Notes: generated by a model not told the origin, from the letters alone. Positions 1 through 64,000 are shown, counted from the stretch's first letter. The stretch: DNA of 64,000 nucleotides from an uncultured Planctomycetota bacterium (GCA_963823665.1 CAWGMQ010000002.1:160001-224000); one strand, 5' to 3'. Made by a program: numbers and translations.

Positions 1-1
1 C

Positions 2-985
2 GTCTGGGACGGCACGACCGGCGACCTCCTGGTACCTCCCCTGCCGGCAAGATCGGGCGCTGAGCCAAATCGTGTTTGGTTCAGCCGGGACGATCGGCGC
101 GTCGTTCTGCGATCGAACGCCGGCAGTCTCATTCAGTGGGATCTTCCGGCTCTCGGCGCTGCGATGTTTCCCTCGACCGAATTGATGGATCTTCTTGTCG
201 GCCTAACGATCGATGAGACGGAGGGCATCGCGTTCGTGGACATGAACACCTTCCGCGACGCACCGGAACATTTCGGCGAGATTTGGTTGTACTGGATCGA
301 TCACGGCTTGCTCCAAACGCCGGCACGCGTCGGCGATAACCGTTCCGTGGGCATGCCGGCCCCGGAGCCGAAAGGTCGCGAGTTAGCGGGCTGGGGATTG
401 GCCATCGACCCGGACAACGATTGCGAAATCCGTGCTGAGCAGAATGTTCTGTCCTTGCGGGTGCCCGGCCGTTTGCACGACGTGTCTCCCGATGGAAGCC
501 TGGCCAATGCACCGCGCGTCCTGCGCTCAGTGCAAGGTGATTTCGCTTTCACAGTTAAGGTCGTCGCCAAATTCCAACCTGGCCCAACGTCTGTTAATCC
601 TCGGATATTATCGCAGAACAGGGCCGGCATCCTTGTCTGGAACAATTCGGAAAACTTCATTCGGCTAGATCGGGTCGCCATTTTTCGCGATGGAAAAACC
701 TTCGGCGGCGTCCTCCTGAGTTCGGTGACCGATGGCCAGCCTCCGCCCCTCCTCGGCGAAACAGCTCAGCACGAAACGTACTATGTGCGAGTTCATCGCA
801 AGGGAAACGTCATTATCGGTGCGTTCTCCAAGGACGGCACCAAATGGACGGAGCTCAAGCCGATCGAAATTAGCTGGCCGGCAACGCTGAAAGTTGGGCT
901 CGACGCGGCGAACTCCAGTTCCGAGCCGTTTTCGGTGGAATTCAAAGAGGCGGATCTCCAGGCCAACGGCGCTGCATCGAAGTAG
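2..985 (+). CDS. C-terminal part of a multidomain protein (end of a WD40-like repeat followed by a DUF1349/ConA-like beta-sandwich domain); 5' end lies outside the window
   Basis: The frame of ORF 164..985 is open back to position 2 (VWDGTTGDLLVPPL...LIQWDLP, WD40-like). The C-terminus has NAPRVLRSVQGDF...AGILVW...FSKDGTKW, typical of DUF1349. Confidence 0.6.
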   Translation, partial: VWDGTTGDLLVPPLPARSGAEPNRVWFSRDDRRVVLRSNAGSLIQWDLPALGAAMFPSTELMDLLVGLTIDETEGIAFVDMNTFRDAPEHFGEIWLYWIDHGLLQTPARVGDNRSVGMPAPEPKGRELAGWGLAIDPDNDCEIRAEQNVLSLRVPGRLHDVSPDGSLANAPRVLRSVQGDFAFTVKVVAKFQPGPTSVNPRILSQNRAGILVWNNSENFIRLDRVAIFRDGKTFGGVLLSSVTDGQPPPLLGETAQHETYYVRVHRKGNVIIGAFSKDGTKWTELKPIEISWPATLKVGLDAANSSSEPFSVEFKEADLQANGAASK

Positions 986-1432
986 TGCTGGCCGCACGGC
1001 AAGAGCTAGTGCTGACAGCCGTCTTTGCGTAAACCGCAAGCTGACCTGCCACTGAGCGCCCGTGACGCACCGGCAACCCGGCGGCCGTCATGCAATGTCC
1101 CGTCTCGACTCCGGCGATCCTTGGCCGAACGAGCCAAGCAGTGAGACCGCCTCGGTCCCATTGCTCGGGAATGAATAGACGGAGAACCGCTGCCTGCTCG
1201 GGTGCCGAGTATCAGAGACTAGCGAGAAATCAAGCGAGACTGAAGATGCTTCCCAAACGGCCGTTGACCAGCTCGAGCATCGCGGGCCGTCGCTTCGCGC
1301 GACTGATGCCTCGGCCGTGCGCGGCGGCGCCGAATACTTCGCGCTCCAGTCCGACGATACGCCCGCCCGCTTCAGCCAAGACGAACGGTAGGCCCAGTGC
1401 AATGGGGTATCACGCGCGTAACCAGTCCGGTT

Positions 1433-2047
1433 CTATCGAAGAATCGCACGCACCGGCGCCCCATCAGCCCCAACCAGCTTCATGGGAAGCGCAATCAGCT
1501 CATAAACACCGTCAGGAACACCCGAAAGCTCGAGCGATTCGAGAATCGTGATCCCATTCGCCCCCAATGCGTGATGAACCGGCAGAGTCTTGCTGTCCAG
1601 TTGGTCGACCGACGGAACATCGAGCCCCACCAGAACGACCCCCTGTCGACTGAGCCACTCCGGAAGATCTTCATCCATGACGGGGATACTCGCCGGAAAG
1701 CACGCGTGGTCCGTCCACGAGCCCGTGTGAAACAGCACGCGAGGTGTCCTCGAAAGATCGAACCGCTCCACATCCTCCCGCCGAATTCGCAAGGAGCCGG
1801 CAATAGAGATCACCCGTGCAGGTCCGATAAACGGCTCCAGCCCGACCGCGTCAATGGTGGCACCTGCGTCATCGTAATGAAACGGCGCATCCGCATGAGA
1901 CCCGGTATGAACGCTCAGCCCAAACTGGCCCACATTCACCGTCGCCCCGTCCTGCTTCCTCCACGTCCAGGTAAATCGGAACGGCGTGTCATCAGGCCAG
2001 ACGGCGAGCGAATCACTCATCGGAATCGTTATGTCGTGGATCGTCAT
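1433..2047 (-). CDS. kynB: Cyclase-family protein / kynurenine formamidase (arylformamidase)
   Basis: MTIHDITIPM start, VWPDDTPF, HTGSHADAPFH (HxGxHxDAPxH metal motif), GLDVPSVD, ILESL, and C-terminal GADGAPVRAIL. Confidence 0.8.
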   Translation of the reverse strand: MTIHDITIPMSDSLAVWPDDTPFRFTWTWRKQDGATVNVGQFGLSVHTGSHADAPFHYDDAGATIDAVGLEPFIGPARVISIAGSLRIRREDVERFDLSRTPRVLFHTGSWTDHACFPASIPVMDEDLPEWLSRQGVVLVGLDVPSVDQLDSKTLPVHHALGANGITILESLELSGVPDGVYELIALPMKLVGADGAPVRAILR

Positions 2048-2287
2048 TTGATTGGTTGGCTCCAGACTCGTCGATTCGCTCCCGAATTGCAGTAGCCTGG
2101 ATCGAGATCTCCCAGTCGACGTCCCAGATTCGCAATCTCAGGCGGCGGCGATGGTACATCACGCGGAGCACATCAGCTACAATAAATGGGCAACCAGCAG
2201 GAGCAGCGCGAAAACTGCTGGACACGTGTAGCAGCGAGCACTTAGCCTGTGGGAATGGGCAACAACGACAAACGATGAGAAAAAGCG

Positions 2288-2581
2288 ATGGCAACCTCGA
2301 CCGTCACCCATTACCAGCACTTGGAGGCGCGTCCCGGCTCCAACTATCGCCAGCTCTTCTTGAAGGATCGCCGCATCCGCGCTGCCGTCGTCTACGAAGC
2401 AGTCCACGGTCCCGACCCTTACTCTCCCGATGAGTTCGCCCGCGAGTACGCTGTGCCTCTGGAAGCGGTGCGCGAGGCGCTCGACTACGTCGCCAACAAC
2501 ATGGCGTTGATCGAAGCGGAGCGGGACCGCGAAGCAGCTGACGTCCGAGCCCGTCATCTCGATCGTCCAAAGCAGTCGTAA
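2288..2581 (+). CDS. DUF433-family antitoxin-like protein
   Basis: 97 aa with RRIRAAVVY...SPDEFAREYAVPLEAVREALDY, the DUF433 helix-turn-helix pattern. Confidence 0.75.
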   Translation: MATSTVTHYQHLEARPGSNYRQLFLKDRRIRAAVVYEAVHGPDPYSPDEFAREYAVPLEAVREALDYVANNMALIEAERDREAADVRARHLDRPKQS

Positions 2582-2693
2582 CGACCCACGTCATAACCTG
2601 ACCGAGCGGGCTATCGCGACGGCACTTTCAAACTTGGAGTCTTCTGGAAACGCCCTCGCCGACGCAATCCACGTCCTGAATCATTGGCGTTGA
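2580..2693 (+). pseudogene. C-terminal remnant of a DUF5615/PIN-like toxin
   Basis: Translates NDPRHNLTERAIATALSNLESSGNALADAIHVLNHWR* with no start codon, directly behind the DUF433 gene. Resembles the ...LNHWR ending of DUF5615-type toxins. Confidence 0.6.
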
Positions 2694-2719
2694 GTTTCCG
2701 TCCATCCGTTCCCGATCCA

Positions 2720-5700
2720 TCAAAGCCCGGCCACGGCGCTCTTCCGCCGAAGCTGAAGTACTTTGGCGTCAGGATCAACAACGACTTTCACCGGCTCGAA
2801 GTGACTCTTGATCTCAACCTTCTTCGACTCACCCTTCCCCAACACAACCGTCGCACGTGCTTCCTTGTAATCAGCCGAAGCCGATCCATCCTTGTTGAAC
2901 CGTTCCCCGCGCGTCGCAGCGATCTCAACCGGCATCTCCCCGCTTCCGGCATTCTCCACCCGCACGCTCACGTCCCAGCTTTCCCCCCGCGCCGTTTTCT
3001 TCGCGTCGTGCAACACATATTCAGGCACCACCACTTCATGGAACCACTGATGAGTAAAGGCGTCGAACGCGGCGGGATCAGCGGCGAACGGCCGCATCGA
3101 GACCAGAAAATCTTGAAGGACGGGATGATCCGTATTGGCTTGATACGTCTTGATGAACGCCCGCATGCCGGCCAGGGCCTTGTCGCGTCCCATCTGGTTG
3201 AGGAGCATCCAGAAGACCCAGCCTCCCTTGTCGTAAGTGACAGTGGTGTCGCCAGGGCGCTCGCCGGTGATCTTCACCAGCGGGAGCTCTGAGTCAGACT
3301 GCCGGCTCCGAGTATAACTCGCCTCGAGCCGCTTGCAAAAATCAATGCGGGAGTTCAATCCCTTCGCCTGCTCAACCAGCAGAATGGTCGAGAAATGCGC
3401 AGTGCCTTCCGAGAGGATGTTGCCCCCAGGTCCCTTGCCCGGCGAAAGCAGGTTGCCCCACCACTGGTGCGCCGCCTCATGCGACGTGATCTCGAACGCA
3501 GCGTGGTTCTCCGGCGTGCTCGAAGTCAAGAAGCCGATACCCTCGGAGAACGTGATATTCGTGGGAAATCCCTGCGCATAGCCGGCAAGGTTGGGAAACT
3601 CGCTGAGCTTCAGCTCGCGCCACGGAAACGGGTAAAACCACTCGGAACAATAACGACGCGCCGCGTCGAGCGCCTCGCGCATCTCGGCGATGTTGTAAGG
3701 ATGCCCGCGGTAGTAGTAAACGGCTGTCCCTTCGCCGCGCTCCACCTGCCATCGTCCCGCAATCACGTTGAAGAAGCTCACCGGAAAGTCGCTCTCCCAG
3801 ACCACCGTGCGGCGGCCATCTTTCACATCTTCGGCAGTCTTCGTGCCCACTGAATTGATGGTGAAATCTTCCGGCCCCGTGACCGTGATCTTCGTCGTAT
3901 AAGGCGCTCTGGCCCCCATGAAGGAATCCGTCTGCCCCTTGTAGAAGTCGTCACGATATTCCTTGGGATCTTGACGGTTCTCGTCGTCGATCCCGACCGA
4001 GTCTTGAAACCCGAGCAAGGGTACGATGCTCGGGCGAAAGCTCGTCAAAACAACCGATGAAGGGAGGATGAACTCCGGAGCACCGCCACCACGCTTGCTG
4101 ATCCCCCGCGGAAAAGTCCCCTCGTGTTCGAACCCGATCTCCACTTTCTGGCCGGGCGCGAACGAGCCCCCCGGTGGAATGAACACGTATAAATGTGAGC
4201 GGTCGATCGGTGACACCGGTTCACCCCCCATCGTCCACGAAAGCTTCTCCCAGTGTAGACCACCCGTCAGCAAGATTTCGTCAAGCGGCTTCTCGCCGAG
4301 ATTGACCAGCAGATATTTGCCCTTTGCATGGTATCGATGCTTTTCCGGAAAGAGGTCCAGCTCGAGCGTCACGTGCTGAATATCAGGCACCCTGGCATCG
4401 CGATACGTGGCGAGGTTCTTCCGCCAGTAATCCTTCGCCTGCTTCTCTGCCGAGCCTCCTTCGTAGCCCCAGCCGACCAGAAGAGCGAGCCAGATGCCCG
4501 CCGCCAGCGGCACAATGGCCCACGGCAACAGCCTGAGCACAGTGCGGAAGAGCGAAACCGGCCGAAGGCGGTGGATGAATCGTGTCGCATCAACTTCGCG
4601 CCAACGCGCAAACCGCAGTGTCATCGCCACGAAGAGGACCGTCACGCCCACTGCAAGCACGCGGCTCAAGACAATCGCAATGCGATCCAGCTCCAGCGTA
4701 CTGATGTCGCTCGCGTGTACCGCACTCCAGAGCGGCCAGTTCCCCACCCAGTTGATCCGGTCGGTCATGAGGCGATAACCCGTGAAGTAGAGCAAAGGCA
4801 GCGCGAGCGCATACGTCGTGTACCGATTCTGAGTGATCGTGTGAACCAAAGTCACAAAGCCGGTCCACACCAGAATCGAGGGAGCGAGCAACAACCCCCA
4901 GTAGAGCAAGAACGGCCGGAGCTGGACGCCGACTTTTTGCTGGATCGCGAGCGCGATCAACCCCGCCACGAAAAGCGCGATCACGACGACGATCGCAACC
5001 ACCGCCAGTGCGATGCTCTTCCCCAGCAAGAACGCGCCGCTGCGAACGGGCGTGGCAAACGCGATCGCCGCCAGCCGCGTCGACCGCTCCCGCTCGATCG
5101 CCTCGACTGTGTAAAACAGCAGAAGAAGGCAGAGGCACGTGATCAGCGTGCCCATCGTGCCCACGGCGAAACGAACCGGCGTGATGAGCAGCGACGTGTC
5201 GAGAAAGCTCACTTCGATGAGCGCCGTGGCAACCGTCTGCAGCAAGATCAGCGGAATGAACAGATAAAGCCCTGGGCTAGAGCGCAGCTCGATAAGCTCG
5301 ATTCTCGCCACGTGCCAGGCACCCGCCAGCAAGCCCGGGCGCGCTGACCTCATCCCCAGCGATTCCAGTGCTGCCGCCCGCTTGACAACAACCGGTAATG
5401 GATTGGGCTCCGCCGCCAAAATAGCGTGCTTCCTGGTTCGTTGCGAGACAACTCCGCGCAGTCGTCTCGTGAAATGCCAGCGGCCCAGAGCCACGGCCAG
5501 TAAGCCCAGTCCAATGAAGACCGCACGGCTGATCAGGAAACCCCGATCGAGCGGGATCGCCGCCGTGTTGTAGAAGTTTACCCCGCGGTCCACCTTCAGC
5601 CAGGTCTCGTTGAGCCAGCGAAACCCCGCTGAGTCGATCATCATGAGTGCGTAATCGACCCGCGGGTCAAGCCAGCTCGGCGACCACTCCCACAGGAAGA

Positions 5701-6322
5701 AGCCGTTAAGAATCACGATCGCCACCGGCAGCAGAAACACAAGTACAGGCCGGCGCGACCACTCGCCGATTGCAAACGATACACCTGCCAGGAAAACGAT
5801 CGTCGGTACCGAAAAGACGAGCGCAGGTTTGAGGTAATTAAGAAGGTGGAACGAACCGCGAAATTCCTGCGCCTCAGCGTTGGGCATCAGGTGGAAGAAG
5901 AAAGCGCTCGCCGCCAGGTGAATGCACAGGATGCAGAGACATCCTGTCAGCACGGCACCGAACTTCGCCCAGATATATTCGCGCGGGCGAAGCGCCGTCG
6001 CATGGAGCATGTCCCCCAGTCGCCACTCCTCGTCCTGGATGATCGCCATGCCTGCGGCGACGGAGATGAAAAAGGCATAAAACATCGTCGTGAAGATCGC
6101 AAGCTGCATCGCTATGGCAAATTCGGAGGTGATATACGCCTTCGTGCCCCCAACCGAAGCGTCGCCCGAGACAATCCGCACGTTTCCGCCCGAAAGTCCC
6201 CAGGCGGTAAGCGCAAGGACAAGCGCCCACACGGCAAAAAGCGGGCGTCGCGAATGATAGACCAGATCGCCCAGGAACACGGTCCGAAAACGCGACCACG
6301 CCCGCCATGGTCTCCCCATCAT
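2720..6322 (-). CDS. ABC-2 type permease fused to an M1-family aminopeptidase domain
   Basis: Two multi-TM permease halves followed by YAQGFP, HEAAHQWWG (HExxH) ...LSEG and YDKG M1 motifs. Confidence 0.9.
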   Translation of the reverse strand: MMGRPWRAWSRFRTVFLGDLVYHSRRPLFAVWALVLALTAWGLSGGNVRIVSGDASVGGTKAYITSEFAIAMQLAIFTTMFYAFFISVAAGMAIIQDEEWRLGDMLHATALRPREYIWAKFGAVLTGCLCILCIHLAASAFFFHLMPNAEAQEFRGSFHLLNYLKPALVFSVPTIVFLAGVSFAIGEWSRRPVLVFLLPVAIVILNGFFLWEWSPSWLDPRVDYALMMIDSAGFRWLNETWLKVDRGVNFYNTAAIPLDRGFLISRAVFIGLGLLAVALGRWHFTRRLRGVVSQRTRKHAILAAEPNPLPVVVKRAAALESLGMRSARPGLLAGAWHVARIELIELRSSPGLYLFIPLILLQTVATALIEVSFLDTSLLITPVRFAVGTMGTLITCLCLLLLFYTVEAIERERSTRLAAIAFATPVRSGAFLLGKSIALAVVAIVVVIALFVAGLIALAIQQKVGVQLRPFLLYWGLLLAPSILVWTGFVTLVHTITQNRYTTYALALPLLYFTGYRLMTDRINWVGNWPLWSAVHASDISTLELDRIAIVLSRVLAVGVTVLFVAMTLRFARWREVDATRFIHRLRPVSLFRTVLRLLPWAIVPLAAGIWLALLVGWGYEGGSAEKQAKDYWRKNLATYRDARVPDIQHVTLELDLFPEKHRYHAKGKYLLVNLGEKPLDEILLTGGLHWEKLSWTMGGEPVSPIDRSHLYVFIPPGGSFAPGQKVEIGFEHEGTFPRGISKRGGGAPEFILPSSVVLTSFRPSIVPLLGFQDSVGIDDENRQDPKEYRDDFYKGQTDSFMGARAPYTTKITVTGPEDFTINSVGTKTAEDVKDGRRTVVWESDFPVSFFNVIAGRWQVERGEGTAVYYYRGHPYNIAEMREALDAARRYCSEWFYPFPWRELKLSEFPNLAGYAQGFPTNITFSEGIGFLTSSTPENHAAFEITSHEAAHQWWGNLLSPGKGPGGNILSEGTAHFSTILLVEQAKGLNSRIDFCKRLEASYTRSRQSDSELPLVKITGERPGDTTVTYDKGGWVFWMLLNQMGRDKALAGMRAFIKTYQANTDHPVLQDFLVSMRPFAADPAAFDAFTHQWFHEVVVPEYVLHDAKKTARGESWDVSVRVENAGSGEMPVEIAATRGERFNKDGSASADYKEARATVVLGKGESKKVEIKSHFEPVKVVVDPDAKVLQLRRKSAVAGL

Positions 6323-7281
6323 GCCTCACCTCGTTCACCGTGGCCGTGGACGAGCGCCGCACCGTTGGCCAACTCGCGAACCGCAGGTGCACTCGTACCG
6401 GGAAGACTACCGGTTCTGATCGCGACCAGGTACGCATCTTCGAGTGTCGGCGCAATCGGAGCGAACCCGCCAGGCGGCGTACCATTGGGTTCATAGACCC
6501 GCACCCGGTTCCGCCCTTCGACCAGATAAGCCTGGGTCACGCATCGCGCAGGATCGGCCTCGAGCTGCTCGTACTGTGCAGCGGGTATCGAGCCTTCGTA
6601 AATCGTTCCCTCGATCGCCTCGCGGGCCCCGCTTGGCGTCGTGTTGGCCACCAGCCGGCCACTCCTGATCACGGCAAAGCGCGGGCAAAGCACAGCCACA
6701 TCCTCCACGATGTGGGTGGAGAGCAGCACGATCCGGTCCGCGGCCAGCTCGGAGAGCAACCGGTAAAACCGCAGTCGCTCTTCGGGGTCGAGCCCCGCCG
6801 TTGGCTCGTCGACGATCATCAACCGAGGGTTGCCGGCAATGGCTTGCGCGATCCCCAGCCGCTGTCGCATCCCGCCTGAGTACGTCTTGACCTTGCGCCA
6901 GCCTGCAAACGAAAGGTTCACCCGCTCCAGCAAGTCGCGACACAACGCGCGCAGGCCCTGAGGCGCACTCACACCCTTGAGCCGCAACAGGTATTCGAGC
7001 ATTTTCTCGCCGGTCAGGTGCGGAAAAAAACCGAAGTCCTGCGGAAGGTAGCCCAGAACCTCCCAGATACGCTCGGGACGCTTGAGCATCGACTCGCCGT
7101 CGAGAGTCGCAAGGCCCGAGCTCGATTCCAGCAGGCCCGCCAGAATCCTCATCAATGTCGTCTTGCCCGCACCATTGGGCCCCAGCAGACCGAACATCCC
7201 GTTCGGCACGTCCAGATCGATCCCGGCAAGCGCCGTGACGGGGCCGGGGTAGATCTTCACCAGATCACGTATGACGAGCAT
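6319..7281 (-). CDS. ABC transporter ATP-binding protein
   Basis: Walker A GPNGAGKTT, signature YSGGMRQR, Walker B IVDEPT, STH motif. Start moved to the ATG at 7281, which follows a GGAGA RBS. Overlaps the permease gene by 4 nt. Confidence 0.93.
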   Translation of the reverse strand: MLVIRDLVKIYPGPVTALAGIDLDVPNGMFGLLGPNGAGKTTLMRILAGLLESSSGLATLDGESMLKRPERIWEVLGYLPQDFGFFPHLTGEKMLEYLLRLKGVSAPQGLRALCRDLLERVNLSFAGWRKVKTYSGGMRQRLGIAQAIAGNPRLMIVDEPTAGLDPEERLRFYRLLSELAADRIVLLSTHIVEDVAVLCPRFAVIRSGRLVANTTPSGAREAIEGTIYEGSIPAAQYEQLEADPARCVTQAYLVEGRNRVRVYEPNGTPPGGFAPIAPTLEDAYLVAIRTGSLPGTSAPAVRELANGAALVHGHGERGEA

Positions 7282-7512
7282 TCTTTCTCCTTGACTAGCG
7301 ACCACTCGACAATTCGTCGCCGTTAGACAAAGATTTCAGGCACAGGACCGAACATCCTACCGAATACCAACGCGGGAACTGAACACCAGTTCCATAACTG
7401 GTTCGATTCCCGGGTTGTAATCAAGATGAGGCGGGCCGGCCTGCTTTTTGCGGGGGGCTAGGGGCTGACAACCCGAAAACAACAATTTCAATCGAGTTGA
7501 GACGAGCATCCG

Positions 7513-8379
7513 ATGTCGACCAATGATCCCGAATTCTACCAGACACCGAAGTTCACTCCGGAGCAGTACGAGGCCCCTCCGCACCAGCGCGGATGCTTCT
7601 TCTACGGCTGCATCATCGCTATCGTGCTGACGGTGCTCGCGGCGATTTTCGTGGGCATCCTCCTCTTTGTCCTTTACCGCTGGGCAGGTCGCATGGCTGA
7701 AGAATACACCGGCACCGCCCCGGAACAGCTCCCCGTGCTCGAAATGTCCGCTGAAAAGCGTCAAGCGGTGAAAGATCGGGTTGAGGTGTTCCGCAAGGCC
7801 GTGGAAGCCGGGACGACGGTTGAGCCCCTCGTCTTGACCAGCGACGACCTTAATGCCCTGATCGAGGAGAACCCCGAACTGAAGGGTCGCATTTACGTCA
7901 AGGTCGAGGGCGACGAGGTCAAAGGGCGGGTTAGCTTCCCCCTTGATAAACTGAACATGCCAGTGATCGGGGGCCTTGTCAAAGGCCGCTATCTGAATGG
8001 CGAAGCCGATCTCAAGGCATCCCTTCGCGACGGCGTCTTGATCGTCACGCTCGACAATTTTGCGGTCAACGGCAAGAAACCGCCGGAAGATTTCATGAAG
8101 AATATGCGGCAGCAAAACCTCGCCAAAGACGCATACAAGGACGAGAAAACCTCCGAGATGATCCGCAAGCTTGAAAGCCTCGAGATCAAGGACGGAACGA
8201 TTATCCTCAAGGTTCGAGCCAAGACCTCAGGCGCCGGCGAGTCAAAAGACAAGGACAAGAAGTCCGTGCCCGTCGAGCTCGTGCCATCCAAGACGCAACC
8301 ATCCCCCAGCGGAGAGCCGCAGCCCAAAGCAGCGCCCGAGCCGGCTCCCGCCCAGGTAATACCCAAGAAGGCTGCTTGA
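7513..8379 (+). CDS. Hypothetical single-pass membrane protein
   Basis: RGCFFYGCIIAIVL... TM segment, periplasmic domain and Pro/Lys-rich tail; coding-like codon usage. Confidence 0.75.
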   Translation: MSTNDPEFYQTPKFTPEQYEAPPHQRGCFFYGCIIAIVLTVLAAIFVGILLFVLYRWAGRMAEEYTGTAPEQLPVLEMSAEKRQAVKDRVEVFRKAVEAGTTVEPLVLTSDDLNALIEENPELKGRIYVKVEGDEVKGRVSFPLDKLNMPVIGGLVKGRYLNGEADLKASLRDGVLIVTLDNFAVNGKKPPEDFMKNMRQQNLAKDAYKDEKTSEMIRKLESLEIKDGTIILKVRAKTSGAGESKDKDKKSVPVELVPSKTQPSPSGEPQPKAAPEPAPAQVIPKKAA

Positions 8380-8388
8380 TGCCGATGA

Positions 8389-8413
8389 CCCCGGCCGTGA
8401 TGTACGGCCGGGG
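8389..8413. terminator. GC-rich hairpin after the hypothetical gene (no clear U-tract)
   Basis: CCCCGGCCGT-GATGT-ACGGCCGGGG is a perfect 10-bp inverted repeat 10 nt after the stop codon. Confidence 0.45.
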
Positions 8414-8531
8414 CCCTTCATCCGATTGACCCGCACCAGGTTGATATCAAACGGCTCTCGACGATCACCGCGGGTGATATTTCGACAAGAAACAAAGGGA
8501 GAGAAACTCTTTCACACGGCACTAACTTATC

Positions 8532-9095
8532 ATGGCATCGCTCAAGGGTCAGTTGTTGATCGCGTCGACCGGTCTGGTTGACCCCAACTTCGCGCGCACC
8601 GTAGTGCTGATTGCGGCTCACGGCGAGGAGGGTGCGCTCGGGTTGATCCTCAATCGTGAGATGAGCATGCCCCTTCACCAGGTCTGGGGGCAGATCAGCC
8701 AGTCGGAGTGCGTCCGCGGAGGAAACGTGCGCCATGGCGGGCCGGTCGGCGGCACCTTGATGGCGATTCACGACTTGAGGCCCCATGCCAACCTGATCGT
8801 CACCGACGATGTCTACATCGCAACCGAGCTGCACGACATGGAGTCGCTTGCCGGGTCCGATGACGGCCAGGCGATTTTCTACATCGGTCATTCTGGGTGG
8901 GGGCCGGGCCAGCTCGAAAATGAGCTTGCTGAAGGCTCATGGCTGCTCCTGCCGTGCGACCCCCACCATGTCTTCACCGACACCGACAGCGACTTGAATG
9001 CGCTCTGGAAAGACGCCATGAATGAGGCCGGACGCCGCCAGATCCAGTCCGTCATCCCCATCAAGCACATCCCCGACAACCCCAGCCTGAACTGA
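8532..9095 (+). CDS. yqgE: YqgE/AlgH (UPF0301) family protein
   Basis: LKGQLLIA, DPNFARTVVLI, GALGLILNR, GGPV, GHSGWGPGQLENEL..GSW, and C-terminal PSLN. Confidence 0.9.
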   Translation: MASLKGQLLIASTGLVDPNFARTVVLIAAHGEEGALGLILNREMSMPLHQVWGQISQSECVRGGNVRHGGPVGGTLMAIHDLRPHANLIVTDDVYIATELHDMESLAGSDDGQAIFYIGHSGWGPGQLENELAEGSWLLLPCDPHHVFTDTDSDLNALWKDAMNEAGRRQIQSVIPIKHIPDNPSLN

Positions 9096-9166
9096 TCCGG
9101 GCCGAGCAATCCTTTCGGATTCGCCCCTGAGCGATCCCGCCCACAGCACCCGCCCTGCGTTTGTGC

Positions 9167-10644
9167 TCACTCCTTGGTGCGGCCATCACGGATGGCAATG
9201 GCCACCAGGTCATATGCCGTCAGCTTCCCGTCAGGCGATTCGATGCTTGCGGCCAGCTTCATGGCCTCCGCCATCTCGCCGTTGTGCGCGAGGCACCCCG
9301 CAAGATTTCCCAGGGCAACATTGCACGTGCCTGGCGGCATCGAGCGTGCGACCTTGGCAGCCTTGTTGCGTCTCGATCACCTTCAGGGCCCGTCGGCAGG
9401 TCGCCAGCGCAGCGTCACGGTCGCCGAGTGCAAGTTGCTCCTCCGCGTTCAAGAGCAGCAGCTCGCACCGGATCATCGCGTTGGTTCTCGTGCTTCCTGC
9501 GTATCGGATCCTTGGATCCCGTGACCTGAACGATCTCTTCGACAAATGGTTGAGCCTCGAGCGACTCAACAACCGTGACCATCCGGTTGAGCGTGACGCG
9601 GGCAGCGGCTACATTGCCCAGCTCGCGCCGATGCCTGGCAACCAGAGTCAGGGAACCGAGCAATGCAAAATCGCTCTTCTTGGTGTCGACACGATCGATC
9701 GAATCGTAGGCGATTTTCAATGTCGCCAGTGCCGCACCCCTGTCTCCCAGCGTCATCTGCGCCTTCGCAATGTTCGCGAGAGTATCAACCGTAAAGTCGA
9801 ATTCCATTCCTTCCCGCGGCAGCGCAGCGACGGCCTCCTTTGCTGCCTCGAGAGATCGACGAACGAGCTCCTGGCGATTCATTTCTCGATTCCTGCTGCG
9901 CCGCTTGCGCGGCGAACACCAGCAAAGTCCCGACGATCGCAGCGCCCAGCAAGCCGATTCCTTCCGGCACGGTCAATTTCATGGATTGGTCCTCAACCTT
10001 GAAAAGCCGACGAATGCGGGTCATCACCATCCGATCCGCCATCGCGAGCACCCCCGCACGCTTCTGACAGCGCGATCCGGCGAGCGCCACCAGAACTTCT
10101 GCGTAAGCAACCGGCCCGCCGCTTCGACCGACAACGAGCCGGTCACAGCACGACTCTCGCTCCAGAGAGAGCCATTCCGACGACCACCAAATCACCGGGT
10201 GGAAGAACAACAGCGATTCCACCAGCCGCTGGGAGATGTTGATCACGTTGTCCCACCGCCGAAGATGTGCCAGCTCGTGCATCAACACCATTTCGAGCTG
10301 GTCGGCGCTCCAGCCGCAAACAGCAGCCGGTGGCAGAAGAATCAGTGGGCGGAGCACGCCAATGAGCACCGGAACGGCCAGGCGATCGCACACGCCGATG
10401 CTGACCTGCCGTGCAATGTGCAGCGAGTCAGCCAGCGCACGCAGCCGGCGCGATAGCTCGCCACCGGTGATGAGCCGGCTCGATCGCCTCAACCCGCTGA
10501 CGCCGATCAGCCCGGTCAATAGCATCATCAGAGCGCACACTGAGCCGCCAGCACACCAGCTACTCCCCCCACCCAGACCAGATGCAACATCGTCCAGCCC
10601 GCGCCCGTCCATACCGGCGAATCGCTCAAAAGCCTGAAGCTCAT
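9167..10644 (-). pseudogene. Decayed BlaR1/M56 metallopeptidase with a C-terminal helical-repeat region
   Basis: The ATG at 10644 overlaps the blaI stop (ATGA). The N-terminus MSFRLLSDSPVWTGAGWTMLHLVW breaks after about 38 codons. The M56 core (RPLILLP...HELAHLRRWD...FFHPVIWW...ERESCCD) is in another frame. Further frame breaks occur near 9885, 9480 and 9365, and the last fragment ends ...IRDGRTKE* at 9167. Confidence 0.85.
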
Positions 10645-11044
10645 GACTTGGTCCCTTTCTTCCCTGAGGATCGCTTCTTGTCCTTTTGCGACCTGAGTAG
10701 CTCCGCGATTTCTTCGCGCTCGCCCTCGTCAAGCTCGCCCTCCTGTACCAGATGCGCAACCAGCCGGTGAGCTGAACCATCAAAGACAAGCAGCACAAGC
10801 TTGCCGATAAGACCTGATATCGTCGCCTTGCGGCTCACCCGAGCGTGCCACAAGTACCCGCGTGGTCCATCCGTACGCTCGACAAGATCCTTGGCGAGCA
10901 TCATTTTCAGCATGGTCGCCACGGTCGTTATCGCCACACCGCGCTGCTGAACGAGCACTTCGTGGATCTGTCCCAATCCCGCAGGACCCAGATCCCACAG
11001 AACCCTCAAGATCTCGAGCTCGCCGTCCGTCGGCTGCTTACTTG
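10641..11044 (-). pseudogene. blaI: BlaI/MecI/CopY family repressor, 3' part (interrupted by the IS; first codons at 12644-12660)
   Basis: SKQPTDGELEILRVLW...TTVATML...FDGSAHRLVAHLV. There is no start codon on this side of the IS; removing the IS restores MARRASKQPTDGE. Confidence 0.88.
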
Positions 11045-11298
11045 TGTAGTGGTTCAGCGTGAAATGGAATTCCCGGATTGCGTCGTTAGCTACTGGTGGA
11101 GAAACGATTGAGTGGAACGATTTAGCGCATTGGTACCAATCCCGAAGGTGAGGTGAGGGGCGGCTTCCTGCCGCCCTTCCTTCGGTCTTGGTCCCTGGGA
11201 CGGCGCTCAGGTCGTGTCGCCACGGAGTCCTATCCTCCGCCCAGGCCATTGGCCATCGTAGATCCATTCGACGGGGCTGACAACTGCTTTGCCCTGCG

Positions 11299-12288
11299 TC
11301 AACCGACTTGACGCTGCTGGGCACGGACTTCTTTTCGGCGACTCCTTGCCGCCTCGAGTTTGCGATCTCGGTCAGCAAAGATCTGCTTGTCTCGACCGCA
11401 CATCTTGGCCAGTGGTGTTACGTAGCCGATTGCACTATGAAGCCGCACCTCGTTGTAGTGCCGCACATAGCCCTCGACCAAGCGGATGGCATCCTCCACT
11501 GAAAGAGGTGTTCCCGGACGAATGCATTCTGACTTGATCGAACGATGCCATCGCTCGATCTTGCCATTACTCTGGGGATAGTACGGTGAGGTTCTCACGT
11601 GCGTCATACCGCAGATGCGGATGAATTCCTTGAAATCTCGAGCAATGAACTGAGGTCCGTTGTCGCTGATGATCCGGGGAGACACCCCGGGATATTGCTC
11701 GAGAGCTCGCTGAATAATTGTTTCGACGTCGCCTTCTTCCATCTTGGGCCGGATCTCCCAGTGCACGATCGACCGGCTGTAGCCGTCGAGCAAACTGCAA
11801 AGGAAGAAAAAGGTGCCGAGGACGTTGATATAGGCAATGTCGACGTGCCAGTGCTCGTGCGGACCGAGCGGTTGCTGGAACCCCGTTCCTTTGAGCGAAG
11901 GCTTGGTGTTGTGGCGGTTCATTAGACCGGCGTCGCTGAGCACTCGGTACACGCTGGAAGGGCTGGTCGCAACAACGTCGGCATCGAGCATCATGAACGT
12001 AAGCCTGCGGTAACCCTCAAGCGGATTCTTGTCGTGAAACTCGATGATCGCCTGCTTTTCCCAGTCTTCGAGCCACCAATCGCGGGGAATCCAACCGTTG
12101 TGCTCGTTGACTTTGCCGTAACGTTTTCGCCAGTCGTGGAACTTGCTCAGGCTGAAACCGATCCACTGGACGATTTGCTTGGCCGGGATTTCCGTCCGGT
12201 CCGACCAATAGCGAACGTAGTCGACGATCTGGTCACGAGTGTCGTGGGGAACCCAGGCTCCGGTCAGAGCTCCCCAAGAACTTTTTTT
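11299..12288 (-). CDS. IS3-family transposase OrfB (DDE integrase core), reached by a -1 programmed frameshift
   Basis: The -1 frame is open from the A7G site (SSWGALTGAWVPHDTRD...) through WHVDIAY, ISDNGPQF, PQSNGKIERWH and YNEVRLHSAIGYVTP. Confidence 0.9.
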   Translation of the reverse strand, partial: KKSSWGALTGAWVPHDTRDQIVDYVRYWSDRTEIPAKQIVQWIGFSLSKFHDWRKRYGKVNEHNGWIPRDWWLEDWEKQAIIEFHDKNPLEGYRRLTFMMLDADVVATSPSSVYRVLSDAGLMNRHNTKPSLKGTGFQQPLGPHEHWHVDIAYINVLGTFFFLCSLLDGYSRSIVHWEIRPKMEEGDVETIIQRALEQYPGVSPRIISDNGPQFIARDFKEFIRICGMTHVRTSPYYPQSNGKIERWHRSIKSECIRPGTPLSVEDAIRLVEGYVRHYNEVRLHSAIGYVTPLAKMCGRDKQIFADRDRKLEAARSRRKEVRAQQRQVG

Positions 12289-12572
12289 AGTTTGACATGC
12301 TCTTCCAGCAGCTCGGACACGACCTCGTTCTTGCGCTGCAGTTTATCCTGAAGAGCAGCGATTCTGCGCTCCTGGTGCTTCTCCGGTGCCGAGCGAGTCT
12401 GCCCAAAGGCTGCGGCCCCGTTCTCGAACAACTGTTTCTGCCAGTTGTAGAACATCGATGGCTGGATGTCGTACTGATCGCAAAGATCAGAGACGGGGAT
12501 ACGCTCGATGAGATGGCGTCGCAGGATGGCAACTTTCTCGACCGCATCGTAGTGCTTACGTGGCTTGCTCAT
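12264..12572 (-). CDS. IS3-family transposase OrfA (HTH + leucine zipper)
   Basis: MSKPRKHYDAVEKVAILRRHL...VSDLCDQYDIQPSMFYNWQKQLFENG; ends in an A7G slippery site. Confidence 0.9.
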   Translation of the reverse strand: MSKPRKHYDAVEKVAILRRHLIERIPVSDLCDQYDIQPSMFYNWQKQLFENGAAAFGQTRSAPEKHQERRIAALQDKLQRKNEVVSELLEEHVKLKKVLGEL

Positions 12573-12713
12573 GGAAGACCTCCCATTCGAGTTATAAGCT
12601 AACTCGAAACCGCGGTCATTCCATTTCCAACTGATTCAAAACACTTGCTCTTCGGGCCATCGCGCTCACTCCTCGTCTCCCAAGATGATCGCCACGTCAT
12701 CAAGCGGATCGGT

Positions 12714-12729
12714 TTCTATAGAATTAGAA
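12714..12729. promoter_or_regulatory. Candidate BlaI operator palindrome upstream of the original blaI start
   Basis: TTCTA-TAGAAT-TAGAA inverted repeat in an AT-rich patch about 55 nt upstream of the blaI ATG (12660). Confidence 0.35.
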
Positions 12730-12899
12730 TCAATCTGTCAACATCGACAAGTGCGGCTGAGCCGGATGATGCTCTCGTTGAATTTGGCTCCATTCTGATG
12801 GGTCACTCGGCGATCGGCAGCCTGGGATGTAGTAAACTGATGGTTCACCCGAGCAGAGTCCACTTGCTCTGCGGCAACGGAACTCCAAGGAAAAAAATC

Positions 12900-13907
12900 A
12901 TGAAGCGGTCACCGCGCCCCAGCTCTCCGTACCGAATTCGATCAGGGCAGGGGATTCTCGTGGCGCTTGCCCTGGCGCTCCTGGCTGCGTCGTCCGACGC
13001 CAGGGCCGACGATCCCGTGTCTGATCCAGCACCAGCGGCGTCGACGCTTCTTCCCGGAGCAGAAGATGGATTCGTCGATTCCAGCGGGGTCAAGATCCAC
13101 TTCGTCAGCCTGGGCCGCAAAGAAGACCCTCTGGTCGTCTTGATCCACGGCTTCCCCGACTTCTGGTATTCCTGGCGTGCTCAGATGCCTGAGCTGGCCA
13201 AACACTTCCACGTCGTCGCGATCGATCAGCGCGGCTACAACGCAAGTGATCAGCCCGAGGGCGTCGAGAACTACAAGACCGAGAAGTTAGTCGGCGACGT
13301 GGTCGCGGTCGTCAAGCACTTCGGGCCCGGCAAGGCGGTGATCGTCGGTCACGATTGGGGAGGCTTGGTCGCCTGGACTTTCGCCATGACTCATCCCGAA
13401 TTGACCGACAGACTCATCATCCTCAATCTGCCTCATCCCCGCGGGCTCCTTCGCGAGCTGGCCACGAACCCCGAACAACAGAAGAACAGCCAGTACGCCC
13501 GCAACTTTCAGAAAGACGATGCGGCCAAGCACGTTCCGCTGGAGTTTCTGACCGGTTGGGTCAAGGACGCCGAGGCCCGCAAGGTCTATCTCGCGGCGTT
13601 CAAGCGATCCTCCCTCGAAGGAATGCTCAACTACTACAAGGCAAACTACCCACGCTTGCCGGATGATGCCGCGAAAAACTCGGCCGCCAAGCAACCGGCG
13701 GTGCCCGATTTTCCTCCGGTCAAATGCTCCGTGCTCATGATCCACGGCCTCAAGGACCAGGCGCTCCTCCCCGGCGCACTCAACGACACATGGAAATGGA
13801 TCGACGCCGACCTGACGCTTGTGACGATCCCCGGCGCCGGCCATTTTGTCCAGCAAGATGCCGCGGAGTTCGTCACCAAGACGATGGCCGGCTGGCTCTT
13901 GAGGTAA
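12900..13907 (+). CDS. Secreted alpha/beta fold hydrolase (epoxide hydrolase-like)
   Basis: Signal peptide ending ...[28 protein letters not shown] nucleophile motif, GAGHFVQQD. Confidence 0.88.
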
Positions 13908-13915
13908 TCAGAGCA

Positions 13916-15388
13916 CTACGAGAATAGACCACGAAACACCCGCCCTTCATTCACCGTCGGGCGCTCGGGACGACCCTGGTATCGGAAAACGAGCTGGGAG
14001 TGATCAACCCCGAGCGCGTGCAGAATCGTGGCGTGGATGTCGTGAACGTGCAGCCGGTTCTCGATGGCATGCAAACCCACTTCGTCGGTCTTCCCCACGA
14101 CGATTCCCGGCTTCACGCCCCCTCCAGCCATCCACATGGTGAAGCCATACGGATTATGATCCCGGCCGTCGCCTTTCTCGGACATCGGCGTGCGGCCGAA
14201 TTCGCCGCCCCAGACCACAAGCGTTTCCTCCAGCAAGCCACGGCTCTTGAGGTCCCTGAGAAGTCCCGCAACCGGCCGGTCCATGGCGCGGCACGTCTGG
14301 GCGTGGTTTGCTTCAATGGCGGTGTGGGCGTCCCACTTGCTCCCCGCTCCGCAGTAGATCTGCACAAACCGCACGCCGCGCTCGACCAGCCTTCGCGCCA
14401 GCAGACACAGCCGCCCGGTACGGTCGGTTGCCGGGTCGTCCAGGCCGTAGAGCGCATGCGTCGCTTCCGTCTCCCGCGCCAGGTCCACGGCCTCGGGCGC
14501 CTCGGCCTGCATCCGAAACGCCAGCTCGTAGCTCTTGATCCGGGCATCAAGCTCGGACTGGTCGATCCGCGAAAGGAGATGGCGCCGGTTGAGCTGGCCC
14601 AGGTATTCGAGCTTGCCCTGCTGTCGCGCCGGCCCGATGTTGGCCGGCGTTCGTAGATTCGCAATGGGCTGCATTCCGCCGTCGAGCTGCGTCCCCTGGT
14701 ACACCGCCGGCATGAAGCCTGTGCCCCAGTTTCGCGGGCCCCCGGCCACTGTGGCACGAGGGGCGTCTTTCATCACGACGAAACCCGGCAGGTTGGCATT
14801 CTCGCTCCCCAGCCCGTACGTGACCCAGCTTCCCAGCGAAGGACGCCCCGCCAGCGTGGAGCCCGTATTCATCTGGCACACGCCGCCAACATGATTGAGC
14901 CCGTTCGACCAGCACGACTGGATCACCGCGAGGTCGTCCGCGCACGTCGCGATGTTCGGCAGCCAGTCCGAGACCCAGATCCCACTCTGTCCGTGCTGCT
15001 TCCATTTTCGCCGCGATGCGAGCAGTGGCGCCCGGCCTTCTCCCATCGGCGTGATCACCGGCTTGAAGCTCGGTGGCAGCGGCTTGCCTTCTAGACCGTT
15101 GAGTGCGGGCTTGGGATCGAATGTGTCGATGTGGCTTGGACCACCTTCCATGAACAGGAAAATGACACTTCTCGCCATGGCCGGATGCCGCCAGGGCGCC
15201 GCTCCCGATGGCTCAGACCCCGCCGCGAGGTCGCACGATAGCAAATCGACCAGCGCGAGCGTCCCGAAACCAGCTCCCGCGCGCATCAGCCATTCGCGCC
15301 GATTTGCCGGCTGAATTCGATGGAGAGCTCGTCCCGCTTCCGGCTCGTCCGTCGCTTGCACACAGGATTGTGAGTCCGGAGAACGCAT
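13916..15388 (-). CDS. DUF1501 domain protein (Tat-type signal)
   Basis: NRREWL, SVIFLFMEGGPSHIDTFDPKP, ARRLVERGVRFVQ, WDAH, GEFGRTP, GRDHNP. Confidence 0.92.
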   Translation of the reverse strand: MRSPDSQSCVQATDEPEAGRALHRIQPANRREWLMRAGAGFGTLALVDLLSCDLAAGSEPSGAAPWRHPAMARSVIFLFMEGGPSHIDTFDPKPALNGLEGKPLPPSFKPVITPMGEGRAPLLASRRKWKQHGQSGIWVSDWLPNIATCADDLAVIQSCWSNGLNHVGGVCQMNTGSTLAGRPSLGSWVTYGLGSENANLPGFVVMKDAPRATVAGGPRNWGTGFMPAVYQGTQLDGGMQPIANLRTPANIGPARQQGKLEYLGQLNRRHLLSRIDQSELDARIKSYELAFRMQAEAPEAVDLARETEATHALYGLDDPATDRTGRLCLLARRLVERGVRFVQIYCGAGSKWDAHTAIEANHAQTCRAMDRPVAGLLRDLKSRGLLEETLVVWGGEFGRTPMSEKGDGRDHNPYGFTMWMAGGGVKPGIVVGKTDEVGLHAIENRLHVHDIHATILHALGVDHSQLVFRYQGRPERPTVNEGRVFRGLFS

Positions 15389-15398
15389 CCCGGCCGTC

Positions 15399-17963
15399 CT
15401 AGTCTACATAGAGGAACTCGTTGGAGTTGAGCAGCACATGACAGAAGTCGACGAGCGCAGCATGGTCGGCCGAGGGATCATTTTGATGGGGTGCCGCGCC
15501 CATCGATCGCGATTGTGTACGGAGGAAACCGATAGCCTCCGCAGTCTCGCCAGGCAAAGGACTGCGGCCGACGGCAAGCTGGTAGGCCCGTACAACCCGC
15601 CCTTCGATATCTGCCGAGCTTGGCTCCTCTCGCTCGAGCCTCTTCGCGAAGTCCTCCGCCCGGGCCAGGCCCCATTCGCCATTGATCAGGAGCAACGCCT
15701 GCGCGGCTGTCGTCGTTGTATTCCGTCGCGGAGTGCTGAAGTTCCCGTCTGGGCCATCATAGAGATCCAGCAGCTCTTCTGGTGCATTGCGGATCATGCG
15801 GGTGTCGATCGTGCGCCGCGATTGATTGCTCGAACCGCTCGGTCCGCCGATTACCCTCCTGAGCTCTCCACTCGCAGCGAGCACCGCGTCGCGAATCTCC
15901 CCGGCGTCAAGCCGCTGGACGACGTGCTTCCAGAGCAATCGATTCTCCGGATCCACTCGCTGTGCCAAAGCGATCTCCCGCGGGCTCCGGCTCGCTGATT
16001 GCCGATACACCGCCGACGTCACGATCAATCGGTCTAGCGGCTTGAGACGCCAGCCTTCCCGCACAAGCTCCTTCGCTAGCCAGTCAAGCAATTCGGGATG
16101 GCTGGGACGTTCGCCCAGCCGCCCGAAGTCGCCCGGCGTGCCCACAAGCCCTCGGCCGAAATGGTACTGCCAGACGCGATTCACGACGACGCGCGTTGAT
16201 AGCGGGTTGGTCCCCCCGCAGAGCCAGCGAGCCAGTGCCAGCCTCCGTCCCGTCGATTGCGGCACCGCCCGGCTCGCGTGCACCGGCGCGCCGGCCGCGT
16301 CCAGCACCGAGAGAAATCCCGGCTCGATCGCCTTTCCGCCGGAATCACCCGCAATGACTGTCGGTGGTGAAACGGGCCCGACGTCCGTCACCGTGAGCAC
16401 CGGCCCGGGAGGCACCGGCCGTAAGGCGTCGAACGCCTTGAGCTCCTTCTGAAGCTTGTCCCACCGGGCCTTGTCCGGCCCTTTGATCTGCACCGGCACC
16501 TGCCCGTACTCGAACGCGATTTGCCGGAAGGCCAGCGATCCGATCTGTTTCTGGAACGGTGTCCGTTCCTTCTCCGGCCTGTGCAAGATGGCCTGAATTT
16601 CCTCCGGGAACTTGGCCATCGCCGTGCGGGCACCTTTGTCCCGATAGGGCTGCTCGATGGCTTTGATCTGACGAAGGATCGCCGCAGCGGCTTCCTCCCA
16701 TGCAGCCTGCTTCGCTCGAAAGACAGCCCATTCGTCCGGGCGGGCAATACTCAGGTCGTCGCGCGGCAAGAGTGGCGTGAAGAACGCCTGAAGCCGGTAG
16801 TAATCTCGCTGGAGAATCGGGTCGAACTTGTGATCGTGGCACCGCGCGCAGCCGATGGAGAGCCCGAGGAACACTTCGCCGGTAACGTCCGTGATGTCAT
16901 TGAGGATGTCAGCCCATTGCCCGCACACGTCGCGCTGGTTGTATTCATAGGTGCCCATCCGCAAAAAGCCGACGGCGACCTTCAATTCGGGGTCGTCCGG
17001 GTCAAGCTCATCCCCGGCAAGTTGTTCGCTCACAAACCTGTCGTACGGCTTGTCGGTATTGAAAGCACGCACGACGTAATCGCGATAGCGCCAGGCCGAG
17101 GGTCGAAAAGCATCTTGCCGGTATCCGTCAGATTCCGCGTAGCGAACCAGATCGAGCCAGTGGCTACCAGAGCGCTGGCCGTAGGCTGGCGAAGCCAGCA
17201 GCCGGTCAACCAGCCGTTCGTACGCGTCAGGCGTTTCATCGTTGACGAACGAGTCAACTTCCGCTTTCGTCGGTGGCAGCCCTGTCAAATCGAAAGTCAC
17301 CCGCCGGATCAACGACTCTCTGCTCGCTTCTGCGGCAGGTACAAGACCCTTCTCTCGCAGTGCTTTGAGGACAAAGCGATCAATCGGATTTCGCGGCCAG
17401 AACGACCAGGAACCATACAGAGGACCAGAGACCTCCGGAGGCCTGCTTTCATGAACGCCCTGGAACGACCATAGCGCCTGATCGGTGGTCGTGAACTCCT
17501 CCGGCGCCGCAGCCGTTGCCTTGTTCGTGGCGTGGGCTGCACGATCACGAACCGGCCATGCCGCACCAGCAGCGATCCAGCGGGTGAGAATGGCGACTCT
17601 CTCGGGTGTGAGCTTTCCGTCCGGGGGCATCTCCGGACCCGCGTAATTGATCGCGGATACGAGCAGGCTCTCCTTCGGTTTTCCCGGCACGACCGCCGGT
17701 CCCGATTCGCCCCCCTTGAGAATCGCCTCGATCGAGTCGAGCCGCAGTCCCCCCTTTTGCTTCTTGCTGCCGTGACACGAATAGCACTTCTCAGCGAGCA
17801 GCGGCCTGACATTCTGCTCGAAAAACTTCTCTCGATCGCTTGCGCTTGTCGAATCGCCGCCGCCGGCACGAACGCGCGCCTGGCCCAAGGCGCATGAAAT
17901 CAGAAACGTGGGCAGCATGAGCAAGCCCAACGAAGCAGACCACAGCCGCTTGCGCTTCCTCAT
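15399..17963 (-). CDS. Planctomycete cytochrome c + DUF1549 (PSCyt2) + DUF1553 (PSD1) protein
   Basis: FFEQNVRPLLAEKCYSCHG, NPIDRFV, LIRRVTFDLTGLPPT, CARCHDHKFDP, VNRVWQYHFGRGLV, and LLNSNEFLYVD end. Start is approximate. Confidence 0.93.
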   Translation of the reverse strand: MRKRKRLWSASLGLLMLPTFLISCALGQARVRAGGGDSTSASDREKFFEQNVRPLLAEKCYSCHGSKKQKGGLRLDSIEAILKGGESGPAVVPGKPKESLLVSAINYAGPEMPPDGKLTPERVAILTRWIAAGAAWPVRDRAAHATNKATAAAPEEFTTTDQALWSFQGVHESRPPEVSGPLYGSWSFWPRNPIDRFVLKALREKGLVPAAEASRESLIRRVTFDLTGLPPTKAEVDSFVNDETPDAYERLVDRLLASPAYGQRSGSHWLDLVRYAESDGYRQDAFRPSAWRYRDYVVRAFNTDKPYDRFVSEQLAGDELDPDDPELKVAVGFLRMGTYEYNQRDVCGQWADILNDITDVTGEVFLGLSIGCARCHDHKFDPILQRDYYRLQAFFTPLLPRDDLSIARPDEWAVFRAKQAAWEEAAAAILRQIKAIEQPYRDKGARTAMAKFPEEIQAILHRPEKERTPFQKQIGSLAFRQIAFEYGQVPVQIKGPDKARWDKLQKELKAFDALRPVPPGPVLTVTDVGPVSPPTVIAGDSGGKAIEPGFLSVLDAAGAPVHASRAVPQSTGRRLALARWLCGGTNPLSTRVVVNRVWQYHFGRGLVGTPGDFGRLGERPSHPELLDWLAKELVREGWRLKPLDRLIVTSAVYRQSASRSPREIALAQRVDPENRLLWKHVVQRLDAGEIRDAVLAASGELRRVIGGPSGSSNQSRRTIDTRMIRNAPEELLDLYDGPDGNFSTPRRNTTTTAAQALLLINGEWGLARAEDFAKRLEREEPSSADIEGRVVRAYQLAVGRSPLPGETAEAIGFLRTQSRSMGAAPHQNDPSADHAALVDFCHVLLNSNEFLYVD

Positions 17964-18135
17964 CGGCGGGGCCTCGCACCGCGCAGTAACCAAGATTGGG
18001 AGTGTCCCAATTCTCTCTATCGACGCAGGAGGGCATATTGTTTAACAACCGTGTATCATAGACTGGCTCGCGCTGAAACGCCATTGATTTGACTCAGGTC
18101 ATCCGGGTTCACGCCCAGCGCTGGTTCGAAGCAAG

Positions 18136-19569
18136 ATGGCAAATCGACGAGACCAGCCGATCGCTTGCTGTTTATGTGTGCTTTTCGCGCTGCACGTCCT
18201 GTTCGCGCCCGGGTGCTATGCCCGGTGGCAAGATGAATCGGGAAAATCCGGTCCTCGCCCGCGTCCCAACGTTGTTTTCCTTTACACCGACGATCAGGCG
18301 CAGTGGGCACTCGGAGCCTACGGCAACCGCGAGATCAAAACTCCCAATCTCGACAGCCTGGCCCGACGCGGCGCCCTGTTTCGCAATGCATTCACAGTCA
18401 CCCCGGTGTGCTCGCCGTCCCGTGCAGCTCTCATGACGAGCCGCTACCCAAGCAAGCTGGGAATTGCCGATTGGATCGACCCTCGTAAAGAACCCGAAAT
18501 CGGGCTTGCTCCATCTACGATTACGTGGTCCGAACTGCTGAAAGGATTCGGTTACACCACGATGCTCGCCGGCAAGTGGCACCTCGGAACACGCGACGAA
18601 TTCCATCCCACTCGCCAGGGTTTCGACTTTTTCTTCGGCTTTCGCGACGGCAGTAACCAGCCGATCAATCCCCGGCTTGAAGTGGGCGGCCAATTGCGCC
18701 AGTTGGAGGGATCGCTCCCCGACTTGCTCGTAGACGAGGGCCTGAGCTTCATCGAGCACCATCGCCAGGCGCCGTTTCTCCTGTCGATTCACTTCCGCGC
18801 CCCTCACACGCCTTACGGTCCCGTGCCGGAACAAGACTCCGCCCCTTACCGCGTGCTCGATCCGACAATACCTGACGTGCCCGGCCTTCCCCGTGAACGC
18901 GTGAAGCAGCTCTATCGCGAATACTACGCCAGCGTCACCTCGGTCGATCGCAATGTAGGGCGGCTGCTCACAAAGCTGCACACGTGGGGGCTTGCCGAGC
19001 GAACAGCTGTAATTTTCACGAGCGACCACGGCTACATGATCGGCCAGCATGGACTCTGGCACAAAGGCAACGCCGCCTGGCTAGTCGAAGGCAAAAGGGG
19101 ATACCGCCCCAATATGTATGACGACGCGATCCGCGTGCCGCTCCTCATATCCTGGCCAGGAGTGGTCAAGCCTGGAACCACGGTCGAACGCGTGGTTTCC
19201 AATCTCGACTTGTTACCGACAATCCTCGAAATCGCGGGCCTGCAAACGCCGAGCAACCTTGAGATTCGAGGAAAGAGCGTACTACCGCTCTTGCGAGATC
19301 AGCACGCGGCCACCTGGGATGACACGCTCTTCGGGCAATACGACATGCACCATTACCAGATCGCCCGGATGCGAATGATCCGCACGCCCGACTGGAAACT
19401 CGTCAAACATTTCGAGACCGGCGGGCAGGATGAGCTCTATCACCTGGCTGACGATCCAGGTGAGACTCGCGACCTGGGAATCTCCACGCTGCCGGCGTAC
19501 ATCGCTCAGCTCAACTCCATGTCCGAGCGTCTCAAAACTTGGATGTTGCGGATCGGCGACCGACCGTAG
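18136..19569 (+). CDS. Formylglycine-dependent (S1) sulfatase
   Basis: RPNVVFLYTDDQ, CSPSRAALMTSRY (CxPxR), GKWHLG, TSDHG. Confidence 0.93.
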   Translation: MANRRDQPIACCLCVLFALHVLFAPGCYARWQDESGKSGPRPRPNVVFLYTDDQAQWALGAYGNREIKTPNLDSLARRGALFRNAFTVTPVCSPSRAALMTSRYPSKLGIADWIDPRKEPEIGLAPSTITWSELLKGFGYTTMLAGKWHLGTRDEFHPTRQGFDFFFGFRDGSNQPINPRLEVGGQLRQLEGSLPDLLVDEGLSFIEHHRQAPFLLSIHFRAPHTPYGPVPEQDSAPYRVLDPTIPDVPGLPRERVKQLYREYYASVTSVDRNVGRLLTKLHTWGLAERTAVIFTSDHGYMIGQHGLWHKGNAAWLVEGKRGYRPNMYDDAIRVPLLISWPGVVKPGTTVERVVSNLDLLPTILEIAGLQTPSNLEIRGKSVLPLLRDQHAATWDDTLFGQYDMHHYQIARMRMIRTPDWKLVKHFETGGQDELYHLADDPGETRDLGISTLPAYIAQLNSMSERLKTWMLRIGDRP

Positions 19570-19584
19570 CATTCCTGTCATCGA

Positions 19585-21867
19585 TCAATCGTCCAGTGTC
19601 CGAGAACTCCGAGGCAGCCAGCGTATGTAGCTCGCGGGGTCGGAAAAATCGTCAGTCCAGACGGCCGACCTGGCGCGCAAACGTGGTTTCCGCCAGCGAG
19701 GATCGTCCGCCAGGTCACCAAGATCGTTTTCAACCGCGAGCAGAATCGCCCAGATTGAAGGCTTTTTCCCCGCCAAATCCTGCTCGGGACTGACGTCCAC
19801 GTCATACGCAATCCGGCAAACCAGTCCGGCGTCGATCGCTTGCCGGCCGAGCACCGGTTCCAGGTCCAGGTACCTATTCGATAAGTTGAATGCCATCACG
19901 CCCCTCGCCGCGAGCTTCGAGCGATAGAGGCTGATGGCTTCGCGGGAAAGAAGATGCACTGGTAAAGAGTCGGAGCTGAAGGCATCGAACACGATCAACC
20001 CGAATGTATGATCGGGTGCCTCACGGAGCCGCAGTCGCGCGTCACCCAGCACGATTTTCAACGCTTTCGCACGGCAATCCGCCAGATACGTGAAGAACCG
20101 CCGATCGGCAGCAATCCGTGCAATGAGCGGATCGATTTCATAAAACGTCCAGCGTTCATCGGGCCCAGCGTAGCTAGCCAGCGTGCCCGCTCCAAGCCCC
20201 AGGATAGCGACCTCCGGCGCAGTTCGCTTCAACTGAGGGCCAATCCACTCGAACAACCGGCCAATCGGGCCGGATCGAGTGAAGTATGTTAAAGGCTCGC
20301 GAGCGAGTGCCGGATCCAGGCTTTGCTGGCCGTGCAGCGTCGTGCCGTGGAACAGCCTGTGCACGTTTAGCTCTGGATCATGGGTCACCCGCACCACGCC
20401 AAAGAAGCTCCGCTCCACAAGGATTAATCGGCCGTCGACACCGCTTGAAAGCGCACTCGCCGCCAGCATCGCCGTGACACAGAGCGCGAATCGCAACGGT
20501 CGGCGCCTGGCCGTGATTGTGGCAAGCAGCCCCAGGCCCGATGCGATCACAACCGCCAGGACTCCCACCACAGACTCTGCCAGGCCGGCCTGGTTCGTCG
20601 TCAGCATCGCCGTCAACAGGAAGACCGCTCCCGGAAGCAGCAAATCGCGCAACCCCGATCTCCGCCGCTCCACGCTATCTCGAGGAGCCGCCAGCAGCGC
20701 GAGAATCACGGCCAGCGGATACTCGACAACGCGGCTGAACACCAAAGGCGCGACAAGTGCGGTGAAGATGCCGCCGAGCAGGCCACCCACGGCGATCGCC
20801 ACATAAAATGTGCTGGCGTGCTCACCGGCAGGGCGGGCCCGCGCAAGCGCGCCATGGCACGCCACACAACCTGCAAAGAATGCTGCGAGATGAAGCGGGA
20901 TCCATACCGCGTGCGGAAAGCCCGCGCTCATGACCAGCACAAGCGGTGCGACCAGGAAAGGCAGTACACGGCTCATGACGTCGACGGCGCGGGCCCCGAT
21001 GTGCGCAAACGCAACAATGAAGCTCAACAAATAAATGGCCAGTGGAATCACCCACAGCAAGGGGATAGCCGCCAGGTCAGTCGTCAAATAAGTTGTTACA
21101 CCCATCAGCCAGCTCGAGGGAATGAATACGAGAGCGAGCCACCGAGCCAGATCCAGTCTTGAGAGCTTCGTTTTCTTCTCGATTGAATCCCGGATCACAC
21201 CGTCTATGTGAACGCGTCGTTCGGCCTCACCCTGTCTCGACCGGCTCAACCGGCGAGCAAGCGCACCGCAGCAGAGAATCAGAATCGCCAGGAGTAGAAA
21301 CCCGGACCGCCACAGCCGGCTCTGCCAGCTCAAGCTCAAGCGTGGCTCGATCACGAGCGGATAAGCCACAAGCGCCGCCAAGCTTCCCGCATTGCTCGCG
21401 GCATACAGGAAATACGGGTCGCTCGCGCGAGGATGAGGCGAGAGCGCAAACCAGCACTGAAGTAGTGGAGCAGTCGCCGAGACGACGAGGACGGGCAAAG
21501 TTGCCGAGATCGCCAGTATGCCAAGCAAAACGAACGCCGGGTTACGCGTCGCCGGACCAGAAAAGAGGCCGGGGGCAATCTCGATCGGCTGCAACACATA
21601 GCCAAAAGTCAGAACCATCGCAAGCACGGAAAGGTGGAGAACTCCGGCGCTGCTCCGCTGGGTTGTCCCCGTGCGAATGAACCCGTGTGCGAAAAGGTAT
21701 CCACCCAGCAGAATAACCTGAAAGTACACCAGGCATGTGTTCCACACGGCCGGCGTGCCGCCGAGTTCGGGCAAGACCATCTTGCCTATCATGGGCTGCA
21801 CGGAGAACAACAGCGCCGCGCCGAGGAACGATGTCATACCGAAAAGAACCACGACGCCCAGTTTCAT
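19585..21867 (-). CDS. Fused membrane (MFS-like)/spermidine synthase-like SAM-dependent protein
   Basis: Multi-TM N-terminus (LLFSVQPMIGK, DPYFLYAASNAGS), then RSFFGV, HGTTLHGQQ, LGLGAGTLA, YEIDP, GDARL, DAFSSD. Confidence 0.88.
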   Translation of the reverse strand: MKLGVVVLFGMTSFLGAALLFSVQPMIGKMVLPELGGTPAVWNTCLVYFQVILLGGYLFAHGFIRTGTTQRSSAGVLHLSVLAMVLTFGYVLQPIEIAPGLFSGPATRNPAFVLLGILAISATLPVLVVSATAPLLQCWFALSPHPRASDPYFLYAASNAGSLAALVAYPLVIEPRLSLSWQSRLWRSGFLLLAILILCCGALARRLSRSRQGEAERRVHIDGVIRDSIEKKTKLSRLDLARWLALVFIPSSWLMGVTTYLTTDLAAIPLLWVIPLAIYLLSFIVAFAHIGARAVDVMSRVLPFLVAPLVLVMSAGFPHAVWIPLHLAAFFAGCVACHGALARARPAGEHASTFYVAIAVGGLLGGIFTALVAPLVFSRVVEYPLAVILALLAAPRDSVERRRSGLRDLLLPGAVFLLTAMLTTNQAGLAESVVGVLAVVIASGLGLLATITARRRPLRFALCVTAMLAASALSSGVDGRLILVERSFFGVVRVTHDPELNVHRLFHGTTLHGQQSLDPALAREPLTYFTRSGPIGRLFEWIGPQLKRTAPEVAILGLGAGTLASYAGPDERWTFYEIDPLIARIAADRRFFTYLADCRAKALKIVLGDARLRLREAPDHTFGLIVFDAFSSDSLPVHLLSREAISLYRSKLAARGVMAFNLSNRYLDLEPVLGRQAIDAGLVCRIAYDVDVSPEQDLAGKKPSIWAILLAVENDLGDLADDPRWRKPRLRARSAVWTDDFSDPASYIRWLPRSSRTLDD

Positions 21868-22036
21868 GAATCACTCATTCCGCGATCACGATGCGCATCA
21901 TTCCGTTTAGCCCAGGACCAGACTCGGCGCCAAGCATCGGAAAAATGCATCTCGTCGCTCGACGGACAATACAATATCATTTGCGATCCCGGCCCAGGAT
22001 GCCCGGGCGATTCCCCTGAAAAGCTGAGGTCTTCCG

Positions 22037-23968
22037 TTGTCATCATTCCACCGCCGAATTGCCAGCCGGCTTCGATTTCGGGACTATCTGCGGCAGTACC
22101 GGTCCAGCTCGAAAGGCAAGCCGGAACCCCGAGCTGGGCTAAGTGCGGTCAAGCATCGCTCGTTGGCTCGATTATATCGCGAGCTTTACCAGATTCTCGT
22201 GGGCCACCGGGTGACTCTGGCGCTGGCGCTTGCAGGGCTTTCGATCGCAACCGTCATGAAGCTGATTCCACCCGCCGCCACCAAGGCGGTGATCGACTAC
22301 GTCGTGCTGGCCCGGCCGCTTCCTGAAGCAGTCACCTCCTGGCTTCCCTTCTCAGTCCCGGAGTCGCCGAAACTGCGTCTGTTCGGGTTGGTCGCGCTGG
22401 TCCTGCTCGTGTCAATCCTCGGTAAGTTCTTTGGATTGCTCAGCCGCTGGCAGGCAACCCGAGCCACCAAGCGGGTCCAGGTCGCAGTCCGGCGCCAGGT
22501 TTATGAGCACGCCATGCGGCTTCCCTTGCACCGGGTTTATGAGCTCAAGTCCGGCGGCGCTTCGAGCTTGCTTCGCGAGGATGCAGGCGGCGTCGGCGAG
22601 TTGATCTTCAGCATGCTCTATAACCCGTTCCAGGCCGTGGTTCAATTCCTTGGCGGCGTGGTCGTGCTGGCCTTCGTCGACTGGCGGCTCCTGCTTGGTG
22701 CACTCTTGCTGGTCCCCGGCGTCTACTATTCCGATCTCCTCTGGAACCGGCGCATTCGCCCGCTTTTCCGCGATATCCGCAAGGAGCGCCAGGATATCGA
22801 TAGCCAGACGACTGAGGTCTTCGGGGGTATGCGCGTGGTCCGCGCATTCGGCCGCCAGAAGAGCGAATCGGCGCGGTTCATGGGAGAAAACCACTTCATG
22901 GCGAGGCTCGAGCTCCACGCCTGGTGGCTTTCCCGATCGATCGAGCTTCTCTGGGAGTTTCTCTTGCCCATGGCCTCGGTGGGTCTGTTGCTCTACGGCG
23001 GTCTGCAGGTGATCGACGGCCGGCTTTCGCTGGGCGACCTCATGATGTTCCTGGTCTATCTGGCAATGCTCTTGGAGCCCATGGCCGTGCTGGCCACCAG
23101 CGTCACTCAGCTCCAGAACAATCTCTCAGGCTTCGACCGCGTGCTCGATCTGCTCGCCGAGCCGCGCGAAATGGCCGATTGCCCCGGCACTCGTTCCATC
23201 TCCAAGCCCGCAGTCTTGGGCCGGATCACACTCCGGGATGTCGATTTCATCTATCCGGGAACAACCCGCCAGGTCCTCCGCGATATCAACCTTGACGTCG
23301 AATCGGGCGAGACGATCGCCTTGGTCGGTCGCAGCGGATCGGGCAAGACAACGCTCTGTAATCTGGTCGCGCGATTCTATGACCCATCCGCCGGCGCCAT
23401 TGCTCTTGATGGAGTGGATCTCCGTGAGATTCAGGTCGAGAGCTACCGTCAACTCCTCGGAATCGTTGAGCAAGACGTCTTTCTCTTCGACGGCACAGTC
23501 GCCGAGAACATCGCCTACGGCCACCGCTCGGCGACGCCCGCTCGCATCGAACAAGCAGCCCGGGCCGCCAACGCTTCAGAATTCATCGAACGCTTGAGTG
23601 ACCGGTACGACACCGTGATTGGTGAGCGCGGAGTACGCTTGAGCGGCGGCCAGCGGCAGCGCCTTGCGATCGCGCGAGCCGTGTTGGCGGACCCCAGGAT
23701 CTTCATTCTCGACGAAGCAACCAGCAACCTGGATAGCGAAAGCGAACGCCTGATCCAGCAAAGCCTCGAACAACTGCTGCGCGGCCGCACCTCGTTCGTG
23801 ATCGCCCATCGCTTGAGCACGATCCGTCACGCCGATCGCATCCTGGTCCTGGACGCAGGCGCAATCGTCGAGGCCGGCAGTCACGCCGAGCTGATGGCCG
23901 GTAGCGGACTCTACCGCGACATGGTCGAGCTCCAGCGGATCGAACAAGGTGAGGAAATCCGTCCGTGA
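22037..23968 (+). CDS. ABC exporter, fused permease/ATP-binding (MsbA-like)
   Basis: TM domain plus GRSGSGKTT, LSGGQRQR, ILDEATS, IAHRLSTI. Confidence 0.93.
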   Translation: MSSFHRRIASRLRFRDYLRQYRSSSKGKPEPRAGLSAVKHRSLARLYRELYQILVGHRVTLALALAGLSIATVMKLIPPAATKAVIDYVVLARPLPEAVTSWLPFSVPESPKLRLFGLVALVLLVSILGKFFGLLSRWQATRATKRVQVAVRRQVYEHAMRLPLHRVYELKSGGASSLLREDAGGVGELIFSMLYNPFQAVVQFLGGVVVLAFVDWRLLLGALLLVPGVYYSDLLWNRRIRPLFRDIRKERQDIDSQTTEVFGGMRVVRAFGRQKSESARFMGENHFMARLELHAWWLSRSIELLWEFLLPMASVGLLLYGGLQVIDGRLSLGDLMMFLVYLAMLLEPMAVLATSVTQLQNNLSGFDRVLDLLAEPREMADCPGTRSISKPAVLGRITLRDVDFIYPGTTRQVLRDINLDVESGETIALVGRSGSGKTTLCNLVARFYDPSAGAIALDGVDLREIQVESYRQLLGIVEQDVFLFDGTVAENIAYGHRSATPARIEQAARAANASEFIERLSDRYDTVIGERGVRLSGGQRQRLAIARAVLADPRIFILDEATSNLDSESERLIQQSLEQLLRGRTSFVIAHRLSTIRHADRILVLDAGAIVEAGSHAELMAGSGLYRDMVELQRIEQGEEIRP

Positions 23969-24001
23969 GCTCGGTGAAGCTGACGCGGAACAGCCACCGA
24001 T

Positions 24002-25348
24002 TCACCGTTCCGACAACACCATCTTCACCCCATGTGCCGGCCGCAACGTCATCGTAGGCAATGGTGTCACTCGCGCATCGTCCGCGAGCCGCAGCCGAAA
24101 CCGCTGAGCCACCGCCGCGAGTATCAGGGCCGATTCCATCAGCGCGAAGTTGTTGCCAATGCAGATTCTGGGTCCGCCGCCAAAGGGGAAGTAGGCGTAT
24201 CGGTGCAACCGTTGCAAGAGCCCTCCCTCCCACCGCTCGGGACGAAAAGTCTCGGGGTCATCGAACCAGCGGGCGTCCCGGTGGATGACCCATTGCGGCA
24301 TGAAGAATGTAGTACCAACCGGCATTGTGTAGCCGCCGAGCTCGACCGTCTCGATATTCTCGCGGCCCACCATCCAGGCTGTGGGATAGACGCGCAACGT
24401 CTCGTTGATCACGCTTTCGGTGTATGGCAAACGCGGTAAGTCGGCGACCGTCGCCGGCCGGCCTCCGAGCACTGTCTCGAGCTCCCGGTGCAGCCGCGCT
24501 TCGGCCTCCGGGTGTTGCGACAGCAAGAACCACGTCCAGGTGAGCGTATTCGCGGTCGTTTCATGGCCCGCCATGAAGAGTGTCATGACCTCGTCGCGGA
24601 GCTGAGTGTCTGTCATGCGCCGGCCGCTCTCCTCGTCCTGCGCTTTCAGCAGCATGGACAGCAAGTCGCCGCGGTCCTCCCCGCTCTTGCGGCGCTCGGC
24701 AATGATCGACCGCAAGATCTGCTCCAGCCGCCGGATCGCCCGCTCCACCCGGATGTTCATCGGCGTGGGAAACCAGTGCGGCGGAGACACCAGACTGGCC
24801 GTCCGGACGACGAACGCCTGCATCAGCGTATCCATCGCCGCGCTCACCTCGGCCGAATCGCCGCCAATCTCCGCGTCGAAGAGGGTCTTGGCGACGATTT
24901 CCAGCGTCAGCCGCATCATGGCATCCTGAGCGTCCCGAACCTGACCGTTCGCCCAGCCAAGCAGCATTCGCTCCGTGAGCTGCACCATGAGCTGACCATA
25001 GGCAGCAATTCGCTCGCGGTGAAAAGCGGGCTGCGCAAGCTTCCGCTGTCCACGCCAGAATTCGCCCTCGCTGATCAACAGCCCTTGACCGAGCGTGCGC
25101 GTTGCATCCCTCAACCGATAATGCTTGATGAACTTGCGATTTTGATTGACCAGAACTTCTTCAACCAGATCCGGATGATTGAGGAACACGACGACCCGCG
25201 GGCCAAAACGGGCCCACACAACATCCCCATATTCTTGGGCCCATCGCGTAAGGCTCCCCAGCCGGTCCCGGCCAAATTCCCTCAAATTTCCGAAGAGCCA
25301 CTGCTGCCGCGGACCAGGCGGAATCTGGGGCAGCGCGAGTGTTGACAT
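24002..25348 (-). CDS. Cytochrome P450
   Basis: AGHETT (I-helix), ETLRVYP (ExxR), PERW, FPFGGGPRICIG heme-thiolate motif. Confidence 0.95.
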   Translation of the reverse strand: MSTLALPQIPPGPRQQWLFGNLREFGRDRLGSLTRWAQEYGDVVWARFGPRVVVFLNHPDLVEEVLVNQNRKFIKHYRLRDATRTLGQGLLISEGEFWRGQRKLAQPAFHRERIAAYGQLMVQLTERMLLGWANGQVRDAQDAMMRLTLEIVAKTLFDAEIGGDSAEVSAAMDTLMQAFVVRTASLVSPPHWFPTPMNIRVERAIRRLEQILRSIIAERRKSGEDRGDLLSMLLKAQDEESGRRMTDTQLRDEVMTLFMAGHETTANTLTWTWFLLSQHPEAEARLHRELETVLGGRPATVADLPRLPYTESVINETLRVYPTAWMVGRENIETVELGGYTMPVGTTFFMPQWVIHRDARWFDDPETFRPERWEGGLLQRLHRYAYFPFGGGPRICIGNNFALMESALILAAVAQRFRLRLADDARVTPLPTMTLRPAHGVKMVLSER

Positions 25349-25509
25349 GGTCGGTCCGATCGTTGGCGGATGGATCACGCGAGCGCGTAGACTTTGGGAA
25401 TCTCGGCGCCGGCGACAGGTCGAAGGTTACGGATCCGGCACATCTGGTAGACATTGATACGAAAGTCGGGACAGGTGCTGATCAGGCATACAATTGTGCG
25501 CGACCTCCG

Positions 25510-28302
25510 TTATTTCTTGCGCAACAAGAACGCCAGCAGGTCCCTCATCTCCTGCTTCGTCATCGTGCGGGCCAGGTCCTCGGGCATGATCGAGATCGCC
25601 TGTGGCTTCCGCTCGGCGATATCGCCGCTCTTCAGTTGGATCCTGTGGCCTTCCGAATCGGCGAAGATCAACTCGCCCTCCGGCGACTGCGCGAGCAGAA
25701 TGCCAGTGAATACAGTCCCATCGTTCCGGGCAACAGCGTAGGCGACGAACTGCGGAGCAATCTCCTTGTTCGGTGTAACGATCGATTCGATCAGGCGCCG
25801 TTGGCTCGTGCCGGCTGGCAGCGCGGTGAGATCCGGCCCAGCGCGACTGCCTCGGCCTTGAACCTGATGGCAGCGATAGCATCCCGGCCCTCTGGCATGA
25901 AAGAACACACGCTCGCCCGCGGCCGAATCGGCGGGGCCACTCAACTGAGCCGCGAGAGCGTCGATATCGCTCCCCGGAGCTCGGGCTCCTTTCGACTGTG
26001 GTTGACCAGAAGCCACCCAATTCTGCAGGAAGTCCACCAGTTCAAGCCCCGCTGCATCATCGCGATTTGACCTGTGAAGCATGGACCGCTCACCTTCAGT
26101 AAGCGACACCCCGCGCAGGCTGCGGAGGGCTTCATGCCGCAGCGCCGGTTGACCACCAGAACCTAGAGCCAGCAACACTTCGCGATGCGCAGCGGCTTTC
26201 TCAGCCAGTCCGGCGACTGCCTCGGCGCGAATCACCAGCGACGCGCTTTGGTCACCGGTCAGCCTGGCCAGAATTTCAAATCGCCCGCCGCGCGGGCTCT
26301 GGCACAAACTTCGAACTGCTTCAGTCCGGACGGCCTCGCTGTGATTTCCCAGCAGGCGATTGAGGCGGTCAAGCGTGAGTACCGGATGGTCCGGCCGTAG
26401 CATTCGGAGTGCTTGCTGTAACACCAGGCCCGATGTTCGTTCGTCCTTCACGAGGGCTGCGACGTAGTCTTCACCGGCGATCTCGTCTTGAAGGCTTCGC
26501 GTCTTCCCGTCCAGTCTCTCCAGCGCCGCTAGAGTGGCCTCGAAGAGATTTCTCGCGTCGGCACTCGATGCAAGCGCGGCTTCTAAGGTCGAGCGAAACT
26601 CCTTCAATCGATGCTCACCCACCCACTGGATCGCCGCGAATCGTATGCGTGGATCCGGGTCAGACAGAAAGCCGGGCAAAACTGCCTTGACGTCTGAGTG
26701 ATCCGAATCTCGCAAGATCAGAAGCAAGCCCAGGCGCTGTTCGGCCGAGAGATCCTTTGACCCGGCAAGCGCAACGAGCTCGGTTTCGTGCTGCGAGATC
26801 CGCAGGCCCAGCCGCGCGGCTTGCTGAACGAACGGATCATCCGATCCGAGTGCCTTCAACAAGATCTCTTTGCCACCGGGATCCGACAGACGCCGCATCG
26901 CCGCCGCACGGACAAGCGGCGAGGGATCGGTCCCGGCGATATCCTTTAACTTGATTTGAGCGGCCGGCAGGATGCTCACGCCCAGCGCACGCAAGTCGGC
27001 CGAGTCGTGATGCAAGACAGACGCGGCAAGCTGCCCGTCGACGTTCCCCGTGCCGGCGGCCGCTGCCAGTGCAATCGCGGCCGACCTCCATGCGACAGGT
27101 CTATCTGGATTCAGCCGTGCAACCACGTTCATATCGACTTGGCGAAGCCGCCAGATCCGCCCCTTGCCATGCAGCGTGTATGACTTGTCGACCCAGTCGC
27201 TGATGTAGACCGAGCCGTCGGGCGCGATCGCGATGCCGACTGGCCGGAAATCCTCACCGCCGGTAACCACCGGTTCCATCGTTGCCCGAAACGATGCGCC
27301 ATGAGGCTTGAGCCGGTATCGCTCGATCCGGTGATCGCCCCATGAGGTGACCAGCAAGGTTCCGCGATAGTCTTCCGGAAGTTGATCTCGGTCGTATTCA
27401 ACAACGCCGCTCGGAGCCTCGCCTGTGCCGGCAACCATTCCCAGCGTGCCCGGCAGCTCACCATTCCAGGACGTGAAAGGGTGCACGCCTTTGCGGCCAT
27501 TTCGGAATCGATAGCCGTAGTCGCCTCCTTGCACGATGTGCAGCAGCCGGCAGGGAGGTCGCGAGTCGGGGTCGTTGTCGACGGCAAAGAGCCGTCCGAA
27601 AACGTCGAACGTCATGTGAAACGGGTTCCAGAACCCGGTGGCCACCCGCTCGAGCTTCGAGCCGTCGGGTCGGCATCGATAGATGTTGCCGCCTTCTCCA
27701 CCACCGGAAAGCGCTACTCCGTCGCTTCCGATGAGTCGGTAGTCGGCTCCCAGGTTCTCACCCAACCCGAAGTAGACGTTACCGGCAAAATCAAACGCGA
27801 ACCCCGAGAGCCCGTTGTGCGGGTAGTCGCCCGGCGTGTCCAGGCGAACGAACGGCGCCGGCAAGGAGCCAGGCTTGATGCCATCGGCCTTGCCATCGCC
27901 GTCCCGGTCCCAGAGGCGATAGAGAGCGCTTCGGGTCGCCACGAAGACAGATTCATCACCGGCCACACGCAGGTTCATCGTCATCCGCGTTCCTTCGAAG
28001 AAGGTGCCGGTGCACTCCGGCCTGCCGTCATGGTCCCGATCCTCAAACACACGAATTCGGTCCGCCGGCGGGCCGGAATAATTCGGAGGGCGGAAGTGCG
28101 TGTGACTTTCGATGACAAGTACGCGCCCACGGCCATCAACGGCGATTCCGGTGGGCGTGACAATTTCAGGCTCCGCCGCAATTCGCTCGAGCACCAGTCT
28201 GAAATCAAGCACTTTCGGAGGCACAGTGTTGGGCCTGTCCTCCACGGCGAGCACCGAAAACACGGCAATGCATAATTGAGCGACAGCGCCGATCATCGTC
28301 AT
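25510..28302 (-). CDS. PVC-type heme-binding CxxCH protein (beta-propeller dehydrogenase-like + HEAT repeats + cytochrome c)
   Basis: AEPEIVTPTGIAVD, GFWNPF, DFRPVGIAIAPDGSVYISDW, HEAT repeats, CYRCH, GPDLT, SIMPEDL. Confidence 0.9.
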   Translation of the reverse strand: MTMIGAVAQLCIAVFSVLAVEDRPNTVPPKVLDFRLVLERIAAEPEIVTPTGIAVDGRGRVLVIESHTHFRPPNYSGPPADRIRVFEDRDHDGRPECTGTFFEGTRMTMNLRVAGDESVFVATRSALYRLWDRDGDGKADGIKPGSLPAPFVRLDTPGDYPHNGLSGFAFDFAGNVYFGLGENLGADYRLIGSDGVALSGGGEGGNIYRCRPDGSKLERVATGFWNPFHMTFDVFGRLFAVDNDPDSRPPCRLLHIVQGGDYGYRFRNGRKGVHPFTSWNGELPGTLGMVAGTGEAPSGVVEYDRDQLPEDYRGTLLVTSWGDHRIERYRLKPHGASFRATMEPVVTGGEDFRPVGIAIAPDGSVYISDWVDKSYTLHGKGRIWRLRQVDMNVVARLNPDRPVAWRSAAIALAAAAGTGNVDGQLAASVLHHDSADLRALGVSILPAAQIKLKDIAGTDPSPLVRAAAMRRLSDPGGKEILLKALGSDDPFVQQAARLGLRISQHETELVALAGSKDLSAEQRLGLLLILRDSDHSDVKAVLPGFLSDPDPRIRFAAIQWVGEHRLKEFRSTLEAALASSADARNLFEATLAALERLDGKTRSLQDEIAGEDYVAALVKDERTSGLVLQQALRMLRPDHPVLTLDRLNRLLGNHSEAVRTEAVRSLCQSPRGGRFEILARLTGDQSASLVIRAEAVAGLAEKAAAHREVLLALGSGGQPALRHEALRSLRGVSLTEGERSMLHRSNRDDAAGLELVDFLQNWVASGQPQSKGARAPGSDIDALAAQLSGPADSAAGERVFFHARGPGCYRCHQVQGRGSRAGPDLTALPAGTSQRRLIESIVTPNKEIAPQFVAYAVARNDGTVFTGILLAQSPEGELIFADSEGHRIQLKSGDIAERKPQAISIMPEDLARTMTKQEMRDLLAFLLRKK

Positions 28303-28464
28303 TCGTTCTCCGAAGACCAGGTCGTGCAGGGCGTCTTCCGCAGTATAACCGCATTTCCTTGAGTGGGCCAACGCAAGAGGGCTAGGCCGTTTCGTGGCGT
28401 CAATTGCGGTGCTATGATCACGCTTGGCCAGATCGGCACGAGATCACCTCCCAGGAGAGCGAAC

Positions 28465-29790
28465 ATGGAATTCGAACGCGGCACCTTCTCTCGTCGGGGA
28501 TTTCTGGATCGCTCGCTGACGGCACTTGCACTCAGCGGTCTACCGCTTTGGTACGCTCGCGACGTTCTGGCTGACTTCGAGCAGCAAAACGCCCAGGACG
28601 AGAAGGCCAAGAAGGCCGGACCGAACGACCAGATCGTGATGGCGGCCATCGGCGTGGGAGGGCAGGGCACTGGCATCATGAAGTGGGCCAAGGGGAAGCC
28701 GGGTGTCAAGTTCGTCGCCGTCTGCGACATCGACTCAACCCACGCCAAGAAAGCAGTCAAGGAAATCGGCACCGATTGCGTCGAATACCATGATTTCCGT
28801 GAGCTCCTGGGCCGCCACGACCTGAACGCCGTCACAATCGGCACCGTCGATCACTGGCACGCGCTGACCTCGATCGCTGCCATGAAGGCTGGCTGCGACG
28901 TTTACTGCGAAAAGCCCCTCTCCCTGACCATCGAAGAAGGCAAGGCGATGGTCCAGGCAGCTCGAAAATACGACCGTGTCTTCCAGACCGGAAGCCAGCA
29001 GCGCTCTGACGATCGCTACCGGCTGGCCTGCGAGCTGGTACGCAACGGACGGATCGGCAAGGTCCACACGGTCGAGGCTCGTATCGGCGACAACCCGATT
29101 GGCGGTCCCTTCAAAACGAGCGCCGTTCCCGAAGGCCTCGACTGGGATTTCTGGAAAGGCCCCACCGCTGACATCCCTTACGTCAAAGAACGATGTCATT
29201 ATGAATTCAGGTGGTGGTATGAGTACAGCGGCGGCAAGCTCACCGACTGGGGTGCTCACCACAACGACATCGCCCAGTGGGGCCTGGGCAAGGACGGATC
29301 AGGCCCGGTGAACGTCACGGCGACCGGCCTCGCGCCCTCAAAGGAACCCAATAGCTACAACTGTCACCCGCACTTCGCCGTGACGTACACTTACTCGGAC
29401 GGCACCCACCTGATCACCTCAAGTGACGGTGAAAACGGCAACCGCTTCATCGGTGCAAAGGGGTGGATCTTCGTCAATCGCGAGCGCATCGAAGCCAGCG
29501 ATCCCAAGCTCATCGACGAGCCTCTTCCGAAGGACGCGACACGACTCTACGTCTCGAATGACCACATGGGCAACTTCATCGATGGAATTCGAACCAGAAA
29601 GCGATGCATCTGCGACGTCGAGGTTGGCTACCGCTCGGTGACTGTCTGCCACCTGGGCGCAATCGCGCTGCGCCTGGGCATCCCGCTCAACTGGGACCCC
29701 GAAGCCGAGAAGTTCGTCGGCCCCCGCTCCGAAAAAGGCAATGCCATGATCTCACGCGAAATGCGCTCCCCCTGGCGGCTTGAAGGCTAG
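28465..29790 (+). CDS. Tat-exported Gfo/Idh/MocA oxidoreductase
   Basis: SRRGFL Tat motif, IGVGGQG, DHWH, DVYCEKPL, QTGSQQRS, DWGAHHND. Confidence 0.92.
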   Translation: MEFERGTFSRRGFLDRSLTALALSGLPLWYARDVLADFEQQNAQDEKAKKAGPNDQIVMAAIGVGGQGTGIMKWAKGKPGVKFVAVCDIDSTHAKKAVKEIGTDCVEYHDFRELLGRHDLNAVTIGTVDHWHALTSIAAMKAGCDVYCEKPLSLTIEEGKAMVQAARKYDRVFQTGSQQRSDDRYRLACELVRNGRIGKVHTVEARIGDNPIGGPFKTSAVPEGLDWDFWKGPTADIPYVKERCHYEFRWWYEYSGGKLTDWGAHHNDIAQWGLGKDGSGPVNVTATGLAPSKEPNSYNCHPHFAVTYTYSDGTHLITSSDGENGNRFIGAKGWIFVNRERIEASDPKLIDEPLPKDATRLYVSNDHMGNFIDGIRTRKRCICDVEVGYRSVTVCHLGAIALRLGIPLNWDPEAEKFVGPRSEKGNAMISREMRSPWRLEG

Positions 29791-31259
29791 ACTTTCTGAG
29801 CCTCGACACTCTTCTCGGGATCGATCAAGCTCCACAGAATTATGCCGACCAAGGCAATCGCCACGTAAACGTAGAAGCCAGGGTCCCACTGCGCTCTCCC
29901 GGTGTAGCCCAGCCCTCCCATCCAGTCGGCAAATCGGCCCAGAAAGATCTGGGAGGAGATCCCTCCGACAGCTCCCAGCATGTTCATCATTCCGAAGAGG
30001 GCACCCAGGTGTCGGCCGCTCACTTGTGTGGCGCTGGCCCACCACGCGGGAACCTGGATCTGGATGCCGAAGCACGCAATGGCGACGAAGATCGAGGCCA
30101 ACATATTCGATTCGGTGAAGATGCTGGCCAGCAACCCGCCCGCGGCAATCGCTGCACCCACCACGCTCTGCGCCGTGCGGCCCCAGCGCCGGTTTCCGGT
30201 CACGGCAACCAGCCAATCTGTCAACCGTCCGCCAAAATAACAGCCCAGAGCACCGCCGCCCAGCACCAAAGTGGTCAACCAGCTTGACAGATCAGGTGAG
30301 ACTCCGCGAGCCGACTGCAGATACTTTGGATACCAAGAAAACAACATGTAATAGACACCGGACATCGTCATCATCGCACCACCCAACAGCCAGATATTGG
30401 CACACGGGAGGACCTTGCTCCATGGAATCGGCTCGTGCGCTCCGGTGGAATGCTCATCGACCTTGATCAGATCGGGCGCCGGCACCTCGAACTCAGTCCA
30501 TTGGGCCTTGCGCGGCCCTGGCCCGCTCGAAATCAACTCTCGTTCAGCACTGTTGACCGCGCGGTGCTCGGCCGGATCATCACGAAACCAGAGATAAAAT
30601 GAGATCGCCCAGGTCAGCCCGATCAAACCAAAGACCACAAAAGTCCACCGCCAACCGAATCCGGCATATGTAGAGCGCCAGCCGAATGCGTCGAGGTTCC
30701 ATACCCTGCCGAGACCATTGATCAGGAATTGCGACGCGACTGGCGCGGCGGCGCCGCCGATCATCATGCCCGTTGTGACAATTCCCTGCGCCTCGCCACG
30801 AGCCGATTCTGGAAACCATTGCCGCAAGATCCGCGCCGAATTCGGCAATGCCCCCGCTTCGCCCGCCCCGAACAGGAATCGCACTGCCAGCAGCATCCAA
30901 AGACCTGTCGCTGCGCCGGTGAGTGCGGTGAAGAACGACCACCAGACCACAATCCGTGTGAGCACGCCACGCGAGCCGTAGCGATCTCCCCAGCGCCCGG
31001 TCGGGATCTCGAATACCGCGTAAGCCAGCGTGAACGCCGCGTGCACAAAGCCGAGCGCCGTGTCCGACAGCCCCAGCTCCCCTTGCATCATCGGCGCCGC
31101 CTGGCCAAGGCAAACTCGGTCGAGATAAAGCACAAACGTCATCACCGCCAGAAAGGCCAGTACGCGATAGCGCACCCACGTGGGCCGCTCATCCTCAATA
31201 AAGTGAGGCGTCTCTTCCGTCGAATCGACGTCGGTCCCCGGCCCAGGCAGATCGCTCAT
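29787..31259 (-). CDS. MFS transporter (ACS / glucarate-galactarate-like)
   Basis: YLDRVC, FEIPTGRWGDRYGSR, RFLFGAGEAG, WFP; 12-TM pattern. Confidence 0.9.
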   Translation of the reverse strand: MSDLPGPGTDVDSTEETPHFIEDERPTWVRYRVLAFLAVMTFVLYLDRVCLGQAAPMMQGELGLSDTALGFVHAAFTLAYAVFEIPTGRWGDRYGSRGVLTRIVVWWSFFTALTGAATGLWMLLAVRFLFGAGEAGALPNSARILRQWFPESARGEAQGIVTTGMMIGGAAAPVASQFLINGLGRVWNLDAFGWRSTYAGFGWRWTFVVFGLIGLTWAISFYLWFRDDPAEHRAVNSAERELISSGPGPRKAQWTEFEVPAPDLIKVDEHSTGAHEPIPWSKVLPCANIWLLGGAMMTMSGVYYMLFSWYPKYLQSARGVSPDLSSWLTTLVLGGGALGCYFGGRLTDWLVAVTGNRRWGRTAQSVVGAAIAAGGLLASIFTESNMLASIFVAIACFGIQIQVPAWWASATQVSGRHLGALFGMMNMLGAVGGISSQIFLGRFADWMGGLGYTGRAQWDPGFYVYVAIALVGIILWSLIDPEKSVEAQKV

Positions 31260-31321
31260 GAGCGTGGAAGCTCCAGGATATGGGTGAAGCGCAGCGCCAG
31301 GAATGACACGATCAAACGGGT

Positions 31322-32353
31322 CTACTTTGTCGCCACCGACCGAGCTTTGGCCATCACCGCCTCGATCTCGACCGGCTTCCCTCCCTGGCGCTTGCTCTCG
31401 TCAGCGGCTTCCATGAACGCGAAAATCTCGATCGTCTCCTCGGCACTCACCGGCGGCTTGCCTGTCTTGAAGAACTTGACGATTTCGACCACCAGCGGCT
31501 CATATCCGCCGTATCCACCGCTGGGAGCAATTCCCTTCGTCCCGAAGACTGTCCCACCATAGTCATGATGACCCTGGCGAACACCGCGAAACGTGCCGAT
31601 GCGTCCCCCCTTCCAAACCCCGGTGACCAGCTCACTTCCCTCGGTCTGAACTCGGGAGACTTTCTCGCAGCCGGTCCCCATAATCGTGAACAGGGTCTCG
31701 ACTCCGTGCACGCCGTACCAGAAGAGGTCGGGATGGTGCTCTTCGAGCGAGCATGGGCCATAGGCGTCACAGCCGAGCACGTCGCCGACTTTGGCATTCG
31801 TACGCATTCCAGCAATACCAGGGCTATAGCGGAGCGAAGAGCTGGAGAAGCACGGCGTGTTGGTCTTCCTCGCCAGTTCGAAGATGGCAATCGCATCAGC
31901 CAGCGAGCCGGCGACCGGCTTGTCAATGAACACCGGCTTGTGCGCCTGGAAAACTGGCCGGGCTTGCTCGAGATGCGGCCGGCCATCGACGCTTTCCAGC
32001 AGCACCACGTCCACACGCGCCAGCAGTTCGTCAATCGAGCTCACGATTGCCACCCCGAATTGATCACGCAGCTCCTGCGTGTAGCCCGCCACCCGATCAC
32101 GGCTTGCGGGCAAGTCTGGGCTCCCGCCGGGATAAGCTGCGACAACACGAACACCGGCAAGCTCAGGCTTGGGATCGGCGGCATTCAAGAGCTTTGTGAA
32201 AGCCGTCACGTGCGACGTATCCAACCCGATGATCCCGGCCCGAAGCGGCTTCGATGATTCATCCTGCCAGAGCTCGCCGGCCGCGGCGAATTCAGCAAAC
32301 ATGACACCGGCCATCACCAGGCCTACACTCAAGACGACCACACGTAATAACAC
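31322..32353 (-). CDS. Secreted Gfo/Idh/MocA oxidoreductase
   Basis: RAGIIGLDTSH, ESVDGRPH, FIDKPVA, FSSSSLRY, WYGVHGVE. GTG start chosen after a GAGG RBS. Confidence 0.88.
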   Translation of the reverse strand: MLLRVVVLSVGLVMAGVMFAEFAAAGELWQDESSKPLRAGIIGLDTSHVTAFTKLLNAADPKPELAGVRVVAAYPGGSPDLPASRDRVAGYTQELRDQFGVAIVSSIDELLARVDVVLLESVDGRPHLEQARPVFQAHKPVFIDKPVAGSLADAIAIFELARKTNTPCFSSSSLRYSPGIAGMRTNAKVGDVLGCDAYGPCSLEEHHPDLFWYGVHGVETLFTIMGTGCEKVSRVQTEGSELVTGVWKGGRIGTFRGVRQGHHDYGGTVFGTKGIAPSGGYGGYEPLVVEIVKFFKTGKPPVSAEETIEIFAFMEAADESKRQGGKPVEIEAVMAKARSVATK

Positions 32354-32647
32354 GGGGAGAACCTCAATCTGCGAAGGCGGGGAAGCTTGCAAAAAAGCAG
32401 CCTTGGCTGGCACATCATCTACCGAACCATCATCAGCCCTCGGTGCCGCGGATGCAACGACGAGCGGCAATTTACTTTCCAAGTCGGAATGCTTCACCGC
32501 AATGCTCCGCGTGTTATACGATGCAGATGATGATCACTTCAGTCGCCTCTCTCCCGTAACCATCACATCTACATTACGATGGATACGTGACGACGACGCT
32601 GCCTCGTCGCACCGTCGGATGGGGGGAACGGGTCTCTGGTCAACAAG

Positions 32648-35638
<2,991 letters not shown>

Positions 35639-35642
35639 TCTT

Positions 35643-38227
35643 TCATTCACGCCAGGCAAACTCGCCTGATTCGACATTCCAGTCCGCTCCGAAATACCCC
35701 GCTGCGACTGAGGCTTCCGAGCTTTCGAGCAGGGCCTTGGCCTTCAGCAACAGGCAATCCGGGAGAGCCACGCCCGAGGTGAAGTACGGCAGCCGCTCTG
35801 TCAGCCTGAGCCCAGTCATGCCCGAACCGGATATCACTCCGACCGAGGCCACGGCGCTGCGAGGCCGCGGCCGGATGAAGAGACAGGCCAGGTCTTCGCC
35901 AGTCACCGCGCGTAGGCCCACTTTCACCTCACCGCGCCGAACTTGCACGGGGCTCTGACCGAGCAGCGCGGGCCACGCTGCATTGCTTTCCGCGTGACCA
36001 TAAACGATGACGTTGCGGTCGCGATACTCCTGCTCACGCCCCGCCTCAAGAAAACGCGCGTCAGAGACAACATCGACCGACCCGTTCCCTCGGTACCAGA
36101 ATGTCTCGGCGTCGAATCGGGCCCGGGCGAGCGACCACGCATTCTCCTCTGAGGTTCCTCTCGTCCCGAAGACAAGAATAAATCGGTTCCGGAACGCCTC
36201 CTTGAATGGCCCCTGACGAGATGGATTCTTCTGGGACAAAGGTGGTGGCGACTGGCTCACCGACCACTTGCCTCGATCGCGAACCAACCAGATCGTGCAA
36301 TCACCGTTGGATGGCGTCGAGGCCACGGAAAATGAAGGCATCGCCTGGCCATCGAGCTCAACCACGAACGCATCCGCTGCCTTTGCCTCGGGGATCGCAT
36401 GCTTCAGCTCAATTGCGAGCCGGTCAACGTTCTCGGTTGTCCCTTGAAACTTACGTCGCTCCGTATCCAGCTCGAGATGCACCTTGCTGGGTAAAAGCGC
36501 CTTGACCTGCGACTCGATCGCCAGCCAGTGCGCCCGGGACGACACGGCCGGGCTGGCCGTGACAAAGTCGATCTTTTTCACCTCAGACGGCTTGGGAATC
36601 CTGTGTTCCCTGAGAAATGCGATCAGCGGCGGCCAGTCAACACATTCATTGCCCCACCAGTGCCCTGCGCCGGGCTGTTCGCGGTATACAAAATCGGGAT
36701 GGAATTCACCGAGCACCTGGCGCATCCGCCGGGCTTGGCTAACCGGCACGTTGTCGTCGGCATCACCGTGGAGAATGTAAACGCCCACGCGAGTGAGGTT
36801 CCGTGACAACGCAATGGTATCGCTCGGACCCAGCGCGCGGGCCATGAGCGCGTCGACGGGCGAGGCCGGATCTGCGTGTCTCATCCCGGCATACGACCAC
36901 ATGCTGATCCAGCCAGCACTCGGCGCGATCGCTGCAAAACGATCGGGAAAGGTCACGCCCAGATGCCAGGTGCCGTGTCCACCCATCGAATGGCCGGTGA
37001 GATAAGTCCGCTCGCGATCGGTTTCGAAGACCTTCTGCACAAGCTCGAGCACCTCGATCGCGTCGAGCCGGCCCCAGTCTTCCCAGTCAAAACCATAAGG
37101 CCGGCGATTTGTCGGCGCGACGACATAGAGACCAGTTTTGGGTGTATAGCACTGCGCTTGACCGGCACCTTCAACTCCCGCCCCGTGCAGGGTCAGCACA
37201 AGCCCGCTTGGCCGTCCGTCGGCGGCCGGAAGCGCCGGCACAACAGCGTAGTACTGCACGCTTCCATCGATCGAGCTGCGAAACGTTCGCGTGTGTGTCT
37301 GGCCAGTCCGGCGAACGTTCAGATCGACCTTCGTTGAGTCGACCGTCTCCCAACGATCACCACTGCCCTGCGTTTTACGCTCAAGCCTGAGCTCGAGCGC
37401 CACCGTTTCGCCAGTTGTCGGGGCCGTTCCTGTAAACGCAAAACCAACCTTTCGAACGGATAGAGGAATTAATGACGGGACAGCCGTCCGCGTTTCCGGG
37501 CCGCCGGCAATATGCGCGACAATCGCAAGGTTTTCCCGGAATTCAGCACTCGCGTTCACGACCAGGACGGCCGCTCCGGCCTCGGTTTGTTCACCGTTCC
37601 TCATATCGGGAAGCGTGGCATCGGCCGCGCTCAAGAACGCCGCGCCTTTGGCGCGATCAACCTTGCCTTGAGCTTTCCCCGGCCAAATTGGAACAGGAGT
37701 GCATTTTGCCCCTGACGAACCTGGACAGGTAAATGGACATAGCCAGTTGAATAGATGTCGCCGTGACGTGGCTCGCCACCGGCATACACCATCGCATGCC
37801 CTGCAGACTCGAGCATCATCACGGAATCCGCATCCGCAGAGAACGACGCGGCCAGATAGCCGCCACGCAGATTTCCTCCCGAAAACCAACCATCAGCGCC
37901 CGCCTTGACGGGCTCCCACTTTCGGGCTTGGCCCATTCCAGGATACGCCACGCTCTCTCCTGCACGTGGCATTGTCCAGGTTCCATTCAGAACCTGCGCC
38001 GCGATTGGATCGACATTGATCGCCCCGCGCCGCTCACGCGTTGTCGAGATCGTGACTCCTTCGCGCAGCTCAATCGCCGCTCCCGATGGAGAATCCTCGA
38101 GCGCATCTGCATCCGTGATGCCGGTAGCCCGGCACGGACTCTGGCAGATCGCTGCCAGGCAGAGGAGCAGCATGGAGGTTAGCGATAACCACACGAGTCG
38201 TGGTGGCGGCGCGGTCTCAAGAATCAC
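35643..38227 (-). CDS. Secreted alpha/beta hydrolase (prolyl oligopeptidase/esterase-like), split by a 1-nt frameshift near 37648
   Basis: The N-terminal ORF ends ...KARLIAPK and the C-terminal frame continues KGAAFLSAAD...; motifs LHGAG, GHSMGGHG, HGDADDNVP, GAGHWW. Adding one base to a CC or AAA run joins the frames. Confidence 0.8.
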
Positions 38228-38418
38228 GATCAATTCTCCCGTCCACGATTCAACGAGTTGCACGCTGCCCGCCATGGAAGCGTTTCGAGCACCCAAAGCT
38301 GGAAGGATACCACGTGATGCAGGGCTATGGCTAACCCGGCGATGTTGCCATGTTCTAACTCTCAAGGTAGGTTTGTCGCGACGTAAGATCAAGTGATTCA
38401 CTTGAAGCATGCTGTACC

Positions 38419-38795
38419 ATGAAACCACAGGCGATCATGCGAACGATCCGGAATCACGAACTCTTAGCAGTTCTGCTGGCATCCGCCACGTGCACCGAGC
38501 TCCGCGCCGGAGACGTGCTCGAGATCTCGCGTGACACCGTCCTGGACCCAAGCAAAATCTACGAGGCGGTTGTGATTACCGCGTCGAATCTGACCCTCGA
38601 CGGCCGTGGCGCGTGGTTGCTCGGTCCTGCGGCGAAGAAGATCAGGGCCTTCGACGTGCGTGCTGATTGAAAGCGGGTCGAACGACAACCACCTGAGGCA
38701 GCGCCATCACCACCGTCAACTCCTTGACCATCGGCTTCGACTCATGGGGCGCACCTCCGCTCAGGATCTGGCTTGATGGTCTGGCAATCAAGTGA
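38419..38795 (+). pseudogene. Internally deleted secreted protein (N-terminus resembles right-handed beta-helix/NosD-like proteins)
   Basis: Signal peptide plus EISRDTVLDPSKIYEAVVITASNLTLDGRGAWL stops at 38670. A different frame gives a protein-like C-terminus, TTVNSLTIGFDSWGAPPLRIWLDGLAIK*, ending at 38795. Confidence 0.5.
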
Positions 38796-38808
38796 ACCGG
38801 CTCGCTAC

Positions 38809-39291
38809 TCACCGACCGGGCTCGGAAAGCCTCCGGTAACCACCCGAGTAGTAGAGTAAAGGTTCGCCTTCAAGATGTTCGCCCGCGAGGATCTCTCCTA
38901 CGAAGATCTCATGGTCGCCTCCAGGCAGGATTTCGACGACTTTGCAATCGAGATACCCGAGACAATCAGCCAGGATGGGTGAGCCGGTCGCTGCATCCGA
39001 CGTCTTCAGATCCGAGAAATCCTTCGGCCCGGGTGCGGCAAAGCGACGCGAGAGATCCTCCTGCTCCACCCGAAGAATATTGATCGCGAAGCACCGATTC
39101 TTCTTGAGATAATCAAGCGTGATCGCTCGCTTGTCGACGGCGACGAGCACCAGCGGAGGCTCGAGTGAAAGCGACGCGATCGCGTTGGCCGTCATGCCAT
39201 GTAAACCGGCAACTCCCCCGGTAGTCACCACCGTCACACCCGTGGCGAAATGTCCGAGGATTTTGCGCTGCCTCTTGGAATCGAATGCCAT
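38809..39291 (-). CDS. Flavin reductase-like (FMN-binding) protein
   Basis: GHFATGVTVVTT, GMTANAIASLSLEPPLVLV, GGDHEIFVGE, PLLYY. Confidence 0.92.
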   Translation of the reverse strand: MAFDSKRQRKILGHFATGVTVVTTGGVAGLHGMTANAIASLSLEPPLVLVAVDKRAITLDYLKKNRCFAINILRVEQEDLSRRFAAPGPKDFSDLKTSDAATGSPILADCLGYLDCKVVEILPGGDHEIFVGEILAGEHLEGEPLLYYSGGYRRLSEPGR

Positions 39292-39303
39292 CGCTCGAGC
39301 CCT

Positions 39304-40322
39304 TCAGTTCCGCCCGATCGCCACGGCGATCGACGCGAGATCGGTGAGGGCGGCCCGGGCACCCGCCTCCCGCACCTGGTTGCAAATCGCCTCGATCGTG
39401 CGAAACTGAGGGTCGGTCACGACCAGGCACGAAGGATGCCCGAGAAAGCAATAGACTGCCTTGTGTTCAACGGCCCACGCCACGCCCGCCCGGATGGCTT
39501 CGACGAAGGCGTCGAGGCGCCAGCGTCCGGTGCGAAATGCCGTGACATCACTGATCGGGCTCATCGGTACCTCCACCAGGCCCGACCGGTAAACAAAGGG
39601 CTGCGCGTGTTCCTGCGCGGCGATGATCCCGGCAATGACCTTTTCGTCAGGTTTCTTGCCCGAAGTATCGGCGATGGCGTGCGCAGGATACTGGCTGCTC
39701 ACCCAGGTGCAACCCATCTCGAGCAGCATGCGCTGAAGGTCCTCCCGGTCGGCCAGGCCGTTGGTGAACCCGCCTGGAGCTCGAAAACCGCTCGGCGTGA
39801 TACCAAGCCTTTTTCTGAGAGCCACTTCCGCCAGGCGAATGTTCCTTGCGATCACATCAGCCGGTGTCTTCCCGTCGATCAACCAGGGCGCTCGCCTGAA
39901 CCGAAACTGAATGTCCTCGGAACGCGTTGCCTTCAGGTTGACGTGGTCGTATGTATGATTGCCAACAGGATGGCCCTGCGCGACGATCCGCGCAGCCACG
40001 ATACGTCTTCCTGCTCCATCGTTTGACCAACAGCGAAGAAATGGACAACGCCACCTCGCTCCTTGACCCGGCGAGCCGCCTCCACTGCGTACTGCTTCGT
40101 CGGCGCATCGAGGTTTCCCTTCTCGTAGTCCCAATGTGTTTGGTTCCAGGTCGGGAAGTTTCGGCTCATCTCCAGGTCGAGAGTGATCGCGATCTGTGCT
40201 TTGTCGAAGGGTGGCTTTTTCTCGATCACGCCTCGAGACACCGCCCATGGCAGTGCCGCCAATGACGCGCCCAGAAACGAGCGCCGCATCAAGACAGCAT
40301 CAGAAACCGACTCAGATCTCAT
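39304..40322 (-). CDS. Tat-exported polysaccharide deacetylase (CE4/NodB-like), split by a 1-nt frameshift near 39988
   Basis: RRSFL Tat motif, then ITLDLEM...EDVSWLR in one frame and IVAQGHPVGNHTYDH, GFRAPGG, FLGHPS in another. GG->GGG restores WLRGIVAQ. Confidence 0.82.
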
Positions 40323-40365
40323 CGACCGGTTCTCTCCTGGGGTTGTCTCCGATGCCATGCCCGGA

Positions 40366-41451
40366 TCAGTGCCCGCTCGGCGCCGCGAAAGGTCGAACCC
40401 ACGAGATCTGCGTGATGAACAGGTCCAGCGCAGCGAAGCAAACGGCCGTTGTGGTTGCAAACCGAGGCGTGGGCTGAGCAGGAAAGGTGGCAATGGTGGC
40501 GTCACCGACCAGGAAAACGTCGAAGTCCTGAGCCAGGTTCTTGTAACCTGCCGTCGTCGAACAGACGCACATATCCGTATTGTACCCCGCCAGCAACACA
40601 TGCCGGATGCCCTGACTCTTGAGAAAGCTGCGGAGGGCAGGATAACCCTCCCCGTCGTAGATGACAAAGTCGTGGAGATCAACCTCAATCGATTTCATCA
40701 CCGGGATCGGCAGTTCCCAGAACCCGCGGCCATCGAAGGCCGGCCCGGAGTCGAGACCTGGAAATTGCTTGAAATACTCCAGAGTCGGGGTGTCGGATTT
40801 TAAAGTAATCGACGTGGGAACGGCCTGCCCGCGGTAATCGAAGGCCGCGAGCTTGGCCTTGAGTTCCCGCTTGCCTTCTCGGCGCTCCTCTTCGGTGGGC
40901 TCTTTGCGCAGCGAACGATAGATCTTACGGCGAATGGGGTCTTCCGTTCCCGGCAAGCTGTAACCCACCATCAAGCCGGCCTTGCCCCGTATGGTTTTGA
41001 GGAACGGATTGATAACCTTCGCGGCGTGGTCGAGCACGATCTTGTTCTTCGCGGGCGTGCACTGGAATGCAACACCGGCTGGTTCCGGGCTCCGCCAGCC
41101 CTGGCCGTCATCAATACCCCAGGGATGCACCACGATCACGGCTGTCCGACTCGATCGCAGCCGGTTCGGCACTTCGATGATGCCTCGAGCATTGTAAGAA
41201 AACCGCCAGGCGCGTACTTCCAGGTCAGCGTCCGTGTCGTCAATCAAGAGCGGGGCTTCAAAACGGGCGACCTCCCGCACGGGCTCAACAAAATCGGGAT
41301 AGTCTCCCAGAATCGGCCTTGGATGGAGAATTGGCTTGAGCCGATTCTCATAGACCCGACTCACCGGCTCATCGCCGCCTCTGGCGGGTATCGGCTGATG
41401 CATGCCCGCCAAGGCGGCCGTACAAATCGCTATTCTTATGTATGTTCTCAT
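40366..41451 (-). CDS. Secreted isochorismatase/cysteine hydrolase family protein
   Basis: Signal peptide; GIRHVLLAGYNTDMCVCST...VFLVGDAT catalytic-Cys region. Confidence 0.75.
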   Translation of the reverse strand: MRTYIRIAICTAALAGMHQPIPARGGDEPVSRVYENRLKPILHPRPILGDYPDFVEPVREVARFEAPLLIDDTDADLEVRAWRFSYNARGIIEVPNRLRSSRTAVIVVHPWGIDDGQGWRSPEPAGVAFQCTPAKNKIVLDHAAKVINPFLKTIRGKAGLMVGYSLPGTEDPIRRKIYRSLRKEPTEEERREGKRELKAKLAAFDYRGQAVPTSITLKSDTPTLEYFKQFPGLDSGPAFDGRGFWELPIPVMKSIEVDLHDFVIYDGEGYPALRSFLKSQGIRHVLLAGYNTDMCVCSTTAGYKNLAQDFDVFLVGDATIATFPAQPTPRFATTTAVCFAALDLFITQISWVRPFAAPSGH

Positions 41452-44441
41452 TTCGTTTCCTTCACGCCCACCTGAGGATCGCCCTCGAGAAAGCAGAACA
41501 GGTCGCGCAGTCCTTGGGGGGAAAACTCTTTATACAGCGATTCAGGCATTAAAGAGACATCCGACTCCTTCAGTTCTTCCACCTCCGCGCGCGCATGCCG
41601 GGTTCTCACGCCTTTCGAGTCGCAGAGAGTGATTGTCTCCGGTGTCTGCTCGACGATCAGTCCCGACAGTACCCGGCCATCCTTGACCGCGAGCTGATAA
41701 GCCTGGTATTCCTTCCGAACCACGCCGGAGGGATCGACCAGGCTTTTCAAGAGAAAGTCGCGGTCATGCCGGTTGGCGTAGGAGAGGTCGGGGCCCAAGG
41801 TTTCTCCTTGCCCGAATAAACGATGGCACGTCGCGCAGCGATCAAGAAATAGCCTGCGCCCGCGCTCGCGATCGCCGATGCCGGCCCTCAGGTCGTTGTT
41901 GAGACGACGAACCTCGGCGAGCCTCTCTTCGCGCGTTGCTCCGCGAGTGATTCCCCAGTGCTTGCGAACAATGGCTGCAAGCTCACCCGAATTCAGAGTC
42001 GTGAACCGGCTGAGCTCCTCCAGCGTCACGTCCTCCGCCGCGATTTTTCCGGCCTCGACTGCACCCAGAAATGCCCGCGCCCATGTCGTCCGGTTCAAGA
42101 GCAGCTCGCGAGCCAGCAATCGCCAGCTTGGAGACCTCTGTGGATACACAGCCAGGAGCGCAGCCGCAATCGCGTTGTCCTCGAATCGCGCCAGCGCTCC
42201 AAACGCGGCCGTCAGGATCGCTCCGTCGGCATCTTCACTATGAGTTGCCACCGCAAGCAGCGAAGAAATCGACGGTTGGTCCTTGACCTCGCCCAGCAGA
42301 TCGAGCATCGCCGTACGCACAGGTCCTGGCTCATGGTTGTCTTTGGCAAAGGCACGGGCTCGCTTGATCGACGTCGCATCTCCCAGCCTCGCTGACACAC
42401 GGATCAGTGCGACATCGCCGGGATTATCTCGGTTCATTTCAACGATCGAGCGTGTCAGCTCCGGCGCCACCAGGCTGGCATCGCGCCCGCGCATTGCTTC
42501 GTCAAGTGCGGCGAGGAGCGGCCTGCGCAGGTCGGCCGATGGCGACGAAGCCAGCAGCCTCGCACACGCGATATCGCCCTCGCGGTTATTGCTCGCGGCC
42601 AACCGCCGCATTAAACGCACCAGAATCACGGACCGGCATACCGTCGATTGCCAGGCTTCTGCCGTCGTGAATCGCCTGAGTGTCCCCTCAAGGTCGGCAA
42701 GCGTGTGCGCTTCAACAGCCCACCAGAGCAAAAGCGGAACATGCGGATCGGAAACGTCTTCTTCACGGGCAAGAAGCTGCTTGACGATATCGAGTCCGAG
42801 TGCCGGTGCCAGCCGCCGCGCCGTTGAAGCGAGTTGTGCGCGAACCGATACGTTCGTCTCGCCCGCCGCCAATTCAACCAGACCTGAAGTAAAGCGAGCA
42901 GGAACACGTGGCTCGTCGCCGACCAGGCGCACACACCAGGCACGAACCATGGGATCACGGTGCCGCAGTAGCGCATCAACCGTCGTCTCATCGAGCGCGG
43001 CACAACCATGCAGCGCCCAGAATGCTTCGAGGGCTTTCACTCCGTCGGCTTGAAGTGCGGCCTTTCGCAAGACTTCAGCCGCTTCTGGCGGCCGGCGTTC
43101 CGCCAGCAGACGCCGAGCCTTCCGGCGAAACCAGGTATTAGAATGGTCCAGCAGATCAACTAGCTCACCGTTCGTTTTTCGAGTTAGCTTACAGTCGATC
43201 TGGGACAATGGCTTCGTCCCGGGCGAGCCTATCGCGAAGATTCTTCCGTTGCTCCGGTCCCAGTCAGCATCCGGGTCGGGATGTGCGGTTCGCCGGTCGT
43301 GCCAGTCGGCAATGTAGAGCCTGCCGTCCGGTCCAAGCACGATGTCCGTCGGTGCAAACCACGTATCATTGGCTCGCAGGAGATCGCCCGTCTGCTTGGC
43401 CTGGAAGGTCGATCCCAGCGGTTGAACGTCGTGGCTGTGCACCGAATGGTCAAGCAAGTCGGCGGCGATGTAACGGCCACGCCATGCCGGGGGCAACGCA
43501 TCGGCCTCGTAGAAAAGCCCACCCACCGCAACGTGACCGCCGCTTAGACCAGTGTGACGAACGTGGTCGAAGTAGCCAAACGTATACAGGTTGTGCAGCG
43601 CCCCATGCTTTCCAAACGCCTTCCAGTAATAGCCGCCCTGAACTCCGTGAAGCATGACGAACCCGCCGACATTGGTGCTGGCAAAGAGCTGACCGTGGCG
43701 GTCGAAATCCAGCCCCCACATATTGCCCCCACCCTCGCAGAAGAGCTCGAATCGCTTGGTCGGTGGGTGGTAGCGCCACACCCCTTGCTGGAACTCGACT
43801 CCCCGCACTCGCGCAGTGACCGTACTCCCCTGTAGACCATAGAGCCAACCGTCCGGGCCCCAGGTCAACGAGTTCGCAACCGAGTGGGCGTCTTGCATGC
43901 CGAACCCGGTCAAAACCACCTCCGGATCTCCATCCGGTCGATCGTCATGATTGCGATCGGCGTAGAACAGCAAATATGGCGTTTGGAGCACGAACACACC
44001 ACCATCACCGAATGCCAGTCCACTCGCGAGATTGAGGCCGGTCACGAAATCATGGGCGCGATCGATCCGGCCGTCTCCATCGACGTCTTCCAGGATCGTG
44101 ATGCAGTCGGCCCCTTTGGGCCCGCGCGGCGGCGGTTCGGGTACGCGATCGTAGGTCGTCCGCGAGTAACGGTCGACAGCCACTCGCTTGAGACCCGACG
44201 GGTTTGGATATTGCAGGTACTGGATCACCCATAGTCGGCCCAGGTCGTCAAACTCGATTGCCACCGGCTGCCGGACCAGTGGCTCGAAAGCGATCAGCCG
44301 AGCTTCCAGCCCCGTTGCAACCGACATCCGCCGCGCAGCTTCTTCCGGAGCATATCCCTGCCCGGCAGCCGCTCCCCTTGAAACGTCGAGCACGGCCAGG
44401 AAAAGTACTTGCGTGCAGAATCGTCTCGTTCGGTTCATCAT
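41448..44441 (-). CDS. PVC-type heme-binding CxxCH protein
   Basis: EPLVRQPVAIEFDDLGRLWV, NSLTWGPDGWLYG, GPDGRLYIADWHD, CATCH, GPDLS, SLMPE. Start is approximate. Confidence 0.9.
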   Translation of the reverse strand: MMNRTRRFCTQVLFLAVLDVSRGAAAGQGYAPEEAARRMSVATGLEARLIAFEPLVRQPVAIEFDDLGRLWVIQYLQYPNPSGLKRVAVDRYSRTTYDRVPEPPPRGPKGADCITILEDVDGDGRIDRAHDFVTGLNLASGLAFGDGGVFVLQTPYLLFYADRNHDDRPDGDPEVVLTGFGMQDAHSVANSLTWGPDGWLYGLQGSTVTARVRGVEFQQGVWRYHPPTKRFELFCEGGGNMWGLDFDRHGQLFASTNVGGFVMLHGVQGGYYWKAFGKHGALHNLYTFGYFDHVRHTGLSGGHVAVGGLFYEADALPPAWRGRYIAADLLDHSVHSHDVQPLGSTFQAKQTGDLLRANDTWFAPTDIVLGPDGRLYIADWHDRRTAHPDPDADWDRSNGRIFAIGSPGTKPLSQIDCKLTRKTNGELVDLLDHSNTWFRRKARRLLAERRPPEAAEVLRKAALQADGVKALEAFWALHGCAALDETTVDALLRHRDPMVRAWCVRLVGDEPRVPARFTSGLVELAAGETNVSVRAQLASTARRLAPALGLDIVKQLLAREEDVSDPHVPLLLWWAVEAHTLADLEGTLRRFTTAEAWQSTVCRSVILVRLMRRLAASNNREGDIACARLLASSPSADLRRPLLAALDEAMRGRDASLVAPELTRSIVEMNRDNPGDVALIRVSARLGDATSIKRARAFAKDNHEPGPVRTAMLDLLGEVKDQPSISSLLAVATHSEDADGAILTAAFGALARFEDNAIAAALLAVYPQRSPSWRLLARELLLNRTTWARAFLGAVEAGKIAAEDVTLEELSRFTTLNSGELAAIVRKHWGITRGATREERLAEVRRLNNDLRAGIGDRERGRRLFLDRCATCHRLFGQGETLGPDLSYANRHDRDFLLKSLVDPSGVVRKEYQAYQLAVKDGRVLSGLIVEQTPETITLCDSKGVRTRHARAEVEELKESDVSLMPESLYKEFSPQGLRDLFCFLEGDPQVGVKETK

Positions 44442-44916
44442 CCTCATTTCTGCAAAACCAAAAAGATGCGCCATCTCCGCTTGAATGAAGCTTCGCTCGT
44501 TGGGTATCGTACAGACAGGGTCGGTTCATCCGCATCAAGACAGCAGGACCAACCGGCCCTGAAGCATGAGCCGTACAGCGTCGAGGATCGAGATTCCGCC
44601 TCACGCTCCGGGCAGCGGATCAGGGTCGAACCAAACCGCCGCCCACCATGTCCTATCCTTGCGGGTAGCCTCTTGAAGTCGCCGCCCGCTGTTCGACTCA
44701 ACGAACCACACCGATCTTTCAGGGTTTTAACGCTTACGCAGCCGGCGCTATTCTCGCGCTCATAGCCTGCGGCGCCCTGCGCTCAAAAAACGGCATTCGT
44801 TTACCGATCAAGTATAATTACTCACCAGCACCGGGACGCAGCACAGGACTCTCCCGGTCTTCCGGCTTTGAGACATCGACAACCTGATTCCGCCACAGCA
44901 AAGGTGAGTGCACCCA

Positions 44917-45287
44917 TGAACTGGAATTGGCAACGAGGGAAGTCTGCGACCCTCGACGTCGCAGCCGGCCGACACGACCACGGGAAGCTTCGAGCGCTTA
45001 TCGACCGGGCCACCGGCGATAGCGTCGACGAGAGCGACGAGCACTGCGGGCTCCTCAGCATGATTCGCGAGGAAGTCATTTGCCCATTCCCGGCACGGCT
45101 TGCCGGCGAAGACGTCGAGTGCCTGCGCTTCGAATGGCCCAAAAACGGCTACGGCTTGAACGCCGTATGCAAGTCCAAGACCAAGACGCAGGTCGTCGAC
45201 ATTGGTGCACTGGAATGGATCGAGCCCCGTCCCAAGGGCCATGAATGGATCGACGCTTACTTCGCCTGGCGTGACTTGCTAGGCTGA
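44917..45287 (+). CDS. CcbP-like (calcium-binding protein family) small protein
   Basis: LIDRATGDSVDESDEHCGLLSMIREEVICPFPA...EWIDAYFAW, resembling the Calci_bind_CcbP pattern. Confidence 0.55.
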
Positions 45288-45291
45288 CGCC

Positions 45292-46773
45292 TCACGAGAT
45301 CGCCTCGGGCACGATATACGGCGGGCGATACGCCCGTGTCAGAAGCTCGTTGGCTTTCGGGTCATCTTTGAAGGACTCGGTCTCCTCATCAAACGTGAGC
45401 TTCCGGCCCAGACGGTAGTTCAGTCCGTCGAGTGCCACCCCATTGTCTTTCAAGTGCTCTTCCATCCGGGCGAATGTCTCGGACGCTTCCTTGTCGTCAC
45501 CGAAGGCACTTGTTGACTTGTTGAACGGCACCTCGGTTCCCCTCCGGTACGAGATGTTGGCCAGGTGGCATAGCGCCGCCGAATAGTGTCCCTCGAGAAT
45601 ATCGGCATTCAGGTCTTCAACTTTTCGGCTGCGCACGGCCGCGATGAAGTTACCGAAATGCCCATTGCCGGGGCCACGCTCCGTATTCAGCTTCACGACA
45701 CTCCCCAGCGGCACAGTCTTGCTTTCCCCCTTTGGATAGAACTTGTCGCCCACGAGAATGCCCGACTCGAGGTGGGCGATATTGCCCACCTTCTGCCCGT
45801 GAAAGCCATCCGTCGTCAGCCCCCGGACCTCAAAGATGAGCTGAGTATCACCATAGTCCATGATGGAGATCTGGGTGTTGGCCGTCTCGCCTTGGTCACG
45901 ATAGCCGAAGCGGCCCCCCAAACTCAGAACCGTCTTGGGGTACGTAGCGCTTTTGCCGTGGCCCGCGCTCGGCGGTGGGATCAGCCAGCGGGCTTTATCC
46001 ATCTCGTGCACGCCTTGGTTCCCGATATCGCCATTGCCGAAATCCCAGAACCAGTGCCAGTTGTAGTGAACCAGGTTGCGGTGATAGGGCTGCTTGGGTG
46101 CCGGCCCGAGCCAGATATTGAACGCGACTTCCGCGGGAGGATCTGCCGTGGGCATGAACCCGATGCTCCCGCGTGGCTTGTAGCAAAGCGCCCGCGAAAC
46201 CAGCAGCTTGCCAAGCTTGCCCGAGTGAATCGCTGCGGCCGCCAGTGCCCATTCCTCTGAGGAACGGTTTTGCGTGCCGTGCTGGACGATCCGATTGTAG
46301 CGCCGCGCAGCCGCAACGGCGATGCGGCCTTCGTGCACGTTGTGACTGCACGGCTTTTCGACGTAAACATCCTTCTCCGCCTGGCAGGCCCAGATGGTGA
46401 TGAGCGCGTGCCAGTGATTGGGAGTGGCCACGGAAACCGCGTCAACCGACTTGTCATCAAGCACGCGGCGAATGTCTTGCGCGGTCGCCGGTTCTCGGCC
46501 TCCCAGCTTCTGGATATCCTTCAGTCGCTTCCCATAAGTCCGCGTGTCCGGATCGACGAGGTAAGCGATCTCAACACCCGGCATCTTCCCGAACTCGCCG
46601 ACGTGCGAGCCACCGCGTCCATTGAGTCCCGCGATCGCCACCCGAATGGTGTCATTGGCCCCAAGTACCCGACCCGACGACTTGGTCCCGCTGATCGCAA
46701 AACCTGCCCCCACACCAGCGGCCGCCAGCGATCGATTCATGAACTGGCGACGATTCACGTTCGTCTTCAACAT
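45292..46773 (-). CDS. Tat-exported Gfo/Idh/MocA oxidoreductase
   Basis: NRRQFM, GANDTIRVAIAGLNGRG, TPNHWH, DVYVEKP, QHGTQNRS, GNQGVHEMD. Confidence 0.92.
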   Translation of the reverse strand: MLKTNVNRRQFMNRSLAAAGVGAGFAISGTKSSGRVLGANDTIRVAIAGLNGRGGSHVGEFGKMPGVEIAYLVDPDTRTYGKRLKDIQKLGGREPATAQDIRRVLDDKSVDAVSVATPNHWHALITIWACQAEKDVYVEKPCSHNVHEGRIAVAAARRYNRIVQHGTQNRSSEEWALAAAAIHSGKLGKLLVSRALCYKPRGSIGFMPTADPPAEVAFNIWLGPAPKQPYHRNLVHYNWHWFWDFGNGDIGNQGVHEMDKARWLIPPPSAGHGKSATYPKTVLSLGGRFGYRDQGETANTQISIMDYGDTQLIFEVRGLTTDGFHGQKVGNIAHLESGILVGDKFYPKGESKTVPLGSVVKLNTERGPGNGHFGNFIAAVRSRKVEDLNADILEGHYSAALCHLANISYRRGTEVPFNKSTSAFGDDKEASETFARMEEHLKDNGVALDGLNYRLGRKLTFDEETESFKDDPKANELLTRAYRPPYIVPEAIS

Positions 46774-46975
46774 CGCTCCGCCTCCTCACAAAAACGACCA
46801 AGCCACGGGTTGAAAGGACCAATTGTCAAACGTTCGTTGAACACGCCTATTATGCCCAGGCCCGTGTATAAATCCCAGCACGATGCGACTTTTGTTTCTC
46901 GCACGCCCGGACAAGCTCGGGCGCCAGGATCGGCAGAATCCCGGCACCCGGCTCGATTCAGACAAACCCACGCGG

Positions 46976-48558
46976 CTAGTCAAGGTTGTTGATCGTTTCT
47001 CCCGGCCAGTCGTCGGTGCGAAACGGCGTCAGCGGCAAGCCTTCGGCGCTATACACGTTGCAGACCGGGTTGTTCGCCCACGCATACCGCACACCGACAG
47101 GCTCCGAGACCGAGTCTGACCAGACCTCGATCGTTGCCCCGACAATCTTGGCATTCGCATTCACGAACTTCCGATCAGAGCCGGCGATGGCAAACCCGCG
47201 AACCTGCGGCACATCTGCAGCCTTGAGCCCGCCTCCAATGTGCTCGAAGTGAAGCACGACCTTATTGCCCTGCTTTTCCATGGATTTATAGGATGGGCTG
47301 TGGAACGGAATCTTCAAGCCGTAATCATTGGCCAGCGCCACCGGGCGAGCCGCATGGCCACATCTTGCTTGTTCTTGGGATGGATGTCCTGAGCTTCGCC
47401 CAGGTCGATGATCACGGCCTCGCCCGTCTTCGGTAGACGGCTCATCGTCATCGTCTGCGCCTCGCGCAGCTCGGCCCATGCGCTCTGCCGGGGCGGCTCG
47501 CTCGATTCGGGAAGAAAATCGGCAAGCTGCACCCAGTAGAATGAAAAATCACCCTGGCCCCACTCGTCGCGCCAGCTCTTGATCATCAGAGGGAACAGAT
47601 CGCGATACTGGTAGGCCTTCCCCGCGTTCGACTCTCCCTGGTACCAGATCACGCCGCGAATGCCATAACCGATCGTCGGCTTGAGCACGCCGTTGTAGAT
47701 ATTACCCGGCCGGGAATTGCCGCCCATCAGCCAGTCGGGGTTGAACAGTTGCTGTGGCGGCTCTTTCCCATCATCCTTGGCCTTCTTCTCGGCAACTTTC
47801 CACTCGGCCAGTTTCGACTCATATTCAGCCTTGGAACGAGGATAGTCCTTTTCGAACTGTTCCCAGCGCTTCATCATCCGCCCATACTTTGGATCCGCCG
47901 CCAGCACATCACGGCGCACCCAAGCCTCGCACGCCGACCCGCCCCAGGCATCATTGATAAGCCCCACGGGTATGCCTAACGTCTGGTGCAACTGCCTGCC
48001 GAAGAAGTAGCCCACCGCCGAAAACCCGCCAGTTGTCTCCGGCAGGCAGGCTTGCCATGAACCCTGGAAATCCTTCTGCGGCTCCTGTGTGCCCCGATTG
48101 GGCACCGTGATCAACCGCAGGTTGGGATACTTGGCCGTCGCCAGCTCGAGGTCCGCATCCCTCGACCCGCCAACCCCCATCTGCATGTTCGACTGGCCCG
48201 AGCAAATCCACACCTCACCCACCAGCACGTCCTCGAGCTCGAGCACGTTCTTGCCGTGGATCGACAGGATGTGCGGCCCCCCGGCCGGCATCGCGTCGAG
48301 CATCACCTGCCACGATCCATCCGGGCCGGCCTTGGTCGTGTGACTCTGCCCGGCGATCTTGACCGTCACCTCCTCTCCCGGCTCGGCCCAGCCCCACACC
48401 CGATCTTTCTGATCGCGCTGAAGCACCATGTGCGAGCTGAAGATCGCCGGCACCTTCACGTCCGCCCGTGCCCCAGCAGGTAAGCCCACGAGCAGCCCCA
48501 CCAGCGCCCAGGCCAGACCCCACTGCTTCGTTTGCCGATCGCTCAATTGTTGCATCAT
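46976..48558 (-). CDS. Sialate O-acetylesterase (SASA/SGNH), split by a 1-nt frameshift near 47340
   Basis: [31 protein letters not shown]; the next frame continues ALANDYG...VRYAWANNP...PFRTDDW. GG->GGG restores RLARWALANDYG. Confidence 0.88.
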
Positions 48559-48643
48559 GAAATAGATCCTCGTCTCAGAGTCAGTTCATCCCCGATTCTC
48601 GAACTCGATTCTTCATTGTCTCGGACGTTCCCCGCTCGATTCA

Positions 48644-50086
48644 TCACGCAAGTAGCTCCGGAATGACCTTGGCCTTCGTCACTTCCGCATCGGTAAGGCC
48701 CTCGAGCCGTCCTTCATGCGGATAGACCAGCTTGCGATGGTCGAGGCCCAGGGCATGAAGCAGCGTCGCCTGCAGATCGTGCACGGTCACGACGTTTTCG
48801 ACGGATTTGTAGCCGAAATCATCGGTCGCGCCGTGGATATACCCCGGCTTGAATCCGCCGCCGGCAAGCCACAGTGAGAACCCGTGTCGATTGTGGTCGC
48901 GGCCGTCTGTCCCTTGTGAAACCGGCAATCGGCCAAACTCGCCCGTCCAGATCACGATTGTGTCTTCCAGCAGGCCGCGCTGCTTGAGATCCCGAACCAG
49001 CGCTGCGCTCGGTTGATCGCTGCCGGCGCAGAGTGACTTGAGCGTTTCCGCATTCTTGTTGTGCGTATCCCACGGTTGGCCACTCAAAAAGAGCTGGACG
49101 AACCGCACGCCGCGCTCAACCAGGCGCCGGGCTGTCAAGCAACGGCTGGCATATTCCCGCGTCGCCGGATTATCCAGGCCGTACATTCGGCGGGTTTCCC
49201 CTGATTCCTGCGAGAGATCAAGCGCCTCGGGAACGGCCGTCTGCATGGCCGCGGCGATCTCAAAGTTGGCGATCCGCGCTTCAAGCTCCGAGTACCCCGG
49301 ATGATGTCGCTGATGTGTTTGATTGAGCTCGTTCAGAAACCGGAGCTGGCTTTCGCGCGCTAGAGGCGTGACGCCTTTCGGCGTCTTGAGATTCGCGACC
49401 GGCGTCGCTCCCGATCGGAACGGCGTTCCCTGAACGATCGCCGGCAGCCAGCCGTTTGACCAGTTGCGCCCTCCATCGACCGGCAGACCTCCAGGATCTG
49501 ACAAGACCACATACGCCGGTAGATTCTGGTTCTCGGTCCCGAGCGCATACACAACCCACGAGCCCCACGTCGGCCGCCCGGCCAGGATCTTGCCCGTGTG
49601 AATGAGCCGCAGCGCCGTCTCGTGATCAACCGACTCGGTCGTCATCGACCGCACCAGGGTCAGATCGTCCGCGATCCCGGCCATGTGCGGAACAAGTTCG
49701 CTGAGCACAACCCCGGACTGACCATGCGGTCGGAACCGGAAAGGAGAAGCCAGCAGCTTTCCGGCTTGCTTGTCAAAATGGATCTCGAGCGAGCCCGGAT
49801 AAGGTTTGCCATGGTGCTGCGTGAGCACCGGCTTGGGATCGAACAGGTCCATCTGGCTTGGACCGCCATGCTGAAATAGACAGATAACCGACCGCGCTCG
49901 CCCTTTCGGCCTGGCACTCCCGTCCGGATTCGCAGAATCCTGGACAATTCGCTCAGAAGCACCAAGTGCCCGTCCATTCTCCTGGTCGAGCAGATGCGCC
50001 AGCGCAAGCGTTCCAATCGCACCGGCATATCGGCCCAGGAAGCCGCGGCGATTCAGTGCATAAGGTGAATGATCCGTTGGGCGCAT
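48644..50086 (-). CDS. DUF1501 domain protein (Tat-type signal)
   Basis: NRRGFL, LFQHGGPSQMDLFDPKP, ARRLVERGVRFVQ, WDTH, GEFGRLP, GRDHN. Confidence 0.92.
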   Translation of the reverse strand: MRPTDHSPYALNRRGFLGRYAGAIGTLALAHLLDQENGRALGASERIVQDSANPDGSARPKGRARSVICLFQHGGPSQMDLFDPKPVLTQHHGKPYPGSLEIHFDKQAGKLLASPFRFRPHGQSGVVLSELVPHMAGIADDLTLVRSMTTESVDHETALRLIHTGKILAGRPTWGSWVVYALGTENQNLPAYVVLSDPGGLPVDGGRNWSNGWLPAIVQGTPFRSGATPVANLKTPKGVTPLARESQLRFLNELNQTHQRHHPGYSELEARIANFEIAAAMQTAVPEALDLSQESGETRRMYGLDNPATREYASRCLTARRLVERGVRFVQLFLSGQPWDTHNKNAETLKSLCAGSDQPSAALVRDLKQRGLLEDTIVIWTGEFGRLPVSQGTDGRDHNRHGFSLWLAGGGFKPGYIHGATDDFGYKSVENVVTVHDLQATLLHALGLDHRKLVYPHEGRLEGLTDAEVTKAKVIPELLA

Positions 50087-50108
50087 CTCATCGTGCTCGC
50101 GATTCAGT

Positions 50109-52541
50109 TCAATCGATGTAAAGGAAGGCATTGCTGGCGAACAGCATCTGGCAGAGATCCGACCAGGCACCGTGGCGAGCGTCAGGCTCGGCGGCACTGG
50201 TATCACGTTCACGCGTTTCCAGGAATCGCTTGGCCGCACTGCGCTCGTCCGGGTCAGGTGCCCGGTTAATACAGAGCAAAAAGGCCCTCGTGATGCGTGA
50301 ATCTTGATCGGGAGGAGGGCCGCCGCTGCGGCAACTCTCTTCGCGATCAACGCGCCTGGCCAGGTTCCGCGCACGTGCCATCACAAAATCCGAGTTCAAC
50401 AGGCAGAGCGATTGCAGGGGGATTGTGGAGGACGAGCGCCGGGTGCAGGTGGTCACGATCGACGGTGCATCGAACACCTCGAGCAGACCCTCGATCTGGG
50501 TCCGCTGCTGCTGAAGATAGACCGACCGGCGAGTCGCGCCTGGCACGCGCTCGCCAACGACAACATCACCCGTTCCGGTGCGCTCGGTCGGGACATACGG
50601 CCCATACTGCCGGTCATCCAGTTCGACTGAGGCAGCGAGCATCGCGTCCCGGATCGCCTCGGCATCCAGCCGCCGCAGAGGAAACTGTGCCAGCAGTCGG
50701 TTATCGGGATCGACCCGGGCAGCCAGCAGATTCCGAGAGCTCGATTGCCGGTAAACCGACGAGCACACGATCAAGCGATGAAGTGCCTTCGTACCCCACC
50801 CCGAGCGAACCAGCTCCGCAGCCAGAAATTCCAGCAATTCGAGATGCGTCGGAGGCGCTCCCGTGTAACCAAGGTTGTCCGACGTAGCAGCCAGTCCCGT
50901 TCCAAAATGGTGCTGCCAGATCCGGTTGGCCAGCACGCGAGCCAGGAGCGCCGCCGGGCGCGAGCCAGGCTCAGTAAGCCACAGCGCCAGCGCCTTCCGC
51001 CTGCCCGTCGATGCTGACCCACGATAGGGCGGCTTCGGCTCAAATCGGTTCTCGGCATCAGTCAAAAAGGCTGGAGCACCCGGCCCGACCGGCAGGCCCG
51101 GCGTTGCCAGATCGCCGCGCAGAAGTAGGGGAATCTCGGCCGGACTCGCCGACACATCGCCCACCCACGCGATGCGGTCCGGATTAGGTTCCCGGAGGGC
51201 ATTGATCGCTTTGATCACCGGTTCGAGCGCCTTCATCTTCGCCGCTGACTTCGCCCCCGAGGCAAAGGACCGTTTGAGCGTCTCGATCTGAGCATCGATC
51301 GCCTTGTCGTGTGCTTCCCAGCGCGCCTGCTCGGCGCGAGGCCCGGCAATCACGATACGATCGTTCGGCTTCACCCATTGCTCGGCGTTGAACGCCGGAT
51401 ACAGGATTGCCTTGAGCTGATAATAATCCTTCTGAGTCACCGGCTCGAACTTGTGATCATGGCACTTCGCACACTGGAGCGTCAGCCCCAGCAACGACGA
51501 GCCAATGATCTGAATCGCGCCTTCGAGCACCGCATGCTTGTCGGCGCGCACCTCGTCGGGGTTACCGTCGCTCTCACCGGTGCCGTCCTGTCCATTGCGC
51601 AGAAAATGAGTGGCAACGAGCCGATCGATGACCGCGCTCGAAGCGTAATGCCCCGCTCGCTCCCCGGCCAGCTCATCACCGGCGAGTTGCTCGCGCACGA
51701 TCTGGTCGAGCGGGCGATCCGCATTGAATGCCCGGATCACGTAATCTCGGTATCGATAGGCCAGAGGGCGGTCGCTGTCGGCGCTGAAGTATCCGTTCGA
51801 ATCCGAATAGCCCGACGCATCCAGCCAGTACTTGCCCCATCGTTCACCATAGCGTGGCGAGGCAAGCAAGCGATCGACAAGCCGGTCGTAGGCGCCCGTA
51901 CTAGGATCACTCACGAACGCCTTGATCTCGTCGAGGCTTGGGGGAACTCCCGTCATGTCAAAGCTCAGCCGGCGAATGATCGTGACGCGATCGGCGTCGG
52001 GTCCAATGGTCAAACCCCGGTCTTCGAGCGATCGCTGAATGAAGCAATCAATCGCAGTACGCACGCGGGCCCCGCTGCGCACCTTGGGTGGCGCGGGATG
52101 CGTAGCCGGCCCAAACGCCCAGTGGTCGGTCCAGGGCGGGCTCTTTTTAACCGAATCAGCGCTCGGCAAGCCTTTGGCACCCTGAGCAACCCACCGCCGC
52201 AAGGTCGCTTTTTCAGCAGCCGACAAGGGCTCGTCAGGCCGTGGCGGCATATCGTCATCGGCAACCTGGTTCCAGATCAGGCTTTCATCCAGCTTACCCG
52301 GTACAAGTACCGGCCCGCTCTTGCCCCCTCTTACCAGCGAACGGGCGCTGCTCAGGTTAAGCCCGCCCTTCGGTTTGACCGGCCCGTGGCACTTCTGACA
52401 GCGAGCCTTGAGCAGCGGCAAGATTTCGTGCTCGAGGCTCGGCGCATCCTGGGGTTCGCCGCTCTGTGCGTTTCGCGCGAGAACAACAGCCAGACAGACC
52501 AACGAAAGGACTGCGCTGAATGTCCTGCGGGCTCCTCGCAT
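50109..52541 (-). CDS. Planctomycete cytochrome c + DUF1549 + DUF1553 protein
   Basis: CQKCHG, HWAF, RRLSFDMTGVPP, YGERWGKYWLD, CAKCHDHKFEP, NRIWQHHFG, SNAFLYID end. Confidence 0.93.
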   Translation of the reverse strand: MRGARRTFSAVLSLVCLAVVLARNAQSGEPQDAPSLEHEILPLLKARCQKCHGPVKPKGGLNLSSARSLVRGGKSGPVLVPGKLDESLIWNQVADDDMPPRPDEPLSAAEKATLRRWVAQGAKGLPSADSVKKSPPWTDHWAFGPATHPAPPKVRSGARVRTAIDCFIQRSLEDRGLTIGPDADRVTIIRRLSFDMTGVPPSLDEIKAFVSDPSTGAYDRLVDRLLASPRYGERWGKYWLDASGYSDSNGYFSADSDRPLAYRYRDYVIRAFNADRPLDQIVREQLAGDELAGERAGHYASSAVIDRLVATHFLRNGQDGTGESDGNPDEVRADKHAVLEGAIQIIGSSLLGLTLQCAKCHDHKFEPVTQKDYYQLKAILYPAFNAEQWVKPNDRIVIAGPRAEQARWEAHDKAIDAQIETLKRSFASGAKSAAKMKALEPVIKAINALREPNPDRIAWVGDVSASPAEIPLLLRGDLATPGLPVGPGAPAFLTDAENRFEPKPPYRGSASTGRRKALALWLTEPGSRPAALLARVLANRIWQHHFGTGLAATSDNLGYTGAPPTHLELLEFLAAELVRSGWGTKALHRLIVCSSVYRQSSSRNLLAARVDPDNRLLAQFPLRRLDAEAIRDAMLAASVELDDRQYGPYVPTERTGTGDVVVGERVPGATRRSVYLQQQRTQIEGLLEVFDAPSIVTTCTRRSSSTIPLQSLCLLNSDFVMARARNLARRVDREESCRSGGPPPDQDSRITRAFLLCINRAPDPDERSAAKRFLETRERDTSAAEPDARHGAWSDLCQMLFASNAFLYID

Positions 52542-52652
52542 GATCGCAATTGCCTCTTGAGGCGGGGGGAATCTATGTGGTGTGATTGTTTAATATTATG
52601 AGTGCAGCAGGGCGGAGTTCACAACCCAAGAGTCGCCGGGGGAATCGAACAC

Positions 52653-53063
52653 ATGGCACTGGCACACATCACTCTGGCGACCCGCGATGTAGCGCGATCA
52701 GCAGATTTCTTCCAGCGCGCGCTGGGGTGGCTGCCCGCCTCCCGGCCCGGCAACATCATGACGACCGCCGCCTGGCTCGAAATGGCACCGGGCATCGAGC
52801 TGCACTTGATCGAAGACCCGAAGTTCGAACCCTCGCAATTTGAAAAAGAGTTCGGCCGCCACATCGCCGTCACCTTTGCACTCTCCGAGTTTCCCCAGTT
52901 GAAAGCCCGCTTGCAGACACATGGTGCAACTTTGATCGAGCCAATCCGCGAAACCCCATTCCTGCGCTTCTTCTTCCGCGACCCGAACGGCTACGTCTTC
53001 GAAGTCGTCGAGGAAAACCACGACGAGCCAAGAATCCACGGAAGTGACACCCGCCAGACATAG
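52653..53063 (+). CDS. VOC/glyoxalase family protein
   Basis: LAHITLATRDVARSADFF, ELHLI, HIAV, FFFRDPNGYVFEV. Confidence 0.88.
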   Translation: MALAHITLATRDVARSADFFQRALGWLPASRPGNIMTTAAWLEMAPGIELHLIEDPKFEPSQFEKEFGRHIAVTFALSEFPQLKARLQTHGATLIEPIRETPFLRFFFRDPNGYVFEVVEENHDEPRIHGSDTRQT

Positions 53064-53595
53064 TGAACAACCACGGAGATGGAAAGTGGCAATATCTGGA
53101 GGGCCTTCCAGCATCCGTACACCAGTGTAAATTGGCAGCGCGGACATGCAGTACATGACCGTCGGCCGTCATGCGTCGTCCATCGTTCCAATCGATCGAT
53201 AAACGCGGCGGAAAGCCGCTGCCGTGACCATTGAGTTCACCACAGAATTTCACCCTGTCGACTCTCGATCCGGGTATCGTGTCATTCCCTCGCCTTGCCG
53301 ATCACTAGGTGCGCCCTGGAAGAACCTCGGCGCAGAGTCTTCTTGACGAACGACGCACGTCGCCCTCTCTACCTGAGATGATCTACAAAAAGGCCGAGCC
53401 AGTTTCCTGAAATGAGCCAAATTCCGGCTGTTTTTTCCAACCGCGGTTGGATCGTGCGTGTCGCATGGCATAGCGCGAGAAATTGGGCCTCCAATGGTGG
53501 CGGAGTTGGCTCGAACGAACACCGCACGCGCCCGGCATCGGGCTCACGGTCTGACGCGTGCGGGGGACCACGACCAAAGACCAAGGTCGCCTGGT

Positions 53596-53836
53596 GATCC
53601 CAAGAACACGATCCTCGGACCCGCGCAGGTAAATTGGCTCAAGGGGGCACTGCTGCGTTCGACCGGCACCTGTAAGGTGCTCGCCCAGCAAGTCATGATG
53701 GGCATGGCCCGGCAAAGCTGGCGCGAGGGGCAGACACCTGGCTTTGCAATGGATCAGTGGCCGGGCTATGCGGCCGAGCGAACGCGGCTCGTCCGATTTC
53801 TCGCCGACCGGCGGGTGCCCAACCCCGTGGTCCTCT
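53596..53836 (+). pseudogene. Internal fragment of an alkaline phosphatase D (PhoD)-type gene
   Basis: DPKNTILGPAQVNWLK...KVLAQQVMM...MDQWPGYAAERTRL...VPNPVVL stops just before the expected TGDxH motif; no N-terminus. Confidence 0.75.
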
Positions 53837-53979
53837 TGTGGTCTCTCTCGCACTGCGTTTCGTGGCGGCGGGTGAATTGCCAACGGCCAAGCCGGGCGAG
53901 GTGGGGCTTGACGCCGACAAGAGCAGTGAAGCAGTAATCAGCTTCACGTCCCAGGCCTCGACGAATCGTCGTGCGATTG

Positions 53980-54276
53980 TCATCGAGGGACCTTGGCCCG
54001 CCGCAGATCCTTTTCGAGCATATCGAACACGTCATCCATCGGCTTGCCCTCTCTCTGATCGGCCGAAGCAAGGCCCTCCTTCACGGCCTGGATCGTCTCC
54101 AGCCGCTCCGCAAGATCGAAGAGCTTCTGGTACGCCGTAGCGTCCTGCACAACCAGTTCGGCCCCGCCGTTAATCGTCAGCACCACGGGGTTTCCTGTCG
54201 CCTTCAACTGCCGCAGGAATTCTGGCGTATTCCGCTTGAAGTCGGTCAACGGCTGAATGTCCTCACTGAGATTCAT
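53980..54276 (-). CDS. Phd/YefM family antitoxin
   Basis: MNLSEDIQPLTDFKRNT...PVVLTINGGAELVVQDATAYQKL. Confidence 0.85.
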   Translation of the reverse strand: MNLSEDIQPLTDFKRNTPEFLRQLKATGNPVVLTINGGAELVVQDATAYQKLFDLAERLETIQAVKEGLASADQREGKPMDDVFDMLEKDLRRAKVPR

Positions 54277-54303
54277 TTGGGCCTCCACTCATCACATCGA
54301 TAA

Positions 54304-54321
54304 AGCATCGAACTCGATGCT
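54304..54321. promoter_or_regulatory. Palindromic operator upstream of the Phd/YefM antitoxin gene (probable autoregulation site)
   Basis: AGCATCGA-AC-TCGATGCT perfect 8-bp inverted repeat about 28 nt upstream of the ATG. Confidence 0.55.
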
Positions 54322-54373
54322 GTCCGATCCCGGACCGGTCGGCAAGCGAGGGTCAGCGCGTGCCAAGGAAACC

Positions 54374-54633
54374 TGCCCCCAATCACTCCCTCCCAACCCC
54401 CAGCGCATCCGCCACCCGATTAATGCAATTAAACCTCGAAGCAATCAACGTGATCTGCAAAATCCTTCGATCATCAAACCCAGCCGCTCACAGTCGCTCA
54501 TGATCGCGCGGCGAGACCTTCGTCGCATCCTTGGTCAACTTCACCACATAATCCACCATCACCCTCTCGGCCTCGGTGATCGGTGTAGTTTGATAGTTCT
54601 CTTTGTGCGCCTCGATGAGCGCATCATCCAGAG
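54374..54633 (-). pseudogene. Degenerate duplicate of the 3' half of the AhpD-like gene (direct repeat of 55580-55839)
   Basis: Colinear 260-bp copy at a constant offset of 1206 bp. It carries a CGA->TGA nonsense change at 54488-54490 and W->R, Y->C and G->R substitutions. Confidence 0.9.
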
Positions 54634-54710
54634 CGTGCCTCCCGGCCAACCTCGCCGGCGGTCCGGCGCGATGAGCCAGTGACATCATGCTGCGCGGCCA
54701 AGCCCCTCGC

Positions 54711-55112
54711 CTAAGGCGGGAAAACTCCCGCCGATATCAGCAGGCGGCGGACTTGCACCCGCTCTGGGGCATTCATCTTCAGCACGCCGATGGTCGTTCT
54801 CCCGACGGCGGTCTTGCCTATGAGTCTCGGACCGTCCCAGCCGAAGTGCGAACCCCACCGCTGAAGGCGGGGATTGAAAAGCCGTGTGAAGCGCCCCGTC
54901 TGTGGGTCGAGTCCCGTAATGTTCGGCCCCTTGTGGAAATTGTCGTGCGGGCAGGATAACGCCAGATTCTCGAATGTGGTTCGACCGCCGTGCTGCTAGG
55001 CTAGGATGTGATCAAGCGGGAACGTGAATTCGGAAATGTCAGCCGGGATGTGGCAATACTCGCAGCGGTTATGAGCTCGGTGCTGGACTCGCCGCCGCAA
55101 TCGTTCGCCCAT
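54711..55112 (-). pseudogene. HNH endonuclease with an in-frame TAG at 54996-54998
   Basis: MGERLRRRVQHRAHNRCEYCH...DHILA*QHGGRTTFENLALSCPHDNFHKGPN...RLFNPR..W..HF...GRTT..VLKMN. Missed by the ORF track. Confidence 0.85.
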
Positions 55113-55115
55113 GGC

Positions 55116-55385
55116 TCACAGCTTCTGTCCGGCTTTCTTGAGCGCGAGGATGGCGTGGGCCTTTAAGATCGAGAGTAGATTGTCCGCCTGGACGTACGAT
55201 TCTAAGTCGATCAACTCTTCAGCCGTGATCCGCCCTTTCTGCTGCTGCGCCAGTAGCGTGTGCATTCGCTTCTTGTCCGCTTCCTTGATGCCCAGACCGA
55301 GAATGAACCTCGCACCTTCTGGGGGAAAATCCCTACCCTTGACTTCGAGAGCGCGGCTCAGAACCGTTGCACCGTTCTTCTTCAA
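55116..55385 (-). CDS. Small hypothetical protein (antitoxin-like partner upstream of the HNH gene)
   Basis: FPPEGARFILGLGIKEADKKRMHTLLAQQQKGRITAEELIDLESY...LLSILKAHA; ends 3 nt before the HNH ATG. Start uncertain (TTG). Confidence 0.6.
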   Translation of the reverse strand: MKKNGATVLSRALEVKGRDFPPEGARFILGLGIKEADKKRMHTLLAQQQKGRITAEELIDLESYVQADNLLSILKAHAILALKKAGQKL

Positions 55386-55588
55386 TGGTCCGAGCTCCGG
55401 CCAAATGGGTTTCGTCTTGAATAACATTTCCTCATCGAGGTTATCATACATCGCGACGTTCCACCATGACGATTGCTTGCCCCATCGCGTCGACATGTCC
55501 ATTTTAGTCCGTGGCACCTTGAACACGGCTTCGCCCCGTCATCCGACTGTTACCCAACCTGGAACCGACGGCTTCGAATTGCCCCCAA

Positions 55589-56155
55589 TCACTCCCTCCC
55601 AACCCCAAGCGCATCTGCCACCCGATTAATATAATTAAACCAAGAAGCAATCAGCGTGATCTGCAAAATCCCCCGATCATCAAACCCAGCCGCTCGCAGT
55701 CGCTCATGATCGCGCGGCGAGACCTTGGTCGCATCTTTTGTCAACTTCACCACATAATCGACCATCACCCGCTCCGCCTCGGTGATCGGTGCCGTTTGAT
55801 AATTCTCTTTGAGCGCCTCGATGAGCGCATCATCCAGAGTCACCCGACGCAGAAACTCTGCGTGAGAGACAATTCAGTAATGGCACTTATTTGTCAGCGA
55901 GACCATCGTCGCGATCATCTCGTGCCCCCGGCGCGAGAGCGGCAGCTCCGGCGACATGAGAGCGCCGAAGGTCGAAAACGCATGATGGAGCGCCTGCGGA
56001 ATCAGCGTGTGTGAGGCCACGATCCCCGGCAGGCCCTGATCAAGCTCCTGCACCGGCTGTGAGTACTCAACGGGATAGAGCCCCCGTTGATCCGCCATCG
56101 CCTTGAGCAACTTCTCGTCCGCGTCTTCCAGTGGAACGGTACGAATCCAGGCCAT
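55589..56155 (-). CDS. AhpD/carboxymuconolactone-decarboxylase-like peroxidase, probable selenoprotein (CxxU, UGA at 55874-55876)
   Basis: ORFs 55874..56155 and 55589..55843 are in the same frame, separated by one TGA: ...[31 protein letters not shown]...DYVVKLT...[18 protein letters not shown] hairpin follows the UGA. Confidence 0.85.
55839..55873 (-). promoter_or_regulatory. Candidate bacterial SECIS element
   Basis: UGA-AUUGUCUCUC-ACGCAGA-GUU-UCUGCGU-CGGGUGAC: perfect 7-bp upper stem, G as first loop base 17 nt after the UGA, and an imperfect lower stem. Confidence 0.7.
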
Positions 56156-56176
56156 CGTAGTTACCTCATGTCATTG

Positions 56177-57718
56177 TCAAGAGTGAGCGCCGATCGAGGG
56201 CACCGAAGGTTTTTCGTCAAGTGTCGAGTCCGGGTTCATCATCTCGGTCGCCGGATCAGAGGAATCACTCCCAGTCGCCGCGCCGCGATCCGGGATCACC
56301 CAACCCGCAATGGGAATCCCAAGCACGACGACCATCAACCCGGCTACTGACGGCGGCACGCTGAGCAACCTCCACACAATATCGCGCCAGGGAGAGCCAG
56401 CCGCCAGCATGCGAGCCGTCTCCATGCTCCACCCGCTGCCGGCAATGTCTCTTGCGGTCTGCAAGAGTATCACGGCGACGATGGGAAGCAAAAAGAGCAG
56501 GGGAGAGATTGGGTAGCCCGGCGGTGCAAGTGATCGTTCGCGCGGGTGGCGCCTATGCAGGACGAAGATCCCCACCACGGTGAACGCCAGGAAAACAAGC
56601 GTGGGCACCATGAAGTACGCCAAGATCTGCCCGAAGCTGCCGGAGAGTGCCAGCGCAGTGGCAAGCGTGGTCTGCACCAAGGTGGCGCGGGCAGGAACGT
56701 CGCGCCGCGGGTCAACAGCCCCGAAGCTCGCGAAAAAGACTCTATCCCGCGCCATGGCAAAATAAACGCGTGGCGCGGCCATGAGTATGGCCGCCAGGCT
56801 TCCAGCCACCGAGATCAACACGACAAGTGAAAAGATAACCTCACCCCACCGTCCGAAGAGCGCATCGCCGGCAAGTGCGGCGAATGCTGTTTCCTTTGCG
56901 CTCGCGATTCGCTCAGGTGCGACGAGGTAAAGAAACACCAGGCTCACCGCAACGTACACGACCGTGACGATCGAAACCCCGAGCACCAAGGCACGCGGCA
57001 TCGTGCGCTTCGGGTCGCGAACCTCACCGGTGATCTTGCTCGCATCCCACCATCCTGCAAATGAAAAGAACGCGCCGACCAGAGCAAATCCCAGCGCGGG
57101 GCCCAGCGGATCCGATCCAGGTCTTTGCGACCAGAACGGTGACAGGTTATTCCATTCGCCCCGGCCCAGGCCGAAGCCCCATAGTACGAGAAAACCAAGT
57201 AACCCCAACTTCAGCGCGGCCAGCGCCCCCATGACCCGTGAACCGGGGGAGATGCCAAGCATGTGCACAGCCGCAAGCATAATGATCGACCCGACTGCGA
57301 CGGACTTCTGCCCCCACGGCGCAAGCGGTAGAAGATGCCCCGCATAATCGGCCAAACCCACGGCTAGCATCGCAGTCAGGCCTGGATCCGTGACCAGCAG
57401 GGACAGCCACCCGTAGAGAAACGCCATTCGCTTGCCGAAGATCTCGCGCAAGTAAACATACGTGCCACCTGCTTCCGGGTAGCGAGCCGCCAATGATCCA
57501 TAACAGAATGCGCCGCCGACCGTGGCCACAGCCATCGTCAGCCAGACCACCAAGAGCCAAAATGGTGACCCGAGTGATTTGGCCATACCGGCCGGAGTCA
57601 AAAAGATCCCAACGCCAATAACGTTCCCGACAATGAGCGCAGTCGCCGTAGCCAGCCCTAACCGGCGCGGTAGACTCGACCTTTCACCAGCTTCTGTAGC
57701 CTCGTTTGCGTTCGTCAT
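56177..57718 (-). CDS. APC-family (LAT/SteT-like) amino acid permease
   Basis: LPRRLGL...[52 protein letters not shown]. Confidence 0.92.
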
Positions 57719-57738
57719 GTTTCCTCGACGCAAGATCA

Positions 57739-57762
57739 CCCTTTGACGTCACGATCAAAGGG
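57739..57762. terminator. Hairpin between the DUF1559 gene and the permease gene
   Basis: CCCTTTGA-N8-TCAAAGGG inverted repeat right after the corrected DUF1559 stop; weak U-tract. Confidence 0.35.
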
Positions 57763-57763
57763 C

Positions 57764-58832
57764 TCAGTAATCCGAGCCGCCCACGATCTCCCCGCCATTC
57801 CGCGTGCTCAAAGCTGCGCCAGATCGGCAGCGACACCGAATCTTTGATGAAACGAACCGAGCCGTCACCAAACGCGACATTGACTCCTGCTGGGTGCATG
57901 CTCGAAGGCGGGAGCTGAACCGCCATGTTGGCCATCGAGCCTCCCATCATCATGCTGCCGCCCATCGAGGCACAGGTCCTCGTGTTCGGCGTCCCAACGT
58001 GGTTATAAGTCGTGCACGTCATGTCGCCGATGCACCAGGCCGCCCCCATCCAGCTCGTCAGCGGCATGGCCATTGTCATGTCGAGCAAGGTGCAGTTCTG
58101 CCAGGTCTGGTCGATGGTCATGGCGCTGTTCATCATATACATGTCATTCTTGATGTCGGGCGATCCCTGGCCGCGCCGCCGTTCGCTCAGAAAGGCCGTC
58201 TGACTGGTGCCATCAGTCATACTCGCCAGGTTGATGCAGCTTCGGTTATAGAGCGGCCCCTGAGGAAGATAACCCGGTGCAACGGTGCTGGGCGTTTGCT
58301 GGCACGCGTCGCACAGCCACGACCCTTCATTTCCGTAGTAATTGTTGCCGCCGTTCCAGCCGGCTGGGCTGATTGACCCGGCCGGATCCGACGGGCAAAC
58401 GAACGCGGCGATCGCGATGCGGCAGACGGTGCTGTTCTCACGATTGGGATCCTGAAACGCCATCATGAATCCCATGTTGTAGGAATCCATGTTGGGGATC
58501 TCCGGCGGCAGATTGAAGTTGGTCGCGTTGAACAGGCTCGACTGCTCGATATACCCCAGGATCTGGCTGTGGGTCGACCACCGGGCCGAGACCGGCGCGT
58601 TCATGACCTCCGTCATGTAGTTGTCTCCCTTGCCGAACGGAAGGGACCGGAGCGCGTTCTCGTAATTGGCAACCGCGAGTAGGAACTGCTTGAGGTTGTT
58701 CGTGCACTGGATGCGGCGAGCAGCCTCCCGTGCCGATTGCACGGCCGGCAAAAGCAAGGCGATCAGCACCGCAATGATGGCGATGACGACCAGAAGCTCG
58801 ATCAAGGTGAACGCAGAACGACGGGAATTCAT
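57764..58832 (-). CDS. DUF1559 prepilin-type (type IV pilin-like N-terminus, H-X9-DG C-terminus) protein, Met-rich; 1-nt frameshift near 57811
   Basis: [76 protein letters not shown]. Removing one T from TTT restores [19 protein letters not shown]. Confidence 0.92.
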
Positions 58833-58982
58833 GGAATCCTCTCCTCTCGAATGATCGATATGATGATAATAAAATCTGTCTGGGTGAACGCGCAGCGCCC
58901 CGCGATCATGCAACACAGACCGCGCGCCGTTATGGCGAATAAACCGGTTCATCCGGCACGAGCGCGCCGATTAAGACCGACG

Positions 58983-59050
58983 CCCCGAAGGGGCTCAACA
59001 ACATAGCCCAGGGCAACGTCCTGGGTTCCCCACCCAACGCCCTGGGTTCC
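58983..59050. repeat. REP-like palindromic element
   Basis: CCCCGAAGGGG hairpin, ATAGCCCAGGGCAACGTCCTGGG hairpin, and a second partial CAACGCCCTGGGTTCC copy. Confidence 0.55.
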
Positions 59051-59054
59051 GCGC

Positions 59055-59492
59055 TCAGACCGGAGGAGGATGAAAAATGGACGGCCGCGCGCTCCGCGAC
59101 CGCGGTGTCACCTCGCCCGGCACTGCCTCCATCGAAACGGTGACTCGGTTAAAGAGTGCCGCCGCGAGGTCTCCCCAGTGATCAGACCCCTCGGAGCTCG
59201 GAGACGTGCTTGGACTTGGAACAGGGGGAACCTGCCCGGAACAACTCAGGCCCGAGCAGGGCCGTTGCATCGGTGAACGCGATGGGTGCACCAGATCTCC
59301 GGAATCCAGAGAGGCCAGGTCGCCCACGATCAGACGATCAAGCTGATTCCAATCGAGCGGCCGAGCCGACTTCGACGCGACCAGATGATTGCATTCGGCG
59401 CGTGCCGCCCGGGGCGCAGCGTGCGAGAGCACCAGGAGCAGCAGAACGGCTGCTCCCCACTTCGCCACAGGCTTGACGAAAGCTGCTCTCAT
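59055..59492 (-). CDS. Putative secreted leader / ribosome-arrest peptide (signal peptide, CxxxxC, C-terminal IFHPPPV)
   Basis: Signal-like KWGAAVLLLLVLSHAAPRAARA-EC, PCSGLSCSG, Pro/Ser-rich spacer, ending RPSIFHPPPV*. Lies upstream of and co-directional with the DUF1559 gene. Confidence 0.65.
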   Translation of the reverse strand: MRAAFVKPVAKWGAAVLLLLVLSHAAPRAARAECNHLVASKSARPLDWNQLDRLIVGDLASLDSGDLVHPSRSPMQRPCSGLSCSGQVPPVPSPSTSPSSEGSDHWGDLAAALFNRVTVSMEAVPGEVTPRSRSARPSIFHPPPV

Positions 59493-59603
59493 CTGCGCCG
59501 CTACCGGATGTCTACTCTTCGAGCGGGAGAGCCGCTTCCCGCTTTGGTTGATCGTCAGACGGGGATGCGCCACACGGCACAAAACGTGGAATCAATCCAG
59601 ATT

Positions 59604-59633
59604 AAGATATACGCCGGGATCATCGCGTTGCAA
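59604..59633 (-). promoter_or_regulatory. Candidate sigma70 promoter for the leader ORF
   Basis: TTGCAA-18 nt-TATCTT on the minus strand, about 110 nt upstream of the ATG at 59492. Confidence 0.35.
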
Positions 59634-59646
59634 GCCGGTTTGCTAG

Positions 59647-61114
59647 CTAGCCGATATACCCCAGACCGCTTAATCGCTCGCGGACAATCGTCTCATCGTC
59701 CGATGTGTAATCTCCATTCGGCAATTCACCAATATGTTGACCGGCCGACCAGAGACCGCCCCTGCATCGAAGACGGGATCTCGTATCCCCCCAGCTCCAT
59801 GAGCGTGGGTGCAATGTCCAGCAGCCGTGCCCCGCTGATTTCACCCTGAAGCGGGCTGTTGGAGGCCGCCAGGATGAACGAACCAAACTGGGCGTGGTTG
59901 CAGTCGTCCGGCCCCGTGTCATTTTCAAGGACGTGAATCGTCGGATAACCCACCCCGCCGATCGATCGCCAGTAGAGAGCGCCAAAGTGCACGATCAGGT
60001 CGGGCGCGACGTTTTGCACGCTCTTGTAAATCTCTTCCGGCTTGAAGACCAGGGTTCCGAGAGGTTTGCCCGCGGGATCGACTGTTGCCTCGAACTTCAC
60101 TTTGATCTCATCGCGGAATGGCTCGTACTCGCTTGGATCAATCAACCCCTGGGGCTCTCTCCCCTTGACATTCATGAAAACGCGGGCGTAATAGCCTCCC
60201 TCGCTCCACACCCTGGTCTTCTCCCAATCCACGTCAAGCCTCGCGAACGGAGTCACCTCCTTGGGATAACTCTTGAGCACGAGCAACCCTTCACGCACCA
60301 GCCATTCGTTCACGCAAAAGCCGCCATCGAGCCGCTGCGCGCCATGGTCGGACACGATCAGCACGATCGTGTCGTCGCTCAAGAGCTCGAGAACCCGCCC
60401 GATCTCCGCGTCGATATGCCGGTAATAGTCGTGGATTGTGTCGCGGAACGGGCTGTCGCTCTCGTGCAGAACGTGCAGCGGGTCGTGGTATTTCCAGAAC
60501 CCATGATGGATGCGGTCCTGCCCGATATCGACAAAATGGAAATAATCCCACGGCTCATTCGCAAGCAGATGCCGCACCACCTCGAACTGCACCCGGCTCA
60601 TGGCGAAGATCTCGTCCCGCAGCCAGGCCTTGTTGTCCGTCCGGAAGCCCCGCACGTCGACGGGATAATGTCCCACGAGCTGACGGATTTTCTCCGAAAG
60701 CTCAGGTGGATGTGTGAAGATGTTCTTGTCGGTATCAGGCGTCAAGAAACAGCTCACGCTGATGCCGTTGATTCGCCGCGGTGGGTAGCCGGGTGGAATG
60801 CCGACGATGATCGACCGCTTGCCTTCGCGCGCCAGATGGTCCCAGATCGCCGGCGCGGTGATCGAGCGCGCCCCAGCGATTTTCAGGCCGTCGTAAGAGT
60901 GATCGGCTCGATTACGGAAGCCGTAGATACCCAGCGTGCCGGGGTCTTGGCCCGTTGTCATGCACATCCAGGCAGGAACTGTGATCGGTGGGATCACGCT
61001 TTCCAGGCGTCCATAGGCCCCGGCGTCCATCAACCGCCTTATGTTCGGTAAATCCTCATACCCGAAGAGAAGCTCGGGCGCGGCACAGTCGAGCCCCAGT
61101 ACCAAGATCTTCAT
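59647..61114 (-). CDS. AlkP-superfamily type I phosphodiesterase/nucleotide pyrophosphatase-like protein; 1-nt frameshift near 59745
   Basis: MKILVLGLDCA, SVIPPITVPAW, DRIHH, VSDHG, DDCNH. The family-typical tail YTSDDETIVRERLSGLGYIG* is in the shifted frame, ending at 59647. Confidence 0.88.
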
Positions 61115-62964
61115 GATAAAAGCGAGTCTCCTTCCATCGCCGGCCCCTTGGGCACACCCAGAGCAGCCAAGATCGACGGCGCCAGGTCAAGCAGCCGAGC
61201 GCCCTCACGACGAAACGGCCTGTTCATGAATAAGACGCCCGGAACCCGATCGGGGTCGATGATGTGGTCGCCACTCCACTTCTTTGTGTTGTCTTCAAGC
61301 TGAGATTCCGCGATACCCCCCATCGACGACGACCACGAAACCCGATACCCGGGTGCAAAATCCACCAGCATGTCGGGCGCTTCCTCGACGAAGGCCCCGT
61401 GATATACAGCTTCGCGCGGCTGCACGCGCACAATCGCGGTGCAATTACTGCGTTCAGGGTCCACCAGTCCGCTCAACCCTTGCCCGATCGCGGCCTTGAC
61501 CGAGCCCGCGTCGTCGCAATGAACGATGCCCTGAGCCTCACGTCCTTTGAGATTCAAATAGATTCCACTGAGCCCGATGGCATAAGCACGCGTATGCGTC
61601 CAATCGACGTGTCGCAAGTAATCGCCCGCGGCTTCTCCTGGTTCAATACCGGGCTCGAGCGCCAGGAAACCGCAGTCGAGCAGCCACTTGTTCAGATGAA
61701 CCCCGCGCTCGAAGTTATTGAATCCGTGGTCGGAGAGCGCGATGAAAAGCGTTTCGTCGTCGCTGAATTCAAGTGCCTTGCCGACGATCGCGTCGCAACG
61801 ACGGTACGCGTCGTCGATGGCGTGCGCGAAGTCAGGCTCCGGCGGCCTACCGCGGAGAGCTGGATGGCCGCTCTGGCGATATCGCCAGAACAGGTGCTGG
61901 ATCCGGTCCGGCGTATCGAACAAGCAGTAAAAGAACCCCGATCGAAACGAGTCGAGCTCGTGCAGCATCATCGCCTCGCGATCGCGCCAGGCGATCGCGC
62001 ATTGATCCAGAAACGCCTCCTCCGAGATTCTCTCGTTGTTCAGCCCGGCGTGATCCTCGACCATCCCGGTCGTGTAATAAAGGCCGATCCGCGCAGCCAG
62101 GTCTCCTGCATACTCGGGAGGATCGCTGATCGGAAAAAAAGGTGCATCGGGATCGAAGTTCACCGGCGAGGCGTAAACCGCCAGATCCGGTTCGATCCGC
62201 ACCACATGAAACCGAACAATTCCTCGAATGGACTGCAGCAACCCCAGCTTGAACTTCACCCGAACCCAGTCGCTGAACCCGCCCTGCTTGACGACAAGCT
62301 CCCGCGGTGTGCCTTCCGACGAAACGATGATTCGCTGCGCCTCGCGATCCACTCGAAACGTGATCTCGACGCGCAGATCACCACGCGTCTTGGGATTGCG
62401 CGGACCAATCACGTACGTCGAGTAAGTCCCGTCTGCTCCAGGCTCGATCCGGACAACGTGTTCACTCTCGCGCGGCTGCACTCCTTTGCTCGTCGTATAA
62501 AACGTCCCGGTTCCCAGACCGCCTCTCAAATCCGGTACGCCCATTCCGGAGAGCATTCGCCCGCGCGTGGCGTCCGGCGGGAAAGTACACGGACAGCGCA
62601 GGATCGTCGAGCCGATGCCCGCTGACTTGAGAAGATCCCAGAGCGGAACTCCGCGGCGCAAGTTCACGGCTTTGGGCGGCAGGAACGCATTCTTCTGCTC
62701 GTACCGATTCAAGCCGAAATCCGGCAGATAGGTTCTGGGATCGCGGCGCAGGAAGTCGAAGATTCCATGTCCTCCCGGGTTGGTCCCTGTTGCGAACGTG
62801 GACCAGGCAACCGGGGTCTGGGCCGGGCGAGTGGTGGCAACCCGAGCAAACCCGCCTCGTTCTTTCAGTCGAGCCAGGTTGGGCAGTTGGCCCGCGTCCA
62901 GCAATCCCGTCACGATGCCGGGGTCAAGTCCGTCCATCCCGAGGACGATGACCTTCTTGATGAT
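61111..62964 (-). CDS. AlkP-superfamily type I phosphodiesterase/nucleotide pyrophosphatase-like protein
   Basis: KKVIVLGMDGLDP, PAQTPVAWSTFATGTNPGGHGIFDF, DRIQH, LSDHGF, WSGDH. The conserved N-terminus extends upstream of the ATG at 62937 to an ATC that follows GGGAGG. Confidence 0.88.
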   Translation of the reverse strand: MIKKVIVLGMDGLDPGIVTGLLDAGQLPNLARLKERGGFARVATTRPAQTPVAWSTFATGTNPGGHGIFDFLRRDPRTYLPDFGLNRYEQKNAFLPPKAVNLRRGVPLWDLLKSAGIGSTILRCPCTFPPDATRGRMLSGMGVPDLRGGLGTGTFYTTSKGVQPRESEHVVRIEPGADGTYSTYVIGPRNPKTRGDLRVEITFRVDREAQRIIVSSEGTPRELVVKQGGFSDWVRVKFKLGLLQSIRGIVRFHVVRIEPDLAVYASPVNFDPDAPFFPISDPPEYAGDLAARIGLYYTTGMVEDHAGLNNERISEEAFLDQCAIAWRDREAMMLHELDSFRSGFFYCLFDTPDRIQHLFWRYRQSGHPALRGRPPEPDFAHAIDDAYRRCDAIVGKALEFSDDETLFIALSDHGFNNFERGVHLNKWLLDCGFLALEPGIEPGEAAGDYLRHVDWTHTRAYAIGLSGIYLNLKGREAQGIVHCDDAGSVKAAIGQGLSGLVDPERSNCTAIVRVQPREAVYHGAFVEEAPDMLVDFAPGYRVSWSSSMGGIAESQLEDNTKKWSGDHIIDPDRVPGVLFMNRPFRREGARLLDLAPSILAALGVPKGPAMEGDSLLS

Positions 62965-63087
62965 GGCAACCTCCCTGTTGTATCAATGATCGCGGAATCC
63001 CGGGCGCACTCACTCCGTTCCAGATACCAAATAACGCATCGTCTGCCCAGCCGAGTCAAGCCCTGAATCCGGGTGAAGGAGCCAACC

Positions 63088-64000
63088 ATGGCCATCGCAA
63101 CGCTGCAGTTGACTCGAGGCCGATATCTAGTCTCGATCTTAGCATCATTGATCGGCTGTGGCTCTCTTCAGGCAGGCGAACCCCGTGCGCCAAACATCGT
63201 GATCCTGATCGCCGACGACCTCGGTTACGGAGATTTAGGCTGCTTTGGCCACCCAACCATCCGCACGCCACACCTCGACCGCATGGCAGCCGAGGGGATC
63301 AAGCTCTCTCAGTTTTATGCGGCCCATCTCTGCACGCCAAGCCGAGCTGCCCTTTTGACGGGTCGGCTACCAATCCGCAGCGGGCTCAATGTCGTTCTTT
63401 TCCCGAACTCAACCGGGGGAATACCCGACGGGGAAATCACCCTGGCTGAGGCACTGAAGGCACGCGGTTATGCAACGTCTTGTATCGGCAAATGGCATCT
63501 CGGCCATCTGCCCGCCTATCTGCCAACGCGGCACGGGTTCGATCACTATTTCGGCATCCCTTACAGCAACGACATGGTTGCGACGAAGGAGGCGTATCCT
63601 CCAATCCCACTCTTCCGCGATGAAGCGATCGTCGAGCAGCCCGCTGTGCAAGAAACCCTCACGCTACGCTACACGCGCGAGGCAATCTCATTCATCCGGA
63701 GCCATTGCGCCACCGCGCGGGCCCAGCCGTTCTTTCTCTACCTGGCCTACACCTTCCCGCACATTCCGCTCCATGCCAGCAAGGCTTTCCGCGGAAAGAG
63801 CCCGCGGGGGCTCTTCGGCGATACCGTCGAAGAAATCGATTGGAGCGCCGGCCAGATCCTCGCTGCTCTTCGCGACGAGGGAATAGCCGAGTCAACGCTC
63901 GTCGTCTTTACCAGCGACAACGGCCCCTGGCTGAGCCAGAAACTGAACGGAGGCTCGGCAGGCCTCCTGCGCGAGGGCAAGGGCTCAACCTGGGAAGGCG
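63088..64000 (+). CDS. S1 sulfatase (arylsulfatase A-like), 3' end truncated by the window edge
   Basis: ATG after a GAAGGAG RBS; PNIVILIADDLGYGD, LCTPSRAALLTGR, GKWHLGH, GIPYSNDM, FTSDNGPW, GKGSTWEG. Not in the ORF track because it has no stop in the window. Confidence 0.93.
   Translation, partial: MAIATLQLTRGRYLVSILASLIGCGSLQAGEPRAPNIVILIADDLGYGDLGCFGHPTIRTPHLDRMAAEGIKLSQFYAAHLCTPSRAALLTGRLPIRSGLNVVLFPNSTGGIPDGEITLAEALKARGYATSCIGKWHLGHLPAYLPTRHGFDHYFGIPYSNDMVATKEAYPPIPLFRDEAIVEQPAVQETLTLRYTREAISFIRSHCATARAQPFFLYLAYTFPHIPLHASKAFRGKSPRGLFGDTVEEIDWSAGQILAALRDEGIAESTLVVFTSDNGPWLSQKLNGGSAGLLREGKGSTWEG

Follow-up and report, generated by a model that had tools for sequence, protein, structure and literature searches.

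The systems closest to the locus described here are three kinds of small leader peptide. CutF of Rhodobacter capsulatus (Ozturk et al., PMC9973294) performs its sensing in the periplasm, and its response has been modeled as one to disulfide formation versus Cu binding (bioRxiv 10.1101/2025.02.05.636593). CutF-like proteins have been defined as ORFs of <150 amino acids (aa) with a signal peptide, a PP no more than 15 aa from the C-terminus, and a co-directional neighbor at <1,000 nt; list D of that work, obtained by jackhammer from proteobacterial seeds, consists mostly of Pseudomonadota and Bacteroidota (PMC9973294). CruR (Bp2923, DUF2946/PF11162) of Bordetella pertussis is reported to function without its signal peptide (Roy et al., PMC9426467). 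The third kind comprises the RAPP/RGPP arrest peptides ApdA and ApdP (Fujiwara and coworkers, PMC12992588 and PMC10987492), in which the Arg at -2 is reported to be irreplaceable (PMC12992588). The sequence-only reading of our locus knew of no description of a stalling-type leader paired with a DUF1559 gene, but this pairing has already been catalogued for RAPP leaders, with DUF1559 behind 112 RAPP uORFs versus 68 AAPP uORFs, a 6.5-fold difference (PMC12992588 source data).

We analyzed a window of 64,000 nucleotides of DNA from an uncultured Planctomycetota bacterium, in which that reading had proposed a candidate arrest peptide ahead of a Met-rich, pilin-like DUF1559 gene. The features of the locus, counted from the first letter of the window, are as follows.

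59055..59492, minus strand: leader ORF P0001, 145 aa, candidate cis-acting stalling peptide (from translation)
59397..59492, minus strand: residues 1-32, predicted Sec-type signal peptide with A-R-A at its end (by sequence pattern)
59385..59393, minus strand: Cys34-x-His36, directly past the predicted cleavage site (from alignments)
59241..59258, minus strand: C79-S-G-L-S-C84, CxGxxC in the family (from alignments)
59175..59177, minus strand: Trp106, 36 residues ahead of the first Pro of the tail (Trp at exactly this position in 87/131 members)
59055..59078, minus strand: I-F-H-P-P-P-V-stop, candidate arrest motif, 58 residues past C84 (from family conservation)
58833..59054, minus strand: leader-to-gene gap, 222 nt (stop-to-ATG distance)
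58981..59025, minus strand: REP-like palindromic repeat in the gap, probably inserted and outside the system (weak Acido-Lenti-1 match)
57764..58832, minus strand: DUF1559 prepilin-type gene of a Met-rich clade, with a one-base frameshift near 57812 (PF07596, PF07963, TIGR04294)
56177..57718, minus strand: amino acid permease of the APC family, second in the likely operon (PF13520; same order in loci L053, L208, and L210)
55589..56155, minus strand: AhpD/CMD-like peroxidase-related gene with an in-frame TGA at 55874-55876, C-H-Y-TGA (TIGR01926 on the second half, below cutoff)

Translation of 59492-59055 on the minus strand confirmed the ORF as first read, 145 aa with a signal peptide, a Cys pair, a Pro/Ser spacer, and the end RPSIFHPPPV*. 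The signal-peptide pattern, read off the sequence, comprises a basic N-region, hydrophobic residues 13 to 24, and A30-R-A32. The Pro/Ser stretch lies C-terminal of PCSGLSCS (C79/C84). The Cys pair is present and conserved, but its first description was incomplete and overlooked a third Cys, C34, which is invariant and accompanied by His36. A lipoprotein reading of Cys34 was ruled out because Glu precedes it here and the -3 position is R/Q/W/E. The ORF has no Pfam match over the cutoff, and AlphaFold returned two helices and otherwise no confident fold (pTM of 0.22); CruR is likewise reported to be without a fold (PMC9426467). A short-read contig, which may stem from the source sample, equals 59028-59202 without differences and spans the leader tail and stop.

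A homolog search with the single leader sequence gave only two hits, and profiles were required to find the family. A 6-row profile matched in 86 of 121 genomes of the source organism's taxonomic family, and a 55-row profile matched in 79 of 151 genomes of the class, spread over 6 of 17 families. With the 55-row profile, none of 187 other-class genomes of the phylum was matched among the 19 candidates scored per genome; one weak match outside the class contains a stop. The family amounts to 1,969 clusters at 50% identity (30-row profile), and the named relatives are Isosphaerales/Isosphaeraceae. Genomes hold 1 to 11 copies, and ours has eight matches at E<1e-11, two of which end ahead of a tail. 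Searching Pfam and NCBIfam against 150 members, we found no family matched by more than one member. The nearest named Atlas clusters to the leader are CzcI, DUF2946, DUF6660, and DUF6769, at 0.88 to 0.89, which is a lead only.

Six residues (C34, C79, G81, C84, P142, and P143) are invariant across 55 sequences from three families, and C79, G81, and C84 are each conserved in at least 90% of 150 members. Relative to the first Cys, Ala occupies -4 in 76% and -2 in 89% of 106 members, and a His stands no more than 6 residues from this Cys in 88 of them. CxG/SxxC was found in 136 of 139 distinct profile hits, and 131 of these 136 carry a terminal [HRD]PP at 55 to 62 residues past the second Cys; several of the five members without a tail sit in frameshift-prone assemblies. 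The tail consensus is I/V/L-F/E/D-H/R-P-P-R, the residue two ahead of the first Pro being F in 66%, E in 15%, and D in 9% (n=108). The sequence-only reading had suggested checking whether homologs keep the signal peptide, the Cys pair, and the terminal FHPP around a divergent middle, and the profiles agree with such a pattern for HPP/RPP tails; homologs lacking the terminal HPP or the Cys pair were looked for in the family alignments and loci and did not turn out to be the rule. At the Cys, His, and Pro positions every synonymous codon occurs among members, so the constraint acts on the protein. Among the 262 Pro codons of the tails, 79 are CCT, versus 274 of 2,230 elsewhere in the leaders, counted over kin that are not independent.

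The distance from the second Cys to the tail is 57 residues in 85 and 58 in 28 of the 131 members, the others having 55 (1), 56 (4), 59 (7), 60 (5), or 62 (1), in a count biased by the building of the profile from members with this spacing. The distance from the first Cys to the Cys pair varies from 28 to 56 under the same profile and thus serves as an internal control against such bias. The loci from other families have the tail at 57 to 60 in 19 of 20 cases, the remaining one being unscored by the pattern. Among 4,789 non-family six-frame ORFs of at least 100 aa, 190 end in [HRD]PP and three of these add CxG/SxxC 55 to 62 residues upstream, two of the three being family members below the score cut. 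With a null of about 1 in 4,789, the leader pattern is found more often than expected by chance. Judged by their sequences, the leaders are a real and widespread family of predicted exported three-Cys peptides.

The co-directional DUF1559 gene does lie 222 nt downstream of the leader, as first read, and across the family the leader stop is 177 to 658 nt (median, 370) from the pilin motif. The match of the REP-like palindrome to Acido-Lenti-1 is weak (27.9 bits, short of the 37 set as gathering score), and its pattern has four exact copies in the genome. Folding of the 321-nt region gave a z of -2.6, to which this repeat likely contributes. A terminator-like hairpin at 59103-59081 was ruled out as an attenuator because it is not conserved; at the leader 3' end, 20 of 131 members reach -12 kcal/mol, and the mean is -7.3 versus -6.7 for shuffled sequences. 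Terminator-like sites within the gap were seen for 6 of 62 led and 1 of 41 unled genes. Occlusion of the Shine-Dalgarno sequence by a stem-loop was also ruled out, as its unpaired probability is 0.37 to 0.40 in 60 led and 0.37 to 0.39 in 36 unled genes, a folding average that could mask single cases. C exceeds G just past the tail in 116 of 131 leaders and over the 40 nt past the stop in 104 of 131, with the reverse in 19, and rho is present in the genome. The long gaps, the lack of Shine-Dalgarno occlusion, the few intrinsic terminators, the family C>G skew, and rho favor a CruR-like Rho route. The present copy has no C-rich stretch or C>G skew after its stop, where the REP-like repeat directly lies; support for the Rho step therefore comes from the family rather than from this copy.

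Both PF07596 and PF07963 (N-methyl motif) score above their cutoffs in the DUF1559 gene, whose family-typical end is in another frame, with the stop at 57764. A same-genus ortholog, 89% identical, is intact at the frameshift site, and other family copies in these assemblies likewise carry frame breaks; the frameshift is therefore likely an assembly error, or else a recent lesion. Contigs from four DNA read sets were compared with the locus, and none reached across the site. The protein is Met-rich, as the sequence-only reading had noticed. It has 24 Met, which make up 7.8% of the residues past the pilin helix, versus medians of 3.2% for 71 led and 2.0% for 50 unled DUF1559 proteins. It sits in an 11-row Met-rich clade with conserved Met294 to Met296, Met300, Met303, Cys174, Cys177, and Cys199; HMBD/CusB-like and CusA/CzcA-like genes come after two genes of the sister clade. 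A tree was built from 125 DUF1559 rows by a quick method, with some duplicate rows and with frameshifted genes excluded. In it, 68 of 71 led rows fall into two neighboring clades (support of 99 and 86), which also take in led rows from another family and, of this genome's 34 unled rows, one. An extra Cys motif, PN...C, is present in 66 of 71 led versus 5 of 34 unled proteins. Altogether this genome has 114 DUF1559 Pfam matches.

Downstream genes were tallied by tblastn behind 62 leaders with at least 4 kb of downstream sequence, 42 of them from the source's taxonomic family, mostly in near-complete genomes, and 20 hand-picked from other families; tblastn replaced operon gene calls by heuristics, which missed or mis-started some genes. 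The leader is near-constantly first in a co-directional operon, and most led genes begin with hydrophobic export signals. The operons contain genes for a small lipoprotein (33), exported CMD/AhpD-like (26), FG-GAP/UnbV (16), small AhpD-like (10), deiodinase-like (10), NMT1 ABC (7), multiheme (7), APC permease (4), CusBA-like (2), YtkA-like (2), and SelD/Rdx (1) proteins. A thiol/selenol oxidoreductase (CMD/AhpD, deiodinase-like, or SelD/Rdx) lies within 6.5 kb of 37 of the 62 leaders, and clearly copper-linked genes occur in 4 operons. The proposed pairing with the pilin gene is thus borne out in part, with DUF1559 first behind 39 of 62 leaders; the pilin gene would not be the sole target, given the oxidoreductases and the other genes that come first behind the remaining 23. 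In the reciprocal direction, matched by hand in five genomes, a leader lies about 5 kb or less ahead of 6 of 7 deiodinase genes (NF038285) and of 13 of 15 places with an exported CMD homolog, and no leader was found for the remaining three.

Several arrangements recur around the leaders. Islands L045-L046 (G062:C195:1-30000), L047-L048, and L053 have 4 to 7 leaders in 20 to 35 kb, each heading its own module of DUF1559-lipoprotein-CMD, deiodinase, or FG-GAP/UnbV genes; in some genomes as many as 7 leaders are packed into 30 kb. A type I phosphodiesterase gene pair lies directly upstream of our leader (59726-62937, minus strand), and in loci L048 and L049 such a pair likewise stands ahead of the first leader in the large clusters; our locus may therefore be what is left of that island. 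In other families (L314, L315, L316, L320, and L327), the leader heads a membrane protein of about 950 to 1,050 aa, with a cytochrome c554 match in L314, and then an FG-GAP/UnbV protein. A small unannotated protein with repeated NQ..I..NQ heptads and no Pfam match recurs just ahead of the NMT1-type ABC transporter in led operons (L047:4065-4433, L221:4490-4720, L228:3346-3810, L234:4229-4624, and L310:2387-2569). In L208, the orthologous DUF1559-permease-AhpD operon has at its end a gene oriented toward it (from 5175 onward on the opposite strand), which we take to resemble DUF692/MNIO enzymes. UnbV/ASPIC and deiodinase proteins together could hint at halogen chemistry, a link on which we found nothing relevant in the literature.

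The in-frame TGA of the AhpD-like gene is kept in five orthologs, each with a hairpin downstream, and selA is present in the genome; the gene at 55589-56155 likely encodes an unannotated CxxU selenoprotein. AhpD-like and deiodinase-like selenoproteins as such are already known. The deiodinase-like neighbor in locus L064 has a TGA at the position of the active Cys. In another locus (L224:2436-3696, minus strand), a SelT/SelW/SelH-family gene and selD are found on the same strand, 3 to 4 kb behind a leader and DUF1559.

We propose that the leader is a cis-acting, CutF-like stalling sensor that would switch its operon on under thiol-reactive stress (Cu/Ag binding or oxidation) during export, a reading that we hold to be somewhat likelier right than wrong. 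Thiol-reactive stress was chosen since the downstream genes point both to oxidoreductases and, through the Met-rich pilin and CusBA, to metal, and oxidants and Cu/Ag both act on cysteines. The nascent leader would enter Sec while the ribosome slows at IFHPP. HPP and PPR are reportedly weak EF-P-dependent stallers, so arrest at the tail would need upstream context. The absence of the RAPP-type Arg at -2 from the tail also speaks against the proposal, as does the small number of operons with clearly copper-linked genes (4/62). Taking general tunnel and channel lengths as the basis, a Cys pair at 57 to 58 residues, about 10 to 12 beyond that of CruR-type leaders, would just clear the tunnel and translocon and be read in the periplasm. 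A normal disulfide, formed either to Cys34 or between the two paired cysteines, would release the ribosome by its pull, and metal binding or mis-oxidation of the leader cysteines would keep it stalled. The stall would act by blocking Rho-dependent termination rather than by melting a Shine-Dalgarno hairpin, the Rho route being more likely because the gap is long. The operon here would then supply a surface pilin-like protein rich in Met and Cys, together with a permease and an AhpD-like selenoenzyme. That the operons are switched on, and not off, is a guess, since CruR and CutF act in opposite directions (PMC9973294).

A broader version, which we regard as doubtful, makes the leaders a class-wide arrest family with the motif [IVL][FED][HR]PPR. 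These would respond to stress from peroxide or hypohalous acid, or to disulfide stress, and not to metal, by reading the oxidation of their own cysteines across the membrane. In place of a transcription factor, they would serve as the shared switch for a multi-operon redox regulon that comprises DUF1559 pilins and AhpD-/deiodinase-like Cys/Sec enzymes. A switch for metal supply in the CruR direction, with a default stall that copper or another metal releases to turn the operon off and with pilin, ABC, YtkA-like, and heme proteins serving metal uptake or cofactor loading, would fit the long gaps and the family-wide C>G skew, which resemble CruR, as well as the NMT1 ABC (7/62), multiheme (7/62), and YtkA-like (2/62) genes and the conserved Met clusters of the pilin clade. 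We think it unlikely, as oxidoreductases dominate (37/62), the copper-linked neighbors include efflux-type CusBA genes, and no TonB receptor, PCuAC, Sco, or CopC was found among the neighbors scanned. Quite unlikely, in our view, is a SecM-like monitor of secretion and oxidative folding, in which the stall would report Sec/Dsb capacity, the Cys disulfide would supply pulling force only, without an external ligand, and the output of exported Cys-rich proteins would be matched to folding capacity. The export signals of most led genes and the extra Cys motifs of led DUF1559 proteins speak for such a monitor, as do RAPP leaders reported ahead of DsbA/thioredoxin genes (PMC12992588); the downstream genes scanned, however, include no sec, yidC, or dsbA/B, and an odd number of Cys together with a His would suit metal binding or isomerization better than one structural bond.

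The signal peptide with Cys3/His and the 1 to 11 copies per genome could also belong to a small secreted product acting in trans, either a chaperone that binds metal or a RiPP-like precursor, with the PP tail kept for stability or processing. We consider this quite unlikely too, given the absence of a fold (pTM of 0.22), the near-constant first position with a long gap, and a fixed residue count across non-conserved sequence, for which a free protein offers no easy reason; a RiPP precursor in particular was ruled out because no modifying enzyme recurs in the operons scanned. That a chance ORF or a conserved non-coding RNA was taken for a protein would agree with the terminator-like hairpin overlapping the 3' end of this copy and with the absence of a Pfam family. 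It is largely refuted by the synonymous variation at conserved residues, the non-conservation of the hairpin (20/131 at -12 kcal/mol), and the motif null, and the chance left to it is slight.

Planctomycete DUF2946-like members were found with PF11162 over the cutoff in 15 of 151 genomes. After exclusion of two spurious rows, all 24 leaders of this set have CxxC, 43 to 44 intervening residues, and R[AG]PP, and a pilin motif lies within 900 nt of 17 of them. PF11162 matched none of 150 members of our family at E<=0.1, and the two sets share no profile similarity (hhalign probability of 1.4%). The last Cys is 57 to 58 residues from the first Pro in our family, versus 48 in CruR and 46 to 47 in the planctomycete DUF2946-like leaders, which indicates that two rulers coexist, of 46-47 and 57-58 residues. 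Our genome itself has CruR-like leaders (CxxC, 43 residues, and RAPP) with a DUF1559 gene of a different clade downstream (L146:4718-5074, minus strand, and L147:437-874, plus strand). It also has a third leader type ahead of two near-identical DUF1559 genes (L144:526-1059 and L150:1863-2393, both plus strand), with a hydrophobic N-terminus, a CxC..C..SCCC cluster, a later C-x5-C, and the end R[IV][DE]RPP. PP-ending leaders precede 4 of 54 other DUF1559 starts screened in this genome. With three PP-ending leader types before DUF1559 in one genome, planctomycetes may use leaders generally to assign signals to pilin-like modules.

If stalling is true, the family would contribute an arrest motif outside the RAPP type, whose ruler is longer and spans the membrane, and would define a regulon in which every gene behind a leader copy is a candidate member. 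It would also suggest a function, in thiol/soft-metal stress at the cell surface, for one subgroup of the very large, uncharacterized DUF1559 family, and the same candidate function for bacterial deiodinase-like and exported AhpD-like proteins.

The leader resembles CutF in its predicted Sec signal peptide, a Cys close to where the mature part begins, a Cys pair in the center, prolines at the C-terminus (this copy even has PPP there), and the first position in the operon, and its length of 145 aa, PP at 142-143, and co-directional neighbor at 222 nt agree with the rules for CutF-like proteins. It differs in having CxxxxC in place of the CxxxC copper motif, with four residues between the cysteines, three Cys instead of four, and the tail [IVL][FED][HR]PP[R]. 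The gaps of the family are hundreds of nt long with no sign of the Shine-Dalgarno-hiding stem-loop of the CutF-like class, led and unled genes being equally accessible on an average that could mask single cases, and its targets are DUF1559 and AhpD/deiodinase-like enzymes, whereas that of CutF is a multicopper oxidase. With CruR the family shares a fixed Cys-to-tail spacing, poor structure, the first place in the operon with a long gap, the presence of rho, and family-level C-rich RNA near the tail, but it lacks CxxC and RAPP. Like ApdA, ApdP, and the RAPP uORFs, the leader is a small secreted uORF with a di-proline near its C-terminus and DUF1559 downstream; unlike them, the family has no Arg two residues ahead of the first Pro and would therefore escape RAPP/RGPP motif lists. 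The proposal of a CruR/CutF-type variant thus stands for the Cys pair, the PP tail, the fixed spacing, and the first-in-operon design, and fails for membership in DUF2946 or the RAPP type. In the literature we found no description of an HPP/RPP, CxxxxC leader family or its redox regulon, though members may figure in list D of PMC9973294. Set against these systems, the principle is known from CutF and CruR, and leaders with another motif have already been listed ahead of DUF1559, while the motif, the longer ruler, and the proposed multi-operon redox regulon appear to be new.
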